The translations under genes and the position numbers were made by a program. This document shows, piece after piece, positions 1-64,000 of a stretch of DNA of 64,000 nucleotides. The number at the start of each line of letters is the position of its first letter. Position 1 is the stretch's first letter. This DNA is from Candidatus Bathyarchaeota archaeon. Lineage in GTDB: Archaea > Thermoproteota > Bathyarchaeia > Bathyarchaeales > Bathycorpusculaceae. The stretch covers positions 11,371 through 75,370 of the forward strand of contig CAVTZU010000001.1 of NCBI GenBank assembly GCA_963739305.1, written 5' to 3'. The notes under the pieces are model-generated. The model was not told the origin of the DNA. It did not search any database and saw only the letters and a list, made by a program, of their open reading frames with translations.

Positions 1-2
1 CT

Positions 3-308
3 TTCAACGAAAGTACTGTTTCAGGAGGGAACACGTCGAATTTTCAGATTTTCAGTGCATATGGCTTGTGGCGTTTTAACTTTACCGTTCAGCAAGACCT
101 ATGGTTCAATATCATTCAGGTTGTTGGGTCAGAAATAATAGTTACGGGAACGTATCAGGCCACTTATACGGGAGAAATTGACCATGGTTCAGTCTACTAT
201 TTCGCATGCAGCGTCACAACTCCTTCGAGTCACTATATCGAGTTTCCAACGGGTAGCTTTGCAGGTAACTGGACAATGACAGTAGAAGAGCTTGATTTGC
301 TCCCTTAG
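3..308 (+). CDS. 5'-truncated hypothetical protein (beta-rich, probably extracellular)
   Basis: Frame is open from position 3 (FNESTVSGGNTSNF...) to TAG at 306-308; S/T/N/aromatic-rich with N-x-S/T sequons; start lies outside the window. Confidence 0.55.
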   Translation, partial: FNESTVSGGNTSNFQIFSAYGLWRFNFTVQQDLWFNIIQVVGSEIIVTGTYQATYTGEIDHGSVYYFACSVTTPSSHYIEFPTGSFAGNWTMTVEELDLLP

Positions 309-524
309 TCATCGATTTTTCTATTTATGAGCAATAGTTTCTACAGTCTAAGTCATGCCGTACAAAAGGCTCTAGTCAATTTGAAAGAGGAACATGAGAA
401 AAAGTAGCGCGCACTAGAAAACCAAATGCTCAAAATCATGAACCCACAACTGTTCTTGGAAGTTGACCGAAACCAATTAACCTTAAATCAAGCTTCTCCT
501 AATCCAAATTGCCCAAACAAAGTA

Positions 525-639
525 GCCGGGGTAGCCTAGCCTGGCCAGGGCGCCAGACTCATAATCTGGAGAACAAAAACGGGCCACAATGGCGCCTGAT
601 GTCCAGAAGTCGCGGGCTCGAATCCCGCCCCCGGCACCA
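525..639 (+). tRNA. tRNA-Met(CAT), elongator-type, with 37-nt non-canonical intron (572-608) and encoded CCA
   Basis: Acceptor GCCGGGG/CCCCGGC, A73, CCA 637-639; anticodon arm CCAGA-CTCATAA-TCTGG; T-arm GCGGG-CTCGAAT-CCCGC; removing 572-608 gives a canonical AGGTC variable loop; TTAAAT box at about 483-488. Confidence 0.9.
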
Positions 640-1068
640 ACCAACTTGCACAAGCGTGCGCTCAGATACAGCATTGGCGAGGGACCAGGGTAGTGTTTGT
701 CCAAAGTGACCTGCTGCAATCAGTGCCTCGCAGATATCAACTGCCCCGTCTGCCACCGCTGATCAAGAACAAACCGATTAGTTCTGTCACTTTCAACATG
801 CAAAATCAATCAGAAACCACCGCAAGGACGAACAATCACCCTAGCAAAAGCTCCACAAGCGGGGCTCTGCAAGAAAAAAAGACCGGGGGGTAGGGTCTTT
901 TAGACTGCTTTTCAATCATAATCCATGTTGACCAGTCCCTAACCGAGGACCAACGGTAGAAAGCAAAAACACCGGTTCAGTCGCTCCGAAACCAACTCCA
1001 CGACGTTTTCTGAACGCTCACTCACCTTGAGCCAGGATCGACCACGCGCGCGCGAACCTAAACGCCCA

Positions 1069-2256
1069 CTAAGCCCTCTCAAACACCGTACCGTTCCTCG
1101 TTGACAGCTCAAGCTGATCACCGAACCCTTTTTTCACGTAAGCGTTCCGAATAACTATCCTATCTCCAACGGTCATGTTTCCTGCAAATTCTGCGTGTTG
1201 TCGCCAAACGGACACCTGAATGCTGCCGGTCTCATCCTTGAGTTCAAAGGTTGTCAACTTCAGGTTCTCTCCCTTGCGGGTCTTCACGTCTCTCAGAACA
1301 GGACGTGTGACTACTTCTCCTTCGACGTTGACTTGATTCATACTCTCTTTCAGACCGGCAACACTGCAGATCTCCTCAACCTCAGTCAAGAGTCCGACGT
1401 AGCTGGATCCGTCAACATTGATCTCAGAACCCTCTCCAAGAGCTTTCCTGACCTTTCCATTCACGACTTGAATCTTGTCACCGACGTTCATCGACTTCTC
1501 CAGTTCGTCCACTTTTTCATCCCACGCGACCACAGCAATCTCGCCGCTTCCATCATCCACCGAGAACCGCATCACTTTTCCTTGAGTTGAATTCTCCCTT
1601 TCGAAAACAGACGACGGAAAAATCTTTCGCACCGTCGCTACGATGTTCACCCGCTTGTTTCTCAATTTCGGAGTAAGATCGGCAATTTTCTTTGAGAACC
1701 GCAAGATATTTGGATAATCTCTGTCATTCAAGCCCTCAAGGTTAGTTTCAATCATGCTTTTTTCTCCCAGGTGAAGTTCTGCTTTTCCGCCGGAATCTTC
1801 ACGTGTGTATCCATGGGAGAAACGAACGATTTGGCCAACCTTCACAATTCCGGATTCTATCAGATCTGTCTTATCGTTCCATAGAACGATTCTCAAAAGA
1901 TCGCCCTTGTCCGCGAGAAGAAGACTCGCAAACTTTCCTTGTTTTGCTCCCGAAAAGGTCTTCGTGGAGAAAATGGCGACGATGCGCCCAATGACGGCAA
2001 CGTCATTCAGGCCTGGAACCAAGTCTCTTATCATGAGAAGCGGCACCTCCACCTTGCCGTTGGGCAATTCACAGCCGAACTCTGCCGCGATCATTCTGAG
2101 AAGCGTTTCCTCCGAGATCAACCCCCCGGTCTTTTGCTTCTCTTTTTCAAGCCTCTTTAGAATCTCGTCTCTCGAAACCATCGGACAATCCGTCAAAATC
2201 CGATTAATCGTATCCTCTTTCACTTCTTTCTCAGACATCGTTAAAGTCGAAAACAA
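1069..2256 (-). CDS. rpa: Replication protein A / ssDNA-binding protein (N-terminal helical domain + 3 OB folds)
   Basis: Three OB-fold repeats with D-x-S/T-G-x-I-x-V-x-x-W-like motifs (ADKGDLLRIVLW, DDGSGEIAVVAW, DETGSIQVSVW). Confidence 0.88.
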   Translation of the reverse strand: MFSTLTMSEKEVKEDTINRILTDCPMVSRDEILKRLEKEKQKTGGLISEETLLRMIAAEFGCELPNGKVEVPLLMIRDLVPGLNDVAVIGRIVAIFSTKTFSGAKQGKFASLLLADKGDLLRIVLWNDKTDLIESGIVKVGQIVRFSHGYTREDSGGKAELHLGEKSMIETNLEGLNDRDYPNILRFSKKIADLTPKLRNKRVNIVATVRKIFPSSVFERENSTQGKVMRFSVDDGSGEIAVVAWDEKVDELEKSMNVGDKIQVVNGKVRKALGEGSEINVDGSSYVGLLTEVEEICSVAGLKESMNQVNVEGEVVTRPVLRDVKTRKGENLKLTTFELKDETGSIQVSVWRQHAEFAGNMTVGDRIVIRNAYVKKGFGDQLELSTRNGTVFERA

Positions 2257-2318
2257 ATGATCCTATAAGGCTTATTAAAACCCCCGATTCTTTTGCACTT
2301 GAGAGGAGCTCAAACCAG

Positions 2319-2582
2319 ATGGACATGAGCACACTGTATGATGTTGGCTTTTTCCTTGCAGCCACCGGAATAATCATCATAGTGGTCGCCGGACTTCTAA
2401 TTCTCCTCTCAGGCACCAAACGAAGAGCGCAGACGAGAGGAGCAGGCGTGATAATCATCGGTCCAATTCCGATAGTTTTCGGAACCGACAAAGAATCCGT
2501 AAAAAAGATTCTCATATTAGCGATAACTCTCAGTGTTATCATGATCATTTTGACGATCATAATTCATTTCATGTCCAAGTAA
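2319..2582 (+). CDS. DUF131/TIGR00304-family small membrane protein
   Basis: GAGVIIIGPIPIVFGT signature between two TM helices. Confidence 0.85.
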   Translation: MDMSTLYDVGFFLAATGIIIIVVAGLLILLSGTKRRAQTRGAGVIIIGPIPIVFGTDKESVKKILILAITLSVIMIILTIIIHFMSK

Positions 2583-2591
2583 GGGATTTAC

Positions 2592-2900
2592 ATGCCATCA
2601 GAGAATGATCGCGCGGCGGATTCAGAAAACCAGTTAAAAAGAGTGAATAGGCTCTTTGTTCTGTTGACTTTCGGATTCGCAGTCGCTATCTCGGGCGTGG
2701 TGATCCTGACGATTGCTGCAGTTTTCTCGAGCAGCAGTTCGACAAGTTCAGGCATAGTGATCTTTATCGGTCCTTTCCCGATTGTTTTCGGTAGTGGACC
2801 GGGGGCAGGTTGGCTGATCTTGATCTCAACCTTACTGGTGGCCCTGAGCATAATTATTTTCTATTTCATGAGAACGAATAAGAGCAGGACAACCGTTTAA
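2592..2900 (+). CDS. DUF131-family small membrane protein (paralogue)
   Basis: GIVIFIGPFPIVFGSG signature between two TM helices. Confidence 0.8.
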   Translation: MPSENDRAADSENQLKRVNRLFVLLTFGFAVAISGVVILTIAAVFSSSSSTSSGIVIFIGPFPIVFGSGPGAGWLILISTLLVALSIIIFYFMRTNKSRTTV

Positions 2901-3016
2901 TCCGGCGCGTCTTCTTCTTTGCCATAGAAAACGTGCAGGAATATCAATACCAGCACGATGAACGTGATGCCCATCAGAGTGTACTGGATGAGCTGGAAGT
3001 ACGGTCCTATGTCCAT
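2897..3016 (-). CDS. 39-aa single-pass membrane micro-protein
   Basis: MDIGPYFQLIQYTLMGITFIVLVLIFLHVFYGKEEDAPD; AAGGAG Shine-Dalgarno upstream of ATG 3016. Confidence 0.55.
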   Translation of the reverse strand: MDIGPYFQLIQYTLMGITFIVLVLIFLHVFYGKEEDAPD

Positions 3017-3056
3017 GAAACGTTCTCCTTTCGCAATCCTAACAGAATTGAAGTAT

Positions 3057-3467
3057 TTAAGCAGTAGCCTTTCTCCATTCATTCATCAATGAATCGAACA
3101 ATTCGTCGTGTTCTTCGACTGAGTCATGCCAGTCCAGATTCTTTGCAAGTTTCTGAGCAATGAGATGATAGCACAGATGGACTTTTCTGTCGAGAACTCG
3201 AAAGTAGAAATCATCACACATGCAGAATTCAGCTTCAGGCATTATCAGATAGTCCCGTTCGCGTCCGACCACGATCCAGACGGTTCGACCGCTGGGCTTA
3301 AAAGTGTACTTCTTGACGCGGTTTTCTTTCAGAGCTTCGAAAGCTCTCGTGAACCTTTGACCAAAGATCTCGTAGAGCTCTGTCAACCCTTTCCCCGTCA
3401 ACTTGCCATCGGCTTTTGCTTTCTTGCATATCGTGTTCAGAACGTCAATCTCCGACTTTTCGTCCAT
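3057..3467 (-). CDS. SWIM zinc-finger protein
   Basis: CxC...CxH (CMCDDFYF...CYH) SWIM motif; WIVVG motif typical of archaeal SWIM proteins. Confidence 0.85.
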   Translation of the reverse strand: MDEKSEIDVLNTICKKAKADGKLTGKGLTELYEIFGQRFTRAFEALKENRVKKYTFKPSGRTVWIVVGRERDYLIMPEAEFCMCDDFYFRVLDRKVHLCYHLIAQKLAKNLDWHDSVEEHDELFDSLMNEWRKATA

Positions 3468-3516
3468 GTGATCAGACTACCTTCATAATCAAGAGGAAAG
3501 CGGAAGAAGTAATGAC

Positions 3517-4116
3517 TCAGTCTAAGTGTATCGGTTGCCCCTTCGAGCTTGAGTCGCTCTCCAGCTTCGGGAAGGTTACTTCCAACACGCCGTTCTTGTA
3601 CCCCGTCTTTGCTTCCCTGACTTTCACTTTCGCTGGTAACTTGACCTCCTTGTAGTACTTTCTTTCAGACGTGTCGACCTCTATTGTCAAAGAGTCTTCC
3701 GTTCCAATCAGCTGTATATCCTTCTTTTCAACACCTGGTAACTCGGCAACGACATGCACCTCGCCGTCGGTCTCAACAAGGTCCACCAATGGTTCGCGCT
3801 CTTCCTGAACCTGGGGAAGCCCACCCCGCATCGGCTTAACGTTTCCAAACTCCCGAATCTCCGGCTTCCCATCTGGGCCTATCTTGACGCTCTGCCCGTA
3901 CACAAACGGTCCCCATTCACGAGCCGTCGAGCCGTCTGGCAGCTTGCGTTCCTTGACGTAGTCTTTAGGAATTCGAGACGTGAACTCCTTCAATTGCTCC
4001 TCCATCATCTTCTCCATGTCCTCAAACATCTTGTCGACTTCATCAAAACCCCAACTTTTGAAAAATGGGAAACGTCTCTTCTTTGACCATTCTGGAAAAT
4101 CATCTTCTGACGACAT
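3517..4116 (-). CDS. hsp20: Archaeal small heat-shock protein Hsp20
   Basis: GPFVYG..IGPDGKP..REFGN, EREPLVD, AELPGV, YKNGVLEV alpha-crystallin motifs. Confidence 0.95.
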   Translation of the reverse strand: MSSEDDFPEWSKKRRFPFFKSWGFDEVDKMFEDMEKMMEEQLKEFTSRIPKDYVKERKLPDGSTAREWGPFVYGQSVKIGPDGKPEIREFGNVKPMRGGLPQVQEEREPLVDLVETDGEVHVVAELPGVEKKDIQLIGTEDSLTIEVDTSERKYYKEVKLPAKVKVREAKTGYKNGVLEVTFPKLESDSSSKGQPIHLD

Positions 4117-4177
4117 AAACCCACCAAGCTATTTGTGAATAACGGCTTTCTATAAGTTTTGCGTTAAGCGATATCCG

Positions 4178-5023
4178 TCAACTAAGTGCTCTAAGCTGCT
4201 CGATCGTTCCAAGAAATGTTCCGTCCAAAAGATATGTTTCCGCGTTCTTGATGTCGACGGCCTCAGAGCGAAGTATTGGACCTGTCACCATTTTTGAATC
4301 CAGCTTGTGCGCTGATCTTTTTTCATTCAAGGGTCTGCCTCCGAGGAAATCATTGAAAGACGGCATTATGAAAAGCTGAGACGTCCTTGGCTTGACGTGG
4401 TAATTCTTGTACAAAGCGTCCTCGGCAGTGCTCGATATCTTGACCCTGTTTTTTCTGAGAAGCACCCTGGTGAGCTCTGCTGCGTTGCAGTTCATCTTGA
4501 CCCAGACCTGCCTGGAGACTCTGAAACCAGCTGGGTCACGAAAAACCACGACTGGATGAACATGCCCCATCACGATAGTTCTGCACCCGAGAAGACCTGG
4601 GGACGGCCATTGATGTCCATGGAAGAAACCAGTATCATTCACCGCGACGCCTGTAGCCGGCAGTGTCTTCACGTTTTCGGGAAGCAGGGGATCCAAGTTT
4701 CCATCATGATTGCCGCGAATCACCAGGATTTCGGGGACGTGTTTTCTTATTTCATTAAAAAACTCTGGCACATCTTGCCATTCAGTTTTCTCCGCCGTGG
4801 CAACAGTGTGCTTGATGTCTCCCAGAATCATTAGCTTTTCTGGCTTGTAAGTTGACAGCAGAGTCTTCAATTTACTCAAGAGTTTCGGCGTTTGGGTTGG
4901 AACGTGTATGCCTTCGTTTGAAAGCGCGATTTCCCATCCTATGTGAAGATCAGTGATGACCAGAATCCTTTCACCAGTGAACCTCATGAGTGCCGCCGCG
5001 TATGGTGGAAGAGGTGTTATCAT
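4178..5023 (-). CDS. Calcineurin-like metallophosphoesterase (ICC-like)
   Basis: DLHIG, GDIKH, GNHD, HGH, GHVHP motifs. Confidence 0.9.
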   Translation of the reverse strand: MITPLPPYAAALMRFTGERILVITDLHIGWEIALSNEGIHVPTQTPKLLSKLKTLLSTYKPEKLMILGDIKHTVATAEKTEWQDVPEFFNEIRKHVPEILVIRGNHDGNLDPLLPENVKTLPATGVAVNDTGFFHGHQWPSPGLLGCRTIVMGHVHPVVVFRDPAGFRVSRQVWVKMNCNAAELTRVLLRKNRVKISSTAEDALYKNYHVKPRTSQLFIMPSFNDFLGGRPLNEKRSAHKLDSKMVTGPILRSEAVDIKNAETYLLDGTFLGTIEQLRALS

Positions 5024-5859
5024 GCTGCTTCCTTTTCGAAGTTTATTAGCTTCATTATCCTCTTGAAGATCCCTTCGTTTGCAGCTGCTATGAACTCCAC
5101 CTTCCTTTTCGGATCAAGCTCAGCGCTCACAGGAGATCCATCGGGCGTAGACATTATCCCGCCCGCTTCGAGTATAATTAAATATGAAGCCGCAATATCC
5201 GTCGTCCTAAGTTTTCCTCTAATGTCCACGAAGGCGTCAATCGTACCATCTGCCACGTAGCACAATTCAAGAGCATTGGCTCCGAAATGGCGAAGGTGCA
5301 TTGCGACCGACATTAAGGCAGTGAGTTTTGGAACGAGCTTCTCGATCCTGAAGCTGTTGAGATCGATGCCTATGACTCCTTCTTCCACTGAAAGGTTTCG
5401 CGAAGGCACTATTCTACGATCGTTGCGAAAAGCCCCGCATCCCTTTTGCGCGGTGTACGTCGTCCCGTGCGATAGGTCTGCAACAAGACTAGCGTGTATC
5501 GCTGTGAGAAAAGGTTCAGAGGAAACCGCGATTGAAGTCGCGTAGAAAGGTGCACCCCTCATCAGGTTGGTGGTTCCATCTATAGGATCCGTTGTGACGT
5601 ACCATTTAGGAGAGGAAACACCATACTCCACGATTCCAGATTCTTCACTTATCAAAGTGAACTTGATTCCTTTTCTTTTCAGAGTGTCTACGATCGCTTT
5701 TTCCGCGGTCAGATCTATCATTTTAATGGGATCGCCACCTGCTCCAATGCCAAGATCTGGCTGCTGACTATCAAGAGTTCTGAGAAGTGGATTGATTTTC
5801 CTTTGCACGTTATCCTTGCACTCAATCAGGATTTTGACCCAGTCCATGTCGCCACGCAT
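5020..5859 (-). CDS. Inositol monophosphatase / FBPase (IMPase family)
   Basis: SEE, DPIDGTTN, DIAAS..I..EAGG motifs. Confidence 0.9.
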   Translation of the reverse strand: MRGDMDWVKILIECKDNVQRKINPLLRTLDSQQPDLGIGAGGDPIKMIDLTAEKAIVDTLKRKGIKFTLISEESGIVEYGVSSPKWYVTTDPIDGTTNLMRGAPFYATSIAVSSEPFLTAIHASLVADLSHGTTYTAQKGCGAFRNDRRIVPSRNLSVEEGVIGIDLNSFRIEKLVPKLTALMSVAMHLRHFGANALELCYVADGTIDAFVDIRGKLRTTDIAASYLIILEAGGIMSTPDGSPVSAELDPKRKVEFIAAANEGIFKRIMKLINFEKEAA

Positions 5860-5975
5860 TCTTCAGTGTTCTCCGTTGTTTCCTAACTATTGTTTTTGAT
5901 AAAGGCTTTGTCATCGATAACAATTTTCTAGAACTACGTTCTGAAACAACATATCAGAAATGCTATAAACAAGAT

Positions 5976-6230
5976 TTGAACAAAACCACTATCCTCCAGC
6001 GGGGAAATACAACGCGAACAAAAATAGCTAAGATACTTGACATCTTAGATGACGGGCAATGGCATTCCATTAAAGACATAAATCTTGCCGCGAAACTAAA
6101 TGACTCACAGTCCAAGGCAATAACCAAATTCCTCAGCTTCTATGATTTCATAAAGTTGGACGAAGAAAAGAAAAAAGTGAAACTCAAAGAAACCGCTCGA
6201 AAGTTCCTAACTCAAAGCGCTACCTCATAA
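5976..6230 (+). CDS. Small winged-helix protein
   Basis: ILDILDDGQWHSIKDI...FLSFYDFI pattern of a wHTH fold; TTG start uncertain. Confidence 0.55.
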   Translation: MNKTTILQRGNTTRTKIAKILDILDDGQWHSIKDINLAAKLNDSQSKAITKFLSFYDFIKLDEEKKKVKLKETARKFLTQSATS

Positions 6231-6516
6231 GGTCCTTCAAGCCCCTGTACGCTCGCAAAAACTCCCTTCCCTTGGGAGTAAGCTCAAAAAGTCTACCATC
6301 GGACCGCTCTTTTATCGTAACCATATGAAGAAGCCCACTGTCAAGCAGAAAATGCGAATAGTTCTTCAACTGCTTGAAACTCAAATTGCAGCGATACATC
6401 AGATAGGTCTTCTTGACGCCTCCATGAGAAGCATCTAAAATATCTGCGATTATGTCAAAGTTGCCTCGATGGTTATTAGTATTGTCGACCCTGCTGACCA
6501 TCAATTGACTCACCAT
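6220..6516 (-). CDS. Winged-helix transcription regulator (HTH_45/DUF4364-like)
   Basis: DIIADIL..KTYLMYRCNLS...L...GLL...LTPKGREFL pattern. Confidence 0.88.
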   Translation of the reverse strand: MVSQLMVSRVDNTNNHRGNFDIIADILDASHGGVKKTYLMYRCNLSFKQLKNYSHFLLDSGLLHMVTIKERSDGRLFELTPKGREFLRAYRGLKDLMR

Positions 6517-6652
6517 GCAGCCTTTCTGGCTGAAGGCTATTCGAACCCCTTTCTCCCAGATAGTAATAGGAATAGATCAATTTAAACGTTCTGAAAAAAG
6601 CGAAGCTTGGAGAATATTGAATCAAATGCGTAAAAAAAGGGGCGATTGAATC

Positions 6653-7066
6653 CTAAACCGCATGGATTCTCTTTCTGACTTTTTCGACGTCGGCGTTCTT
6701 TTCCATGAAGACACTTATCTTATTTTCGTCAACAGCCACAGACAACATTGTGAGGTTTTTTCCGTTCACGGTTATGTTTTTGAGGTTACCCAACTCGAAG
6801 AGCTGCGAGAATTCTTCAGTTGCATCGAATACAGTCGAGGACAGAATAGCGTAATCTATTATTTTCGCAGGATCCTTCAAGTCAATTGACGCCGAAGTAG
6901 TGTTCCTCATAATGTAGCCCATTACGCCGTCGTAGTTCTTGATTTCTTCCAAGCTTGTGCGAAGTCTGTCGTCCGAAACGACCGACTCGACGGCGACAGG
7001 TTCTTCCGTAATCACGGTTTCTTCAGTTTCTTTTCTTTTCTTGACCATAAATACGTAAACCTCCAT
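6653..7066 (-). CDS. Roadblock/LC7 (MglB/LAMTOR-like) domain protein
   Basis: LEEIKNYDGVMGYI...SQLFELGNLKNITVNG...ISVFM alpha-beta-beta-alpha-beta-beta-beta pattern; TAATG overlap with upstream gene. Confidence 0.75.
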   Translation of the reverse strand: MEVYVFMVKKRKETEETVITEEPVAVESVVSDDRLRTSLEEIKNYDGVMGYIMRNTTSASIDLKDPAKIIDYAILSSTVFDATEEFSQLFELGNLKNITVNGKNLTMLSVAVDENKISVFMEKNADVEKVRKRIHAV

Positions 7067-7905
7067 TATTCGACTGCTGGCTTGACCCTCACAAGCTCGC
7101 CTTTCTTGATGTCCAAGACAAGCTGCAACTTTCCTGGTATCTGGATTTTTCCTTGTCCCTCAAGCTTTCCATCCTTTATAGGCTTGACCTTGCACCGAAG
7201 CGATTTGCCAGTAAACGTTTCAACGTCAGCCTCTTCAAGATTTCGACCTTCATACAGTTCCTTCCATTGATCCATCACGCTGTTGTCAATGCGCACGGTA
7301 TCCGAAGGCGTAAGCAGCCCCTTGATGTCTTCCACAATGAACTGATTGACTGGTGGTTCCGGAAGTGAAGTCTCTACCTTTTGCTCAGGTTCCGATTTGT
7401 CTTCAGGCTTTTCAGCCTCAATCTCCTCGGCAGAAGTCTCCATCGCCTTTTCTGTCTCTTCGACCACGGAAGTTTCCAGTTCTGACTCGAGCCTACTTGG
7501 GTCTCTGCGATTAGAGACAGGGCCGAGTTTCTCGACGATGTTGAAGACTGTCGGAAAAAGGACATGAGTCAAAACGTTCAAGGTGTTCATGTTGACTTTC
7601 TTTGATGCGACCGTTACAAGATAGATTTCCTGTACGTAGGAAACGTTTACCACTCCATCGACGCCTTCAATCGTAAAGTCTTCAGCTCCGCCTAAGACTT
7701 CAGCCTTCTCTAGCACTTCTCGAAAAAGTTCTACTGCGCGAGCAAGAGTGTCCTCAGGAGTATTCGCTCCTCGCGTTATCAACTCACGATTTCCATCGAG
7801 CGCGAACGCAGCCTTAACCTCTGGACAGGTTTTCTGGATCTCGTCCAAAGTATTCTGTAAAGTAAAAGATAGGAATTCGCTGTCCATCTGCTTTTCACTT
7901 CGCAT
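7066..7905 (-). CDS. Roadblock/LC7 domain + acidic linker + C-terminal double-psi-beta-barrel (CDC48-N-like) protein
   Basis: N-term LDEIQKTCPEVKAAFALD...LGGAEDFTIEG...YLVTV; E/K/P-rich linker; C-term TVRID...GQGKIQIP..LQ..LDIKKGELVRVKP. Confidence 0.65.
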   Translation of the reverse strand: MRSEKQMDSEFLSFTLQNTLDEIQKTCPEVKAAFALDGNRELITRGANTPEDTLARAVELFREVLEKAEVLGGAEDFTIEGVDGVVNVSYVQEIYLVTVASKKVNMNTLNVLTHVLFPTVFNIVEKLGPVSNRRDPSRLESELETSVVEETEKAMETSAEEIEAEKPEDKSEPEQKVETSLPEPPVNQFIVEDIKGLLTPSDTVRIDNSVMDQWKELYEGRNLEEADVETFTGKSLRCKVKPIKDGKLEGQGKIQIPGKLQLVLDIKKGELVRVKPAVE

Positions 7906-7911
7906 CGTGGC

Positions 7912-8337
7912 CTATGATATTCTGAAGAGTATTCGCTCAGGGACTCCGTCGTTCTCAACCACAAGATACTTTAGACCTTCAGTGTCTCCCAGTTGATCCA
8001 GCCATTTCAAAGCTTCACGAGCTTTCTGCAGAACCAGGAGCCTTTCCTGATGGCTGCGGACAACCTGCTCTATCGCTGTCAACTCGTGGAATGGGTTGGC
8101 GTCCAGAACTATGCTCAAACTGCCGATCGAGATTTCACCCAAGCTTTCGGAAGTTGCCTTCTTTCCCGCGAGTTTCATGACCACTTCATGGATTTTCTTT
8201 GATTTTTCAGCCAAAGCTCTGATGTCATCTAATCGACGCAGGTATTCTCCTAGCGAACTTTTTGTTTCAGAGATTTCCTTATCTAACGTTTCGGCGATAT
8301 CTGTTGCTGAACCATACTCTTTTATTTCAATTGCCAT
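7912..8337 (-). CDS. Hypothetical helix-beta-hairpin-helix (coiled-coil) protein
   Basis: Two long heptad-rich helices separated by EISIGSLSIVLD; GGAGGTG SD; 6 nt from next gene. Confidence 0.8.
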   Translation of the reverse strand: MAIEIKEYGSATDIAETLDKEISETKSSLGEYLRRLDDIRALAEKSKKIHEVVMKLAGKKATSESLGEISIGSLSIVLDANPFHELTAIEQVVRSHQERLLVLQKAREALKWLDQLGDTEGLKYLVVENDGVPERILFRIS

Positions 8338-8363
8338 TCATTACACCTCCAGATTCGAAACAA

Positions 8364-8386
8364 AGGGAAATTGGGGAAATTTTCCT
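8364..8386 (-). terminator. Imperfect hairpin followed by a T-rich tract between pilin and downstream genes
   Basis: Minus strand AGGAAAATT-TCCCC-AATTTCCCT-TTGTTT. Confidence 0.3.
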
Positions 8387-8422
8387 CACCCTACCCCCGA
8401 TTTCTAATTTGCAAAGGGGAAA

Positions 8423-8834
8423 CTAGCTAGGTGCTGTTGCAGTGTACGTGAATTGGTTGCCCTTCGATGATCTCATTTCGATCTCGTACTGAGAACCCTG
8501 GGTCCACGCGAATACGACTGTCGTCACGTTCTGACTGTTTGCCGGGAAGAGTAACGTATGCAGATGGAATCAAGTTGGCTGCGCGATTGTTTACGTGTAT
8601 CTCTGTCATCGTAACTGGGGTAGTGCCAGTGTTCTGCGTTGTAATGACTACATTCCCTGCAGGAAACTGCACATTTGTGATTTTGAGTTGTTCTGTTGCC
8701 ATGAAGTTGAATGTTAGGGCTCCCATCCATGCTGCGACGGCGATGCTGACTGCGACTGTGACTGCGATCAGTATGATTGATGCTACGACGGGGCTTAGGG
8801 CTTTTCTTTTCCTTGTGTTCATTTTTCTTTTCAT
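8423..8834 (-). pseudogene. Archaeal type IV pilin (class III signal peptide) with an apparent 1-nt insertion near 8542-8547
   Basis: KRKA/LSPVVASIILIAVTVAVS class III signal; GGAGGG SD before ATG 8834; the +1 frame continues ANSQNVTTVVFAWTQGSQYEIEMRSSKGNQFTYTATAPS* (stop 8423-8425), a much more pilin-like C-terminus than the 0-frame tail ending at 8427. Confidence 0.8.
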
Positions 8835-9021
8835 CCCTCCTTTTGGGACTAGTATGTATCGTGGTGTGAACACGGACATTTAAATCTTACGACTCACTAT
8901 ACCATATTCGGCATTTGTAGAACAAGAATACTCCGACTTGAAGCCCGACAACCAACGTTACGACTAAAAGAACGTGAAAAAAGAAAGTGTGCAACAGCAG
9001 CGGCAACGTATGGTTAAGAGC

Positions 9022-9369
9022 TTAGTCTTCCAGCTTATCGAAAAAGTCAATCAGAAGCTTCGCGACTTTTTCGCCCAACTCCGTTTTCTTGTAAAGCTTC
9101 TTAAGCGGGTCTATCTTCTCACTCCTGGCTAAGCCCAGCAGTTCAATTTCAATCATTCTAGCTCTGAAAGTTCCGTCGCTCAACGTCAACTTGTTCTCGC
9201 GCATGAAATCCTTGGCTTCTTTCCATTTTCCACGATCCATGTGGAGCAGCAGAATGCAGTCTATTGCATGGTCCTTCTCAAGCATAGCCTTAATCGCTGC
9301 CAGCTTGGAGTCAGTGAGGATATGTTTGGCCTTCTCCATTTCTCGATCTGTCTTCATCTTTACACCCAT
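9022..9369 (-). CDS. Winged-helix (HxlR/ArsR-like) transcription regulator
   Basis: LSDGTFRARMIEIELLGL...YKKTELGEKVA recognition helix and wing. Confidence 0.75.
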   Translation of the reverse strand: MGVKMKTDREMEKAKHILTDSKLAAIKAMLEKDHAIDCILLLHMDRGKWKEAKDFMRENKLTLSDGTFRARMIEIELLGLARSEKIDPLKKLYKKTELGEKVAKLLIDFFDKLED

Positions 9370-9679
9370 TTGTCTTTTCTATGCTTTCTGAGTATACCGT
9401 ACACCCTTAAAAGATTTAACCTATATTACGATTCGTGACTTATTACTGAGGACATATGCCTTGTTTTCCTCCGGCTACTTGCGTTTTCGATAGACCATGA
9501 CATCCCTTATTCATCGATGAACTCGTATCCGACTGCTATCAACCTTTCCAACATCCTCATCCACGCATCTGCACCCAAATTGACAACAAGCCTCAATTCT
9601 CTTCGAAGACATGCCGAAATGTTCAAATATACTACGGTTTATCTCGTAGTTAGCTTCAACCTATAATGGACGTTAATCA

Positions 9680-10168
9680 ATGTCGCAAGAATTCAGGTAC
9701 AGGCTCAGAATAATCGATACGGACGTTGACGGCACGCTGAAAGTTTCTCTTGCTCTGTCAAAAGTCAAAGGAATCGGTGTGAGCCTTGCAAACGCCGTTC
9801 TCAACAAGGCGGGAGTGAACGCTGAAAAAAGAGCGGGGTTTCTCACAGAAACCGAAATTGAAAAAATGGAAGAGGTCATAAAGGACCCTATTCGACACGG
9901 TATACCGAGTTGGCTTCTGAATAGGAGAAAGGACGTTGAGACGGGAAAGGATGGGCATCTAATAAGCGCCGACCTTGTCCTTCGAACAAAGACGGATATA
10001 GAACAGATGAAGGTAATCAAGTCTTGGCGAGGGTACAGACACGCCTACGGACTGAAGGTTCGTGGACAGCGAACGAAGACTACGGGTAGGGCAGGCAAAG
10101 CCTTAGGAGTCAAGAAGAAAACACTCATGCAGAGACCAGGCGGACCAGCAGCGGAAGGTAAGAAGTAA
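9680..10168 (+). CDS. rps13: 30S ribosomal protein uS13
   Basis: WLLNRRKD..TG, SWRGYRH..GLKVRGQRTKTTGR. Confidence 0.98.
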   Translation: MSQEFRYRLRIIDTDVDGTLKVSLALSKVKGIGVSLANAVLNKAGVNAEKRAGFLTETEIEKMEEVIKDPIRHGIPSWLLNRRKDVETGKDGHLISADLVLRTKTDIEQMKVIKSWRGYRHAYGLKVRGQRTKTTGRAGKALGVKKKTLMQRPGGPAAEGKK

Positions 10169-10746
10169 TGGGCGACCCGAAAAAACAGAGAAAAAAATAC
10201 GATACTCCACGGTTTCCCTGGCGGACGGACATAATGCAGGGAGAGCTCAAACTTCTAGGCCAGTACGGTTTGCGGAATAAGCATGAGCTCTGGCGATTTG
10301 AAACGATGCTGTCAAAGTTCAGGGGCAACGCGCGTTCCCTGATAGGACAGACAACTGAGGAACGCAAGAAGATGGAAGAAGAACTGTTGGCGCGACTGAA
10401 GAAAATGGGTATTCTTCCGGAAACAGCCGTCCTGGACGACGTCTTGGACTTGACGATTGAAGACTTGCTTGAACGTAGACTTCAAACTATCGTTGTACGA
10501 AAGAATCTTGCGAAGACACCTCAGCAATCTCGACAATTGATAACCCACGGGCACGTATCGATCGGAGGGCAAAGGATCAAAATACCGGGATATCTGGTCA
10601 CGAAACCTGAAGAAGCTCGAATCGAGTACGTTGCTCAGAGTTCCTTGGCTAACCCTAATCATCCATTACGGCAGACTATATCTGTTGCACCGCAGGCACC
10701 GACTAGTCCTGAGAAAACGGGAGAGGATGGAGGAGATGAGTCGTGA
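10168..10746 (+). CDS. rps4: 30S ribosomal protein uS4
   Basis: [38 protein letters not shown]. Confidence 0.98.
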
Positions 10747-11144
10747 GCTCAAGTAAGAAGACTGAGAAATGGGCAGTTGTTCATATTTACAGTTCCTACA
10801 ACAACACTATAATCCACATGACCGACCTATCTGGCGCTGAAACGATCGCTAGAACATCCGGCGGCATGGTTGTGAAGGCGTCCAGAATGGAGTCTTCACC
10901 GTACGCTGCTATGCGCGCCGCATCGTTGGCAGCGGATGTAGCCAAAGACAAGGGGATAACCGCGATACACATTAGAGTAAGGGCCCCAGGAGGAGCTGGA
11001 CCGAGAACACCTGGACCAGGTGCCCAAGCAGCCATTAGGGCTCTTGCACGTGCAGGGTTCCGCATTGAACGCATAGAAGAAGTTACGCCTATTCCGCATG
11101 ACGGTACAAGAAGACCTGGCGGCAGAAGGGGAAGAAGAGTCTAG
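10743..11144 (+). CDS. rps11: 30S ribosomal protein uS11
   Basis: [37 protein letters not shown]. Confidence 0.98.
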
Positions 11145-11227
11145 CAGGTTCAAGGCGTCCTTGTCCTGATAGAAAAATTGAAATAATGCACCAATGTTCT
11201 ATTGAACGGCACACTGGTTAGCATGGA

Positions 11228-12061
11228 GTGTCCAAACAAGTGGAAATAAAAGTGCTTGAAAAAGACGATGAAAACTTGCGTTTGCTAATTCAAGGAGTGG
11301 AAGTTCCATACATGAACGCACTGAGAAGAATTGTGGTTTCTGAAGTTCCATGTATGGCTATAGATGAGATCGTTATGGTTGAGAACTCTTCTGTCCTGCA
11401 GGACGAGATAATTGCGCATAGGCTTGGACTTGTTCCGCTCAAGACCGATCTGGACATGTACAACCTGCCTGAGGAGTGCCCGTGCAAGAGCGAATTCGGA
11501 TGCAACCTGTGCAGAGTAACACTCGCACTTGACGTTGAGTCCAAGGAAGGAACAAGACCGATCTATTCTGGCGACCTCAAATCTGAAAGCGAATCCGTTG
11601 TACCCGTGAGCCCCAAAATCCCCATCGTGAAGCTGGCAAAGGAACAGAAGATCAGACTTGAGGCTTATGCGAGGCTTGGAAGAGGTAAAAATCATGCCAA
11701 ATGGCAACCGGTCTCGATGTGTGCTTACAAGTACTTCCCGAAAATCATGATCAGCAAGAAGTGTACCGTCTGCGGCAAATGCGTTGAAATGTGCCCCAAA
11801 AAAGTTCTTGTCAAGGTTGACAACAAGGTCGAGGTCCGTGATCTCATGGCATGCATTCTTTGCCAAGATTGTGCAGAGGCCTGCCCTGAGAAGCCTTCTG
11901 CAATAGAGGTTTCTGGGGAAGAGGATGCTTTCATATTCAGCCTGGAATCTACAAGAGCGCTTCCACCCGAGAGAATAATCACGGAAGCCATCAAGATACT
12001 AGACAAACAACTGAAAGAACTTGAAACTGATATCAAGGTGAAAAAGAGTGAAGAAGAGTAA
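11228..12061 (+). CDS. rpoD: RNA polymerase subunit Rpo3 (D) with 2x[4Fe-4S] ferredoxin-like insertion
   Basis: NALRR..EVP..AID, HRLGLVPL, HAKWQP; two CxxCxxCxxxCP motifs. Confidence 0.97.
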   Translation: MSKQVEIKVLEKDDENLRLLIQGVEVPYMNALRRIVVSEVPCMAIDEIVMVENSSVLQDEIIAHRLGLVPLKTDLDMYNLPEECPCKSEFGCNLCRVTLALDVESKEGTRPIYSGDLKSESESVVPVSPKIPIVKLAKEQKIRLEAYARLGRGKNHAKWQPVSMCAYKYFPKIMISKKCTVCGKCVEMCPKKVLVKVDNKVEVRDLMACILCQDCAEACPEKPSAIEVSGEEDAFIFSLESTRALPPERIITEAIKILDKQLKELETDIKVKKSEEE

Positions 12062-12410
12062 ATCAACAAACCCTGAGCTCCTCAAGTTGACAACGTTTTT
12101 GCGGAAAAAAAGCACGGAAAACAACGTGGAAATATGGCGGAATGTTGCTGAACGCTTGACCAAGCCCAGAAGAAGAAGCATTTCAGTGAACGTGAGCCGC
12201 CTGAACAGATTCACGCACAAGAGTGAAACAATCATCGTTCCTGGCAAAGTCCTTGGAACAGGCGAAATTGGTCACCCCGTCACCGTAGCTGCATTTGCCT
12301 TCTCAGCAAAAGCGAAGCAGAAAATAGAAGCTGCAAGAGGAAAGTGCTTGTCTTTCCTTGACCTAGTCAAGAAAGATCCAAAAGGCTCCAAAGTCAAAAT
12401 AATAGGGTGA
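12048..12410 (+). CDS. rpl18e: 50S ribosomal protein eL18
   Basis: TNPEL, IW..VAE.L.KPRR, VPGKVLGTG. Confidence 0.97.
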   Translation: MKKSKSTNPELLKLTTFLRKKSTENNVEIWRNVAERLTKPRRRSISVNVSRLNRFTHKSETIIVPGKVLGTGEIGHPVTVAAFAFSAKAKQKIEAARGKCLSFLDLVKKDPKGSKVKIIG

Positions 12411-12859
12411 AAGAAATGGAAACAGAAATCAAACCAATCACTGTTGTTAACGCTGATGGGCTTATTCTGGGCAGAATGGCAACCTCGATTGCTAAGCGGC
12501 TGTTGGAGGGCGAAGAAATAGCAGTCGTGAATGCTGAAAAAGCTGTGATTTCAGGGAGAAAAGGGAACAAAGTCACAGAAGCGAAAGAGTTTTTGGCAGT
12601 GGGCGGCGTGGGACGTGGACCTTTCCATTACAGAAGACCTGACAGAATAGTCAGAAAAACTGTAAAAGGGATGCTTCCGGCAAGAAAACCAAAAGGGAAA
12701 GATGCTTACAAACGACTTCAGGTGTACATTGGAGTACCGGAAGATCTCAAGAACATGAAGATGGAGACCGTCAGCCATGCAGACGCGAAGAAGCTGAAAT
12801 GCTCATACTTCACGGTCGGCCAATTGTCGAGAGAGATAGGATGGAATCAAGGTGAATAG
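12407..12859 (+). CDS. rpl13: 50S ribosomal protein uL13
   Basis: ILGRMAT..AK.LL.G, NAEKAVISG, RGPFH.RRPD. Confidence 0.97.
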   Translation: MKEMETEIKPITVVNADGLILGRMATSIAKRLLEGEEIAVVNAEKAVISGRKGNKVTEAKEFLAVGGVGRGPFHYRRPDRIVRKTVKGMLPARKPKGKDAYKRLQVYIGVPEDLKNMKMETVSHADAKKLKCSYFTVGQLSREIGWNQGE

Positions 12860-12861
12860 AA

Positions 12862-13272
12862 ATGCCAACCAAGAAAACACTAGTTGTTAGTGGAAAAAGA
12901 AAAACGGCCTTTTCACGAGCAGTCGTGAGACCTGGCGTGGGAAGAGTGTACATAAACAAGATTCCGGTGGAAATCTATGAGCCTGAAATTGCACGTGAAA
13001 AAATGATGGAACCCCTTATTCAATCGGGAGATGAAGTCTGGAAGGAGTTGGATCTGGACGTGAAAACCTCAGGCGGCGGGTACATGGGGCAAGCGGAAGC
13101 TGCGCGAATGGCAATCTCGAATGCCATTTTGAAGTGGACCAAGAGCTCTCACTTGCGCTCTGTCTACTCTGAATATGACAGAACGATGATCGCAGGAGAT
13201 TCGAGGAAAAAAGAGCCTAAGAAATTCGGAGGCCCAGGTGCTCGGGCGAGAGATCAGAAGAGCTATCGGTAA
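12862..13272 (+). CDS. rps9: 30S ribosomal protein uS9
   Basis: GKRKTA, GGGYMGQA, EPKKFGGPGARAR.QKSYR. Confidence 0.98.
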   Translation: MPTKKTLVVSGKRKTAFSRAVVRPGVGRVYINKIPVEIYEPEIAREKMMEPLIQSGDEVWKELDLDVKTSGGGYMGQAEAARMAISNAILKWTKSSHLRSVYSEYDRTMIAGDSRKKEPKKFGGPGARARDQKSYR

Positions 13273-13288
13273 AGAAGGTTGAAAGTGG

Positions 13289-13519
13289 TTGATCATCCCA
13301 GTAAGATGTTTCACGTGTGGCAAACTGATTGGAGACAAATGGGAAGAATTTACCCAAAGAGTAAAAGCAGGTGAAAACCCGGGTGAGATACTCGACAGCC
13401 TGGGCGTAAAGAGGTACTGTTGCAGACGAATGCTTCTATCCCACGTAGAAATCTTGGACGAGGTCCTCCGCTTCTACGAAGAAGCGGAAAAACGAAAAGA
13501 GGCAAGAAGCATTTATTGA
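13289..13519 (+). CDS. rpoN: RNA polymerase subunit Rpo10 (N)
   Basis: [10 protein letters not shown]...[12 protein letters not shown]. Confidence 0.98.
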
Positions 13520-13538
13520 GGAGAACGGGTGGGGAACG

Positions 13539-14801
13539 TTGGCTGCAGTAATTGAAGACATAATAGCCCGAAAAGTCTTCAACAACCGCGGCGAAGAAAC
13601 CATAGAGGTCGACATAGTCACTGCCCAGGGTTTTGGAAGAATTGCCGCACCAGCTGGAAAAAGTCGCGGGAAAACAGAAGTTGTCTATTACCCACAGGGT
13701 GGAGTCGAGCAAGCAATAAGAAAAGTCGATGAGCTCATAGCGCCAGAAATAATGGGTCTAAACGCGGATTGTCAGGAAGAAATCGACAAGACACTGCACG
13801 AGATTGACGGGTCAAAAGACTTCAGATCGATAGGTGGGAATACCGCTTTCGCTATTTCCTTAGCCTGCGCAGAGGCAGCCGCAAACTCGAATGGCCTTCT
13901 CCTTTTTCAGTACTTGGCAGGCCACGTGGCACGTGAGCTTCCATACCCGCTTGGAAACACGATTAGCGGCGGGCAACATACAAGCGGAAAATCACCAGAC
14001 ATACAGGAGTTCCTGGTTCTTCCTTACGGCGCCGAAACATTTCTGGAAGCCGTTTCAGCAAACGTTCAAGTTCACAGAAGAATAGGTGAAATGCTGAGCA
14101 AGAAGGACAGGCTTTTCAACAGCGGAAGAAGTGATGAAGGAGCTTGGGTGGCTAACGTGGGAAACGCTGATGCGTTTGATATCCTGCAAAAAGCCTGTGA
14201 AGAAGTCAGCAGTGAACTGGGGTTCGTCTGCGGCATGGGCATCGATCTTGCTTCTTCTTCGCTCTGGAGCAGCAAAGAGAAAAAATACAACTATTCGCGT
14301 GAAGGAAAGAAACGCGATTCCAGCGAGCAGCTCGAATACGTGATTGAACTGATCAAGAAATATCACCTTGCGTACGTAGAAGACCCATTTCACGAGGAAG
14401 ACTTCAAGAGTTTCGCAGAACTCTCTAGAAAGGCAAGGAATTGTCTTGTCTGCGGCGACGATCTTTTCACGACCAACAGTGAACGACTGAGTCGCGGAGC
14501 AAAGATGCACGCGGGGAACGCCGTTATAATCAAAGTCAACCAGGTCGGCACACTGTCAGATGCATTGGAAACAATCGAAATAGCTCATGAAAACATGTAC
14601 GTTCCGGTAATCTCCCATCGCTCGGGTGACACGTGCGACTGGCACATTGCCCAACTCGCCGTAGCGTTTAGATGCCCGGTTATCAAGGCCGGAATCGTTG
14701 AAGCTGCGCGCACTGCAAAGATGAACGAACTCATAAGAATAGAGGAGTTCCTGGGGGACAGGGCAAAAATGGCCAACCTTGGAATATTGAAAGGAGAATA
14801 G
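13539..14801 (+). CDS. eno: Enolase
   Basis: GGQH, DIQEF, DEGAW, EDPF, GDDL, IKVNQVG, SHRSG catalytic and Mg-binding motifs. Confidence 0.95.
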
Positions 14802-14805
14802 GACA

Positions 14806-15579
14806 ATGTCAGAAGACGATGAAATCAAGGAAGAAACTGAAGAAGAAGTTGAGGAAGAAAGCAAAGAAGAAGAGATTGAGGAAGAAATTGAAGAGGTAAA
14901 AGTTACAGAATCACAAGAGAAGACTGAAACAGCAGAGCCAACAGCGACTGTTGCTCCTGGCGAAGAGCTTCTGCTCCCTCAGGACACGTTGCTGTCTGCC
15001 GGCATACACATCGGGACAAGGATGAAAACGGGAGACATGGAACAGTTCATTTACCGTGTCAGGCCTGATGGTCTTTTCGTTCTTGACGTAAAGAAAACTG
15101 ATGAAAGAATAAGAGCGGCAGCGAAGTTCTTGTCCAGGTTTGAACCTGCAAAGGTTGCAGCGGCAGCGGCTAGACTTTATGCGCAGGAACCGGTGACAAA
15201 ATTCTGCGAGGTGACCGGCGCAACTCCAATTGTTGGAAGGTTCATCCCGGGACTCCTGTCAAACCCATTGTATCCCAACCGCATCGAACCAGACGTGCTA
15301 ATAGTCTCGGACCCCAGAGCCGACTTTCAAGCAGTCAAGGAAGCTTCTTCAGTCGGCATACCAGTAGTAGCTTTGTGCAGCACGGACAACGAGTTCGTGG
15401 GAGTCGATCTCGTCATTCCCACCAACAACAAGGGTCGCAGGGCTTTGGCCGTTATTTACTGGCTATTATCGAGACAAGTTATGCGCGAACGAGGCGAATT
15501 GGCCGCTGACAAGGATCCCACGCTCACCATTGACGATTTTGAAGCCAAGATCGCAAGGGAGGAAGAGGGGGAAGCTTAA
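14806..15579 (+). CDS. rps2: 30S ribosomal protein uS2 with acidic N-terminal extension
   Basis: [34 protein letters not shown]. Confidence 0.97.
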
Positions 15580-15583
15580 CTAA

Positions 15584-16435
15584 ATGGCGAAGGTTCGGCA
15601 GCCTTGCCAAGCCGGAGCCTTCTACGAAGGAAATGCGAAGTCGCTTGAACGACAGATAAAGGAATGCTTTCTGAGCAGGCTTGGACCGGGGAAACTTCCA
15701 GAAATAGCCTCAAACCCTCTTAGAAAAGTTGTTGGACTTGTTTGTCCGCATGCGGGTTACATGTTTTCAGGTCCCGTTGCTGCCCATTCGTATTACCAGT
15801 TGGGCGTTGACGGCAGGCCTGATACGGTATTTCTATTTGGCCCAAACCACACTGGCCTAGGCAGCGGCTTAGCCGTCATGGACGAAGGCTTCTGGCGAAC
15901 GCCATTTGGCGACGTTGAAATAGACCGCGACGCTGCCGATCGACTTGTAAAAGAAGCGAAAATCATCGATATTGACGAATCCGCCCACACGCTTGAACAT
16001 TCAATCGAAGTTCAGCTGCCCTTCCTCCAATATCTGTATGGCTCAGACTTCAAGATCGTGCCAGTTTGCTTCCTGATGCAGGATTTGCCCTCGGCCAAGG
16101 AAATTGGAGAGGCGGTTGCAAAGGTTGCGACCAAAACAAACTCGGTCATTATAGCATCTTCGGACATGACACATTACGAGGCGCAACAAAGCGCTGAAAG
16201 GAAGGACAGAAAAGCTCTCGAAGCAGTGCAGGCTTTGGATGAAGCTCGTTTCTACTCAATCGTTGAGACCAATCACATAACCGCTTGTGGCTATGGGCCG
16301 ATTGCGGCCCTAATGGTCGCTGCAAAAACGCTTGGAGCAAAAGAGGCAAAATTATTATGCTATAAGACCAGTGGAGATATAATTGGCGACTATTCAAGCG
16401 TCGTTGGATACGCCGCCGTGTGTTTCAGAAAATAG
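15584..16435 (+). CDS. MEMO1-family protein (AmmeMemoRadiSam protein B)
   Basis: PHAGY.FSG, GPNHTG, EHSIEVQLPFLQ, SSDMTHY, CGYGP. Confidence 0.95.
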   Translation: MAKVRQPCQAGAFYEGNAKSLERQIKECFLSRLGPGKLPEIASNPLRKVVGLVCPHAGYMFSGPVAAHSYYQLGVDGRPDTVFLFGPNHTGLGSGLAVMDEGFWRTPFGDVEIDRDAADRLVKEAKIIDIDESAHTLEHSIEVQLPFLQYLYGSDFKIVPVCFLMQDLPSAKEIGEAVAKVATKTNSVIIASSDMTHYEAQQSAERKDRKALEAVQALDEARFYSIVETNHITACGYGPIAALMVAAKTLGAKEAKLLCYKTSGDIIGDYSSVVGYAAVCFRK

Positions 16436-16444
16436 TGGTGTACG

Positions 16445-17428
16445 ATGGGGGTCGTTGCCTCAGCTCCCGGGAAAATCATCCTTTTCGGAGAACACTTTGT
16501 CGTTTACGGTGAGCCGGCCATTGTTTTAGCCATAGACAAGAGAGCATACGCAACTGTGGACCACAGCGATGACAAGTTTCTGCACTGTCGCTCCGTGAAT
16601 CTGAACTTGAAAGGCTACTTTGATGACGGGGTTTTCAAAGTTGAACGAGGTGACGCGAGGGAGGCAAGAGTGAAGTTCGAGCCTGTGCGAGTCGCTGTCG
16701 AAAAGGTCATGGCGTCTTATAAAGACAAAGTCGGCTTGAACATCGAAATCAACTCAACTGTCCCAGTCGGCGCCGGGCTTGGGTCATCGGCGGCCGTCGT
16801 GGCTGCAGTGACTTTGGCTGCAAGTGCACTCTTGAATGTGAAGATGCAGAAAGAAGACGTTTTCCGAATCTCTCTGGACGCGGAGCGAGTAGTGCACGGA
16901 ACGCCTTCCGGTGTTGACCCGGCCATCGCCACTTTCGGAGGAGCAATGCTATTTCAAAGTGATACTGGGTTCAAGCCCCTTGAAGTGAAGTCGGAGATTC
17001 CGCTGGTGATTGGCGATACTGGCGTGCAGAGGTCGACGAAAGTTCAAGTTGATAAGGTGCGCTTAATAACGGAAAACTATCCACAGATCGTTGAGCCGAT
17101 TAGGAGAGCTGCCAGGGAGATCGTTTTGAGAGCAATGGATGCATTCAAACACAATGATTTAAAAACTCTCGGAGACTTGATGAATGTTAATCAAGCCCTA
17201 CTCTACGGACTAGGGGTCTCGGATGAGTCGCTTGAATGGTTGATAAATGCTGCGAAGAAGGCAGGGGCCTTGGGAGCAAAATTGACGGGTGCGGGCGGCG
17301 GAGGATGTATGATTGCATTAGCAACTGATGATAATCTTCAAGGCGTTCTCGAAGCGATAATGAGGGCGGGCGGCAGACCCTTCACCGCTAGAAAAACTGA
17401 CGAAGGCGTAAGGATTGAAAAGAGCTAA
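16445..17428 (+). CDS. mvk: Mevalonate kinase
   Basis: PGKIILFGEH.VVYG, PVGAGLGSSAA, HGTPSGVD, KLTGAGGGG. Confidence 0.96.
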   Translation: MGVVASAPGKIILFGEHFVVYGEPAIVLAIDKRAYATVDHSDDKFLHCRSVNLNLKGYFDDGVFKVERGDAREARVKFEPVRVAVEKVMASYKDKVGLNIEINSTVPVGAGLGSSAAVVAAVTLAASALLNVKMQKEDVFRISLDAERVVHGTPSGVDPAIATFGGAMLFQSDTGFKPLEVKSEIPLVIGDTGVQRSTKVQVDKVRLITENYPQIVEPIRRAAREIVLRAMDAFKHNDLKTLGDLMNVNQALLYGLGVSDESLEWLINAAKKAGALGAKLTGAGGGGCMIALATDDNLQGVLEAIMRAGGRPFTARKTDEGVRIEKS

Positions 17429-18215
17429 GTCTATCGTCCTGAAGATTGGCGGTTCGGTGATCACGAACAAGAACGGAGAGCTTGCTGCAAAGACCCAGGA
17501 TATAGACCGCCTGGCCGGAGAAATACAGAACGCGGCGGTTGAGAATCTGATCATTGTTCATGGCGGCGGAAGCTTCGGCCACCCATTGGCGGAGAAGTAC
17601 AAGATAAAGGAAGGATACAAAGAAGAATTGCAGAAAATAGGATTTTCTGAAACTCATCATGTTATGACCGTGCTTAATGGTCTTTTGATGGACGCGCTCG
17701 TTTGGCACAATGTTGCAGCAGTCAGTATTACACCATCCTCTTGCGTCATCACAAAGAATGGTCGAATTGAACGATTTGAAGACGGCGCAGTTGGAGGCCT
17801 GCTGAATATGGGTTTCACGCCAGTGCTATACGGAGACGCAGTTCTGGACACTGAAATCGGATTCACAATTTTGTCTGGCGACCAGCTGGTTTCATACCTT
17901 GCGATGAAATTTGATGCTGAACGCATAGTCATAGGTATTGATGAAGACGGAGTGTTTGAGGCAGACCCTAAGCTTGACAAAACCGCGAAGATGTTCGAGC
18001 ATTTAACGCTGGGAGAATTGAAGAAGCTGCAGGGAAAACTAGGCAAGGCCACGGCGTGTGACGTGACGGGCGGGATGTTTGGCAAGATGTCCGAACTCAT
18101 CCCAGCAATCGAGCATGAAATTCCAGTGACGATCGTCAACGCAACTCAGCCTCGGAATGTTTGCAGAGTCCTTCAAGGAGAGAAAATCAGAGGCACTCTA
18201 ATAGAGAAGGTATAG
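17415..18215 (+). CDS. ipk: Isopentenyl phosphate kinase
   Basis: KIGGSVIT.K, HGGGSFGH, SGDQL, DVTGGM..K; lies in the mevalonate cluster. Confidence 0.93.
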   Translation: MKRAKSIVLKIGGSVITNKNGELAAKTQDIDRLAGEIQNAAVENLIIVHGGGSFGHPLAEKYKIKEGYKEELQKIGFSETHHVMTVLNGLLMDALVWHNVAAVSITPSSCVITKNGRIERFEDGAVGGLLNMGFTPVLYGDAVLDTEIGFTILSGDQLVSYLAMKFDAERIVIGIDEDGVFEADPKLDKTAKMFEHLTLGELKKLQGKLGKATACDVTGGMFGKMSELIPAIEHEIPVTIVNATQPRNVCRVLQGEKIRGTLIEKV

Positions 18216-18220
18216 AAATC

Positions 18221-19327
18221 TTGTCAGATGAAACCGTTAGGCGTAAGTCAGACCACATCAAGATCTCTTTGAACCAGGATGTGCAAGCAAGAAACATAAA
18301 GACCGGTTTTGAAGATGTGAGTTTCATCCACAACACTTTGCCCGAGATCGACAGGAACAGAGTAGACCTGTCGACAAGAGTTTTTGGGCACAGGTTCAGC
18401 GCACCTTTGATTGTTGGTGCGATCACGGGAGGAACGGATGAGGCAGAAAAAATCAACGCAGCGATAGCGCAGGCCGTTGAAGAGTTGGGTTTGGGAATGG
18501 GAGTGGGAAGCCAACGGGCAGCATTAGAGAATAGCAAACTTGAGAGATCCTTTGCGGTCGCTAGAAAGAAGGCTCCGACGGCATTTCTTGTTGCCAACAT
18601 CGGTGGAGTACAGCTCGTTCACGGCTACGGGTTGAAAGAAGTGAAGAAAGCTATCGACATGATAGAAGCAGATGCGTTGGCAATCCATCTAAATGCTCTA
18701 CAGGAGATGGCTCAGCCGGAGGGGCAGACAAATTTTCAAGGAATCCTTCGTCGAATCAGGGAGTTAACCCAAGAACTGGATGAACCCGTCATAGTCAAAG
18801 AAACGGGCGCGGGAATAGCGGCTGAGGAAGCAAAGTTGCTCGAAGATGCAGGAGTCAAAGGGATTGATGTGAGCGGTGCAGGAGGGACAAGTTTCGCGGC
18901 CGTCGAATGCTACCGTGCTGGATCAGGAAACACGGATCTGCAACATGGACCAGGCGCTGTTTTTTGGGATTGGGGCATCCCCACCGCCGAAAGCATCGTC
19001 GAGGTCTCCGAAACAGTCAAGATACCCGTGATCGCGTCAGGCGGAATACGAAATGGAGTAGACCTCGCGAAAAGCCTGGCACTTGGAGCAAGCCTAGGAA
19101 GCCTCTCTCAACCGATACTCAAGTCAGCCGTAAGGGGAACGAAGGAGACTGTTGACGCGTTAAAGACTCTTGCAGATGAGTTGAGAAATGTTATGTTTCT
19201 GGTCGGAGCAAGTTCAGTTGAAAAGCTGAGGAAATCGAACGTAGTGATAACTGGCAAAACATCAGAGCGGTTACGCATGCGCGGTTTCGCCATGGAAAAG
19301 TTCGCGCGAAGGCATGGTGTTCGATGA
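18221..19327 (+). CDS. fni: Type 2 isopentenyl-diphosphate isomerase (FMN-dependent)
   Basis: RK.DHI, VGSQRAA, HLN.LQE..QPEG, KETG.G, GGTSFA, DWGIPT; TTG 18221 preferred over 18161. Confidence 0.96.
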   Translation: MSDETVRRKSDHIKISLNQDVQARNIKTGFEDVSFIHNTLPEIDRNRVDLSTRVFGHRFSAPLIVGAITGGTDEAEKINAAIAQAVEELGLGMGVGSQRAALENSKLERSFAVARKKAPTAFLVANIGGVQLVHGYGLKEVKKAIDMIEADALAIHLNALQEMAQPEGQTNFQGILRRIRELTQELDEPVIVKETGAGIAAEEAKLLEDAGVKGIDVSGAGGTSFAAVECYRAGSGNTDLQHGPGAVFWDWGIPTAESIVEVSETVKIPVIASGGIRNGVDLAKSLALGASLGSLSQPILKSAVRGTKETVDALKTLADELRNVMFLVGASSVEKLRKSNVVITGKTSERLRMRGFAMEKFARRHGVR

Positions 19328-20397
19328 TAGATATTGAAACGATTCTTCGAGAGAAGGCTCCAATGATCAACGAGGCTATTGAGAGGTATATCCCTAGGAC
19401 CTTTACAAAGAGTTCAATCCTGTTCAAGACGATTAAACCGAACTACTCATACAATCTTGAAGCTTTGAACAAAACAATCGCGCATCCTATTTGGGAGTTT
19501 CTTGATAGAGGCGGCAAGAGGTGGCGTCCAACACTATTTTTGATCGTTTGTGAAGCTTTGGGCAAAGACCCAGCAGACTATGTTGATTTCGCAATCGTAC
19601 CCGAGGTCATCCACAACGGAACTCTGATGGTTGATGACATAGAGGATGCTTCCGAATATCGAAGGGGAAAACCGTGCACGTACAGAATTTACGGCGAAGA
19701 TATAGCCATAAACGCCGGAAACGCCATGTACTTCCTGCCTCTGCTCCCCATACTTGAAAAGCGAAAAGACCTTGGCGCACAGAAGGTCAGCAGAATCCTC
19801 GAGACATACGTCCAGGAAATGATCAATATAAGCATTGGTCAGGCGATGGATATTGCGTGGCACAGAGGGTTAGCAAACGCAGACAAAATCAGTGAGAATG
19901 ATTATCTACAGATGTGCGCGTACAAGACGGGAACTCTGGCAAGAATGTCCGCGAAGATGGCAAGTGTGTTAGTCGGTGCAGACGACGTGTTAACGGAAAA
20001 GCTTGGGCGTTACGCTGAGAGCATCGGTGTCGGATTTCAGATACAGGATGACGTGTTGGACCTAACGAGTGAGGAATTCGCCGAGAAGAAAGGAGGACGA
20101 GGACAGGACATCACTGAAGGAAAACGGAGCTTACCGGTGATTCACGCTTTGAGGGTCGCCAGCACGAATGACAAAGAAAGACTCGTGGAAATTCTGGGGA
20201 TGCATACCACGAGAAAGAAGCTTAGGGCTGAAGCAATTTCGATCATGCAGAAGTACGGGTCGGCAGAGTACGCCAAGAAGACAGCGAAAAGAATGGTCGA
20301 AAAGTGCTGGAAAGAAGTTGATTCCCTGTTGCCGGCATCAGAAGGAAAGGAAAAACTAAAGACCTTCGCAGTGTTTTTGATTGAGAGAAAAATCTAG
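19324..20397 (+). CDS. idsA: Geranylgeranyl-diphosphate/polyprenyl synthase
   Basis: GGKRWRP, DDIED..RRG (FARM), GQAMD, KTG, FQIQDDVLD (SARM). Confidence 0.95.
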   Translation: MIDIETILREKAPMINEAIERYIPRTFTKSSILFKTIKPNYSYNLEALNKTIAHPIWEFLDRGGKRWRPTLFLIVCEALGKDPADYVDFAIVPEVIHNGTLMVDDIEDASEYRRGKPCTYRIYGEDIAINAGNAMYFLPLLPILEKRKDLGAQKVSRILETYVQEMINISIGQAMDIAWHRGLANADKISENDYLQMCAYKTGTLARMSAKMASVLVGADDVLTEKLGRYAESIGVGFQIQDDVLDLTSEEFAEKKGGRGQDITEGKRSLPVIHALRVASTNDKERLVEILGMHTTRKKLRAEAISIMQKYGSAEYAKKTAKRMVEKCWKEVDSLLPASEGKEKLKTFAVFLIERKI

Positions 20398-20409
20398 AGC
20401 GTAGAACCG

Positions 20410-22161
20410 TTGAAACTCAAGGATGACGTGGAGCTTAGGGAGCTTATTCGCAAGTCTGCCTTGCTTAATGCTGTTAAACACGAAGGCAGAGCTCAAGCGG
20501 GCCCAGTTGTTGGGAAAATACTGGGCGAAAAACCAGAGTACCGAAGCAATGTAAAAGAACTGTCCACGGTCATAAATGAAATCGTTAATGAAATCAACAA
20601 GCTTTCGGTCGATGAACAAAAACGCATCGTGGAGAAGAATTGGCCCGAGGCTTTAGTGAAGGAAAAAGTTGAAGAAAAACGGCTTCCTCCACTGTCGAAT
20701 GCTGAAAAATATCAGCGTGTGGTCACGCGCTACGCGCCAAACCCCGACTGCGTACTGCACTTGGGTTCAGCGAGAGCAATAGTGCTGTGCTATGAATACG
20801 CAAAGATGTATAATGGTTCTTTCATACTCCGCTTTGAAGACACTGACCCGAAGCTGAAACGACCTGCTCTGGAATTCTACGACTTGATCAGGGAAGATTT
20901 GGCTTGGCTTGAGTGCAAGCCGGATCAAGAATACATCCAGAGCGACAGGATTTCGATATACTATGAGCACGCTGAAAGGCTACTTAGAGATGGAAATGCA
21001 TACGTGTGCACTTGCAAACCTGAGGTTTTTCGGCAGAGAATCCTTGCCCAGCAGCCCTGTGACTGTCGAGATCTCCCAGTGAAAGAAAATCTCCATCGAT
21101 GGAAACTGATGCTTAACGGCGGATACAAAGAAGGGGAAGCCGTTGTAAGGGTCAAAACCGACCTTGATCATCCTAACCCTGCGGTTCGTGATTGGCCTGC
21201 ACTTAGAATCCTTGATACGCAGAAGTTTCCTCACCCCAGAGTCGGGAGTAAATATAGAGTTTGGCCGCTGTACAATCTTGCTTCCGGTGTGGATGATCAT
21301 CTTATGGATGTGACCCATATTATTCGTGGCAAGGAACACCTCACTAACGAGGTTCGCCAGACATACATGTACAAGCATTTTGGCTGGAAGTACCCCGAAG
21401 CCATCCATTACGGAAGACTGAAGATAACAGGAGCCACCCTGAGCAAATCGAAAATCGTTCAAGGAATGAGAGAGGGAATTTACAAGAGCTGGGATGACCC
21501 TCGTTTGGCGACTTTTGCAGCTTTGCGCAGACGTGGAATAATGCCAGATGCAGTCAAGAAGATGATAATTGACGTGGGTCCCAAGACATCTGACGTGATT
21601 TTGAGTTGGGAGAACCTTTACGCTTACAACCGTAAGATTCTGGACCAAAAAGTGAACAGGTATTTCTTCGTGCAGAATCCAATTGAGCTCACAGTGAAGA
21701 ATGTCCCCAAGACATTTGCAGTGAAGCTAGATCTGCATCCTGACCAGCCAGAAAGGGGGTTCAGAGAGTACATCGTAAAACCGCAAGGAAAAGATCAATC
21801 CGTCATCCTGTGGGTGTCCAGCAAAGACGTGGACTCTTCAAAAGTGGGGAACATGCTTCGGCTTATGGAGCTTTTCAACGTGAAGATCGAGAAGGCTAAC
21901 ATATATTCTGCTGAGGGAACCTTCGTTAGCGAAGCCTACGAGGATGCAAGGAATGCAAAGGCGCAACTAATCCACTGGGTTCCGGTTGGAAATGACGTGG
22001 CGGGTCGAGTGGTCATGCCTGACGCATCTGTGACTGAAGGAGTGGCCGAGAGCGCCTGCAAACAATTGAAGCCAGGCGAGATCGTTCAGTTCGAAAGGTT
22101 TGGGTTTGTGCGGATAGACCAAATTAATAAGGAATTGACAGCTTACTTTGCCCAAAAATGA
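20410..22161 (+). CDS. gltX: Glutamyl-tRNA synthetase (archaeal type)
   Basis: RYAPNP, HLGS (HIGH-like), RFEDTDP, LSKS (KMSKS-like), QFERFGF. Confidence 0.96.
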   Translation: MKLKDDVELRELIRKSALLNAVKHEGRAQAGPVVGKILGEKPEYRSNVKELSTVINEIVNEINKLSVDEQKRIVEKNWPEALVKEKVEEKRLPPLSNAEKYQRVVTRYAPNPDCVLHLGSARAIVLCYEYAKMYNGSFILRFEDTDPKLKRPALEFYDLIREDLAWLECKPDQEYIQSDRISIYYEHAERLLRDGNAYVCTCKPEVFRQRILAQQPCDCRDLPVKENLHRWKLMLNGGYKEGEAVVRVKTDLDHPNPAVRDWPALRILDTQKFPHPRVGSKYRVWPLYNLASGVDDHLMDVTHIIRGKEHLTNEVRQTYMYKHFGWKYPEAIHYGRLKITGATLSKSKIVQGMREGIYKSWDDPRLATFAALRRRGIMPDAVKKMIIDVGPKTSDVILSWENLYAYNRKILDQKVNRYFFVQNPIELTVKNVPKTFAVKLDLHPDQPERGFREYIVKPQGKDQSVILWVSSKDVDSSKVGNMLRLMELFNVKIEKANIYSAEGTFVSEAYEDARNAKAQLIHWVPVGNDVAGRVVMPDASVTEGVAESACKQLKPGEIVQFERFGFVRIDQINKELTAYFAQK

Positions 22162-22484
22162 TGTGTGAGGAAGAGCAAATGAGAAAGCAGGAAAGGATAA
22201 TCGTGTGGCCCGTGTACCTTGATTCGTCAAAAAGCAGGTGCGATGGCAGGCGAGTTCCCAAGAACATTGCGGTTTCCGTCCCAAGAGTCGCCGAACTGAA
22301 AGACGCTGCTGAAAAGGCAGGCTTGAAGTGCGAATTGGTCCCTGACGTGGGATACCCAAAGACTCCATGGCTAAAAATGGGCATGGTGTTGGTTGAGAAG
22401 AAGGAAAGTAAGAATCAGACCATTATGACGATTGCAAAACAGCTTGCGAAGACACGGTCAACCGTGAAGGAACAAGTAAACTAA
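22158..22484 (+). CDS. srp19: Signal recognition particle protein SRP19
   Basis: IVWPVYLD..KSR..GRRVPK..AV..P, YPK.PW. Confidence 0.95.
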   Translation: MMCEEEQMRKQERIIVWPVYLDSSKSRCDGRRVPKNIAVSVPRVAELKDAAEKAGLKCELVPDVGYPKTPWLKMGMVLVEKKESKNQTIMTIAKQLAKTRSTVKEQVN

Positions 22485-22876
22485 CTTTTTTCCGAGCTTA
22501 TCAGAATGCCGTTCAGTATTCCGTGCTGTCCAGGACGCGAAGTAACTCTCGCCTGACCAAGTGGAGTTTCCACGATTGCACCCTTGGTGATGACGCCTCT
22601 GCGGTTGTAATCGATGTTTGCGGGGTTTTTGATCACTCGGACAACGCCGGTTTTTTCGGTTTTTCCTGTTTTGGTGTCGGTAACACAGATCTGTTTCTCA
22701 CTCAGCGCTTTCATCTTGATGGTTCCGCCTCTGCCTCTGACGAACTTCCTCTTTTGTTCGCCCATCTTGGTCTCGACTGGAAAAGTTCCTTGCTCGAATT
22801 TTCTCTTCTTCCTGTGAGCGATGCGTCGTCCACCGGACTGTTCCCGCTTCGCCATGTCGCCGTGCCAAGATGACAT
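22481..22876 (-). CDS. rps8e: 30S ribosomal protein eS8
   Basis: RKKRKFE.G, NPAN.DY.RR.VITKGA, VTSRPGQHG. Confidence 0.97.
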   Translation of the reverse strand: MSSWHGDMAKREQSGGRRIAHRKKRKFEQGTFPVETKMGEQKRKFVRGRGGTIKMKALSEKQICVTDTKTGKTEKTGVVRVIKNPANIDYNRRGVITKGAIVETPLGQARVTSRPGQHGILNGILISSEKS

Positions 22877-22948
22877 TCTTTGTTTCTCCGTTAAATTTGG
22901 ATTTTGGTGGTGACTATCAACGTTCTTTCAAATATAAGTGTATCCGTT

Positions 22949-23551
22949 TTAGACTTGCGGGTTTTCTTGTTTTGTTGGTTCTTCGAAAACATGTTTCAAC
23001 TCTTTCTTCATTGAGGCGGTATCTAGGCTCAAGCCGAAGTAGTCCGCGAAGTACTCGGTCGTTCTGAGAACCATCGATCGGCCACTTCTTTCGCTTCCAA
23101 CAAGTCCCATGTCCTTCAAAGTCTTTATGTGGCCGTAGGCGTGACGACCTCGAACGTCGATTACCCTCTTCTGCGACACTGGTTGTCTGTACGCGATGTA
23201 GGAGAGAGTTTTCAATGGACCTATTGAAAGAAGGGGTCTGTTCACAAATTTCTTGACGTGAGGTGTGAAGTCGGCTTTCAGCTGCAGAACGAATCTTTCG
23301 TCTTTCAATTCTAGGACTTCGAGCGCAGTATTCCTTGTTTTGTATTCTTCAATCAGCCTGTCAACGGTTCTTCTGGCTCTCTTCTTTGAACGCGTTTTCA
23401 GAACCGAGCACAAATCGTTCAGATCCAGCGGTCTCCCTGCAACGTACAGTGCAGCCTCTGTCAAACAAGCGTCAGCGCGTGTCCCTTCTAGAAGCTGATC
23501 TTGTTTTTCTTCTGAATCTAGGCTAGACGTCTGATTCTCCATTTGCTCCAA
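22949..23551 (-). CDS. scpB: Segregation and condensation protein B
   Basis: EAALY, LKTLSYIAYRQPV, IDVRG, TT..F.DYFGL. Confidence 0.94.
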   Translation of the reverse strand: MEQMENQTSSLDSEEKQDQLLEGTRADACLTEAALYVAGRPLDLNDLCSVLKTRSKKRARRTVDRLIEEYKTRNTALEVLELKDERFVLQLKADFTPHVKKFVNRPLLSIGPLKTLSYIAYRQPVSQKRVIDVRGRHAYGHIKTLKDMGLVGSERSGRSMVLRTTEYFADYFGLSLDTASMKKELKHVFEEPTKQENPQV

Positions 23552-24224
23552 GCTTCAAATCCCCTATAGCAATGTAAACTTCTTCAGTTTCCTCGTTCTG
23601 CCACAGGCCTATCTTGCCTTCTTGAGCAAGGAATAGCAAAAGAAGGAACGTTCGAATGGCTTCAAGGCGACCGACTCCTTTGATAAGAGTTGAGAACTCG
23701 ACAATGCCAGCTCCTTTGACCTTGTCGGACAGCAATGAGAGGAGTTTCTCCATCTGAACCTCGATTTCCATCAGAAAAAGGTCGAGTTCAGGAAATATTT
23801 CTGAACGCGTTGGAAGAACCGATTCCACAACAAGGGGTTGCGCCCTGATGAATTGCTCTCCCTTCAAGACGTCGTCGAGCACATCCAGGAGATTCCTGAT
23901 CGTAGTGGAGGTCAGTTCGTGTCTCAACGGCAGAAACATTGGTGGAGGCAGATAGTCCATAGGAGGTTTCGGCGGCGGAGGCGGTTCCTCAAGTTTAAGA
24001 AGCAGCTTCGACTTCATCAGATATATCAGGGCCGAGGAATCCAGCGCAACGCCAGATGCCCGAAAATCTACCTGTCCCGTCTTGTCCATGTTTTCAAGGA
24101 AGGATCTCAACAAGAACGCTATGTTAATGTTCCAAGGCACGAGTTTTTCAAGCTTGTTAAATTCGAAAAGTATGTTCCATGGAGGAAAAAGATAGAACGG
24201 CTTCTTCGTGTTCATTGACGACAT
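23523..24224 (-). CDS. scpA: Segregation and condensation protein A (kleisin)
   Basis: PWNINI, DFRASG.AL.SSA....KS..LL, TFLLLLFLAQEG; lies between smc and scpB. Confidence 0.9.
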   Translation of the reverse strand: MSSMNTKKPFYLFPPWNILFEFNKLEKLVPWNINIAFLLRSFLENMDKTGQVDFRASGVALDSSALIYLMKSKLLLKLEEPPPPPKPPMDYLPPPMFLPLRHELTSTTIRNLLDVLDDVLKGEQFIRAQPLVVESVLPTRSEIFPELDLFLMEIEVQMEKLLSLLSDKVKGAGIVEFSTLIKGVGRLEAIRTFLLLLFLAQEGKIGLWQNEETEEVYIAIGDLKLGANGESDV

Positions 24225-27200
24225 CAGCCCGACGCCTCTAACAGTTTCGCTGAAATAATGTTCGACACTCCGTCTCGCATGTAGGCGCCATAGACTTTTT
24301 GGGCCTTATTCACCATTTCTGGCTTCAGCGTGATGGCTATGAACTGTGTCTTATCAGATTCTTCCACCAGAAGGTCCGCTAGTTTTGAAACGTGGAAGGC
24401 ATCCAAGTGAGCATCGATCTCGTCCAGAATGTAGAAGGATGCGGGCGTGAACTCTCTCAGCGCAAAGAGGAATGCCACGGCTGACACTGAGCGTTCTCCG
24501 CCGCTCGCCCCACTGACGACGATTGACGGCTTGTTCGGAAACTGCACGATCATGTCTATGCCTCCCGAGAAGGGGTCATCGATTTTCTCAATCGTCAAAG
24601 TGGCGACGCCACCGCCCGTAACTTTCGAGAAGTATATTTTCAGTTTCTCGTTGATTTTCTCGAAGGCTTCTATGAAGACCTTGCGTTTCTTATGGTCGAT
24701 TTCGTCCATAAATATGAGGATTGCCTGTTTTTCTTTCTCGAGCTCGTTCATTCTCATGGATAATTCTCGGTACCGCGAGATCTGGTCTGCATAATGAGAG
24801 AGTGCAAGCTGGTTGACGCCGCCTATTCGCTCGAGTTCGAGCTGCATCATCTTCATTGACGTTTCCGCTTCCTCAACCTGTTTGGGAGTCACAACCAACG
24901 GTTGCTCGTAGCCCGAGAGTCTCAGTTGGCTCTTGTACTGTTCGAGTTGAAGCGCTGAGGTTTGACTGCCCAGTTGAAGCTGGTTGTTCAAACGATCTAC
25001 TTGTTCATATTCAGCATCAAGCTTCCGCAGTTCCTTGTCAATGTCATCTATTTGACCAGTGAACTTCTTCGCTCCTTCTCTTGCCGAGAAAACCGACTGC
25101 GAAAGTTCAATACGGCTCTTCTCAAGTTGTTGAAGTTCCTGTTTCAAGGCCTCCCTTTCCCGAAGGGCTTCTTCAACCTCCTTCTCCACCCTTCGAAGTT
25201 GCGTCTCGACTTTTGAAGTTTGAATCTTTGAGTTTTGATATCCGACTCTCAAAACATTGTCGAACAGTGACTGAAGGGTCGATATTTCAGTCTGACTTGT
25301 TCCAAGCTTCTGTCTCAGAGTGATCACTTCCTCTGAGAGCCTCTCTCGCTTGACCTCCATCTCTTGTATGTGACCCGGATCTGTCTTCCTTCTCAGGGTC
25401 ACGAGTTCGTTCTGAAGCTTTCGCATTTCTTTGGCGATTGAGCTTCTTTCGGCCCTGTGAACCCATATTTGTGATTTTTCGACCTCAACTTCCTTGGTCA
25501 TTTTTCCGATGTAGTGGTCCACACGTTTTACGTTGGCTCTTGTTCTCCTGACGCTCCTTCTCACTCTAACTATTTCTCTGTCCAAAGTAATGATGGCGTC
25601 AGACAAGCGTGCAATTTCGACGCGAGTCCTCTCGATTTCTTCTATGAAACCGTTTATGTCGTCGCCTCTTCTCGAGAGGTGCTGCTGCAGCGCGCTGACC
25701 GCTTCATCCAGGCTCTTGATGGCGGTGTCGCTGGGTATTATCGTGGAAAAATCTATCGGAGCACGGTAGTATCCTGACTCGAAGGCGCCTCCGACCTCGT
25801 ACAGGTCTCCATCAACCGTCACCGTGCGAAAACCTTCACCAGCCATGTTGAAGGCGGTTTTATCGTCGGTGACGACGAGCGTGTCCCCGAAAACGAACCG
25901 GACCGCAGGTTCATAGCTTTTTTCAGATTTTATGAAACCTTCAGCTGATCCTTGAACGCCTTCTTTCTGAGGAATCTTCAACGGTTTAGCTGTTGCAGCG
26001 CCTTCAAGAGGAATTATCTTGATCCTTCCAAGCTTCATTTTTCGCAGAGTTTCTGTGCAAGTGAACGCTGCCTCGAAGTTTTTCACGACGACGGCGTCGA
26101 GCCAGCCTACGGCGGCGGCTTCTATCGCGTTTTGGTAGCTCTTGTCTATCTTTGCCAAGCTGCGAAGTCGGCCATAGACCCCTGGGATTACGCCTAGATC
26201 GCCAAGTTCCTCTATGCTTCGCAGGGCTTTTTCTTCGGAAGCCACCGTTTCGGCGAGTTCCCTTTGGGTGGCAAATTCTACTACCGCTTCGTGGGCTGAA
26301 TCTGCTATCTTGCCGGCTTCAGCTATTTCTTTCCCGGCCGCTTCTCTTTGTGCGATTCTTCTTTCCAAGGTTCTTTCAAGGTTCTTCTGCTGAGCCCTTT
26401 GTTCTTTCTGGACTTTTTCTAACTCTTGATAGGATCTGTCAAGCTCCGTGAACGTAGCGGCAAATCTTTCTTTCCGCTCGTTCAGGTCCCTGAGTCTTCT
26501 TGTTCGCACGTTTATGGCCGTCTGGTTTTTCAGGTATTCTGATCTTAAGAATGCCAGTCGCTTGTTGTCGCTGTCGAGTTTGAGCTCTATTTCCCGTATT
26601 CTCTTGCTGTTTTCTCCGAGGTTTTCCCAGAGTAACGCTGCTCCTTGGGCAAGGGTGTCATGCTCGGTCTGTTTCTCGTTTATCTGATTGAGGATCTTGT
26701 CGTGCTCGGTTCTAAGGTGCCTGATTTTCAGGCGGTTTTCGCGGATTTCTTTCTGGATGGCTTGGTGTTGCTGTTGATCGTTTTCTCGGATTCTGGTTAG
26801 TCCTTCAACGCTTGTCTTGTTGGAGCTGATTTTTGTTGCTAGCTCCGTAAGCTTCGATTTCAATTCGCCGATTTTGATTTGTACTCTCAGTACCTGTGAA
26901 CCGCCTTCTTCGACGATTTCTGAGCTGAGTTTTCTCCATTCGCCTTCAACTTCTCTTCTTTTGGATCTGTAATCGTCCCTGATATGTCGCAGTTTGTCGA
27001 CTCTAGCTTTGACTTTTTCTGCTTCGGACGAGACTTCTTCGACTTTCTTCTGTATTCGTTGCATTTCGCTTGAGATCTTGATGGCTTCGAGCTGTTTGAG
27101 TTCGACATGGATAAAGTTGACTTTAAGAAGTTCGTTGCGTTCTCTTTCGAGGTCGTCAAGTCGCTTCTGCACTTCATCGATTCTGCCCATGGCCGTGCGG

Positions 27201-27775
27201 ATTGAAATGTCTGCGGTTCTCAGCTTTTCTTCAGCCTCGGCTTTTTCAGCGTCGTATTGACCTATTCCTATGAGGTCTTCGATGATTTTTCTACGTTCCA
27301 TGGGAGAAATGTCGGTCAGGCGGGTTATAGTGCCTTGCAGGATTATGTTTTGGCTCGTTGAGCTTATTCCGGCCATTGAAAGGATTTCCATTATGTGAGT
27401 TCTTGAGATTCTTCTTCCGTTAAGTCTGTAGACGCTTTGCCCGTTTCTGTAGACTTCTCGAGAAATCGTCACGGTAGTTGTGTCGACGGGCATGCGTCCG
27501 TCTGTGTTGTCGAATTGAATGACGACTTTGGCCATCTTTACTTTTTCGAAGCCCACCTTGTCTGTTCCGTGGAAAATTAGCTTTGCAGCCGTTTCTGCAC
27601 GGAGTCTTCTTGTGCTCAGTTCGCCCAACGCAAAAAGCAGTGCGTCTAGCACGTTTGTCTTTCCGCTTCCGTTCGGCCCGGTGACCGCAGTGAAACCCTT
27701 GTCTAGAACTATTTTCACGACTTGTGGTCCGAACGACTTGAAACCTTTAAGTTCGATTTTCTTGATGTACGGCAT
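24224..27775 (-). CDS. smc: Chromosome segregation protein SMC
   Basis: GFKSF, Walker A GPNGSGKTN, hinge GVYGRL, signature SGGERS, Walker B ILDEIDAHLD; start taken at MPYIKK (27775). Confidence 0.97.
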   Translation of the reverse strand: MPYIKKIELKGFKSFGPQVVKIVLDKGFTAVTGPNGSGKTNVLDALLFALGELSTRRLRAETAAKLIFHGTDKVGFEKVKMAKVVIQFDNTDGRMPVDTTTVTISREVYRNGQSVYRLNGRRISRTHIMEILSMAGISSTSQNIILQGTITRLTDISPMERRKIIEDLIGIGQYDAEKAEAEEKLRTADISIRTAMGRIDEVQKRLDDLERERNELLKVNFIHVELKQLEAIKISSEMQRIQKKVEEVSSEAEKVKARVDKLRHIRDDYRSKRREVEGEWRKLSSEIVEEGGSQVLRVQIKIGELKSKLTELATKISSNKTSVEGLTRIRENDQQQHQAIQKEIRENRLKIRHLRTEHDKILNQINEKQTEHDTLAQGAALLWENLGENSKRIREIELKLDSDNKRLAFLRSEYLKNQTAINVRTRRLRDLNERKERFAATFTELDRSYQELEKVQKEQRAQQKNLERTLERRIAQREAAGKEIAEAGKIADSAHEAVVEFATQRELAETVASEEKALRSIEELGDLGVIPGVYGRLRSLAKIDKSYQNAIEAAAVGWLDAVVVKNFEAAFTCTETLRKMKLGRIKIIPLEGAATAKPLKIPQKEGVQGSAEGFIKSEKSYEPAVRFVFGDTLVVTDDKTAFNMAGEGFRTVTVDGDLYEVGGAFESGYYRAPIDFSTIIPSDTAIKSLDEAVSALQQHLSRRGDDINGFIEEIERTRVEIARLSDAIITLDREIVRVRRSVRRTRANVKRVDHYIGKMTKEVEVEKSQIWVHRAERSSIAKEMRKLQNELVTLRRKTDPGHIQEMEVKRERLSEEVITLRQKLGTSQTEISTLQSLFDNVLRVGYQNSKIQTSKVETQLRRVEKEVEEALREREALKQELQQLEKSRIELSQSVFSAREGAKKFTGQIDDIDKELRKLDAEYEQVDRLNNQLQLGSQTSALQLEQYKSQLRLSGYEQPLVVTPKQVEEAETSMKMMQLELERIGGVNQLALSHYADQISRYRELSMRMNELEKEKQAILIFMDEIDHKKRKVFIEAFEKINEKLKIYFSKVTGGGVATLTIEKIDDPFSGGIDMIVQFPNKPSIVVSGASGGERSVSAVAFLFALREFTPASFYILDEIDAHLDAFHVSKLADLLVEESDKTQFIAITLKPEMVNKAQKVYGAYMRDGVSNIISAKLLEASG

Positions 27776-27869
27776 CCAGTTTAAGTCCTCATGCTCCCTG
27801 ACATGGACATCTGTTTCGTGTAAACAGTCTTGTGGACTTTCTATAAAAAGCATTTACTGTTCTGAAGCT

Positions 27870-28433
27870 TTAACCGTTATGTACTTTTTTGCGGTATTTC
27901 TCGCCTTGCCCCTCGTATTTTGAAGCCAGGTTTTTAACAAAATCTTTGATTGCTCGGTCGTCTCCCCAAACGAGGAGCGAACCGTCCTCACGAATTTCCT
28001 TGGACAATTTCATTTTGACCGCGATCGCCTCTAGACTCTCAATGGATATTCCTGTCGTGGGAGTGACGCGAATCCACTTTTGCTGCCTTGGCATCCCTGG
28101 GACAAACCTCAACACCCTTTGCTCGCCGTCGGTTTTTTCCCTAGTGGCATTATCTAGCCGTTTGAGCCATTCATCAATATATCTTTGCCCGAGCTTTTTC
28201 TGACCTTCAGTAACCAGATAAGATTCGACATTCATCAGGTACTGATCGACTTTTCTAAGACCTTCCTCACCTTGAGTGTCAACGCCTAAAATCCTTATTG
28301 TGGTCTTTGCGCTCTTCAGGTCGCTCATGACTTGCGGCGGAATCGCCATTCCCTTGCCTCGAAATTCTGCGACCATTTCGTCTAGAACTCTCCATACTGA
28401 AACGTAACCCAAGTTGGATTCGCCGCTGGTCAT
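27870..28433 (-). CDS. DUF2096-like protein
   Basis: W.VL.E...E....G..IP..V..DL..AK, VES.L, RFVPGMPR..KWIR. Confidence 0.7.
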   Translation of the reverse strand: MTSGESNLGYVSVWRVLDEMVAEFRGKGMAIPPQVMSDLKSAKTTIRILGVDTQGEEGLRKVDQYLMNVESYLVTEGQKKLGQRYIDEWLKRLDNATREKTDGEQRVLRFVPGMPRQQKWIRVTPTTGISIESLEAIAVKMKLSKEIREDGSLLVWGDDRAIKDFVKNLASKYEGQGEKYRKKVHNG

Positions 28434-28525
28434 GTCTTACTGAAATCACAGTATATAGTGATTATTGTCAAGGGAAAGAAAAACGCAAAGTTTGTTAGGA
28501 TTTGCCCTAAGAAAAGCTTGGAAGT

Positions 28526-29065
28526 TCAACGGTTGCCGAATTTCTCTTGGTAGACTAGTTGCCGAAGCGGTTTTCGGTCTTTTTTTGGAAGTTCGCCCTT
28601 CATTTTGCCGATGGGAATGATTGCGATGACTCTCACGTCCCTTGGAACTTCCAGAATCTTTCGTACTGCCGCTTCAGAGGATTTTTTGTCATCCTTACGG
28701 TCAAATACACCGATCCACGAAGAGTTCAGTCCCACGCTGTAGGCTGCCAACGACATGTTTTGTGCAGCTGTTGCGCCGTCTTCTACGTAGTGATACGGAT
28801 CTTCCATTGCGTTGACGGCTACCACGATGCACAGTGGAGCTTCCTTCAGTCCTTGGACGAAAGTTGTTGGGACAACCTCGCTCAGCATGTTCTTTGTCTT
28901 CGTGTCCTTTATGACTATGAAGTTCCATGGCTGCTTGTTAATCCAGGATGGAGCCCATCTTCCTGACTCAAGAATTGCTTCCAGTTTGTCGTCTTCTACG
29001 GGGGTGCTTTCGAACCTCAAGACGCTACGTCTATTCATGATTGTTTCTAAGACTTCATTTGTCAT
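28526..29065 (-). CDS. Nitroreductase-family flavoprotein
   Basis: RRSV.RF, APSW.N.QPW.F, AAQNM.LAA..GL.S.WIG. Confidence 0.93.
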   Translation of the reverse strand: MTNEVLETIMNRRSVLRFESTPVEDDKLEAILESGRWAPSWINKQPWNFIVIKDTKTKNMLSEVVPTTFVQGLKEAPLCIVVAVNAMEDPYHYVEDGATAAQNMSLAAYSVGLNSSWIGVFDRKDDKKSSEAAVRKILEVPRDVRVIAIIPIGKMKGELPKKDRKPLRQLVYQEKFGNR

Positions 29066-29289
29066 GATTTCATCCTTCCGTTCGAGTACCTTATTCAAAA
29101 CTGATATTTAAAAGGTTAACGCGTAGCAAGAGAGAACCAGTTCAACGGAGTGTAAGTAGACCGAAGAAGAAAGGGAAGCTTCTTTTGGCAGAATTCCCTT
29201 CTCCTAGATGAATTTGCAATCTGATTTTTGCTTTCATAAGTGTTTAATTTCGTGAAATGGTCAGTTGTTGCTTGCAGGGTGAACGGAAT

Positions 29290-29511
29290 TTGAATGAACA
29301 GATCTATCAAGCTTGCAAGGAATTGATTGATGACGCCAAGAGTGGATGCGCAGATTTGGTTTTTAAAGAGATATGTCTTGAGATTCTATCGAGAGCGAGT
29401 CACGTTCTTACAAAACTTCAATTCAGGAGACTTGCCGCATACGCGGCCCAACGAATGCGGGAAGAGATGCCTCTCGAAGTGCGTGAACAGGAGCTGGCTT
29501 GGAACAGATAA
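29290..29511 (+). CDS. Small helical hypothetical protein
   Basis: TTG start MNEQIYQACKELIDDAK...; divergent from nitroreductase; coherent amphipathic helices. Confidence 0.6.
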   Translation: MNEQIYQACKELIDDAKSGCADLVFKEICLEILSRASHVLTKLQFRRLAAYAAQRMREEMPLEVREQELAWNR

Positions 29512-29599
29512 GCAATTTGTTTTCGAAACTTAAACCGTAGCGTGAGCCATTGCAGGGCACCTTCACCCTGCGCCACTTATTTTCTTGCCGAAGCATCTT

Positions 29600-30088
29600 T
29601 CAGCAGAGTTTGTAACCGATCTTTCTCAGAAACTCTTTGCGCTGTTTGATGTCGGGCTCTGTTTCGATGCCTTTGCTTGGTGAGCCATCTACCACGCCGA
29701 TTATGCCCCGGCCTTGATTGGTCTGAGCGATGATCACTTCAAGAGGGTTGGCCGTGGCAGCGTAGATCATGCAGACTTCAGGGACGTTTTTGACTTTATC
29801 GAGAACGTTTATTGGAAAAGCATTCTTGAGGAAAATTATGAAGCTGTGACCGCAGCTGATTTCAAAGGCTTTTTTCGCTGCCAACTGTCGCAATTCTTCA
29901 TCATTTCCTTCGTGTCTTACGAGGCATGGGCCAGAGCTTTCGCAAAAGCCGATGCCGAACCGTATGTTCGGAACAGCGTTCACCAATGCCTCGTGGATGT
30001 CCTCGACTGTTTTGATGAAATGAGCCATTCCTAAAACTATGTTTCCTCCTTCTGGAGCATCGATTCTAACTGTTTTGAACTCGAGCAT
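29600..30088 (-). CDS. Adenosine-specific kinase family (DUF355)
   Basis: [42 protein letters not shown]. Confidence 0.92.
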
Positions 30089-30134
30089 GATCGCCCCCCA
30101 TCTGCATTCGTCTAACCGCGAATTTAAGACTTCG

Positions 30135-31430
30135 TCATCTGCGTGCAGTTCTGGCGACTCTTAGTACGAATAGAATTGTGCCAACCAGCACTATGAAGGA
30201 CGAAATGTAGAAGACATTCACATAGGCGGCGTAAGATGATCTTCCATACACGTTGACCTGCAAGTCTGCAAGTGGTCCACCGATGAGGAATCCAGCGGGC
30301 CCCCAGCTCAAAGCCATGACGGTGTTGTATCTGCTTAGAAGTCTTCCTCTGCGATCTTTCGGGATAAGGTCGCCTGCAAACACCAGTCCTACTGTCTGGA
30401 TGGTCCAGAAGGACACCCCGTTTAGTCCGTAGACTAGAGCCATCAGAAATTCACTGGAAGCAAGAGGATAAAGCAAAGGTGTTATTATGGCAAAGCTTAG
30501 TCCCATCAGGAGAATTCTAATTCGCCCGAAGCGGTCTGAAAGCCGTCCTGCGGCTAGGCTTGCAACCATCCCGCCTACTGTCCACGCTGAAAGGACCAGA
30601 CTCATTTGAGAGTCGTTGAAGTTTAATCCTGAAGGCAGGTTTATGAAGAGAAGGAATATTTGGTTTATGCAGGCTGCTCCCAAGACGACGACAATCAAGG
30701 ACAACAGGAAAAACATGTACGTCTTCTGATTTCCAGGGCCGGGTTTGGGTTCACTCTTGCAGTTCTCATCAGTGAGCGATCTTTGTTGCGTCGTCACTTG
30801 ATTCTTTTTCATGGTACGAGAAGTAAATGCCATTATGGCTGCGCCAACCAACAGCAAGGCTGTTACGATGTAGAAGATTCTGCCACTTCTGAAACCTTCG
30901 CCTTCGGCGTATAACAAACCTGCGAACAGAATTCCGCCCATCCTTCCGAGGGAAGCAATGAAGTTCATTGCGCCTATGACTTTTCCTCGATTCGCTGGAG
31001 TCGTAACGTCGGTCAAGGTTGCTGCCCAGCCTACATCGGACATCGACCAGAAGAACTCGAGTATCGATAGCCCGAAAATTATTGCCAGACCAGCAAGGTA
31101 GTTTGTTCCAGCGTTCACCAAGGCCGTGTGCACTAGGAACACTATTATATAAGCAAATGCGGCGATCGTTTCTCCTGCAACTATCAAGGTTGTTCGGATC
31201 TTTCGTCTGTCACACAGTTTTCCCCATAGCAGATTCTGGCCCAGGGAAGAAAATATCATGTTGAGGGTTCCGAGAGCCGCGGTAGAGGTAACAGTGCCCA
31301 TCAAGGTGAAGAGGTAGTTGATCATGAATGTGTAAAATACGCCTCTTCTGAGAAACGTGAGAAACTCGAAAACGCTGAGGTTGAAGTATGTCTTCCTGAA
31401 GGATGTGTTTTCGGTTTCAGTGTTCTCCAA
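30135..31430 (-). CDS. MFS transporter
   Basis: About 12 TM helices; motif A GKLCDRR and GRLSDRFGR. Confidence 0.9.
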
Positions 31431-31494
31431 AGAAACACTCTTGTCAGAGTTGATATTGATTTGGAAAAATGGATAACAGAGAATTAAAGGATTT

Positions 31495-32592
31495 CTAGAT
31501 CAGAAACTTCCCGTTCTTGTAGAACAGTTTGTCGTCTGCGTAGATTTCTCCGTCTTTCTTCATATCTTTGAGTATGTCCCAGTGGATTGCTGACTTGTTT
31601 TGAGCGAGAGATTCTGGATAGGAGTTGCCGAGTGCCATGTGGATTGTGCCGCCCATTTTTTCGTCAAACAGCATGTTCTTTGTGAACCTGTTTATTCCGT
31701 AGTTTGTTCCGATTGACGCCTCGCCCAGACGATCTGCGCCTTCCACCTTCAGTATTTGCTGGAGGAAATCGTCGCCCTTCGCTGCCGAGGCTTTGACAAC
31801 TCTGCCGTCTTTGAATGCGAGCTTGATGTCTTCAACTTCTCTACCTGCATAGATGCCTGGGTAGGTGAATCTTACTGTGCCGTTGACCGAGTTCTCTACA
31901 GGTCCTGTGAACACTTCTCCGTCTGGCATATTTTCTTTTCCGCTGCAGTTGATCCATTTCCTTCCTTGAACGTTGAACGTCAGATCTGTATCTTCGCCTA
32001 GGACGTGGATTTCTTTGGCTTGGTTCAAGAAGTCGCACGTCTTCTGCTGCTGTTGACTGACGCGTTTCCATTCAGCGATCGGGTCTTCTCTGTCCACTAG
32101 ACAGCTGCTGTACACGAAATTCTCGTACTCTTCCAAGGCCATTGAGGCCTCTTGAGCCTCTGCGTTTATCGGAAACGGTAAACCTGTCCATCTGAGCTTG
32201 CCCTCCCCCACTCGTTTCATAAAGATTTCCATTAGTTCTCGTCTGGCAGCCGCGCGAGTCCTCATCTTCACTGGGTCGACAGTTGACAGCCCTTTGGGGC
32301 TCGGTTCACAGAATATTCCTATGTTGACGTCAGCGTTCTCAGCAACGAATTTTATAACCGGCGAGACGAACGTGAGCTGGTGTTCCTTCGCGTACTTGTA
32401 GAAAGTGTATTCGGTGTCGAGGTTTGCGAGAACAAGCGGATGAGCATCGCTCAGCAAGCATTCTTTGTAGATTTCATTGATCAATGGATACGCAGCAGAA
32501 GTTCCCTGTATGATTACTTGCTCGTTAGGTTTCACGTTTACGCTGTAGTGGACGCAGAGTTGTGCGAGTTTTTCGATTCGTTGGTCGACCAT
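31495..32592 (-). CDS. M29 aminopeptidase (AmpS/T-like)
   Basis: NMPDGEVFT, GEASIG, FDEKMGGTIH.ALG, SAIHWD; true start likely MVDQRIEK (32592). Confidence 0.93.
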   Translation of the reverse strand: MVDQRIEKLAQLCVHYSVNVKPNEQVIIQGTSAAYPLINEIYKECLLSDAHPLVLANLDTEYTFYKYAKEHQLTFVSPVIKFVAENADVNIGIFCEPSPKGLSTVDPVKMRTRAAARRELMEIFMKRVGEGKLRWTGLPFPINAEAQEASMALEEYENFVYSSCLVDREDPIAEWKRVSQQQQKTCDFLNQAKEIHVLGEDTDLTFNVQGRKWINCSGKENMPDGEVFTGPVENSVNGTVRFTYPGIYAGREVEDIKLAFKDGRVVKASAAKGDDFLQQILKVEGADRLGEASIGTNYGINRFTKNMLFDEKMGGTIHMALGNSYPESLAQNKSAIHWDILKDMKKDGEIYADDKLFYKNGKFLI

Positions 32593-32847
32593 CTGTTTCA
32601 CCGTTGAGAAACATGGTAGTAGATTTATCTGGCTAAAAACCTTGCTGTCCTCTACAGGTCCAGCTGTACCAAAAAAGTTGAGTTGTTGCAGGTTTTCCGG
32701 CGTGAGAATCTGGGGAAATTTGTCGAGAAAGCGGATTACCGTCATCTTTTTGGTGACGACAAGTTTTATAAGACACGTTAGCTTGATCTGTGCTTCGTGC
32801 AAGAAGCGATTTTTGCACAAATCGATCAAAGGAGTTGAAATAGTAAG

Positions 32848-32988
32848 ATGGCAGAGAAAGAAATGCACAAGGCAGTTTGCGCTGAATGCGGAAAGGAATG
32901 TGAAGTCCCCTTCAAGCCTGACCCGAGCAGACCTGTTTACTGCCGAGAGTGCTGGTCCAAGAAAAGAACCACAAGAAGAAGATTCTAG
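32848..32988 (+). CDS. CxxC-x17-CxxC zinc-ribbon micro-protein (46 aa, absent from ORF track)
   Basis: MAEKEMHKAVCAECGKECEVPFKPDPSRPVYCRECWSKKRTTRRRF*; AAGGAG upstream, T-run downstream. Confidence 0.9.
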   Translation: MAEKEMHKAVCAECGKECEVPFKPDPSRPVYCRECWSKKRTTRRRF

Positions 32989-33021
32989 ACATAGCTGACG
33001 ATCGCGACCAGAGTCTGATTA

Positions 33022-33034
33022 TTCTTTTTTTCTT
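33022..33034 (+). terminator. Oligo-T terminator of the zinc-ribbon gene
   Basis: TTCTTTTTTTCTT about 35 nt after the stop codon. Confidence 0.45.
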
Positions 33035-33163
33035 ACATTATTCTGCTTCATTCTTTGAGATCATTTGATTTTGAAATGCAGCAATATACGTTGGAAACAC
33101 GCTGTTAGCTTACCGAAAGCTCTAAATCCCGTACAGTCGGTTGTTTTGTGAAAAGAACCAAGC

Positions 33164-33237
33164 GGGCCGGTAGTTCAGTTGGTATGAACGCCTGACTTGC
33201 ACTCAGGAGGTCTGGGGTTCAAATCCCCATCGGTCCA
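33164..33237 (+). tRNA. tRNA-Ala(TGC), intron-less, CCA not encoded; integration target
   Basis: GGGCCGG/TCGGTCC acceptor with G3:U70, A73; CCTGA-CTTGCAC-TCAGG; TGGGG-TTCAAAT-CCCCA. Confidence 0.96.
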
Positions 33238-33253
33238 CTCCATTCTAGAAATA
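33196..33253 (+). repeat. attL (tRNA 3' half + 16 nt)
   Basis: CTTGCACTCAGGAGGTCTGGGGTTCAAATCCCCATCGGTCCACTCCATTCTAGAAATA. Confidence 0.93.
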
Positions 33254-33450
33254 GGGGTCAAATTGAGCAATTTTATTCCCATGTTTTGATTCCCATTGAT
33301 TCCCAGAGCACCAATGCAATCTGTGCTAACTTTGTGAATTGAGTATTCTCTCTGATTCCCATTTTACCCTAGATAGTGCTTGACTCTGTAGCTGTTGCCT
33401 CTTTGCTCCATGAAGCCTTCAACACCACATACAGGGCATTTGACTTTCAA
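33196..33450 (-). pseudogene. int(N): N-terminal integrase fragment with CPxC motif and premature TAA
   Basis: GGTGA SD, TTG 33450: MKVKCPVCGVEGFMEQRGNSYRVKHYLG*NGNQREYSIHK...ISRMEWTDGDLNPRPPECK; same att reading frame as int(C); TAA at 33364-33366. Confidence 0.75.
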
Positions 33451-33567
33451 CTTTTCACCAATCTTGAAAGGCTCTCACAGGGCACATGATAAAAAGAGAT
33501 TGGTCAAAAGACAAGTATAGGCTCTAGAGAGTAGAGTTCAAATGAAATATGGCTTGGAATATGACAA

Positions 33568-34302
33568 CTAGCCAGAACTAGTGTCTGAAATCCGAGTTTG
33601 CCTATCACTCAAACCCTTCAATTGAACTATTACATTAATGCAAGATATGATCAGGAGAGGAGAAGCAAGAACTATTGCGTTACTTAGTACAGAGAAGTAA
33701 AATGGCAAGAACGCAAATACTAGGAAACCAGGAAACGAGGGCTGAGTTGCTAGAGCTACATAACCAACAACTATGAATAGGGCATAGGCAAAGATGGCAG
33801 CCAAGCTGCAGGTTCTGGAAAGACCTAATCTGATTTTCTTTTCTTCATTCATTTTCTTCAATCCGTTGGCTTCATAGACAGTGGAATAGCCCCATACTAA
33901 ACAAGTTTCAACTGCCCATAGCAGAGGACTAAAAGGAGATAACAAGAAGTACAGCCCTCCCCCAAAGCCTGCCAGAAAAAATACAAAGAATGGCAATGGA
34001 AGAATAAAAAAGAGGTTTATCTTCCACGACAAGCTCAGTTTGTCTGCTATTGTCTTCTGTCCGAGCTGGTTCCAACCTTCAACTCTCTTGTGAGCACCAT
34101 ACACCCAAAAAAACAAAATCACAAAGGGAAAGATGTATTCTAGGAAGACGAAGAAGTTATAGGAGGCAGGCAATGCAAATGCATAGGAGAAACGAAATCC
34201 AGTTCCAATGAGCAGAAGAAGACAAAGGCTTAAAAGAGAAAAAATGAAGCCAGTTCTCAGAGCCTCAAAGCTGGCTGTTCCAGGATTTCCTTCACGAGTC
34301 AT
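33568..34302 (-). CDS. Multi-pass membrane protein (element cargo)
   Basis: About 6 hydrophobic F/L-rich segments; no recognised motif. Confidence 0.7.
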   Translation of the reverse strand: MTREGNPGTASFEALRTGFIFSLLSLCLLLLIGTGFRFSYAFALPASYNFFVFLEYIFPFVILFFWVYGAHKRVEGWNQLGQKTIADKLSLSWKINLFFILPLPFFVFFLAGFGGGLYFLLSPFSPLLWAVETCLVWGYSTVYEANGLKKMNEEKKIRLGLSRTCSLAAIFAYALFIVVGYVALATQPSFPGFLVFAFLPFYFSVLSNAIVLASPLLIISCINVIVQLKGLSDRQTRISDTSSG

Positions 34303-34397
34303 CTATTCTCATTATAGACTCTCTTCTACTTCAACAAAAGCCCTGCACTATTGTTAGAACTTGTGGAAGAATCAGAAATAGTAAAAGAAATTCTTAC

Positions 34398-34622
34398 ACA
34401 ATAGAATATCAAAGAACCAAAGATATACTATACGTTGGAAACATTCTAGGACAAGTCAACATTCGAAACACTCTAGTCTACACTCACCTAGTCAACTATT
34501 GCTCTGAAGAATTCTTCTGCAAAGTAGCCACATCAATAGATGAAGCCAAATCTCTCATTGAACAGGGCTTTGAGTACGTCACAGAAATAGATGGTGTAAA
34601 GCTGTTCAGGAAACGAAAATAA
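34398..34622 (+). pseudogene. C-terminal fragment of an XerC/D-type tyrosine recombinase
   Basis: TIEYQRTKDILYVGNILGQVNIRNTLVYTHL...EAKSLIEQGFEYVTEIDGVKLFRKRK*; no start codon; catalytic LGH replaced by LGQ. Confidence 0.75.
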
Positions 34623-34678
34623 GCAAAGTTTCCTTCCCTTCTTTTTCTGTTCTGAAAATTGCTAAAGGCTCTAAGGGC

Positions 34679-36058
34679 TCAGGTTGAATGTCTTCTCTTG
34701 TAGACTATGACTGCTAGTGATGCTGCTATCATGAATAATGGAACTAAGAAGGATGGAAACTCTGGAAACACTTCTATTATTGAGCCAGAGACTGGATGAA
34801 CATATGTGAAGTACACAGTAGTGTATGTGCCATTTGATCCAACAATTCTGCTACTACTGGTGAAAGTGCCATTTATCAAAACCTGATAGTATGAAGCGTT
34901 GATTATGTCGTTTGGAAAGGTAATTCTGCAGAAACCAGTAGTTCCTTCCAAACCAGTAACTCCAGTGAGCTCTAGAAACCATCCATAGTCTGTAGGCTCA
35001 AAAGCCTGCGAGACATTCACATTTCCAATTGTTGAATTGCTGATTACTTCTATTTCTTCAAGCCTAGAGAATGGAGGCGTGTTTGCATGTACAATAAAAC
35101 TCTGAAATGTACCCATCAAGGGATAGTGGTCTGTGTTGTTTGCATCAATGACATACGGTGTATCGCCTATTCCATCCTGATTGCTGTCTGTGCCATTGTA
35201 GTCACTCCAATAGTTGCCTTCCAAATAGTTGTCAAAGTAGTTGCTTCCTGGAGATGAAAATAAGTACACTTGACCTTCCCAGTTGTTGATGAAATTGTTG
35301 TGGTACATCGAGTTGTAGTAAGACCTGTCCATCATGATACTCCAGACTGTGTCGTTGATCATGTTGTCAATCATAACATTGTTATATGCTTCAGAAAGTT
35401 CAATCCCACAAATTCCTTCAGACATTACATTTGAATATATCTCGTTGTAAGAGCTGTAAAACAATCCAATACGTTCCTGATGGCCTCCTTCAATTCTGTT
35501 TCCTATCACTTTATTTTCTGTTGAATCATTGAGTACGCAATTTACCCAATTATTGATCATAACGTTGTTTTCAATGGTGTTCTTTCTTGAAAAAGAATCC
35601 AGAAATACAGTGGTGCCATTGTTGTTTTGGAGGATGTTGTTAGCTACTACGTTGTTTGAACTGTTAACGTAGATTGCACTGTTCTCATGGTATGGGAAAA
35701 ACCCTCCTCCCTGAATTGTGAAATTGCCTACGCTTGTATTGTCTACCATGACAACGATGACTTTCTCAGTTCCATTTCCATCAATGATTGTGGTCTCCTT
35801 GTCTTGTCCAGTAAGATGTAGGGATTTGTTCAAGATGATCGTTCCATAATAGGTTCCAGCATCAACAAGTATTGTATGCCCATTCAAAGTTTCACTGGCA
35901 TCTATTGACTCTTGGATAGTGCTATAATTCAACCCAGTGTTGAGGTTATGAACGTGGTAGCCATCAGAAGCTCTCACACTGTTTTGTTGAAATCTTGGAT
36001 ACTGCAGACAAACAAGAAGAAGCAGAAAAGCAAGAATGAGAACTAACCTTCTGCTCAA
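34679..36058 (-). CDS. Secreted parallel beta-helix (NosD/pectin-lyase-like) surface protein with PEF-CTERM-like anchor
   Basis: Signal peptide; VHNLNTG.NY.TIQ.AID, Asn ladders, GNYWSDY.G.D...DGIGDTPY...D.YPL; C-terminal PEF + TM helix + KRRH. Confidence 0.88.
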   Translation of the reverse strand: MSRRLVLILAFLLLLVCLQYPRFQQNSVRASDGYHVHNLNTGLNYSTIQESIDASETLNGHTILVDAGTYYGTIILNKSLHLTGQDKETTIIDGNGTEKVIVVMVDNTSVGNFTIQGGGFFPYHENSAIYVNSSNNVVANNILQNNNGTTVFLDSFSRKNTIENNVMINNWVNCVLNDSTENKVIGNRIEGGHQERIGLFYSSYNEIYSNVMSEGICGIELSEAYNNVMIDNMINDTVWSIMMDRSYYNSMYHNNFINNWEGQVYLFSSPGSNYFDNYLEGNYWSDYNGTDSNQDGIGDTPYVIDANNTDHYPLMGTFQSFIVHANTPPFSRLEEIEVISNSTIGNVNVSQAFEPTDYGWFLELTGVTGLEGTTGFCRITFPNDIINASYYQVLINGTFTSSSRIVGSNGTYTTVYFTYVHPVSGSIIEVFPEFPSFLVPLFMIAASLAVIVYKRRHST

Positions 36059-36159
36059 GGTACACCATTAATCATACTGGTCATATCAGTAATTATGACT
36101 TATGGAGAAATCCTTCTGTTCATGTGCACAATATATGTAGCCTTATCAAAGCCTGAGAC

Positions 36160-36351
36160 TCAATCAAGAGTATTTAGTTCTTCTAGCAAGAGGTACACCC
36201 CAATCAGCAGGAACATCAAACTGGAGATTGCCATGAATGCAGACAAGTTACTCCACTCATTGAATACAGAATACACTTCATAAGTCAGATAGAATTCAAG
36301 AATACTAAGAATTATCATGAAAACACTAAACACAGTCTTGGCTATGCTCAT
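36160..36351 (-). CDS. Small two-TM membrane protein
   Basis: MSIAKTVFSVFMIIL...; GGTGA SD upstream; two hydrophobic helices. Confidence 0.6.
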   Translation of the reverse strand: MSIAKTVFSVFMIILSILEFYLTYEVYSVFNEWSNLSAFMAISSLMFLLIGVYLLLEELNTLD

Positions 36352-36477
36352 CTTCAGGTCACCAACCATTTGAAGATAGTTACGAGGCAAGTGGTTAATT
36401 TGCTTGAGGGTCTTCAGAATTCTCTTATTTCAGAACCTTTCTTTCTAAGGACCCTCTGGAAGTTTTTCATCGTAGTT

Positions 36478-37452
36478 CTAATTGCTGGTTTCACAGGGTT
36501 TGGTTGTTGTTTGGTTTGTTGAGAGTGTTTCAATTAGTTCTTTTTGTGTGGGTTCTATTGCTTTGATTACCTTTGTTTTTGTGTCTTCTAGTAGGGGTCT
36601 GTAGTAGAATTTCATGAAGATTGTTTGGCTTACTCTTCCTTGGAGCAGATCTATGAGTTCTTGCGGTAGAGTTGTTCTCAGTTTTGTTGCAAAGAGTTTT
36701 CTTAACTGTTTTGTTTGGGTGTCGAAGCCTTCTCTGCCAAGCTTTGTGTCAATGGCACTGTACTGGATTCTTGGTTTTGTTTCTTGTACTAGGGCTAGAA
36801 GCTGAGGAGTGATGATTGAGATGTAGGCGTTCTTTGATCTTCTGAGAAACAAGTCTGGAAACCTGAAGTGCTGGAGCATCATCAAGTCCCTGTCAAGATA
36901 CCCGTCTAGCATGTTCTTTTCTGAGAGTTCAGTGATTAAGCTGCATGAAACAGCTGCTTCAGTAGGTCTCAGACCAGTCAAGACAGTGAAGACAAGCACT
37001 GTTGAATATTCTCTTGGAAGCTTCTGAATGACCTTTTTCAGCCACTGTTCTGATTCTTCAAGGTTACTGTTGAGAATACTTAGGAAAATCTCTAAGCCAG
37101 TGGTGTTTTCCCATTTCAACCCATAGTTTCTGATGATCTGTTTCCATCCATCATAGATTCCCAAGTATTTGGACAGATTGCTAAGTGAGGACATCACCAT
37201 TCTTCTCATGTCTTTGCTGAGCATTGGAAGCTGAGAAGCAAAACTAGGGTTCTCTAGTATGACAGAGTATCTTTTTGCATATCTCAGAATCTCTTTCACA
37301 TGTTTCCTTCTGTGAGTATTGATTAGCCAAGATGCAAAGTTCTCCCATTGAACATCTTTAATCCTCTTGCACTCAGGAGGTCTGGGGTTCAAATCCCCAT
37401 CGGGCCACTCCATTCTAGAAATAAGGCTTGCGTTAGGCTCATTTACTTGCAT
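36478..37452 (-). CDS. int(C): SSV1-type tyrosine integrase catalytic moiety, read through attR
   Basis: att translated as RMEWPDGDLNPRPPECK; catalytic pattern GLRPTEA (R), KQLRK (KxxR), LLQGR (R), FYYRP (Y). Confidence 0.92.
   Translation of the reverse strand: MQVNEPNASLISRMEWPDGDLNPRPPECKRIKDVQWENFASWLINTHRRKHVKEILRYAKRYSVILENPSFASQLPMLSKDMRRMVMSSLSNLSKYLGIYDGWKQIIRNYGLKWENTTGLEIFLSILNSNLEESEQWLKKVIQKLPREYSTVLVFTVLTGLRPTEAAVSCSLITELSEKNMLDGYLDRDLMMLQHFRFPDLFLRRSKNAYISIITPQLLALVQETKPRIQYSAIDTKLGREGFDTQTKQLRKLFATKLRTTLPQELIDLLQGRVSQTIFMKFYYRPLLEDTKTKVIKAIEPTQKELIETLSTNQTTTKPCETSN
37366..37423 (+). repeat. attR (one mismatch to attL: T33234 vs G37404)
   Basis: 57 of 58 nt identical to 33196-33253. 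Confidence 0.93.
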
Positions 37453-37622
37453 TGCTTTACTTGCAAGCGGGCGCTAGCCTACATTCATCAAAGCTGTTGC
37501 CGGTAATGTTGATTTTTGAGGAACTATCCTGGAACTGTCTGGCATTGTTTTGTGTCATCGTGTCTGATTGTACCAAGGAACAGAATTATTAGTTGCAGTT
37601 GTCATAGTTGCTAAAGGTGTAT

Positions 37623-37967
37623 ATGAGAAAGAAGCCTGCTCTAATTGCTCTGGTAATTCTTGCGCTTGGTCTGGTTGGAACAGGGCTTTCAGCATTTTAT
37701 ATGCAGAATGAATACTCTGCGGATATAACAGTAAGCAAATTCACGGTCAAAATATCTCATGGTTTTCCACTCGGTTGGTATGGACATTCAGACACATGAG
37801 GAGGCATTCCCTTTTCTATGACAAATTGGTTCTCATTAGAATCACTTCTACTGGATGCTGCATTCTGGATTGCCATCACTTTCTTTGTAAGTATTGCTAC
37901 AATGAAATTAGTGAACATATTACACAAGACAAGAGCTTCAAAGAATCTGTCTGTTATTAACATATAG
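37623..37967 (+). pseudogene. Membrane protein interrupted by in-frame TGA
   Basis: MRKKPALIALV...GFPLGWYGHSDT*GGIPFSMTNWFSLESLLLDAAFWIAITFF...*; frame continues through TGA 37797-37799 into a second TM helix. Confidence 0.6.
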
Positions 37968-38058
37968 AGCTAGAATTGAGCTTCTTTTCTATCTGAAGTT
38001 CTATTTATAGCCAATGATGCAGTCTTTAATACTAATTCCACTAGATTTGATTTCTTGA

Positions 38059-38565
38059 GTGACTCAGATGTTGGACATACCATCTATTTCAGCAATCGTA
38101 GCAGTAATAGGTGTTTTGATAGGTGTTGTCCTTGCAGTATTGGAGCTTAGAAATCTGGTTAAGCAGAGGAAATCGGACCTTCTAATGAGACTGCACTTAG
38201 CCTTCAGCACAAAAGAAACTTCCGAAGCAGTCCTCAAGTACATGTCCATAGAATACAAAGATTACGATGATTTCGTAGAGAAATACGGCTCACCCTTTGC
38301 TGAAGGACCAGTCCAAACAGTCTTCGTTATGGTGGGAAATTTCTTTGAAGGAATTGGTGTTCTTCTGAAAAGAAAACTCGTTGAGATAGACCTTGTCACT
38401 GAACTCTTCGCAGTTGAGATGTTCTGGCTAAAATGGAAGCCATTGGTTGAAGGCACGAGAAAACAATTTAACAACCCACAGCTCCTTGTGTGGTTCGAAT
38501 ACTTGTACAATGAAGCGAAGAAGAGAGAACAGAAGCTTCAGCAATCAGGTGTGAAGGGAGAGTAG
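38059..38565 (+). CDS. DUF4760-like protein with N-terminal TM helix
   Basis: TM helix, then YKDYDDFVEKYG, NFFEGIGVLLKRKL, FEYLYNE. Confidence 0.75.
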   Translation: MTQMLDIPSISAIVAVIGVLIGVVLAVLELRNLVKQRKSDLLMRLHLAFSTKETSEAVLKYMSIEYKDYDDFVEKYGSPFAEGPVQTVFVMVGNFFEGIGVLLKRKLVEIDLVTELFAVEMFWLKWKPLVEGTRKQFNNPQLLVWFEYLYNEAKKREQKLQQSGVKGE

Positions 38566-38573
38566 ATAGACCT

Positions 38574-39104
38574 GTGAGATTTGATGTTGGCTGTGATTTG
38601 GATGAGTTTAGAAGATACCACAGGAACAGTGATATTCACAAATTTCTGAAGTCAACAGGAGTCACTGATGGCTATGATGAAAATCTCAACTATCTACTGA
38701 ACGTTGTGATCAAAGATTCTTCTCAACTCATTGTCTGGAGGGAAGACAACAAGGTTGTGGGCCACGCAGTCTGGCATGAAAGCAATACTGAAGAACACAG
38801 AAAAGGTGATCCCAGAGAAAAAGAAGATACTAAAGCACTAAAGAAACTCTTGGGTGGAAAGAAGAACTTCGTTGAGCTTCATGAAATCTGGCTGATCAAG
38901 GAGTACAGAGGAAAAGGCTATGGAGAAATGTTCCATGATTTCTTTGAGAAATTCATGAAAGACAAAGGCTATTCTGATATTGTCTTCTATGCTAATCATC
39001 CTGCTGCACTAGCCATATGCCGCAAACATGGATACAAAGAAGGAGGATACCTAGCAGGACTGAAGGAGTATGTTTTCTGTCTCCCGTTGAAGAAGAATCC
39101 CTGA
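38574..39104 (+). CDS. GNAT-family acetyltransferase
   Basis: Acetyl-CoA loop EYRGKGYG; N..A..I.RK.GY. Confidence 0.85.
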   Translation: MRFDVGCDLDEFRRYHRNSDIHKFLKSTGVTDGYDENLNYLLNVVIKDSSQLIVWREDNKVVGHAVWHESNTEEHRKGDPREKEDTKALKKLLGGKKNFVELHEIWLIKEYRGKGYGEMFHDFFEKFMKDKGYSDIVFYANHPAALAICRKHGYKEGGYLAGLKEYVFCLPLKKNP

Positions 39105-39201
39105 GCCTTGCATTGTCTACGTTTCGAAATTCAGGGGCTCTTCAGCATTTTTGTGAACGTCAAAACATAATAGACCTGCCATACATGACGTTGTTATAGC
39201 T

Positions 39202-39592
39202 ATGAAGTTCTTGCATAGATTGGCAGTTTATGCTCTGGTCACTGCAATGATTGAAGTGCCCTCTATCTTGGTACTGTACAGCTCTGGATATCCCAATGAA
39301 CCCTTCTTCCAATTGGGTGTCTTGGGCATTTCTGATTGCTTAAAATCTCTACTTCTTGCTCATTGCCTTTTCTGCCATAGGTGGTCCAGTTCCTGGTCAA
39401 GGACCAAGAGACATCTCTTTTGACCTAGTCTGGGGAGTAGTGTCAATGTTCATAATCATAACTGCAATAGGAGAAGCAATAAACTGGCTGATTGAAGAAG
39501 ATCAGAAAACTGAGAAGACCAAAGAAACCTCAAAATCAAATCGACTTCTCCAAAGATTTCAGGGACTCCTTAGAATGTCTGTGTCTTCGTAG
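39202..39592 (+). pseudogene. Disrupted membrane protein (frameshift plus stop)
   Basis: Two overlapping hydrophobic ORFs (39202-39423, 39356-39592); joining them needs a frameshift and read-through of a TAA. Confidence 0.45.
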
Positions 39593-39880
39593 ATACGAAA
39601 AAGAAAAAAGGCGGGGACTGGTGTTTTGTGAGTTTAGATTTTTCTCTTGTTCAGTACGGATCTGAAGCTTTTTCCACAACAGACAAAGAGTCCGATTGTG
39701 AGTTCAGTTCTCTTGCCACTCTTGTCTTTTCTGCCAGCCATCTTCCAGGTCTTCTTAGGAGTACTGACTTCTTTCTTACACTTGGGACATTTAGCCATAA
39801 CATTCCCTTTTTACAGAGTTACATCAGATCAGGTTAAAACATTTTTCATGATTTTGGAATTCAGATTTCAGGGGGTAGTA

Positions 39881-40060
39881 ATGGAAGTATTGATTGGAAT
39901 GACTTTGATTGCAGCTGGGATCGTGTTGTCAATGAATTCTCAACAAAGCGGTGTGGATCTAAGCAGGGATTGCTTCATCTTTGGCATCCCTCTCTTCGTT
40001 ATTTGCCTAATCCTATTGACAATATGGAAAAGGTACTCTGAGAATAGACAAAGCAACTGA
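39881..40060 (+). CDS. Small two-TM membrane protein
   Basis: MEVLIGMTLIAAGIVL...FIFGIPLFVICLILLTIWKR; GGGGT SD-like upstream. Confidence 0.5.
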   Translation: MEVLIGMTLIAAGIVLSMNSQQSGVDLSRDCFIFGIPLFVICLILLTIWKRYSENRQSN

Positions 40061-40240
40061 GTCCTATGCTTTCTTGTCTACATCCCAGCATTGTCTGATT
40101 TGTTGTCCGCCTTAGATTGATACTACATTACTTTCAGAGACTCCCATGGAATTTCCAATCGAAGTTCCAATAGCGGAAAGAAAAAAGATAGTCAGTTCTG
40201 TACGTGTAACTTTCCTCAGAAGCCGTGTCTTGTTTCAATT

Positions 40241-40813
40241 CTACATTGGAATCATGCGCTGTCTGGTTCTGTTGTACAGACTCCAGGCTACAAAGTACGT
40301 CAGCAAAGAAACAGCGAAGCTGAGAAACACATACTGACTCAACACTGAAAACAGGTTGTTTGACAAGTGTAATGCCACAGCAACCAAGTAAAAAGGAAAA
40401 GTCTGTTTCCTTCCGATCCCGTAGGCGATTATAGAAGTCGACGAGGCATGAAAGAATATTCCGGGCAACCTCACGATGAAAGGAACATTCAGGAGAACTA
40501 CGTACTCTACGAACTCGGCGATGCCGAACCCCAAACCGACCAGGAAACCCAACGTGAAGATGGATCTCTCAGTCTCAGCGTGACGGTAAAACAAAGGATA
40601 TGCCTTGGAAAACTCTTCAATAACAGGCGCCAGGAGGACCACTGAAACTATCGTGCCGTAGGTTGAGGACATAGTGACTGGCAAGAAACCTGAAAAACCG
40701 GTTATAAACAACGTTAAGGGGATGCTCACAGTGACTCCGGAAAGAAGAAAGAAAAGCTTCTCTTTCAGCTTCGGTTTGTGAACCGGAATTGTCATGCTTG
40801 CTTGTTCCGTCAT
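40241..40813 (-). CDS. PrsW-family intramembrane metalloprotease
   Basis: APVIEEFSK (EExxK), GLGFG..E, H, ALH..NN. Confidence 0.88.
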   Translation of the reverse strand: MTEQASMTIPVHKPKLKEKLFFLLSGVTVSIPLTLFITGFSGFLPVTMSSTYGTIVSVVLLAPVIEEFSKAYPLFYRHAETERSIFTLGFLVGLGFGIAEFVEYVVLLNVPFIVRLPGIFFHASSTSIIAYGIGRKQTFPFYLVAVALHLSNNLFSVLSQYVFLSFAVSLLTYFVAWSLYNRTRQRMIPM

Positions 40814-40954
40814 CTAAACCAGCCACGTCACCCTTCTGAGCCGAAGATCAATGCCCCAATCCTAATGTCCAGGTTCTACTTGCGGCCACAGCTTTGGAAT
40901 GGTTGAGGGGGAAATAAAAGAATTTGTGAATGCGCATGTGTAGTTCCAGCCCGT

Positions 40955-42379
40955 TCAATACAGTTGTTTCATTTGCGCGATTATTCCTCTTCTTGCCATG
41001 TACATGTATATCCTTCTTTTCAGCTCATTCCGCGAAAACAGTCCTTGGAGCCTGCGATTCCAAGAACCGTAGAAGCTTCTGTAGCATTCGTAGAGTTCCT
41101 CTTGCACTTGCTTGACTGAGAGTGTTTCAGTCGGCATTATGGCATGGACCATGTCATAGTGCGACCAGTTCTTGTCTTCTATCCATCCGTTCCGTTGTGC
41201 TTCATCGAAGATTTCTGTTCCCGGAAAGGGTGTGAGGACCGCAAAAAGCGCGAAATCGGGGTCTAATTCGTTGGCAAATTCCCGTAGACGAGCAATCGAC
41301 TGAACTGTGTCTTTTCTTTGACCAGTTATGAACATTGCATGCGCGAATATCCCGTTCTGTTTCAGCAACTTTACGGCCTCTCTTGACTGCTGTGGTTCTA
41401 GGCCTTTCTTGAAAGCTTGAAGCGTCGACGGCTCAGAGTTTTCTACTCCGAGAAGAACCCAGTTTAACCCTGATTTTCGGAGTTTCGGGAGGGACTCTTT
41501 GTTTCTTATGATGTCGTCGCATCTGGATTGGATAAACCACGTCAGGTCTTTCGTTATTCCGCGTTTGAGGATTTCGTCAGCCAGATCGTTAGCTCTGGAA
41601 CCTGCGCCGAAGTTGTCGTCAGTCAGCCAGATGAACCGGCTTCCGTAATTGCGGTAGCAGAACTCTATTTCGTCCGCGATGCGTTTGGGGGATTTCAGCC
41701 GCCACTTGCCTTGCCAGTGTCGCCACTGGGTGCAAAAAGTGCACTCGCACGGACAGCCACGCGAACCCTCGACGAGCGCATAGGCAACGTCTCGTCCAGC
41801 CATCGCAGCGAAGTGATACTTGTCAACAGTGTCTTTCACAAGATGATACCCTGGGTACGGGAGAGTTTCCAAGTCTTCAATCAGCGGTCTTGAAGGGTTG
41901 TGGAATATCCTTCCTTCTCTTCTGAACGATATTCCTCTTATCTGCGGAAAAGAGGCTTTCTTATCGGCGTTAGCCACGAGTTCGCCAAGAGTTTCCTCTC
42001 CCTCTCCACGCACGATGACGTCAATGCTTGGATACTCATGCAGACTTTCGTCGGCGGTGGCTGTGAAATGCTGTCCTCCCGTGACCGTGAGGATGTTTGG
42101 ATTTACTTCTTTCGCGGTTTCAAGCGTTCTGGCCACTACGTACGTGTTGCATGTTGACAACGAGCTTGAAGCCACAACGTCAGGATTAGAGGATTCTACA
42201 TGCTTCTTGAGGCTTTGCCAGTCGATATGCTTGGCGTTGCAGTCCAGAACTTCAGCCTCAACGTCTTTGCTGTACTTTTCGAGGTAAGCAGCCAGCTGAA
42301 TCATGCCGTACGGTGGGGGAAGATATTCGCCCATCACGAACCAGATGTCCTTCGGGGGCTCAACGAAAAGAACCTTCAT
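40955..42379 (-). CDS. Cobalamin-binding radical SAM protein (class B methyltransferase-like)
   Basis: B12 domain (GGQHFT, GEGE), SRGCPCECTFC (CxxxCxxC), DDNF, GVE, TPFPGT. Confidence 0.92.
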   Translation of the reverse strand: MKVLFVEPPKDIWFVMGEYLPPPYGMIQLAAYLEKYSKDVEAEVLDCNAKHIDWQSLKKHVESSNPDVVASSSLSTCNTYVVARTLETAKEVNPNILTVTGGQHFTATADESLHEYPSIDVIVRGEGEETLGELVANADKKASFPQIRGISFRREGRIFHNPSRPLIEDLETLPYPGYHLVKDTVDKYHFAAMAGRDVAYALVEGSRGCPCECTFCTQWRHWQGKWRLKSPKRIADEIEFCYRNYGSRFIWLTDDNFGAGSRANDLADEILKRGITKDLTWFIQSRCDDIIRNKESLPKLRKSGLNWVLLGVENSEPSTLQAFKKGLEPQQSREAVKLLKQNGIFAHAMFITGQRKDTVQSIARLREFANELDPDFALFAVLTPFPGTEIFDEAQRNGWIEDKNWSHYDMVHAIMPTETLSVKQVQEELYECYRSFYGSWNRRLQGLFSRNELKRRIYMYMARRGIIAQMKQLY

Positions 42380-42542
42380 TCTAACGTTGCACTCTCTTGT
42401 TCTCTATATTTGGGCACTTTATGCTTAAAACTGCCGCGCAACGTCATATGATAGAGACTTAAGAGTGAGAAACACGCGGGCAGACAAAAACACTTATTGG
42501 ACTGTCGCCGCGAATTAGAGAGCAAGGGAGTTCGGTCGAATA

Positions 42543-43406
42543 ATGTCTTACTGCAGAAAGTGTGGAGCAGAGTTGCAGAAAGACGCCAATTTCTGCGCTA
42601 GATGCGGAACGCCTGTGGCCAAGGAAGAAGCGATGTCTGCGAATCAACGCCAGACTTTCAAGATCGTGGGGAAACCTAAAGTGGTCGTGGTCAACCGGGC
42701 ACCGGGAAGGGTTGATGTCAAACCGTCGGTTGAAGGCGAAGTCACTGTTGACTTGGATCTGCGAGAGCCCGAAGACTTGGAGTGGAGTATTTCACAGGAC
42801 GCCAATACGGTTACGGTTCGATGCCGCGCTCTGGTTCACCCGTTTAGGTGGACGCACTACTTCACCTCAGGAGGACCAAGAGCCAACATCTCCGTTCTTG
42901 TTCCCAAAGAAACGGATCTCGACCTCGAGGTCAGCCTCGACCAGGTCAATGTAACAGGAATAAAGGGCGAGTCAAAAGTCGAAACATCAGTGGCAAGAAT
43001 CAATCTTGAAAATGTAGAAGGAAAAGTTGACGTTAAGGGAAGAACGGGCACGATAGAATTGCTGAACGTCAACGGAACGATTACTGCCGATAACACGACT
43101 GGGCCAGTAATAATGGAGAACGTCAACGGGACCATCTCGGTCCACAACACGACGGGTCCAATTCGATTCTCCGGAGGGCTATCAGGTGAAAACTGGTTCA
43201 GAACGACCACTGGATCGGTAGAACTCAGCCTGACAGGAAAACCGGACCTTGCCGTTGAAGCCTATTCAAGGCTTGGATCAGTGACGTGCATTCCTGAGCC
43301 GGCGGATTGGCGTTATGAGCGAGGGCAATACGTAGGTCATTTTGGGTCAGGAACTGGAAAGCTGATCGTAGAGACGACAACAGGCTCGATTGCTATTCGT
43401 CAATAG
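42543..43406 (+). CDS. Zinc ribbon + DUF4097 (adhesin-like beta-strand repeat) protein
   Basis: YCRKCG...FCARCG; repeated NVNGTI..TTGP/SI units. Confidence 0.85.
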   Translation: MSYCRKCGAELQKDANFCARCGTPVAKEEAMSANQRQTFKIVGKPKVVVVNRAPGRVDVKPSVEGEVTVDLDLREPEDLEWSISQDANTVTVRCRALVHPFRWTHYFTSGGPRANISVLVPKETDLDLEVSLDQVNVTGIKGESKVETSVARINLENVEGKVDVKGRTGTIELLNVNGTITADNTTGPVIMENVNGTISVHNTTGPIRFSGGLSGENWFRTTTGSVELSLTGKPDLAVEAYSRLGSVTCIPEPADWRYERGQYVGHFGSGTGKLIVETTTGSIAIRQ

Positions 43407-43414
43407 CAGATGGT

Positions 43415-43663
43415 TTACGAAGTATTTAGTGATCGAAACCCGGTCAGACGAATTTGGCATTCACACGTGTTGCACTGAAGTGTTATGCCATCTAGTTCAT
43501 CGTGTTCCATTACAGCATCAAGAATTTTGTAGGTCTTCTCCGTCTCGTCGTCGGGGGAAATCCTCACGCCGCACTTCGGACAGCCAAAATCACCTTTCCC
43601 CTTGATTTTTGTCAAATCGATTGTGAAGAATCTACAAGTTTGCACTTTCTGACCTCCAAACAT
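43415..43663 (-). CDS. Small zinc-finger protein
   Basis: CPKCG.RISPDDE...CNTCE..IRLTGF. Confidence 0.7.
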   Translation of the reverse strand: MFGGQKVQTCRFFTIDLTKIKGKGDFGCPKCGVRISPDDETEKTYKILDAVMEHDELDGITLQCNTCECQIRLTGFRSLNTS

Positions 43664-43728
43664 CTATTGCCAGGCTAGAACCTAAAACGTTAACGGAACA
43701 ATGTTTCAGTCGCTACTCTGTCACTTCG

Positions 43729-44430
43729 TTATCGCTTGTTCTGCTGACTCTTGTACACTTTTGTGACGGCTTGCTCAAAAGTGTCGCCTTGCCAAGTATA
43801 CGCTCTTATCTCATCATCTAGAATCTTGGGCCCACCAGGGAGACCAAAGCGCTCCGTGTATTTGTTCAATAGCTCATCATACATTACGTCGGGCTGGCTA
43901 AGTCCCTTCGGAATTGCGAACGTTGCTTCTTCCTCCTTAGCGGGCGTTTCTGATTCCCCAACCTCGCCTGCTTCAGCCTCTTCTTTGGGTCTTGTTGAAG
44001 CGCCATATGCAATCTCCACGATGCCCAAAATCAGAATGACCACGCCCACTGACAGAGAGACGACGATTCCAAAGACTCCAAACATCAATACAAGTATCCC
44101 AGTGTAGATGAAGGAGTTGGCTTTGTCAACTTCTCTTTTGCGAAGACAGTCGGGACACAAGTGCATAGTTGCACTGGCTCCCCTGGTCTTGAGATCGAAG
44201 ATCTGGAGACATTCTCTACAAAAGCTCCTGCCGCAATCGTCACACATGCCAACAGCAAACCGGTCACAGTGATTCGCACACTGAGGGATATCGACTCCTA
44301 TTCGAGGCGGAACACGGTACATTGCTCCGCAATAGTCGCACTTCAGCTGCAAAACATCAGAAGAAACCGGCCTTCTGTACGGCGCACCGCAGAAGGGACA
44401 TCGGATCTCCTTCGTCTCTTTGCCTGCCAA
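43729..44430 (-). CDS. Zn-ribbon + B-box-like + TM hairpin + helical domain protein (paralogue 1)
   Basis: CPFC/CDYC; CxxH..CxxC..CxxC..CxxC; two TM helices; acidic linker; DEIRAYTW.GD. Confidence 0.8.
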   Translation of the reverse strand: MAGKETKEIRCPFCGAPYRRPVSSDVLQLKCDYCGAMYRVPPRIGVDIPQCANHCDRFAVGMCDDCGRSFCRECLQIFDLKTRGASATMHLCPDCLRKREVDKANSFIYTGILVLMFGVFGIVVSLSVGVVILILGIVEIAYGASTRPKEEAEAGEVGESETPAKEEEATFAIPKGLSQPDVMYDELLNKYTERFGLPGGPKILDDEIRAYTWQGDTFEQAVTKVYKSQQNKR

Positions 44431-44538
44431 TCGATATCAAGAATTGATGTATTCCATCTGCTAATAGGCTTTTCTGGAAGGATTGTCATAGCATTAACTA
44501 AGCAATAGTGCTGAAAACGAGGTATCTGAAGATTAATT

Positions 44539-45261
44539 TCAACGAGAAGTTTTTCTCTTCTCGCGTTGCGCGATTTTTCTCACCGCATCCGCAAAGCTGT
44601 CACCCGCCCAAGTGTACGCCCTGATTTCATTGTCGAGCAACTGTGTTCCAGTCTGGAGCCCCCAGTGCGCGACGTACTCTGCAAACAACTGATCATAAAT
44701 CCGTTCGGCCTCTTCAGCATCAGCCTCTTCAGCGACGACGCCACCAGTCTGCTTTTCAACGTTGCCTGCTTCACCTTCGGGTTCTTCAGTAACCCGGCTT
44801 CTTTGACTGAACGCGTAACCAATCGAGATAACGCCTAGAACGACCATAGGTACTCCGACTAGCCACGCTAGAGATGCAAACGCCAAGATGGAGCCGAAGA
44901 TGAAGAGCCCAATGATCAACAAGACACTGCCGAAGAGCAATTGAGCGTTGGCTTTTTCGAGATTTCGCTTCCTGAGACAGCTCGGACACAGATAGAGGAT
45001 AGCTCTCTCGCTCTGAGTGGCGAGTGGAAACGCATGAAGACATTCCTTGCAGAAGCTTCGACCGCAATCATTGCAGATGCCAGATGCGAACCTTTCGGGG
45101 TGATTGACGCACTGAGGGATTTCCACACCGATTTTCGGAGGAAGGTGAAACGTCGCTCCACAATAATCGCACTTCAACTGAAGAGCATCGGATGGGACGA
45201 ACTTTTTATATGGCGCGCCACAAAACGGACAAATGATATCTCTGGCTTCTTTTCGTGCCAA
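44539..45261 (-). CDS. Zn-ribbon + B-box-like + TM hairpin + helical domain protein (paralogue 2)
   Basis: Collinear with 43729-44430 along its whole length. Confidence 0.8.
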   Translation of the reverse strand: MARKEARDIICPFCGAPYKKFVPSDALQLKCDYCGATFHLPPKIGVEIPQCVNHPERFASGICNDCGRSFCKECLHAFPLATQSERAILYLCPSCLRKRNLEKANAQLLFGSVLLIIGLFIFGSILAFASLAWLVGVPMVVLGVISIGYAFSQRSRVTEEPEGEAGNVEKQTGGVVAEEADAEEAERIYDQLFAEYVAHWGLQTGTQLLDNEIRAYTWAGDSFADAVRKIAQREKRKTSR

Positions 45262-45333
45262 ACCTGATCAACTAAGGGTGTGCTGACTATTCTAATAGGT
45301 CTTTCTCGATTGCGGCTAAAAATCAAATAACGG

Positions 45334-46524
45334 TCAGTCCTTGAGCTTGATGAAAGCATAGATCGCTAGAAACGGCAACGCACTGACAGAAACAAGGAAC
45401 GCATAACTTGGCGAAGAAGTGTAGAGATAACCTCCTAAGTAAGGGGCAACAAACGATGCTACCATACTGCAAGTCTGCGGAACCGAAATCCATAGACCCT
45501 GTTTTGCCCGAGGTGCGATTGCGCCGACGAAGGAGCTAACCAGCGAACCAAGGGCCGCCGAGCCGCCGAGCGTAAATGCGATGAACATTAGTGAAGTTGG
45601 CTGGTTGATTAACATCATGGGAAGCATTGAGGCCATGTAGAGGATAAGGCATACGCCGATGGCCCAAGACTTTCGCCATCTGTCCCCCATTCGGCCCATG
45701 GCGATTCCTATAAACGTGATTCCCGCGTAGTTTATTGAGCCAAAAAGTCCGACCTGAAATTCGGTCATCTTGATGTTTTCCGAAAGGAACGTCTGCACGT
45801 AGGGTCTACCTATGCTTATGAAGAAGGAAGCGACAGCAAGGAACGCTGACCAAACGATGATTTTTCGCCACAGTTTACGCTCCTCAGAGAGGGGCAACTG
45901 CTCCTTCTGACTTTCTGTCGTTTCCTTTCGTGGATGTTGACTGCGAAGGAAAAAGAATACCGCCGTGGAAACCGCTGAGAGAACGGTTGAAGCTCGCAGG
46001 ACCCAGCGCATTCCAATCATCGTTGCAAAATATCCGCCGATGGCAGGGGCGAATATGTAGCTGAAGGAATACGAACCCCAAACGACTGCAAGGACTGATG
46101 CAATCTTGCTCTTGTCTTTGAGGGAAGTGATCACGTAAGCAGTCACTGCTGGAAGCCCAATCATCGATACTCCCCAACAAAAGGTTCCTGGAATAAGCTG
46201 GACCCAGTTGTCGGCGAACGAATAGATCAGTGGCGCGAACACCCATGGTGTCCAAGATAGGATCAGGATCTTTTTGCGGTCAAATCGGTCAGCCAAGAAG
46301 CCTCCTATTAGAGGAACTAGCGCGGCGAATCCCATCAAAGCCGAGAGCACGATGCCAAGCTGGACGATTTCTGCGTTCAAGGATCTGACGTACAGCGGGA
46401 AAACCCAGAAGTATAGTCCTTCGCCAAAGGCGCCTATGACGTTTGAGAGGCAAATCAGCAAGACGTCTCGTGTCAGAACATCCGAAGGAAACGCACTTGA
46501 CAAGAAGCGCTTGTAGTTTGCCAT
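45334..46524 (-). CDS. MFS transporter
   Basis: GGFLADRFDRK and GRMGDRWRK motif A; about 12 TM helices. Confidence 0.9.
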   Translation of the reverse strand: MANYKRFLSSAFPSDVLTRDVLLICLSNVIGAFGEGLYFWVFPLYVRSLNAEIVQLGIVLSALMGFAALVPLIGGFLADRFDRKKILILSWTPWVFAPLIYSFADNWVQLIPGTFCWGVSMIGLPAVTAYVITSLKDKSKIASVLAVVWGSYSFSYIFAPAIGGYFATMIGMRWVLRASTVLSAVSTAVFFFLRSQHPRKETTESQKEQLPLSEERKLWRKIIVWSAFLAVASFFISIGRPYVQTFLSENIKMTEFQVGLFGSINYAGITFIGIAMGRMGDRWRKSWAIGVCLILYMASMLPMMLINQPTSLMFIAFTLGGSAALGSLVSSFVGAIAPRAKQGLWISVPQTCSMVASFVAPYLGGYLYTSSPSYAFLVSVSALPFLAIYAFIKLKD

Positions 46525-46625
46525 TGAAAGATCATTCAGTATGGGTAGATTTCGAAATAGAAAGTGAAACGAACCCTTTATTCTTTGTCGCTTTTACTGA
46601 GTTTCCGTTGCTGTTTTCTCGGCTT

Positions 46626-47729
46626 CTATTTCTTCAACGACGCCTTCAGTGCATCAAGCGCTTCGGTCAGAATAGTAGTCTCAGGGTCCATGAGTCCGAT
46701 TCCCAACCTTATCATGTTCGAACTTGCAAGATCGTAGTCGTTCTTGAACAGGAAGAAAGCTCCTGGAACCGGAGCCAAATCGTGTTTGGGTATAGCCGTG
46801 TTATTTATCCACTTGTAGGTGTCGGTGACGGGCGTTTTAACCCAGTACGCAACGCTGACCTTGTTCGGGAAATACTCAAGCTTGTTCTCGGTTAGCCATT
46901 TTTCAGTTTCTTTTTTCAGTCGAATCCACTTTGCCTTGTGTTCTTGAAGGTGTCTGACCGCTTTGTTAAGAAGTTCAGCAGCGATAACCTGCACGATGTT
47001 CGGGCTGTTGCCGACGGTGTTCAGCACGTCTGTGAATAGTTCTTTCACCAAGTCTTTCTTGGTCAAGGCTATTCCCAGTTTTACACCTCCAAGTCCATAC
47101 GCTTTAGTGAAGCTAGTCGTCACTATGCTCAGGTCTGGATCAACAGAGAAGAGGGATGGAACAGTTTTTCTGTCAAATTCGGCGTAGATTTCGTCACACA
47201 ACACGTAGAAACCGTGTTGATTCGCAACATCCATGATTTCTTTCAGCTCGTTCCTATTGGATATTGCACCGCTTGGAGCGTGAGGATTCGTCAGAACTAG
47301 TAGCCCTGTCTTTTTGGAAACGATTCTTTCAAGTCGCTCGGCATCAAGTCTGTACTCCTCTTTTTCCCTTCTTTCGAGTCTCTTTACGGCTGGAAAATGT
47401 TCTTGAGTCGTCCTCAACAGAGGCTCGTACGTTGGAAATTCCACGATAGCCTCTCGCTTCTCAGGGTTTCTCTCCGCCAAGTACCTGATTATTCGGGCGT
47501 TCTGGCCTGAAGCCCCCTCGCTTGAGATGAAAACGTTCTCAGATTTGACGTCGTACCATCGTCCTACCTGTCTAAGGGCTTCGGGATTTCCATATTCATA
47601 GTTGACGCTCAAGTTAACGCTGCCCAAGTCCAATTTGTGTTTGAAGAAAGCTACGCCGCTGGAGCGGAAATCGTACTTCACTTTATGCACATGGACGTAC
47701 CAATCCAGGTAGACCGAAGGATGCTTCAT
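46626..47729 (-). CDS. PLP-dependent aminotransferase class I/II
   Basis: NPHAPSG, DEIY, SFTKAYGL.G (PLP lysine). Confidence 0.9.
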   Translation of the reverse strand: MKHPSVYLDWYVHVHKVKYDFRSSGVAFFKHKLDLGSVNLSVNYEYGNPEALRQVGRWYDVKSENVFISSEGASGQNARIIRYLAERNPEKREAIVEFPTYEPLLRTTQEHFPAVKRLERREKEEYRLDAERLERIVSKKTGLLVLTNPHAPSGAISNRNELKEIMDVANQHGFYVLCDEIYAEFDRKTVPSLFSVDPDLSIVTTSFTKAYGLGGVKLGIALTKKDLVKELFTDVLNTVGNSPNIVQVIAAELLNKAVRHLQEHKAKWIRLKKETEKWLTENKLEYFPNKVSVAYWVKTPVTDTYKWINNTAIPKHDLAPVPGAFFLFKNDYDLASSNMIRLGIGLMDPETTILTEALDALKASLKK

Positions 47730-47808
47730 CTTTGATCCCTCAAATCAAGTTTGACACACGGTTATCTTTTTCCGTCAGCTTGTGCTTTTATGCCTTGAGG
47801 GACGATCC

Positions 47809-48087
47809 ATGAAGATTACTCAAACTAAAGACGGATGCATTCTAGAGGTTTCGGTGAAGCCCCGTTCGAGAGAGTTCAGCATTCTGTTTGAAGCTGATGA
47901 AATCATAATCAGGAGCCGAGAAGAGCCGATTGGTGGCAGGGTCAATAAGGAGCTCATCAGGGAATTGTCAAGACTTTTTGGTGGGCAAGTGGAAATCGTG
48001 TCTGGCTCGACCTCGAAAAGGAAGATGCTGCTCCTGAAGGGCGTTGAGAAAAGCGAAGTTGAACGATTGTTGAAAAGCCTGCAGTAG
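47809..48087 (+). CDS. DUF167 (YggU/UPF0235) protein
   Basis: V.VKP.S, P..GR.N.EL..LS..F, V.IVSG.TS..K. Confidence 0.88.
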   Translation: MKITQTKDGCILEVSVKPRSREFSILFEADEIIIRSREEPIGGRVNKELIRELSRLFGGQVEIVSGSTSKRKMLLLKGVEKSEVERLLKSLQ

Positions 48088-48088
48088 C

Positions 48089-49354
48089 TCATTGTTCATG
48101 GACTTTGAATCGGAGGATGGCTGCTACGCCACCGAAGGAGTTCTTGAGCATTTGTCCTTCTTCTGTTTCTGTTGATATGACTTCGACTTGGGCGTTTGTG
48201 TACTCGGCCAGTCTGGCAAAGTCGTCGATCAGATCCTCTTTTTCAGCTGTGCTTAAAGATGCTGCGCCGCATTTGGGGCATTGTTTTCCGACGAGGCTTT
48301 GTTCAAACTCGGTCAAGACCTTGTTTTTCACGGTGTTTTGCTCTTGATAGTTACAGGCGCCACACTTGATCGTGACCCGGCTCATTTCGAGCCCTTCTGA
48401 CAAAAGCAACGTACTTACTGCGCCGCTTTCGAGCGCTTTTCTGACTTGTTCCTCGCCGTACGTGATCTTCCCAGTGTCGTGCCCGACCTCGTAAAGAAAC
48501 TGTTGCACCAGCTTCCTCTCTTCGATGTAACGCACTTTGCGCATTACTTCAGGGGCTTTTTCAACAACTTCTTTGACGCCTTGTTCTTCAACGTAAGCCG
48601 TGTCAACGGTATCGAGGATCTTGTTTTTCAACATGTAATTCAGGTATTCGCCTTTTTCAAAATCGTATTTAGTCGGGCCTGGCCCAGCGAGTATTATTCC
48701 CTTCAAACTCTCTATTGGAAGGAATATACTGTTAGCGTGTTCCCCTACGCGTGTGAAGTACTCTTGGAGCCTCATCTCTCGCAGTCGTTCGTATCGTCTT
48801 GCTGACTGACCTCCAGCCCGTGTCTTACCAGGCACGCCCGACGTCAATTCCTGGACTATTTCAAGCCTTCTGCCCTGTAGAGTAGCTATTGTGGCGCCTG
48901 AAGAGTCTACTAGGAGGATGCCGTAGGTTTCCTTCTCGCGCAGCATCTCTTGGAGGTATTCGGTGTGGAACCTCGCGTCGCACCTGTAAAGGTATATGCG
49001 AATGGGTTCTGGGGGTTCAATGACGTAGGTCTCTATTCTTTCGCTTCCAGCGCCATTTTGAGGTATGGCCCCGCAGAATATTACGAGCCCGTTTTCAGGG
49101 GGCTCTTTGAAAAGTTTGAGGCGTTGCTGAACCTTGACGATGGCGTCCATGACATTCTTGCGGGTAGTCGTTGATTTTATGTTGGACGCTGTCCCATACT
49201 CGTCTCTCAGGTTAGTTATTGCATCACTGATCCTTTTGCCAGGGGGCACGTAGAGAGTAATAAGCTCCGTTCCGCGTCCTTCTTTGCTGGCGAGAGTCGT
49301 CAATGTCTTTTTCAGTCTGAACAGTTCTAGAGAAGTCTTCTTTGGTGTACTCAA
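48089..49354 (-). CDS. prf1: Peptide chain release factor aRF1
   Basis: GTELITLYVP, TASNIKS, YRCD, GGQSARR; C-terminal CxxC..CxxC insert. Confidence 0.97.
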   Translation of the reverse strand: MSTPKKTSLELFRLKKTLTTLASKEGRGTELITLYVPPGKRISDAITNLRDEYGTASNIKSTTTRKNVMDAIVKVQQRLKLFKEPPENGLVIFCGAIPQNGAGSERIETYVIEPPEPIRIYLYRCDARFHTEYLQEMLREKETYGILLVDSSGATIATLQGRRLEIVQELTSGVPGKTRAGGQSARRYERLREMRLQEYFTRVGEHANSIFLPIESLKGIILAGPGPTKYDFEKGEYLNYMLKNKILDTVDTAYVEEQGVKEVVEKAPEVMRKVRYIEERKLVQQFLYEVGHDTGKITYGEEQVRKALESGAVSTLLLSEGLEMSRVTIKCGACNYQEQNTVKNKVLTEFEQSLVGKQCPKCGAASLSTAEKEDLIDDFARLAEYTNAQVEVISTETEEGQMLKNSFGGVAAILRFKVHEQ

Positions 49355-49426
49355 CGGTTCTCACAAATTCTTTTTCGGTTTAAAGCTACATCTACAACGA
49401 ATAAGATAAGATTTTGGGAACATGAT

Positions 49427-50401
49427 TCAGCTTGTCTGGAAAGCTTCCCTCAGGTAGGCTTTGTACGGACCGAGCTTGCCTCCGTAGTTGCCCGCCGAGA
49501 TCCTCACAACGCCCTGAACGTTCGAGGCACCTCTGACACCTTCGACAACGGCTTTTTTGACGGCTTCCAAACTTAAACCGTTCACGACGATCTCGTACAC
49601 GCAGTCGACGCCCTCGGGAACCTGCGTCTCTGGAACGAGGTCTCTCAGCCTTGGACACAACGGGTGGTTCGTGGACGCCTTAAGCTTGTACTTCAATGAA
49701 CCCGCTTTGGAGCCCGACCGACATATTCCCCCTGGAAACGGAAGAATCACATCGGTTGCGTTTGCCTTAATCGCTTTCACCGCTTCTTCTGCAGCTTTCA
49801 GCCCTGATGCTATGTCTCTTGCCATTATGAGGAAGTTGCCACCGGCCACGGCTTCAGCCACACCGAATTTGTCTTCTACGACAAAGTCGCCTTCCATAAC
49901 GGGGATCTTCCAGACTTTTCTGTCCGCGACAATTCTTTTCCTCTCGTACCCATCTCCGAAATAACGAAGGCTTCGTCCAACCTTCAGCCTTCTTTTGGCG
50001 TTTGGCAAAGCGTCGAAGGCCGAAGTCGTCGGGCAGGTCATGACGCACTGACCTATGCGAAGGATCATTTGCCCGTTGAGTTCAAACCTGCCCCGGTTGT
50101 ATATCTGGATGACAACGCCGATTCGTCCGTCAGGGGTCTCGCTGGACGCAACTATTCCTTCTATTCCTGCTTCAGCCGGAGACATTATCACGCTTGTCGC
50201 AAGGCCAGTCGCATTCGTGGCAGCCGTCAAGGCCCACTTCTCACTGTCGGCGGTGATCAAGACTCTTCCAACCCACATGGGAAACATTTCGGCGAATGTG
50301 TCTACGATAACCACAGTGTTGCCACTTGGAGCAGATATAACGAAGCTCTGATCTTTCTCATCGTGGCTGAGGACCTTCAGGTTAATTTCGTCTGATGGCA
50401 T
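49427..50401 (-). CDS. ftr: Formylmethanofuran:H4MPT formyltransferase
   Basis: DTFAE.F, ETPDGR.G, RIGQCVMTCPT, YFGDG, GGNF, RSGSK, SAGNYGGKLG. Confidence 0.96.
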   Translation of the reverse strand: MPSDEINLKVLSHDEKDQSFVISAPSGNTVVIVDTFAEMFPMWVGRVLITADSEKWALTAATNATGLATSVIMSPAEAGIEGIVASSETPDGRIGVVIQIYNRGRFELNGQMILRIGQCVMTCPTTSAFDALPNAKRRLKVGRSLRYFGDGYERKRIVADRKVWKIPVMEGDFVVEDKFGVAEAVAGGNFLIMARDIASGLKAAEEAVKAIKANATDVILPFPGGICRSGSKAGSLKYKLKASTNHPLCPRLRDLVPETQVPEGVDCVYEIVVNGLSLEAVKKAVVEGVRGASNVQGVVRISAGNYGGKLGPYKAYLREAFQTS

Positions 50402-50511
50402 TTTGAAGCCCTCTGCAAGTAGTTTGCAGCCTCCTTTAAGGATTTTACCACTGTACCCACATAAGCTAGCCCGAGATCGAAAGCTCTTAACGAAAATGAA
50501 GCTTTCAAGCC

Positions 50512-50838
50512 TTAGAGTTGTCTGTTTCCTTTTGTTCGCTCTGCGAGTGAAGATGCCTCTCCGAGGATTTTCTCCACTTCTCTGTTTGTAATCTGCCTTT
50601 CAAGCGCGGCTTCAGGAGGCAGAGGCTCTTCGACCGTCACGTACACTTCAGGCGGCTTCAACTTATTATGAACGATGCGGTGCACTTTGCCTTCAATGGC
50701 TAACCGGTCAATTGCCTTCTTCACTGTTTCAGGCGACTTTCCAAAGTTCTTAACCCCGTAGTTTACCAGATCACTTTCACGAGTGTTTCCGTATCGCTCA
50801 AGGTACGATATTATCTTTCTTTCAGCGCTCATTGACAT
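50512..50838 (-). CDS. Hypothetical winged-helix-like protein
   Basis: IISYLERYGNTRESDL...VKKAIDRL..EGKV.R pattern. Confidence 0.65.
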   Translation of the reverse strand: MSMSAERKIISYLERYGNTRESDLVNYGVKNFGKSPETVKKAIDRLAIEGKVHRIVHNKLKPPEVYVTVEEPLPPEAALERQITNREVEKILGEASSLAERTKGNRQL

Positions 50839-51001
50839 AGTCCCCTGCTTGAGCAGGCTGCGCAGTCCATTTCGACTTTTTCGAATTTAAGCGTTGGTTA
50901 AACAAAACCTGAAAAACTGGACAGCTCGCAAACAAGGTTTTGCACGATTCAGCTATTAAAGCCTTAAAGGTAATCTTCAGCAATGGGTACTTGAAGGCGC
51001 C

Positions 51002-51292
51002 GTGATGAGTGAGCTGCGTCGTTTGAAGGATAAATTCAAGAGTTGCTATTTAAACGGCTTCTTCCTAGACGCTAGCACTTTTTTGAAAGCTGACGATGCC
51101 GATGTGAGGATAGCTTCACGCAAAGGCGACGATGGAAGACCAACCGAGAAGCCCATGGTCATTTTGAAGAAAGTTGTCGAGATGACAGTTGACTCTCACG
51201 GAAGGATCGTGGCTGTCGAGTGTAAGGAGAAACTTGGAGTTTGGGTTGACGCTTTCGAACACGCGATAGAATGGTTCAACAAGCAAGACTAA
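51002..51292 (+). CDS. Hypothetical protein
   Basis: 96-aa ORF filling the gap upstream of the sugar dehydrogenase; CCTTAAAG box upstream. Confidence 0.6.
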   Translation: MMSELRRLKDKFKSCYLNGFFLDASTFLKADDADVRIASRKGDDGRPTEKPMVILKKVVEMTVDSHGRIVAVECKEKLGVWVDAFEHAIEWFNKQD

Positions 51293-51365
51293 GGCCCTAA
51301 AGTTCAGTTTGTCAGTTTCTGCTTGACGAAAACATGATATACCCGACGCATGTTCGCATAATCCC

Positions 51366-52748
51366 ATGGCAAGAAAAATCGTGGTCGTCGGAATGGGGTA
51401 CGTCGGTATACCCATTGCAGCACTTTTTGCAGACGTTCAAGGCTTCACGGTTGTAGGCGTACAGCGCCTGTCAAAGCGTTCAGGGTGGAAGATTGATTGG
51501 CTGAACAAGGGCAAGAACCCGATCGGAGGAGACGAGCCCGGCCTGTCTGAACTTATCGCTCGCGTGGTCAAGAAGGCCACGTTTAAGGTTGTAGAGGACA
51601 TCGCAACTGTAAGCGATGCAGAAGCCGTCTTGATTGATGTGCAGACTCCGACGGACGCGAACAGAGTCCCTAACTATGATTCCTTGAAAGAAGTCAGCGC
51701 GAACGTCGGAAAACACATGAAACCTGGCACTCTGATCGTCGTCGAATCCACCGTCGCGCCAGGCACAACTGAGAACTTTGTAAGACCGATTCTTGAGAAG
51801 GCTTCAGGAATGAAAGCTAGCAGAGACTTCTGTCTGGCCTTCTGCTACGAGAGGGTCATGGTGGGACGCTTGATCAAGAACATCGTGGATCTTCCCCGCG
51901 TGATAGGCGGCATCGATGAAGAAAGCACAAGACGGGCGATGGAACTGTATGGTCACGTTGTGAAAGCGCAGCTGTGCCCAACAGACATCGCCACTGCTGA
52001 GGTAGCGAAGGTTGTTGAAAACACGTATAGAGACGTTAATATTGCCTTCGCAAACGAGATGGCGCTGATATGTGAAAACCTCGGCGTCGACGTGTTCAAG
52101 GTTCGTGAACTTGTAAACACGCTACCCAACGACCCGAAAAACCCCACTTCGAACCCGGTTAGAAACATGCATTTCCCAGGAGCCGGCACAGGTGGACACT
52201 GTCTTCCGAAGGATCCTTGGTTGCTTAAGTATGGTTTGGACACTTATGGCAGTCGAAAGTTCAACCCGAAAATCATCATTGGCAGCAGAGAGATTAACGA
52301 TTACATGCCAGTACACGTTGTCGACTTGGTTGAAGACGCCTTGAGGGAACGTGGAAAAAAGTTGAAAGGTGCAAAAGTGGCGGTGCTCGGTGTTGCCTTC
52401 CTTGAAAATTCGGATGACACGAGGAACACGCCGTCAGCCGCGATATATGCGGAATTGAAGAGGCGGGGAGCCGAACCCGTTCTCCACGATCCGATCGTGC
52501 GCGAGTTCGAGCTTCCCTTTACCAACAATCTGGACAAAGCATTGGAAAACGCGGATGCAGTTGTGCTTTCAACAAAGCACAAGGATTATCTTAATCTCGA
52601 CCTGAAGAAAATGAAAAAGAAGCTCAACACTCCAGTCCTTGTTGACGGCAGAAACGCCTTCGACCGCGAGGCCGCAATTAAAGCCGGACTGACTTACAGA
52701 GGCGTCGGCAAGGGAATACGCGATACGAAAGGAAAAGCCTCAAAGTGA
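51366..52748 (+). CDS. Nucleotide-sugar dehydrogenase (UDP-ManNAc/GlcNAc dehydrogenase family)
   Basis: GMGYVG, VQTP, ESTVAPGTT, AKVVENTYRDVNIAFANE, GGHCLPKD. Confidence 0.93.
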   Translation: MARKIVVVGMGYVGIPIAALFADVQGFTVVGVQRLSKRSGWKIDWLNKGKNPIGGDEPGLSELIARVVKKATFKVVEDIATVSDAEAVLIDVQTPTDANRVPNYDSLKEVSANVGKHMKPGTLIVVESTVAPGTTENFVRPILEKASGMKASRDFCLAFCYERVMVGRLIKNIVDLPRVIGGIDEESTRRAMELYGHVVKAQLCPTDIATAEVAKVVENTYRDVNIAFANEMALICENLGVDVFKVRELVNTLPNDPKNPTSNPVRNMHFPGAGTGGHCLPKDPWLLKYGLDTYGSRKFNPKIIIGSREINDYMPVHVVDLVEDALRERGKKLKGAKVAVLGVAFLENSDDTRNTPSAAIYAELKRRGAEPVLHDPIVREFELPFTNNLDKALENADAVVLSTKHKDYLNLDLKKMKKKLNTPVLVDGRNAFDREAAIKAGLTYRGVGKGIRDTKGKASK

Positions 52749-52754
52749 CTCAAG

Positions 52755-53100
52755 ATGGAAGACTGCGTTTTCTGCAACATAGTCAAAGGAGAGGGTGCAG
52801 AGAGCCTCGTTTATTCCGATGAGAAAACTATCGCTTTCATGGACATCCAACCCGTGAACACTGAACATGTCCTGGTCATTCCGAAAGCGCACGCAGCAGG
52901 CCTGTCGGATCTGGATGAAGAAACGGGCGCGCATGTTTTCAAAGTTGGAATGCGAGTTGCCAACGCCATCAAGCGCGCGCGACGAATGGCGAAGCAGCGT
53001 CGCAGGACGTTTTTCACATTTCACTTGCACATTATTCCCTAGGTTTAGGGGCGACAGCTTTGGGATTAGGTTGGGTCACATCATGATTTTGGCCAGGGAA
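52755..53100 (+). pseudogene. HIT-family hydrolase pseudogene (intact N-terminus, deleted/frameshifted C-terminus)
   Basis: DCVFC.I, AFMDIQP, HVLVIPK.H; NGEAASQDVFH, HLHII and RFRGDSFG fall in different frames. Confidence 0.8.
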
Positions 53101-53166
53101 TCTGCTGCAAAAGCTGTCCAAAAAGAAAAGGCAAAACCCTGTTCTCTAATGAACCAGCATGTCTCT

Positions 53167-54039
53167 TCACGCAGTTTTCCTGTGAAATTCCTCATCAAGA
53201 ACGGGGGCTGCCATTAGTCTAGTTTTGATCTTGAGTTTGCCTTCTTTCGAGTGAGGTTTCCTTACTAAGGTGTCGCCACATTTTTCGATTTCTCTGGCTT
53301 CCTCTGCCAGTCCAGCGGCTACCTGAGCTATTTCATGTGCACAAGCCACAAGCGGAATATACTTGGCACTTTCTTTCTCAACGAAACATGCCTGCAAATT
53401 GATCTCGGCAATTTTCTCGGTGAGTTCATAGGCGGCCATAGCTTTCGCCCGTGCATAGGGGTTTTGGAAGTCAGAATGATCTCGAATAGTGTTTGCATCA
53501 ACTATCAACTTGGGCAAGAGTAGAGAGGTGCCTGTCTTGATTGCATCTATCAGCTTATCGATTTCTTGATGAATTATCCGGAATACACCTGTGATTGCGA
53601 GCACCTTGATGACGTTGGCATTAAAGATCGCCATCTCCGTGGGATCTAAGAATTCTCTTCGTGCCCCAATCAGGGGGTCGCCCATAATAATTATGTAGCC
53701 TAAGCATTGTTTTTCAAGCTCTGCTTTGACACGTTTTGCTGGAGCATCCGAAATCACCACACAGGGCACGCCGCAGCTTGAGAATTTTTCTCTGACCTTT
53801 GTTGGACCAGGTATGGCTGGATTAGGAGATATGAAAACTAAAAGATCAGGATGAAACTCAAGAATTTTGGGCAGAGCCTCTTCTATATCCTCAACCGCCA
53901 TCTTTGAACCAGTGGTTACCGAACGAGTTTTGATATCTTGCCTGTCGGCTAGTTCATCCAAGAGGAGTTCGAAAAGCGGTGAGGATGCAATATTGCCACA
54001 CTTGAACACTCCGACTTTCTTGAACTGCTGTTCTGGCAA
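53167..54039 (-). CDS. mtd: F420-dependent methylene-H4MPT dehydrogenase
   Basis: KCGNI, LLDELADR.DI, GSKM, SPNPA.PGP, D.LIGARREFLDP.EMA.FN, F.NPYA.AKA. Confidence 0.95.
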   Translation of the reverse strand: MPEQQFKKVGVFKCGNIASSPLFELLLDELADRQDIKTRSVTTGSKMAVEDIEEALPKILEFHPDLLVFISPNPAIPGPTKVREKFSSCGVPCVVISDAPAKRVKAELEKQCLGYIIIMGDPLIGARREFLDPTEMAIFNANVIKVLAITGVFRIIHQEIDKLIDAIKTGTSLLLPKLIVDANTIRDHSDFQNPYARAKAMAAYELTEKIAEINLQACFVEKESAKYIPLVACAHEIAQVAAGLAEEAREIEKCGDTLVRKPHSKEGKLKIKTRLMAAPVLDEEFHRKTA

Positions 54040-54078
54040 CTCAAAGCCTCCGTTTATTGTAACACACTTTGGGAACGC

Positions 54079-54089
54079 TTAAGAATTGT
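54079..54089 (-). promoter_or_regulatory. mtd promoter core ACAATTCTTAA (BRE/TATA)
   Basis: 40 nt upstream of the TTG start; identical copy upstream of the MtdA/B-type gene. Confidence 0.5.
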
Positions 54090-54243
54090 GTTGTTTGTCG
54101 TTGATCTCGAATCGCTGGAACATTGAAAATCATCCGAACGGCTTTGTAAGCACCAAGTTCAACTTAGATTTAAGAGTCTTCAAAAGAAAGTTTTGAACAT
54201 GGCAATATAGAGGTGCCGCATGCTAGATGCTATAAACGCGCGT

Positions 54244-54473
54244 GGTGCAGGCGCATTTAGGGTAGCGCGCGCGGCATCAAGTGCGAAGGCGTGAATCTGT
54301 TGCTTTCTGATGGCAGAGCAGCGTTTCAAGAGATATTTCACGTTCATTTGCACGTGATTCCTAGGTTTGAAGGCGATAATCTGCGCATCAGCTTCGGACG
54401 CAAGTACGGCGTAAGACCTGGAAGAACCGAACTGGATATGATTGCAGCGAAAATACGAAACGTCTTGCGCTAA
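54244..54473 (+). pseudogene. C-terminal half of a second HIT-family gene
   Basis: IKCEGVNLLLSDGRAAFQEIFHVHLHVIPRFEGD...ELDMIAAKIR; N-terminal half missing. Confidence 0.75.
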
Positions 54474-55432
54474 GAAGGCAACCAGAACTTTGGCATTTCG
54501 ACCTGCGCAGCAATCTTTTCTTCTTTGCTGGTCACTGCTTTCTTGGCTATTTCATAGGCTATCTTGAAGTCGAAGATCCCCTTCGGAGCCTCAACTGCCT
54601 TTTTCATCAGTCCAGCTTCAACTTTATTCTTCAATTTGCAGATCGTCAAGGCGCCGATACCGTATACGTTGGGAAGGATTTCTGTTCCGTCCGCGTTTGA
54701 GAATAATCCTTCAACACCTAAAGGCGGAACTGCGTTTATGTCCGCGACTATTCTGACTTTCTTGCCACATCTCTTCAACACATCCAGAGGAAGAAGTTCC
54801 GTGCCGGCGGCTCCCGCAGAAAGAACTATGTCCGCTTTTTCGAGGGCTTCTCCGATGTCTCTAGGCGTCTGAGCTTCTATACCTCTGACTCTATCGATCT
54901 CACAGTCCTCGTTTATCCTCGTCACAACTGAAGACGCTTTTTGAAGCGACCTAGAAGTCAGGATAACCTCGGCCTTTTCAGACGCGTACAGTCTTGCTGC
55001 GGTTTGTCCAACTGGTCCTGTTCCAGCAAGTATAGTGATTACCTTGTTCTCGAAGTTTCCTAGCCGTTTTTCAAGTGAAAGTTCGAGCGTTTTCGCAACC
55101 GCTGCTGTTGCCGTGGTGTAGGCGCCTTTCGGGTCGATTATGATCGAAATTTCAGATGGCGGAACCATGCAGTTTTTGGCTTTTTCGAGGATTTCGTTGG
55201 TTTTCTTGAAGTCTTTTCCGTTTATGAAGATTTTCGTGTGCTTGGCTCCTTCTGGTCCTCTTGGGAACAAGGCGTCATAGACGATTTTTTCAACGTCTTC
55301 GACAGCAACGTTCTCGTACTTCAACATTTCAGCCTCGGGGAAAAGATCTATTGCGGTCAGTATGTCAAATGGGCTTGCATGTTTGTCGGTATCCATGAAA
55401 ATGATGACCGTCTTCAACTCTGTTTCTGGCAA
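54470..55432 (-). CDS. mtdB: NAD(P)-dependent methylene-H4MPT/H4F dehydrogenase (MtdA/MtdB family)
   Basis: DTDKHASPFD, FPRG, VPP...DPKGAYTTA.A.VA, AGTGPVG, AGAAG, ADINAVPPLGVEG, GIGAL. Confidence 0.85.
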   Translation of the reverse strand: MPETELKTVIIFMDTDKHASPFDILTAIDLFPEAEMLKYENVAVEDVEKIVYDALFPRGPEGAKHTKIFINGKDFKKTNEILEKAKNCMVPPSEISIIIDPKGAYTTATAAVAKTLELSLEKRLGNFENKVITILAGTGPVGQTAARLYASEKAEVILTSRSLQKASSVVTRINEDCEIDRVRGIEAQTPRDIGEALEKADIVLSAGAAGTELLPLDVLKRCGKKVRIVADINAVPPLGVEGLFSNADGTEILPNVYGIGALTICKLKNKVEAGLMKKAVEAPKGIFDFKIAYEIAKKAVTSKEEKIAAQVEMPKFWLPS

Positions 55433-55469
55433 AGTTGCACCTAACGTAGTTGTTATACGCGTGGGGTGT

Positions 55470-55480
55470 TTAAGAATTGT
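55470..55480 (-). promoter_or_regulatory. mtdB-like promoter core ACAATTCTTAA
   Basis: 38 nt upstream of the TTG start; identical to 54079-54089. Confidence 0.5.
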
Positions 55481-55523
55481 CGTTTTTCAATATTGAATCT
55501 GAATTAGTGAAGGGGCTATGTAC

Positions 55524-56225
55524 CTATTGTTTCTTGTCGGAGTTGTTCCATGGAAAGATCTGCAACTTCGAAGCGGCAATCAGCAATGGCACGCCCACTA
55601 CTATGGAAACAACCACCACGACCGCGTCTTCGATGTAGGAACTGACGGCAGCTCCGACGAATACCTGCTCAAGAACTCCGTAACTTGCAAAAAATGGAAC
55701 GTAAAGACCGACGGGAACCAGCATGAAGATTCTGGAAAGCGCGTCCGTGGCAGTGCACACAAAAGAAATCAAGATCACAACGGCTGAAAGTCGTCGCAGA
55801 TCCGTGCCATGCAGAGATTTAGCCAACCTTGCCGACGGATAAACAATAAACAGCGCAAGCAAAATGTCAAGAATCGTCCAGAGAGGAAGCTGCCTTCCGA
55901 CCGGATCGATGAAATATGCTGAGAGCATTATCCCGAAGACTGCCAGAACAGGCTTCCATTTTCCCCTCGAAAGAAAACCTGCGCATAAAACGCTGGTAGA
56001 CTCAGCGAATATACCGAACATCCAGAGTGGGTCAAACTTTGCAATTCGCGCAATCGAACTGCCCAAAAACGCAGCGAAAAAACCCGCGCTTGGCCCAAGA
56101 AGGATTCCCTCAATCGGAGCGAGGTAGATAGCCCAATTCCGCCAGAGACCAAAGGAAACAAGAAAGAGCACGGCATGGAGTGCCCCGAAAACTGAGATGA
56201 GGGCTAACTTCACCGTCCTGCGCAT
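55524..56225 (-). CDS. Membrane protein, ECF S-component-like
   Basis: About 7 TM helices; AxxxxFxAL first helix and APIEGILLGPSAGFFAAFLG motif typical of S-components. Confidence 0.6.
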   Translation of the reverse strand: MRRTVKLALISVFGALHAVLFLVSFGLWRNWAIYLAPIEGILLGPSAGFFAAFLGSSIARIAKFDPLWMFGIFAESTSVLCAGFLSRGKWKPVLAVFGIMLSAYFIDPVGRQLPLWTILDILLALFIVYPSARLAKSLHGTDLRRLSAVVILISFVCTATDALSRIFMLVPVGLYVPFFASYGVLEQVFVGAAVSSYIEDAVVVVVSIVVGVPLLIAASKLQIFPWNNSDKKQ

Positions 56226-56380
56226 GAGATCACACTCTTAAATGTTACAGGTCTGTTCAAAAACATTTGCTGCGCAATGTTTCACGATTGAAACTTGAGA
56301 AACAACGTGTGTTCAAGCCTGAGTACAACGCAATTGTTTAATATGAAACAGTAGACAATCGTTAGTCGCGAAGAGGGTTT

Positions 56381-57427
56381 GTGATGACGCTTGCTGAAAT
56401 GTTGGAGAAGTTATCGAACGCTTGTGGAGTTGCCGGAAAAGAAGATGAAGTTAGAAGCTTGATGCAGAAGTACTTGAAACCTTATGCTGATGAGGTTAGA
56501 GAGGACAAGCTTGGAAACGTGATAGCCATCAAGGAAGGGAAGAAGAACGCTCCAAAAGTGATGCTGGCCGCCCACATGGATGAGATTGGGTTGCTGGTCA
56601 AAACTATTGCGAAAGAAGGGTTCTTGCAGTTCATGAAGATCGGGGGCATCGATGACCGTGTCCTACTCGCCCAGAAAGTGCGGATTTGCACGGAAAAGGG
56701 ATTGTTGCAGGGCATAATAGGCTCCAAACCGCCGCACATCCAAAAAGAGGAGGAACGCAAAAGAGTGATAACATACGACGAACTTTTCATCGATGTCGGC
56801 GCGGGAAGCCAAGAGGAAGCACGCAAAATGGGCGTCCGCATCGGTGACCCGATCGAGTTTGACGTCAGATTCGCAAAGATCGGGAAAGACATTGTCATCG
56901 GAAAGGCGTTAGATGACCGTGTCGGCTGCGTTGCCATGATCGAAGCCATGAAGCGCTTGGAAAAATCAGATTGCACGGTTTATGCGGTCGGAACCGTCCA
57001 AGAAGAAGTGGGTTGCAGAGGCGCGATGACCTCCGCGTTCGGCATCTACCCAGACGTCGGCATAGCGCTTGATGTGACGGTGGCGGGCGACATACCTGGC
57101 GTGAGAGAAGTTGATGCGCCGGTGAAGCTAGGAAAAGGACCCTCGATTTGCGTCGCTGATGGAGGGTTGATGACTCACCCGAAGGTTCTGCGATTGCTCG
57201 TTGACGTAGCTGAAGAGAATAAAGTCCCATACCAGCTTGAAACTGGTCTAGGAGGAACCACGGATGCGAGTCGCATTGCACTGACTAAGGAAGGAGTGCC
57301 CAGCGGCGTGGTTTCTATACCAACGCGTTACATTCACAGCCCAACATCCTTGCTCAGCTTGGCAGACACAGAAGATGTCGTGAAGCTCACCGTTGCCGCG
57401 GTAATCAAGATTCCGAAGTATTTTTAG
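56381..57427 (+). CDS. M42 (TET) aminopeptidase
   Basis: AAHMDEIG, KALDDRVG, QEEVG.RGA, GGTTDA, RYIHSP. Confidence 0.95.
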   Translation: MMTLAEMLEKLSNACGVAGKEDEVRSLMQKYLKPYADEVREDKLGNVIAIKEGKKNAPKVMLAAHMDEIGLLVKTIAKEGFLQFMKIGGIDDRVLLAQKVRICTEKGLLQGIIGSKPPHIQKEEERKRVITYDELFIDVGAGSQEEARKMGVRIGDPIEFDVRFAKIGKDIVIGKALDDRVGCVAMIEAMKRLEKSDCTVYAVGTVQEEVGCRGAMTSAFGIYPDVGIALDVTVAGDIPGVREVDAPVKLGKGPSICVADGGLMTHPKVLRLLVDVAEENKVPYQLETGLGGTTDASRIALTKEGVPSGVVSIPTRYIHSPTSLLSLADTEDVVKLTVAAVIKIPKYF

Positions 57428-57487
57428 AAGACCCTCTGCGATTCATCCAATAAGGCAAGCCTTAGAATCTGAAAAGAGGTTCGCATA

Positions 57488-58153
57488 ATGGAAATAGTTC
57501 AAGGAATCCACCAAGTAGATGGTGTCAACGCGAATGTTTACGTGGTTGTCGACGAAAGAGAGCTCACAGTCATCGACACCGGAATGCCAAACAATTCTAA
57601 GAAGATACTAAACTCCATCCGCAAAATGGACCGACAACCCTCAGATGTTTCACAGATAGTTTTGACCCATTTCCACTTAGACCACGTTGGAAGCGCTTAC
57701 CAACTTAAGAAAGCGACGAATGCCAAAGTGGCTGTACATGAAGAAGACGCAGACTTTGTCGCAGGGAAAAAATCCGCGCCGAAGCCCAAGAACATATTGT
57801 TCAGAGCGTTGTCATCAGTGGTCAAACCCACGCCTGTTGAACCTGACGTGCGACTCAGAGAGAACGACAGAGCAGGAAGGCTTATCGTGATCCATACGCC
57901 CGGACACACGGCTGGAAGCATCTCCCTCCTTGATCCTGTGCTTAAGGTGTTGTTCGTGGGGGATGCGTTAAGGTTCAGTGATGGGAAACTGGCTGGACCG
58001 CCTGAGCGATTTACCCAAGACAGCATAAAAGCGAAACAGTCTATTCAGAAGATTTCCATGCTCGATTTTGACGTGATGTTGAGCGGACACGGTGATCCAC
58101 TGAGACCTGAAGCAGCAAACAAAGTCAAGACATTTTATGCGTCAATGAAGTAG
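57488..58153 (+). CDS. Metallo-beta-lactamase-fold hydrolase
   Basis: THFHLDHVG, TPGHT.G, GDA, GHG. Confidence 0.92.
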   Translation: MEIVQGIHQVDGVNANVYVVVDERELTVIDTGMPNNSKKILNSIRKMDRQPSDVSQIVLTHFHLDHVGSAYQLKKATNAKVAVHEEDADFVAGKKSAPKPKNILFRALSSVVKPTPVEPDVRLRENDRAGRLIVIHTPGHTAGSISLLDPVLKVLFVGDALRFSDGKLAGPPERFTQDSIKAKQSIQKISMLDFDVMLSGHGDPLRPEAANKVKTFYASMK

Positions 58154-58608
58154 AGCGCGCGCTAACGGCGCGGCAAATACACGATGAATCAGGCACAAAC
58201 GATTATGAAATTCGCGCTATTTCCCAACTTTGGCTGAGTGTTTTTCCTTCTTTTGCTTATTCTTTTTTTTCAATGAAGGCATACGCTAATTCCCTCAAAG
58301 CAATACTTACAATCAATGATGTTACCCTATGTAGGTCTTAAGACTTTTCACGGTTAAGCCTATAGGAGTTAGAAAAAGGGGTTTGCCTAAAAACTAACTC
58401 TATTTGACTGCTTCTTTCAGGTCAAGTTCAAACAGTCTATAGAACTCACTACCTGCTTGTGTATCGTACTGGTTGCATAATTCTCGTCTCTTGTTTTCTG
58501 CCAATTTAGTGCGCTTCAAGTGTTTGGAACTATTACCTTCATATTCGCCATAAATGAAAAGGGCCTTTTCAACATCTCTAGGTGTCCATCCTCGCTCTTG
58601 ATTTCTGT

Positions 58609-59961
58609 TTAGATTTTGTCCTTTGATAGTTTTGCGATAAAGAAGCCGTTGCATTTGTGAGTGTGAGGATAGAGCCTTTGACATTTTTCTAATCCTCTCA
58701 GTCCGGGCGAGCCTATTCTCGGCGTTATTTCGCTCAGTGAAAGCTCTGGATGCCATTTCAGGAATTTTTCAATGAGCATTTCATTTTCTTCGGTTGTTAC
58801 ACTGCATGTGGAATAGATTAATGTGCCTCCTGACTTTACCTTGTCTGCGTAGTTGTTCAGCATTTGCCATTGAATTTCAGACATTCGCTCAATCGACTGG
58901 GGGGTAAGCCGCCATTTGGCCGAAGGCACTTTTCCAAAGGTGCCTGTGCCTGTGCATGGTGGATCTAAAACTATGATGTCTGCCTCTTCCGTGAACGGTA
59001 ATGGGGTGCGTGCATCTGCAATGATTGGTTCGGCGATCTCTACACCCATGTGTGCAATTTGGCTTTTCCAGACGGTGATTCTGCGCTTTGAGTAATCTAT
59101 GGAGAGGATGCTGCCGCGGTTCTGCATCAACTGGGCCAGATAGGTGGTTTTTGCTCCTGGGGCCGCACAAACATCTAAGACGGTCATTCTAGGTTGTGGG
59201 TTTGCGGCTTCTACTGTGAAGCAGCTTGCCTTGTCTTGAACGTAGAATAGGCCTTCCTTGAAGCTTGATGTTCTGGTTACAGGTTGTTTTGCTGTTGCGA
59301 CTTGGTACGTGTAGAGTAACTGTTCAACCTTCTCAAGTCTAACGCCTTCTTCAGAGAGTCTTTCAAGAATTTGCTTTTCCTCAGCTTTGAGCGTGTTCAG
59401 TCTAAGATAAGTTGGCGGCGGCTGCGCATTTGCTTCTAGCATGGCAATGGTTTGGTTTCTGCCGAATAGTTTGAAGCAGTATCTTACGAACCATGTTGGA
59501 TGGAAAGTTTGAAGCCCAACCTGTTCCTCGTCACCTGCACCTGCAAACACCGTTGCACGCTGTTGAGTCAGTAGCACGCCCAGGAAAGGTTCTACTTCTG
59601 TTAGCGTTTTCCATCCTAGAACGCTGCGTGCCAGTTTAGCTATGCCCGCAGCTTCTTTGAGGTTCGGACTGGACCAGTTTTTAGCCATTCGCATTTGATA
59701 AACATAAAGTCGCAGGAACGCCTGCACGCCCAAACTGTATTCGTCGATTGTCGCAGGTTTCATGATGTCATTTATGAATTTGTCTATGAAGTTTTGTCGG
59801 CGAACAGTTTCAGAAACAAGCATATGAGCTAATCTTAAAGAATCATGGTCTTCTATGCCTAGCTGTTTAACCGTTCTCGCGAAAGCTAAAGGCTCACTTA
59901 ATCTTCGCATTTCCATCCAGCTCAGAGTTTCAATGGCAAGCGTCCAAGCTTCTTTAAGCAA
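58609..59961 (-). CDS. RsmB/NOP2-family RNA m5C methyltransferase with NusB-like N-terminal domain
   Basis: QDKAS, DVCAAPGAKT, DPPCTGTG (motif IV), YSTCS (motif VI), GFFIAK. Confidence 0.93.
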   Translation of the reverse strand: MLKEAWTLAIETLSWMEMRRLSEPLAFARTVKQLGIEDHDSLRLAHMLVSETVRRQNFIDKFINDIMKPATIDEYSLGVQAFLRLYVYQMRMAKNWSSPNLKEAAGIAKLARSVLGWKTLTEVEPFLGVLLTQQRATVFAGAGDEEQVGLQTFHPTWFVRYCFKLFGRNQTIAMLEANAQPPPTYLRLNTLKAEEKQILERLSEEGVRLEKVEQLLYTYQVATAKQPVTRTSSFKEGLFYVQDKASCFTVEAANPQPRMTVLDVCAAPGAKTTYLAQLMQNRGSILSIDYSKRRITVWKSQIAHMGVEIAEPIIADARTPLPFTEEADIIVLDPPCTGTGTFGKVPSAKWRLTPQSIERMSEIQWQMLNNYADKVKSGGTLIYSTCSVTTEENEMLIEKFLKWHPELSLSEITPRIGSPGLRGLEKCQRLYPHTHKCNGFFIAKLSKDKI

Positions 59962-60104
59962 ACACGTTCACACACCGATGACAAAGGCGAGGACGTAGAT
60001 AAGAAGCGCGCGCTATAAGCAGTTTTTCAGGCAGGTTGTCTGCAAAGGACGATTGAGGACAAACCGTTTTTAGACGATCTGTTCAATACATTTGTGATCG
60101 TTGG

Positions 60105-60545
60105 ATGAGCACGAAGAGGAAGAGGTACGAGTTTCTGGAGCACACGGCAGATGCTTACGTTGCCGCTTATGGAAAGGATTTCGTTGAAGCTTTCGAAAAT
60201 GCTGCGGTGGCCATGTTCGACGTTATGACTGAGGTTGAGTCGGTGCATCCAAATGTTGAGGATCAAGTTGAGGCGAAAGGTGATGATGAGTATGCGCTTC
60301 TGTACAGTTGGCTTGAGGCTTTGCTCGTGAAATCCGAGACACAAAGAATGCTTTACTCCAAGTTCAGGATTTCAGAGCTCAATCGAGATTCCGATGGGTT
60401 TAAGCTGAGAGCAAGAATATGGGGAGAAGAGTTTGACGCGAAGAGACACTTGCAGAAGGTGGGCGTCAAAGCCGTGACCTACCATCGGATGGAGATAAAC
60501 AAAGCTCCAGGAAAGGTCACGTTGAAGTTCATCCTGGATATCTAG
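60105..60545 (+). CDS. Archease
   Basis: YEFLEHTAD, KAVTYH, C-terminal LDI. Confidence 0.95.
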   Translation: MSTKRKRYEFLEHTADAYVAAYGKDFVEAFENAAVAMFDVMTEVESVHPNVEDQVEAKGDDEYALLYSWLEALLVKSETQRMLYSKFRISELNRDSDGFKLRARIWGEEFDAKRHLQKVGVKAVTYHRMEINKAPGKVTLKFILDI

Positions 60546-60630
60546 AACTTTTCCATAGAAAGCTCTTGCAGAAGTCTTAAATGTTCCAAATCCATCGATT
60601 ATCGGATTGGGAGACATAGGGAGTTTAGGT

Positions 60631-60858
60631 ATGAGCAACTTCAAGAGCACAGCAGAGCGAATCAGACAGTTAGACAATGAACGCAGAAACCTTCTGTTGG
60701 AGATTGAAGAGCTGAAAAAGATGGCTGATTCGAAGGCGAAGGCTCTTGAGAGCGAGGTCAGCATGCTCAGGGAGGAAGTGAGGTCGCTGAGGATGATTCT
60801 TAGCCCAAGCGACGCTGAGCCTGAACCTGAGTTGAAAAAGAAGCCCTTACGCAAGTAA
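60631..60858 (+). CDS. Small coiled-coil protein
   Basis: Continuous heptads (ERIRQLDNERRNLLLEIEELKK...LESEVSMLREEVRSL). Confidence 0.7.
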   Translation: MSNFKSTAERIRQLDNERRNLLLEIEELKKMADSKAKALESEVSMLREEVRSLRMILSPSDAEPEPELKKKPLRK

Positions 60859-60958
60859 ACTGAGTTTCTAAGCTGTCAGCGTACGGTGCGAACGAAAACG
60901 TTAAGAATAGTGAGCGGCGGCTCTAAGTCTCTATTGGAGCTCGGCGGTCTAGGGAAAT

Positions 60959-61885
60959 ATGCACGTAACAAAACTTGAAGAGCACGTCAATTTGATAGAT
61001 GTCGAAACGGGTGGAATTGAAAACTTCATTGCGAGCTACGTGTTGAAGGGCAAGCAGGCCGCAATTGTTGAGACAGGTCCAACTTCATCCGTGCCTAACC
61101 TTCTTGCTGGTTTGAAAGAACTCGACGTCAGGCTGGAAGAGGTCGCCTATGTTGCAGTGACGCATATCCATCTGGATCACGCGGGAGGCGTTGGAACCCT
61201 CTTGAAGAGTTTGCCTAACGCGAGAGTCATTGTTCATCCGGCGGGTGCGCCGCATCTTGCGAACCCTCAGAAACTGTGGCAGCAGTCGATGCAAGTTCAA
61301 GGACAACAGATTGCAGACTTGTACGATGAACCTGAGCCTGTTCCGGCTGAAAGAATCGTTCCGGCCAAAGACGGCATGATTTTTGATTTAGGAAATAACG
61401 TTAGAATCAAGGTTGTTGAAACACTGGGACACGCTTCTCATCATCAGAGCTACATTGAAACGAGTAGTCTTGGGCTTTTTCCAGGAGATGCAGCGGGCAT
61501 CTACTTCAAAAGTCTAGATGTTGTTGTGCCAACTACGCCTGCACCTTTTTACCTAGAAAGCCAGTTAGCTTCCTTGGAGAAACTGGTCAATCTTAACCCA
61601 AAGAACCTGTACTACAGCCATTTTGGCAGAGCCACGGACGCGGTTGAAAAGCTCAAGACATACGGGGAGCAACTCAAACTGTGGGTTTCAATCGCTGAGC
61701 AAGGATTCCAGAATCATCAGGATTTTGATGCTGTTCGCGACGAAATCGTGCGTAGAGATGAGTCTGTTCAGAAAGTTTTGCGGCTGATCAAGGATCATCC
61801 GATCTTGAGGATGACTGTGCTTAACAACAGCGTTGAGGGCGTCGTAAAATACGTGGAAAGAATCCGAACCGCTCCGAAAAAGTAG
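60959..61885 (+). CDS. Metallo-beta-lactamase-fold hydrolase
   Basis: THIHLDHAGG, GHASHH, GDAAG, SHFG. Confidence 0.92.
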   Translation: MHVTKLEEHVNLIDVETGGIENFIASYVLKGKQAAIVETGPTSSVPNLLAGLKELDVRLEEVAYVAVTHIHLDHAGGVGTLLKSLPNARVIVHPAGAPHLANPQKLWQQSMQVQGQQIADLYDEPEPVPAERIVPAKDGMIFDLGNNVRIKVVETLGHASHHQSYIETSSLGLFPGDAAGIYFKSLDVVVPTTPAPFYLESQLASLEKLVNLNPKNLYYSHFGRATDAVEKLKTYGEQLKLWVSIAEQGFQNHQDFDAVRDEIVRRDESVQKVLRLIKDHPILRMTVLNNSVEGVVKYVERIRTAPKK

Positions 61886-61960
61886 TTGTCTCCCCTGTTT
61901 TCCTCAACATCGTTTATATTTCTGCTTAGTCACGTTTTCCTATAACAACCAGGTGAGACA

Positions 61961-63439
61961 TTGGGGGAAGAAGGAAGTCGGGCTCCAAGAGAGACAGTTC
62001 CAATTCAAAAGATAGACGATTACTCGTGGGCTATTCCAAAGTACAAGCCGGGCATGCGCGTTCCTGGACTGGTCTTCGCAAACAAAGACCTGCTTGAGAA
62101 GATGAGGACCGATCGAACGCTTCAGCAATGCGCTAACGTGGCGCATCTTCCAGGGATCTATCGGCACGCCATAACGTTGCCTGATGGACATGAAGGATAC
62201 GGTTTCCCGATCGGAGGAGTCGCTGCAACCGACTATGATGAAGGCGTTATAAGCCCAGGCGGCGTCGGCTACGACATTAATTGTGGCGTCCGCCTCGTTA
62301 CGACGAACCTTCTGGAGAAGGAAATCAGGCCCTGGCTTCCCCAACTCGCAGAGACCATTTTCGACAATGTTCCCAGTGGGCTGGGAAGTCGAAGAAAAGA
62401 CCTCAAGGTGTCTATGCAAGACTTGGATAGGCTGAGCACTGAAGGTGTTCAGTGGGCTATCAACAAGGGACTCGGTTGGGCTGGCGATGCTGACCACTGC
62501 GAAGAGAACGGGTGCATGAAGAATGCAGATCCCGATATGGTTTCGTCAAACGCCAAGAACAGAGGGTTAACCCAGATAGGCACGTTGGGGTCGGGCAACC
62601 ATTTTCTGGAGATTCAGAAGGTGGACAAGATCTTTGACCCTGCAACAGCCAAAACGTTCGGAATCGAACAGGAAGGGCAGGCGACGCTGATGATTCACTG
62701 TGGTTCAAGAGGCTTTGGTCATCAGATATGCTCGGATTACCTGCGGGTCATGGAACACGCGGTTCAAAAGTACAAGATTGTCCTGCCTGACAGGGAGCTT
62801 GCGTGCGCGCCTGGAAAAAGCCAAGAGGCCGAAGACTATTACACGGCGATGGCGTGCGCGGTGAACTACGCTTTCGTTAACCGACAGACGATTCTTCACT
62901 GGGTTCGCCAAAGCTTTCGCCAAGTGTTCAAGAAGGACGCCGAAAACTTCGGGCTGAAGCTCGTTTATGACGTGGCTCACAACATTGCCAAGATAGAAAA
63001 CCATGACATCGAAGGTATTAGAAAGAAGGTTTGGGTTCACAGAAAGGGTGCGACCCGAGCATTTCCACCTGGACATGCAGAGATTCCGGCTGACTACCGT
63101 TCTGCTGGGCAGCCTGTTCTGATTCCTGGAAGCATGGGAACGAGCAGTTGGCTCTTGGTGGGCAGGGACAAAGCTATGCAAACCACGTTCGGCTCGACTG
63201 CACACGGTGCAGGACGAATGATGAGCAGGAGTGCAGCCAAACGAAATTATTGGGGCAGTAACATAAAGCAGGCCTTGGAAAAGCGCGGCATCTACGTGCG
63301 TGCTGCAAGTGCTGTCGTCCTAGCTGAAGAGGCTGATCTTGCCTACAAGAACGTTGACGTTGTCGTTGAAGTGAGTGACAAGGTTGGAATCGCGACCAAA
63401 GTGGCGAGGTTTGTTCCGATGGCTGTCGTAAAAGGTTAG
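61961..63439 (+). CDS. rtcB: tRNA-splicing ligase RtcB
   Basis: PDGHEGYGFPIG, YDINCG, GSGNHFLE, HCGSRG, HN, HRKGAT, PGSMG, HGAGR. Confidence 0.97.
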   Translation: MGEEGSRAPRETVPIQKIDDYSWAIPKYKPGMRVPGLVFANKDLLEKMRTDRTLQQCANVAHLPGIYRHAITLPDGHEGYGFPIGGVAATDYDEGVISPGGVGYDINCGVRLVTTNLLEKEIRPWLPQLAETIFDNVPSGLGSRRKDLKVSMQDLDRLSTEGVQWAINKGLGWAGDADHCEENGCMKNADPDMVSSNAKNRGLTQIGTLGSGNHFLEIQKVDKIFDPATAKTFGIEQEGQATLMIHCGSRGFGHQICSDYLRVMEHAVQKYKIVLPDRELACAPGKSQEAEDYYTAMACAVNYAFVNRQTILHWVRQSFRQVFKKDAENFGLKLVYDVAHNIAKIENHDIEGIRKKVWVHRKGATRAFPPGHAEIPADYRSAGQPVLIPGSMGTSSWLLVGRDKAMQTTFGSTAHGAGRMMSRSAAKRNYWGSNIKQALEKRGIYVRAASAVVLAEEADLAYKNVDVVVEVSDKVGIATKVARFVPMAVVKG

Positions 63440-63445
63440 ACTGTT

Positions 63446-63880
63446 CTATCTGTATTCTCCGTTTTTCCTATCTATGAGTTCGGAATATCCGATGTCAGCT
63501 TCCACTCCGCTGTTCTTCTCCGTTTCAGTCTTCTTCCCTTCTCGCAGTTTTCGTTCATCCATGAAGTGGGCTTTGTGAAGTTCTTGCATGTACCACTTTC
63601 TTTCTCTAGCATAGTGGATTCCCAAGGCAATTCCAACGATCATCAAGGTCATTCCTGCAGACGTCAGTGAAAGGCTCAGAAGACTGTAGGGGTGTGGCGT
63701 GAGGTGATATGGAATTATGAGGAACCATTCAGGGTTCTGGACGGTCGCTACCGTTACAAGAAGCCCTCCGATGAAGAATACTGATCCGATCATCAGCGTG
63801 AAGTAGCCTATGGTCTCATTGTGTCTCGATTCTTCTGCTTTCTCGTGGAGGTACTCACTGAAAAACAAACTATTCCACAC
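63446..63880 (-). CDS. Two-TM membrane protein
   Basis: EYLHEKAEESRHNE, two TM helices, charged tail. Confidence 0.7.
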   Translation of the reverse strand: MWNSLFFSEYLHEKAEESRHNETIGYFTLMIGSVFFIGGLLVTVATVQNPEWFLIIPYHLTPHPYSLLSLSLTSAGMTLMIVGIALGIHYARERKWYMQELHKAHFMDERKLREGKKTETEKNSGVEADIGYSELIDRKNGEYR

Positions 63881-64000
63881 AGGTAGTGTGCAAGCACGTG
63901 TTTAATTCTGTTATGAATCTCAAGTACACGTTGAATTCTGCATCAGAGCGACGTTTATATCAACAGGCATTCACTAATCCATTTTACGTCGTTTAGCATT

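What the first reader, a model, noticed from the sequence alone, without database searches (positions are those of the whole stretch)
37366..37423. The only attL/attR mismatch hits U70, the alanine identity base, so excision would cripple tRNA-Ala
Seen: T33234 (tRNA position 70, pairing with G3) is G at 37404. Established: G3:U70 is the major determinant for AlaRS, and SSV-type integrases exchange strands in the anticodon arm, 5' of this site. Inference: excision would rebuild the chromosomal tRNA with the attR 3' half, giving G3:G70 and a probably unchargeable tRNA-Ala(UGC). One substitution would thus lock the island in, an addiction without a toxin. The change also recodes the integrase (Thr to Pro).
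Basis: partly seen in the sequence, partly recalled or inferred. Interest (0 to 1): 0.7.

Follow-up and report, generated by a model that had tools for sequence, protein, structure and literature searches.

The report
Decayed spare half of alanine tRNA
A small mobile element sits in the only alanine tRNA(UGC) gene of an uncultured archaeon, and the leftover spare copy of the tRNA's back half has mutated at the base the alanine-charging enzyme reads, so cutting the element out would probably ruin the tRNA; this looks like ordinary decay, not a designed lock.

Summary
A 58-nt direct repeat (33196-33253 and 37366-37423) bounds a 4.17-kb element inserted in tRNA-Ala(UGC). Its one mismatch is T33234, which is U70 paired with G3, against G37404.

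G is the derived state. All 32 related att copies in 29 metagenome loci carry T, and so does every related integrase N-terminus long enough to read.

- The identity block starts at the anticodon loop in 17 of 17 related islands, where the SSV1 integrase is reported to cut.
- The genome shows one tRNA-Ala(UGC) gene.
- The host AlaRS keeps the residues that read G3 and U70.

"Addiction" is not supported. Six of the 17 islands carry scattered tRNA-breaking changes in the unused copy, which fits neutral decay.

The same effect is already known in bacteria: excision of CP4-57 and its relatives removes the U of the G·U pair in tmRNA.

Three things were not settled: read support for G37404, the crossover point, and whether a G3·G70 tRNA can be charged.

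Earlier notes of this scan describe decayed displaced tRNA ends on other DNA, but none describes a hit on an identity base.

The parts
33164..33237 (+). tRNA-Ala(UGC) gene, the functional copy. G3 is 33166 and U70 is T33234. No CCA is encoded.
   Evidence: ARAGORN (it adds one base, to 33238). The cloverleaf shows g+t at the third acceptor pair.
33196..33253 (+). attL identity block. It runs from the anticodon loop (position 32) to 16 nt past the discriminator.
33254..33522 (-). Arm of element 1 beside attL (P' arm). On the minus strand it holds an ATG at 33282-33280 in frame with the att-encoded peptide (MGIKLLNLTPISRMEWTDGD..). This 269-nt segment is missing in relatives.
   Evidence: Translation. 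Joint 33253>33523 in run X5. L025 lacks the segment.
33568..34302 (-). Cargo: 244-aa predicted membrane protein with no family match.
34679..36058 (-). Cargo: 459-aa NosD / right-handed beta-helix protein.
   Evidence: PF05048, 2.1e-20; PF13229, 2.1e-07.
36160..36390 (-). Cargo: 76-aa small hydrophobic ORF with no family match.
36478..37452 (-). Integrase ORF of 324 aa, SSV-type family. Residues 10-29 are read from attR. Residues 1-9 come from the arm of the older element. Residue 17 is Pro, where relatives have Thr.
   Evidence: PF16795 at 22.6 bits, below the cut-off of 27. phrog_5127 integrase at 5.7e-09. Homologues carry PF16795. All invariant columns of alignment A1 are kept.
37366..37423 (+). 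attR: the displaced, unused copy of the tRNA 3' part. It carries G37404 at position 70.
37424..40400 (.). Remnant of an older related element with no integrase. It comprises a P'-type arm with TTACTTGCA repeats, a DUF4760 gene (38059-38565, +) and a GNAT gene (38574-39104, +). The right end is approximate and taken from GC content.
   Evidence: The arm is homologous to the tRNA-proximal arms in G002, G005 and G008. DUF4760 homologues lie inside the G002 island and in L026. GC is 0.38-0.42 here against 0.47-0.52 outside. Pfam matches.

Best explanation
G37404 is a private point substitution (T to G) in the displaced, unexpressed copy of the 3' part of tRNA-Ala(UGC). That copy lies at the right junction of a 4.17-kb integrated element, which carries an SSV-type tyrosine integrase with its att site inside the gene.

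How it arose (inferred): when the element inserted, its own copy of the tRNA 3' part became the working end of the gene (attL). The previous 3' part was pushed 4.17 kb away (attR). From then on the displaced copy was no longer selected as a tRNA and began to drift.

What follows (inferred): integrases of this kind most likely exchange strands at the anticodon-loop end of the repeat. Integrase-mediated excision would therefore rejoin the 5' part of the gene to the drifted copy and produce G3·G70 in the only tRNA-Ala(UGC) gene. The host AlaRS is of the canonical kind that reads G3:U70. Cells that excise the element should thus be dead or badly impaired, and the island is in practice fixed.

This lock is a by-product of decay, a ratchet. 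It is not an evolved addiction device.

Shown here: the repeat, the mismatch, that G is derived, the single gene copy, and the family-wide position of the repeat boundary.

Inferred: the crossover point, the charging defect, lethality, and the neutrality of the change.
For: 1. G is the derived state.
- All 32 att-like copies found in 29 of 47 related metagenome loci carry T at position 70. The search motif did not cover that position.
- By my reading, 16 of the 120 listed homologues, plus cluster member P0127, extend far enough upstream and read Trp-Thr. None reads Trp-Pro.
- The closest relatives, L025 and L026 (92-93% integrase identity), have T.

2. Decay of the unused copy is common in this family.
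- Among 169 sequences scanned, 17 distinct attL/attR pairs were found, on tRNA-Ala, Thr, Val, Cys and Arg.
- Six of the 17 carry mismatches. All are in the partial copy, and each breaks a stem pair or the anticodon. By my counting from the printed alignments the positions are: 70 (window), 72 (L094), 35, 36 and 68 (L147), 70 (L154), 42 (L166) and 64 (L167).

3. Crossover point.
- In 17 of 17 pairs the identity block begins at the anticodon loop or its stem junction and ends at or just past the tRNA 3' end.
- Passages of the review PMC8371274 state that IntSSV1 strand exchanges border an overlap region corresponding to the anticodon loop. They also state that pTN3 and pT26-2 sites need the anticodon loop.

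4. Consequence for the cell.
- One tRNA-Ala(tgc) was found among 37 tRNAs called by ARAGORN and among 50 called with intron search. A DNA search with the tRNA found only the gene, attR, and the CGC and GGC isoacceptors.
- GCA makes up 31% of Ala codons in a crude count over long ORFs.
- The host has a 931-aa AlaRS (E = 5e-220 to the A. fulgidus enzyme). It keeps the VPSN and LYDSHG motifs that align with A. fulgidus Asn359 and Asp450. Those residues are stated to contact U70 and G3 (passage of PMC11392972).

5. The integrase looks intact.
- The ORF is open, and all 21 invariant columns of a 30-sequence alignment are kept.
- The older element's arm supplies an in-frame N-terminus (NASLISRMEW). 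It resembles the N-terminus of P0127 (NASIISRLEW), which is encoded on L025, where int-att runs on into element sequence.
Against: - Read support for G37404 was not obtained. In one search the contigs break inside the repeat. The right-flank contigs of X2 and X3 begin at 37394. By my own reasoning about 31-mer assembly graphs, that is where a contig would break if 37394-37423 were identical to attL, that is, if the base were T. The contigs X1 37383-37647 and X2 37394-37647 each contain one difference not among the printed rows, and it could lie at 37404.
- The crossover point was not measured. The same review notes that the cleavage position may vary in vivo.
- No data on charging of a G3·G70 tRNA by an archaeal AlaRS were found. 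From recall, some 3:70 mispairs keep partial function in E. coli in vivo.
- The MAG is 97.1% complete with 7.82% contamination, so a second gene copy cannot be fully excluded.
- Drift is only weakly visible over time. L025 and the window differ by about 11% over the integrase and att DNA (88.5% identity), yet the tRNA part of the att copy in L025 has no change and the window copy has one. That is fewer than free drift over that distance would give. Repeated re-integration, gene conversion from attL, or coding constraint could explain it.
- A second island (L154) has its only mismatch at the same position and changed to the same base. Pure chance explains this only moderately well.
Confidence: 0.6

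Rival explanations
1. The change has no consequence. This could be because the strand exchange lies 3' of position 70, because the element never excises, or because it is lost only through homologous recombination within the 19 identical bases to the right of the mismatch. In each case a normal tRNA gene would remain.
For: - The sequence alone confines the crossover only to tRNA positions 32 to about 74.
- The review notes a preference of archaeal integrases for the tRNA 3' end with varied 5' limits, and possible variation of the cleavage position in vivo.
- 19 identical bases (33235-33253 and 37405-37423) lie to the right of the mismatch.
- No contig that clearly shows an empty site or a circle of this element was seen.
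Against: - The identity block starts at the anticodon loop in 17 of 17 pairs on five tRNA species. An element has reason to carry and conserve the whole 3' part of a tRNA only if that part replaces the host's on insertion (the argument of Campbell and Williams, cited in passages).
- IntSSV1 cuts are reported at the borders of the anticodon loop.
- The integrase ORF is open and keeps all invariant residues.
- L025 shows an int-att-element arrangement, expected of a circle or a head-to-tail copy, so relatives appear to be mobile.
Confidence: 0.2
2. G37404 is an assembly or base-calling artefact, or a minority variant that the assembler picked up. The population would then carry T, and the two att copies would be identical.
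For: - No row for 37404 is among those printed.
- The contigs of X2 and X3 begin at 37394, and there are unlisted differences in the X1 and X2 contigs that cover the site.
- Every relative has T.
- The genome is a MAG with 7.82% contamination.
Against: - A random error landing on this base is far less likely beforehand than a real change. Five of 16 other islands show real-looking changes in the same kind of copy.
- The X2 contig also differs from the window at 37537, so it may come from another strain.
- The window sequence is otherwise matched by X1 contigs, with 0-3 differences per contig across the island (table 8).
Confidence: 0.08
3. The change was selected, in one of two ways. It may be a lock that kills cells which lose the island. 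Or it may be an excision-coupled switch like the bacterial ssrA prophages.
For: - The hit is on the single strongest AlaRS determinant.
- In several gamma-proteobacteria, excision of ssrA prophages removes the corresponding U of tmRNA. The authors of PMC10107115 treat this as a regulatory switch (passages).
- A second island of this integrase family (L154, tRNA-Val) has its only mismatch at position 70, also changed to G.
- The tandem arrangement restores a full-length integrase ORF, so excision may be a real risk in this cell line.
Against: - The change is private to one copy.
- The other five mismatched islands are hit at positions 35, 36, 42, 64, 68, 70 and 72. None of these is a known major identity base of its tRNA, as far as I recall, and position 70 is not one for tRNA-Val.
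- All six mismatches inside the probe region fall on stem positions, but by my arithmetic that has a chance of about 0.06, given 20 stem positions among 32. This is not significant.
- Here the target is a sole tRNA with no back-up, so there is no 'switch' state to move to.
- A lock benefits the element only if excision is frequent, and nothing shows that it is.
- No toxin-antitoxin or defence family was found in 8 ORFs of the region.
Confidence: 0.07

Closest known systems
Excision-coupled inactivation of ssrA (tmRNA) by P4-integrase prophages: CP4-57 in E. coli, CP4So in Shewanella, and others (passages of PMC10107115; PMC5148205 seen only as a search listing)
   Same: An element sits in the 3' part of a tRNA-like gene. 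The copy at the far junction differs from the working copy at the U of the G·U wobble pair that AlaRS reads. Excision therefore leaves a molecule that cannot be charged with alanine. The authors judge that the changes were acquired independently after integration.
   Different: The bacterial cases involve a one-base deletion in a dispensable RNA, with a back-up pathway (ArfA), a P4-type integrase, and excision that has been demonstrated. Here the change is a T-to-G substitution in a true and apparently sole tRNA-Ala(UGC) of an archaeon. The integrase is SSV-type, no back-up was found, and no excision has been shown.
SSV-type ('suicidal', type I) archaeal integrases and gene capture: SSV1, pTN3, pT26-2 (passages of PMC8371274; passages of PMC7253208)
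   Same: The att site lies inside the integrase gene and antiparallel to a tRNA gene. The repeat runs from the anticodon region to just past the tRNA 3' end. Relatives carry PF16795. Integration separates the start of the gene from the rest.
   Different: The att site sits at the extreme N-terminus, so only about 16 codons and the promoter are split off. Here an older element's arm restores a full ORF. The hosts are mesophilic Bathyarchaeia and Nitrososphaeria (record titles), not hyperthermophiles. The window protein itself scores below the Pfam cut-off.
Single attL/attR mismatch of the Thermococcales element TspEXT12c_IV1 (passage of PMC7253208; its supplementary figures could not be seen)
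   Same: There is one base difference between attL and attR within the tRNA part.
   Different: In that case both alleles exist as working tRNA genes, and the mismatch was read as integration into a non-identical allele. Here a G70 allele cannot be a working tRNA-Ala and is seen in no relative, so a change after integration is the better reading.
Toxin-antitoxin / post-segregational killing modules (recalled general knowledge)
   Same: Loss of the element would kill the cell.
   Different: There is no toxin, no antitoxin and no differential stability. The effect comes from damage to a host gene at excision, and nothing shows that it was selected.

Membership tests
SSV-type ('suicidal') tyrosine integrase, Pfam PF16795 | Match to the Phage_integr_3 catalytic domain | tested here: inconclusive
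   The window protein scores 22.6 bits (E = 1.1e-4) against a cut-off of 27. It matches phrog_5127 integrase at 5.7e-09. Many homologues at 35-76% identity carry PF16795 in precomputed annotation. No PDB relative was found by sequence.
SSV-type ('suicidal') tyrosine integrase, Pfam PF16795 | The att site lies inside the integrase reading frame, antiparallel to the tRNA | tested here: met
   attR is read as residues 10-29 of the ORF. The same tRNA-derived peptide begins the homologues.
SSV-type ('suicidal') tyrosine integrase, Pfam PF16795 | Integration splits the gene into int(N) and int(C) | tested here: inconclusive
   At most about 16 codons and the presumed promoter remain at attL. In the window the ORF is completed again by the arm of an older element.
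SSV-type ('suicidal') tyrosine integrase, Pfam PF16795 | Conserved Arg...Arg...Tyr catalytic residues | tested here: met
   R162, R251, R273 and Y283 are invariant in 30 sequences and present in the window protein. Their catalytic role is inferred, not tested.
SSV-type ('suicidal') tyrosine integrase, Pfam PF16795 | Strand exchange at the borders of the anticodon loop | not testable with these tools
   There is only indirect support: the repeat boundary lies at the anticodon loop in 17 of 17 pairs, and the literature on IntSSV1 agrees.
Excision-coupled inactivation of an AlaRS-charged RNA gene (CP4-57 / CP4So kind) | The far-junction copy differs from the working copy at the U of the G·U identity pair | tested here: met
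   T33234 against G37404, at position 70. Here the change is a substitution, not a deletion.
Excision-coupled inactivation of an AlaRS-charged RNA gene (CP4-57 / CP4So kind) | Excision occurs and leaves the altered copy in the chromosome | not testable with these tools
   No clear empty-site or circle contig was seen. The one joint, 33239>37384 in X1, has only 24 letters on its shorter side.
Excision-coupled inactivation of an AlaRS-charged RNA gene (CP4-57 / CP4So kind) | A back-up lets the excisant live, so that excision acts as a switch | tested here: not met
   No second tRNA-Ala(UGC) was found in the 97.1%-complete MAG. The CGC and GGC isoacceptors cannot read GCA (established wobble rules, recalled).
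Addiction module (selected lock-in) | Signs that the locking change is selected or recurrent within the element's lineage | tested here: not met
   The change is private to this copy. Mismatches in 5 of 16 other islands are scattered over stems and the anticodon. No toxin-antitoxin or defence family was found in 8 ORFs.

The most novel reading that the evidence does not exclude
Decay of the displaced tRNA half may be a general one-way ratchet. Under this reading it turns tRNA-integrated elements of archaea into islands whose excision is lethal. Hits on the 3:70 pair would be favoured because they disable the rebuilt tRNA without touching the recombination site. Three observations point this way: U70 of tRNA-Ala in the window, position 70 of tRNA-Val in L154, and U357 of tmRNA in several bacteria. 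Host lineages or elements carrying such a change would then out-persist the others.
Probability: 0.1. Interest if true: 0.7.

Novelty: new variant of a known kind. Interest (0 to 1): 0.38.

Why it matters
If G37404 is real and the crossover lies at the anticodon loop, this is a natural case in which one neutral-looking base change makes loss of a mobile element lethal. It would act through the best-known tRNA identity rule, in an archaeon, and on an essential tRNA rather than on dispensable tmRNA.

It offers a simple and testable route from mobile element to fixed island. That route adds to the 'gene capture' idea for integrases that split their own gene. It also suggests a measurable quantity for surveys: how often the displaced tRNA half has become unusable.

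On its own, however, it is a single base in a MAG. The general effect is already documented in bacteria.

Tried and rejected
Read check
- The look-up of sequencing runs offered only Logan contigs.
- Read laying on 32500-38500 with X1, X2, X3 and X5 at 90% likeness did not print a row for 37404. The contigs break inside the repeat, so G37404 is neither confirmed nor refuted.
- The joint 33239>37384 (X1, depth 15, 24 letters on the shorter side) is too short to count as an empty site.
- Depth over the island (12.4, 11.3 and 14.6 in X1-X3, bins 33706-34509) is similar to that of the strain's flank contigs (18.6 and 14.5; 16.2 and 16.5). Contigs cannot show absence of an excised form.

Closest relative's contig
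- Its cluster members mostly start downstream of the site. Only P0127 reaches it, and it reads Thr.

Viral contigs
- A scan of viral contigs with the att sequence, with N at the variable base, found nothing.

Pre-existing difference between the element's site and the host's
- I considered that the mismatch existed before integration, as in TspEXT12c_IV1.
- I rejected this. With an anticodon-loop crossover, the attR half is the earlier working tRNA end, and G70 cannot have been functional.
- With a 3' crossover, the element would have had to carry G, but its relatives at 92-93% identity carry T.

Narrowing the crossover from natural variation
- Variation among tRNA-Ala alleles did not help. In all pairs the partial copy equals the full copy at the variable positions, and both models allow that.

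The 16 nt of identity past the tRNA end
- I considered that this marks the crossover.
- I rejected this. It reflects homology between the arms of two related elements in tandem.

Enrichment on stem positions
- All six mismatches within the probe region fall on stems. By my arithmetic the chance of this is about 0.06, with a classification chosen after the fact. I do not count it as evidence.

Second att remnant or integrase
- I looked for one to the right of 37424. None was found, and the GCGCGCGC motif of the native flank is absent between 1053 and 52973.

Structure search
- A PDB sequence search with the integrase gave only chance-level hits.

Papers
- The TnSmu1 paper and the listing gave no case of a tRNA made unusable by excision.
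- Searches found no description of this effect for an archaeal tRNA.
Full report
WHAT IS THERE

The window holds one tRNA gene, tRNA-Ala(UGC), at 33164-33237 on the + strand. ARAGORN's cloverleaf shows the third acceptor pair as G·T. By the ruler this pair is G33166 with T33234, which is position 70.

A direct repeat of the 3' part of this gene lies 4170 bases downstream. The first 58 nt, 33196-33253 and 37366-37423, differ only at T33234 versus G37404. A 24-nt probe from the tRNA 3' part, allowing up to three mismatches, finds only these two places in 64 kb. None was expected in 100 shuffles.

The repeat begins at the first base of the anticodon loop.

ANATOMY OF THE LOCUS

Between the repeats lie four minus-strand ORFs:
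- a 244-aa membrane protein;
- a 459-aa NosD/beta-helix protein;
- a 76-aa hydrophobic ORF;
- a 324-aa integrase.

The integrase scores just under the Pfam cut-off for PF16795, 'Archaeal phage integrase' (22.6 bits against 27). It matches a PHROG integrase family. It has 134 homologues with E ≤ 0.001 among 1004 candidates, and many of those carry PF16795. The ones that are named come from Bathyarchaeia and Nitrososphaeria. It keeps all 21 invariant columns of a 30-sequence alignment, including three arginines and a tyrosine in the C-terminal half.

Residues 10-29 are read from attR on the opposite strand. The same tRNA-derived peptide opens the homologues, and other subgroups open with peptides derived from other tRNAs. 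This is the layout of the SSV-type, or 'suicidal', integrases (review passages). The difference here is that the site sits at the very start of the gene.

THE RIGHT FLANK IS AN OLDER ELEMENT, NOT PLAIN CHROMOSOME

The left flank is syntenic across the genus, and the right flank is not.
- In relatives G001 and G009, and at the far junction of the G002 island, the tRNA end is followed by a GC-alternating native flank.
- The window's attL, the window's attR, G002's attL, G005 and G008 are all followed by a shared element-type arm, with a ..TAGAAATA.. motif and repeats of TTACTTGC.
- A DUF4760 gene lies just right of attR. It has homologues inside the G002 island and beside the integrase of L026.
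- GC content is 0.38-0.42 from about 33200 to about 40400, against 0.47-0.52 outside.

The 4.17-kb element therefore inserted next to a remnant of an older relative that has lost its integrase. This explains why the repeat runs 16 nt past the tRNA end.

It also explains why the integrase ORF stays open up to an ATG at 37452. The old arm encodes an N-terminus (NASLISRMEW) like that of P0127 (NASIISRLEW).

G IS THE DERIVED STATE

A motif in the T-arm and variable region, which does not cover position 70, found 32 att-like copies in 29 of 47 related metagenome loci. All 32 have T at position 70.

By my reading, 16 of the 120 listed homologues extend far enough upstream to be read at this site. 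They read Trp-Thr, and none reads Trp-Pro. The one member of the closest 90% cluster that reaches the site, P0127, reads Thr. The closest loci, L025 and L026 (92-93% integrase identity), have T.

In L025 the integrase and att are followed by sequence homologous to the left end of the window's element (33523-33677). That is the arrangement of a circle or a head-to-tail copy.

IS G REAL?

This remains open. Only Logan contigs were on offer. Laid on 32500-38500, they break inside the repeat. No row for 37404 is among those printed, and 260 rows were not shown.

The contigs of X2 and X3 begin exactly at 37394. By my own reasoning about 31-mer assembly graphs, that is where a contig would break if 37394-37423 were shared with attL, which would need T. 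The X1 and X2 contigs that cover the site each hold one difference that is not listed.

Against this, the X2 contig also differs at 37537, so it may come from another strain. Beforehand, a real change is much more likely than an error. I put the artefact reading at about 0.08.

WHERE IS THE CROSSOVER?

The sequence alone confines it to tRNA positions 32 to about 74.

Among 169 sequences scanned (168 loci and a window segment), I found 17 distinct attL/attR pairs of this integrase family, on tRNA-Ala, Thr, Val, Cys and Arg. There were 18 rows, but L084 and L089 are the same G002 locus. The method needs a called tRNA and a partial copy with at most 4 substitutions in a 32-nt probe, so badly decayed copies are missed.

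In 17 of 17 pairs the identity starts at the anticodon loop, or 2-5 nt into its stem, and ends at or shortly after the tRNA end. By my arithmetic from the coordinates, the partial copy lies at the start of the integrase in 15 of 17. L048 and L110 have another layout.

An element has reason to carry the entire 3' part of a tRNA only if that part replaces the host's. That places the exchange at the left end of the block. The review PMC8371274 (passages) reports that IntSSV1 strand exchanges border an overlap region equal to the anticodon loop. It also reports that pTN3 and pT26-2 sites must include that loop, while noting that cleavage may vary in vivo.

I take the anticodon-loop crossover as likely but not shown.

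CONSEQUENCE FOR THE CELL

With that crossover, excision rejoins the 5' part of the gene to the attR copy, giving G3·G70. The circle takes the attL copy, so the integrase of the free element would read Thr, not Pro.
- The MAG is 2.32 Mb in 36 contigs, 97.1% complete with 7.82% contamination. It shows one tRNA-Ala(tgc), one ggc and one cgc among 37 ARAGORN calls. With intron search there is still one tgc among 50 calls.
- A DNA search with the tRNA finds only the gene, attR and the two other isoacceptors.
- GCA is the commonest Ala codon in a crude count over long ORFs, at 31%.
- The host has a 931-aa AlaRS. Its VPSN and LYDSHG motifs align with Asn359 and Asp450 of the A. fulgidus enzyme. Those residues are stated to contact U70 and G3 (passage of PMC11392972). 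That paper also reports that the complete N. equitans enzyme depends on G3:U70.

No data on a G·G pair at 3:70 were found. From recall, some mispairs retain partial function in E. coli in vivo. 'Crippled' is therefore an inference.

DRIFT OR DESIGN?

Six of the 17 pairs have mismatches. All are in the partial copy, and each breaks a stem pair or the anticodon. By my counting the positions are 70 (window), 72 (L094), 35, 36 and 68 (L147), 70 (L154, tRNA-Val, also to G), 42 (L166) and 64 (L167). Two further integrase-adjacent copies without a partner in view, L051 and L058, also differ from the common tRNA-Ala sequence in a stem.

This is what drift in an unused copy looks like, and the hits are not confined to identity bases.

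Two points keep a small door open for selection. First, position 70 is hit twice, both times to G. Second, the att copies have changed less than the roughly 11% DNA divergence between the window and L025 would predict under free drift. The second point could equally reflect re-integration, gene conversion from attL, or coding constraint.

No toxin-antitoxin or defence family is present in eight ORFs of the region.

COMPARISON WITH WHAT IS KNOWN

The closest known case is bacterial. Excision of CP4-57 (E. coli), CP4So (Shewanella) and other P4-integrase prophages deletes U357 of tmRNA. That is the U of the G·U pair AlaRS reads, and the deletion abolishes trans-translation. The authors regard these changes as acquired independently after integration (passages of PMC10107115).

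The window shows the same logic with four differences:
- a substitution instead of a deletion;
- a true and apparently sole tRNA instead of a dispensable RNA with a back-up;
- an archaeal host;
- an SSV-type integrase.

Badel et al. describe one attL/attR mismatch in a Thermococcales element and read it as integration into another allele (passage of PMC7253208; its supplements could not be seen). That reading does not fit here, because a G70 allele cannot have been a working tRNA-Ala.

My searches found no description of this effect for an archaeal tRNA. Earlier notes of this scan describe decayed displaced tRNA ends on other DNA, but none describes a hit on an identity base.

VERDICT

The mechanistic consequence is plausible. 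The 'addiction' reading is not supported.

It is best filed as a new variant of a known effect. It rests on one base of a MAG that still needs read support.

Noticed in passing
window 37424-40400: An integrase-less remnant of an older element of the same family lies directly right of attR. It has a P'-type arm, a DUF4760 gene and a GNAT gene, with GC of 0.38-0.42 against 0.47-0.52 outside. No second att copy or integrase was found to close it.
   Followed up: partly
window 37443-37465; L084 (G002) and L085 (G005) just downstream of tRNA-Ala: Two to three closely spaced copies of a TTACTTGC motif sit at a conserved distance from the tRNA end in the element arms of three genomes. They are candidates for integrase arm sites or for integrase promoter elements.
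   Followed up: partly
L154 (tRNA-Val GAC island in a Nitrososphaeraceae MAG): The only attL/attR mismatch is again at tRNA position 70, here C to G. It gives the same eight bases as the window's attR. No explanation was found for the coincidence.
   Followed up: no
L025 (whole locus); window 33254-33522: L025 has integrase and att followed by the left end of the element, as in a circle or a head-to-tail copy. It lacks a 269-nt segment present in the window's arm. The same skip (33253>33523) appears in a contig of run X5.
   Followed up: partly
window 36481-37539: Contigs in X1, X2 and X3 (depth 37.8-83.2, several times that of the island) join 36481 to 37539 with 19 other letters between. They skip the integrase and attR. 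Only 26 letters lie on the shorter side, so this may be another organism or a relative without this integrase.
   Followed up: no
L048 and L110: In these two islands the integrase lies beside the complete tRNA and in the same orientation, with the partial tRNA copy at the far end. This layout is unlike the other 15 pairs.
   Followed up: no
window 1046, 52973, 54265, 58155, 60006; flanks of tRNA-Ala in G001, G009 and G002: The octamer GCGCGCGC occurs 5 times in the window against 0.61 expected. It also marks the native flank downstream of tRNA-Ala in relatives. Its meaning is unknown.
   Followed up: no
G000 contig C15:54245-54445: With intron search, ARAGORN calls a tRNA-Ala(cgc) with a 123-nt intron. 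It is possibly a false call and was not examined.
   Followed up: no
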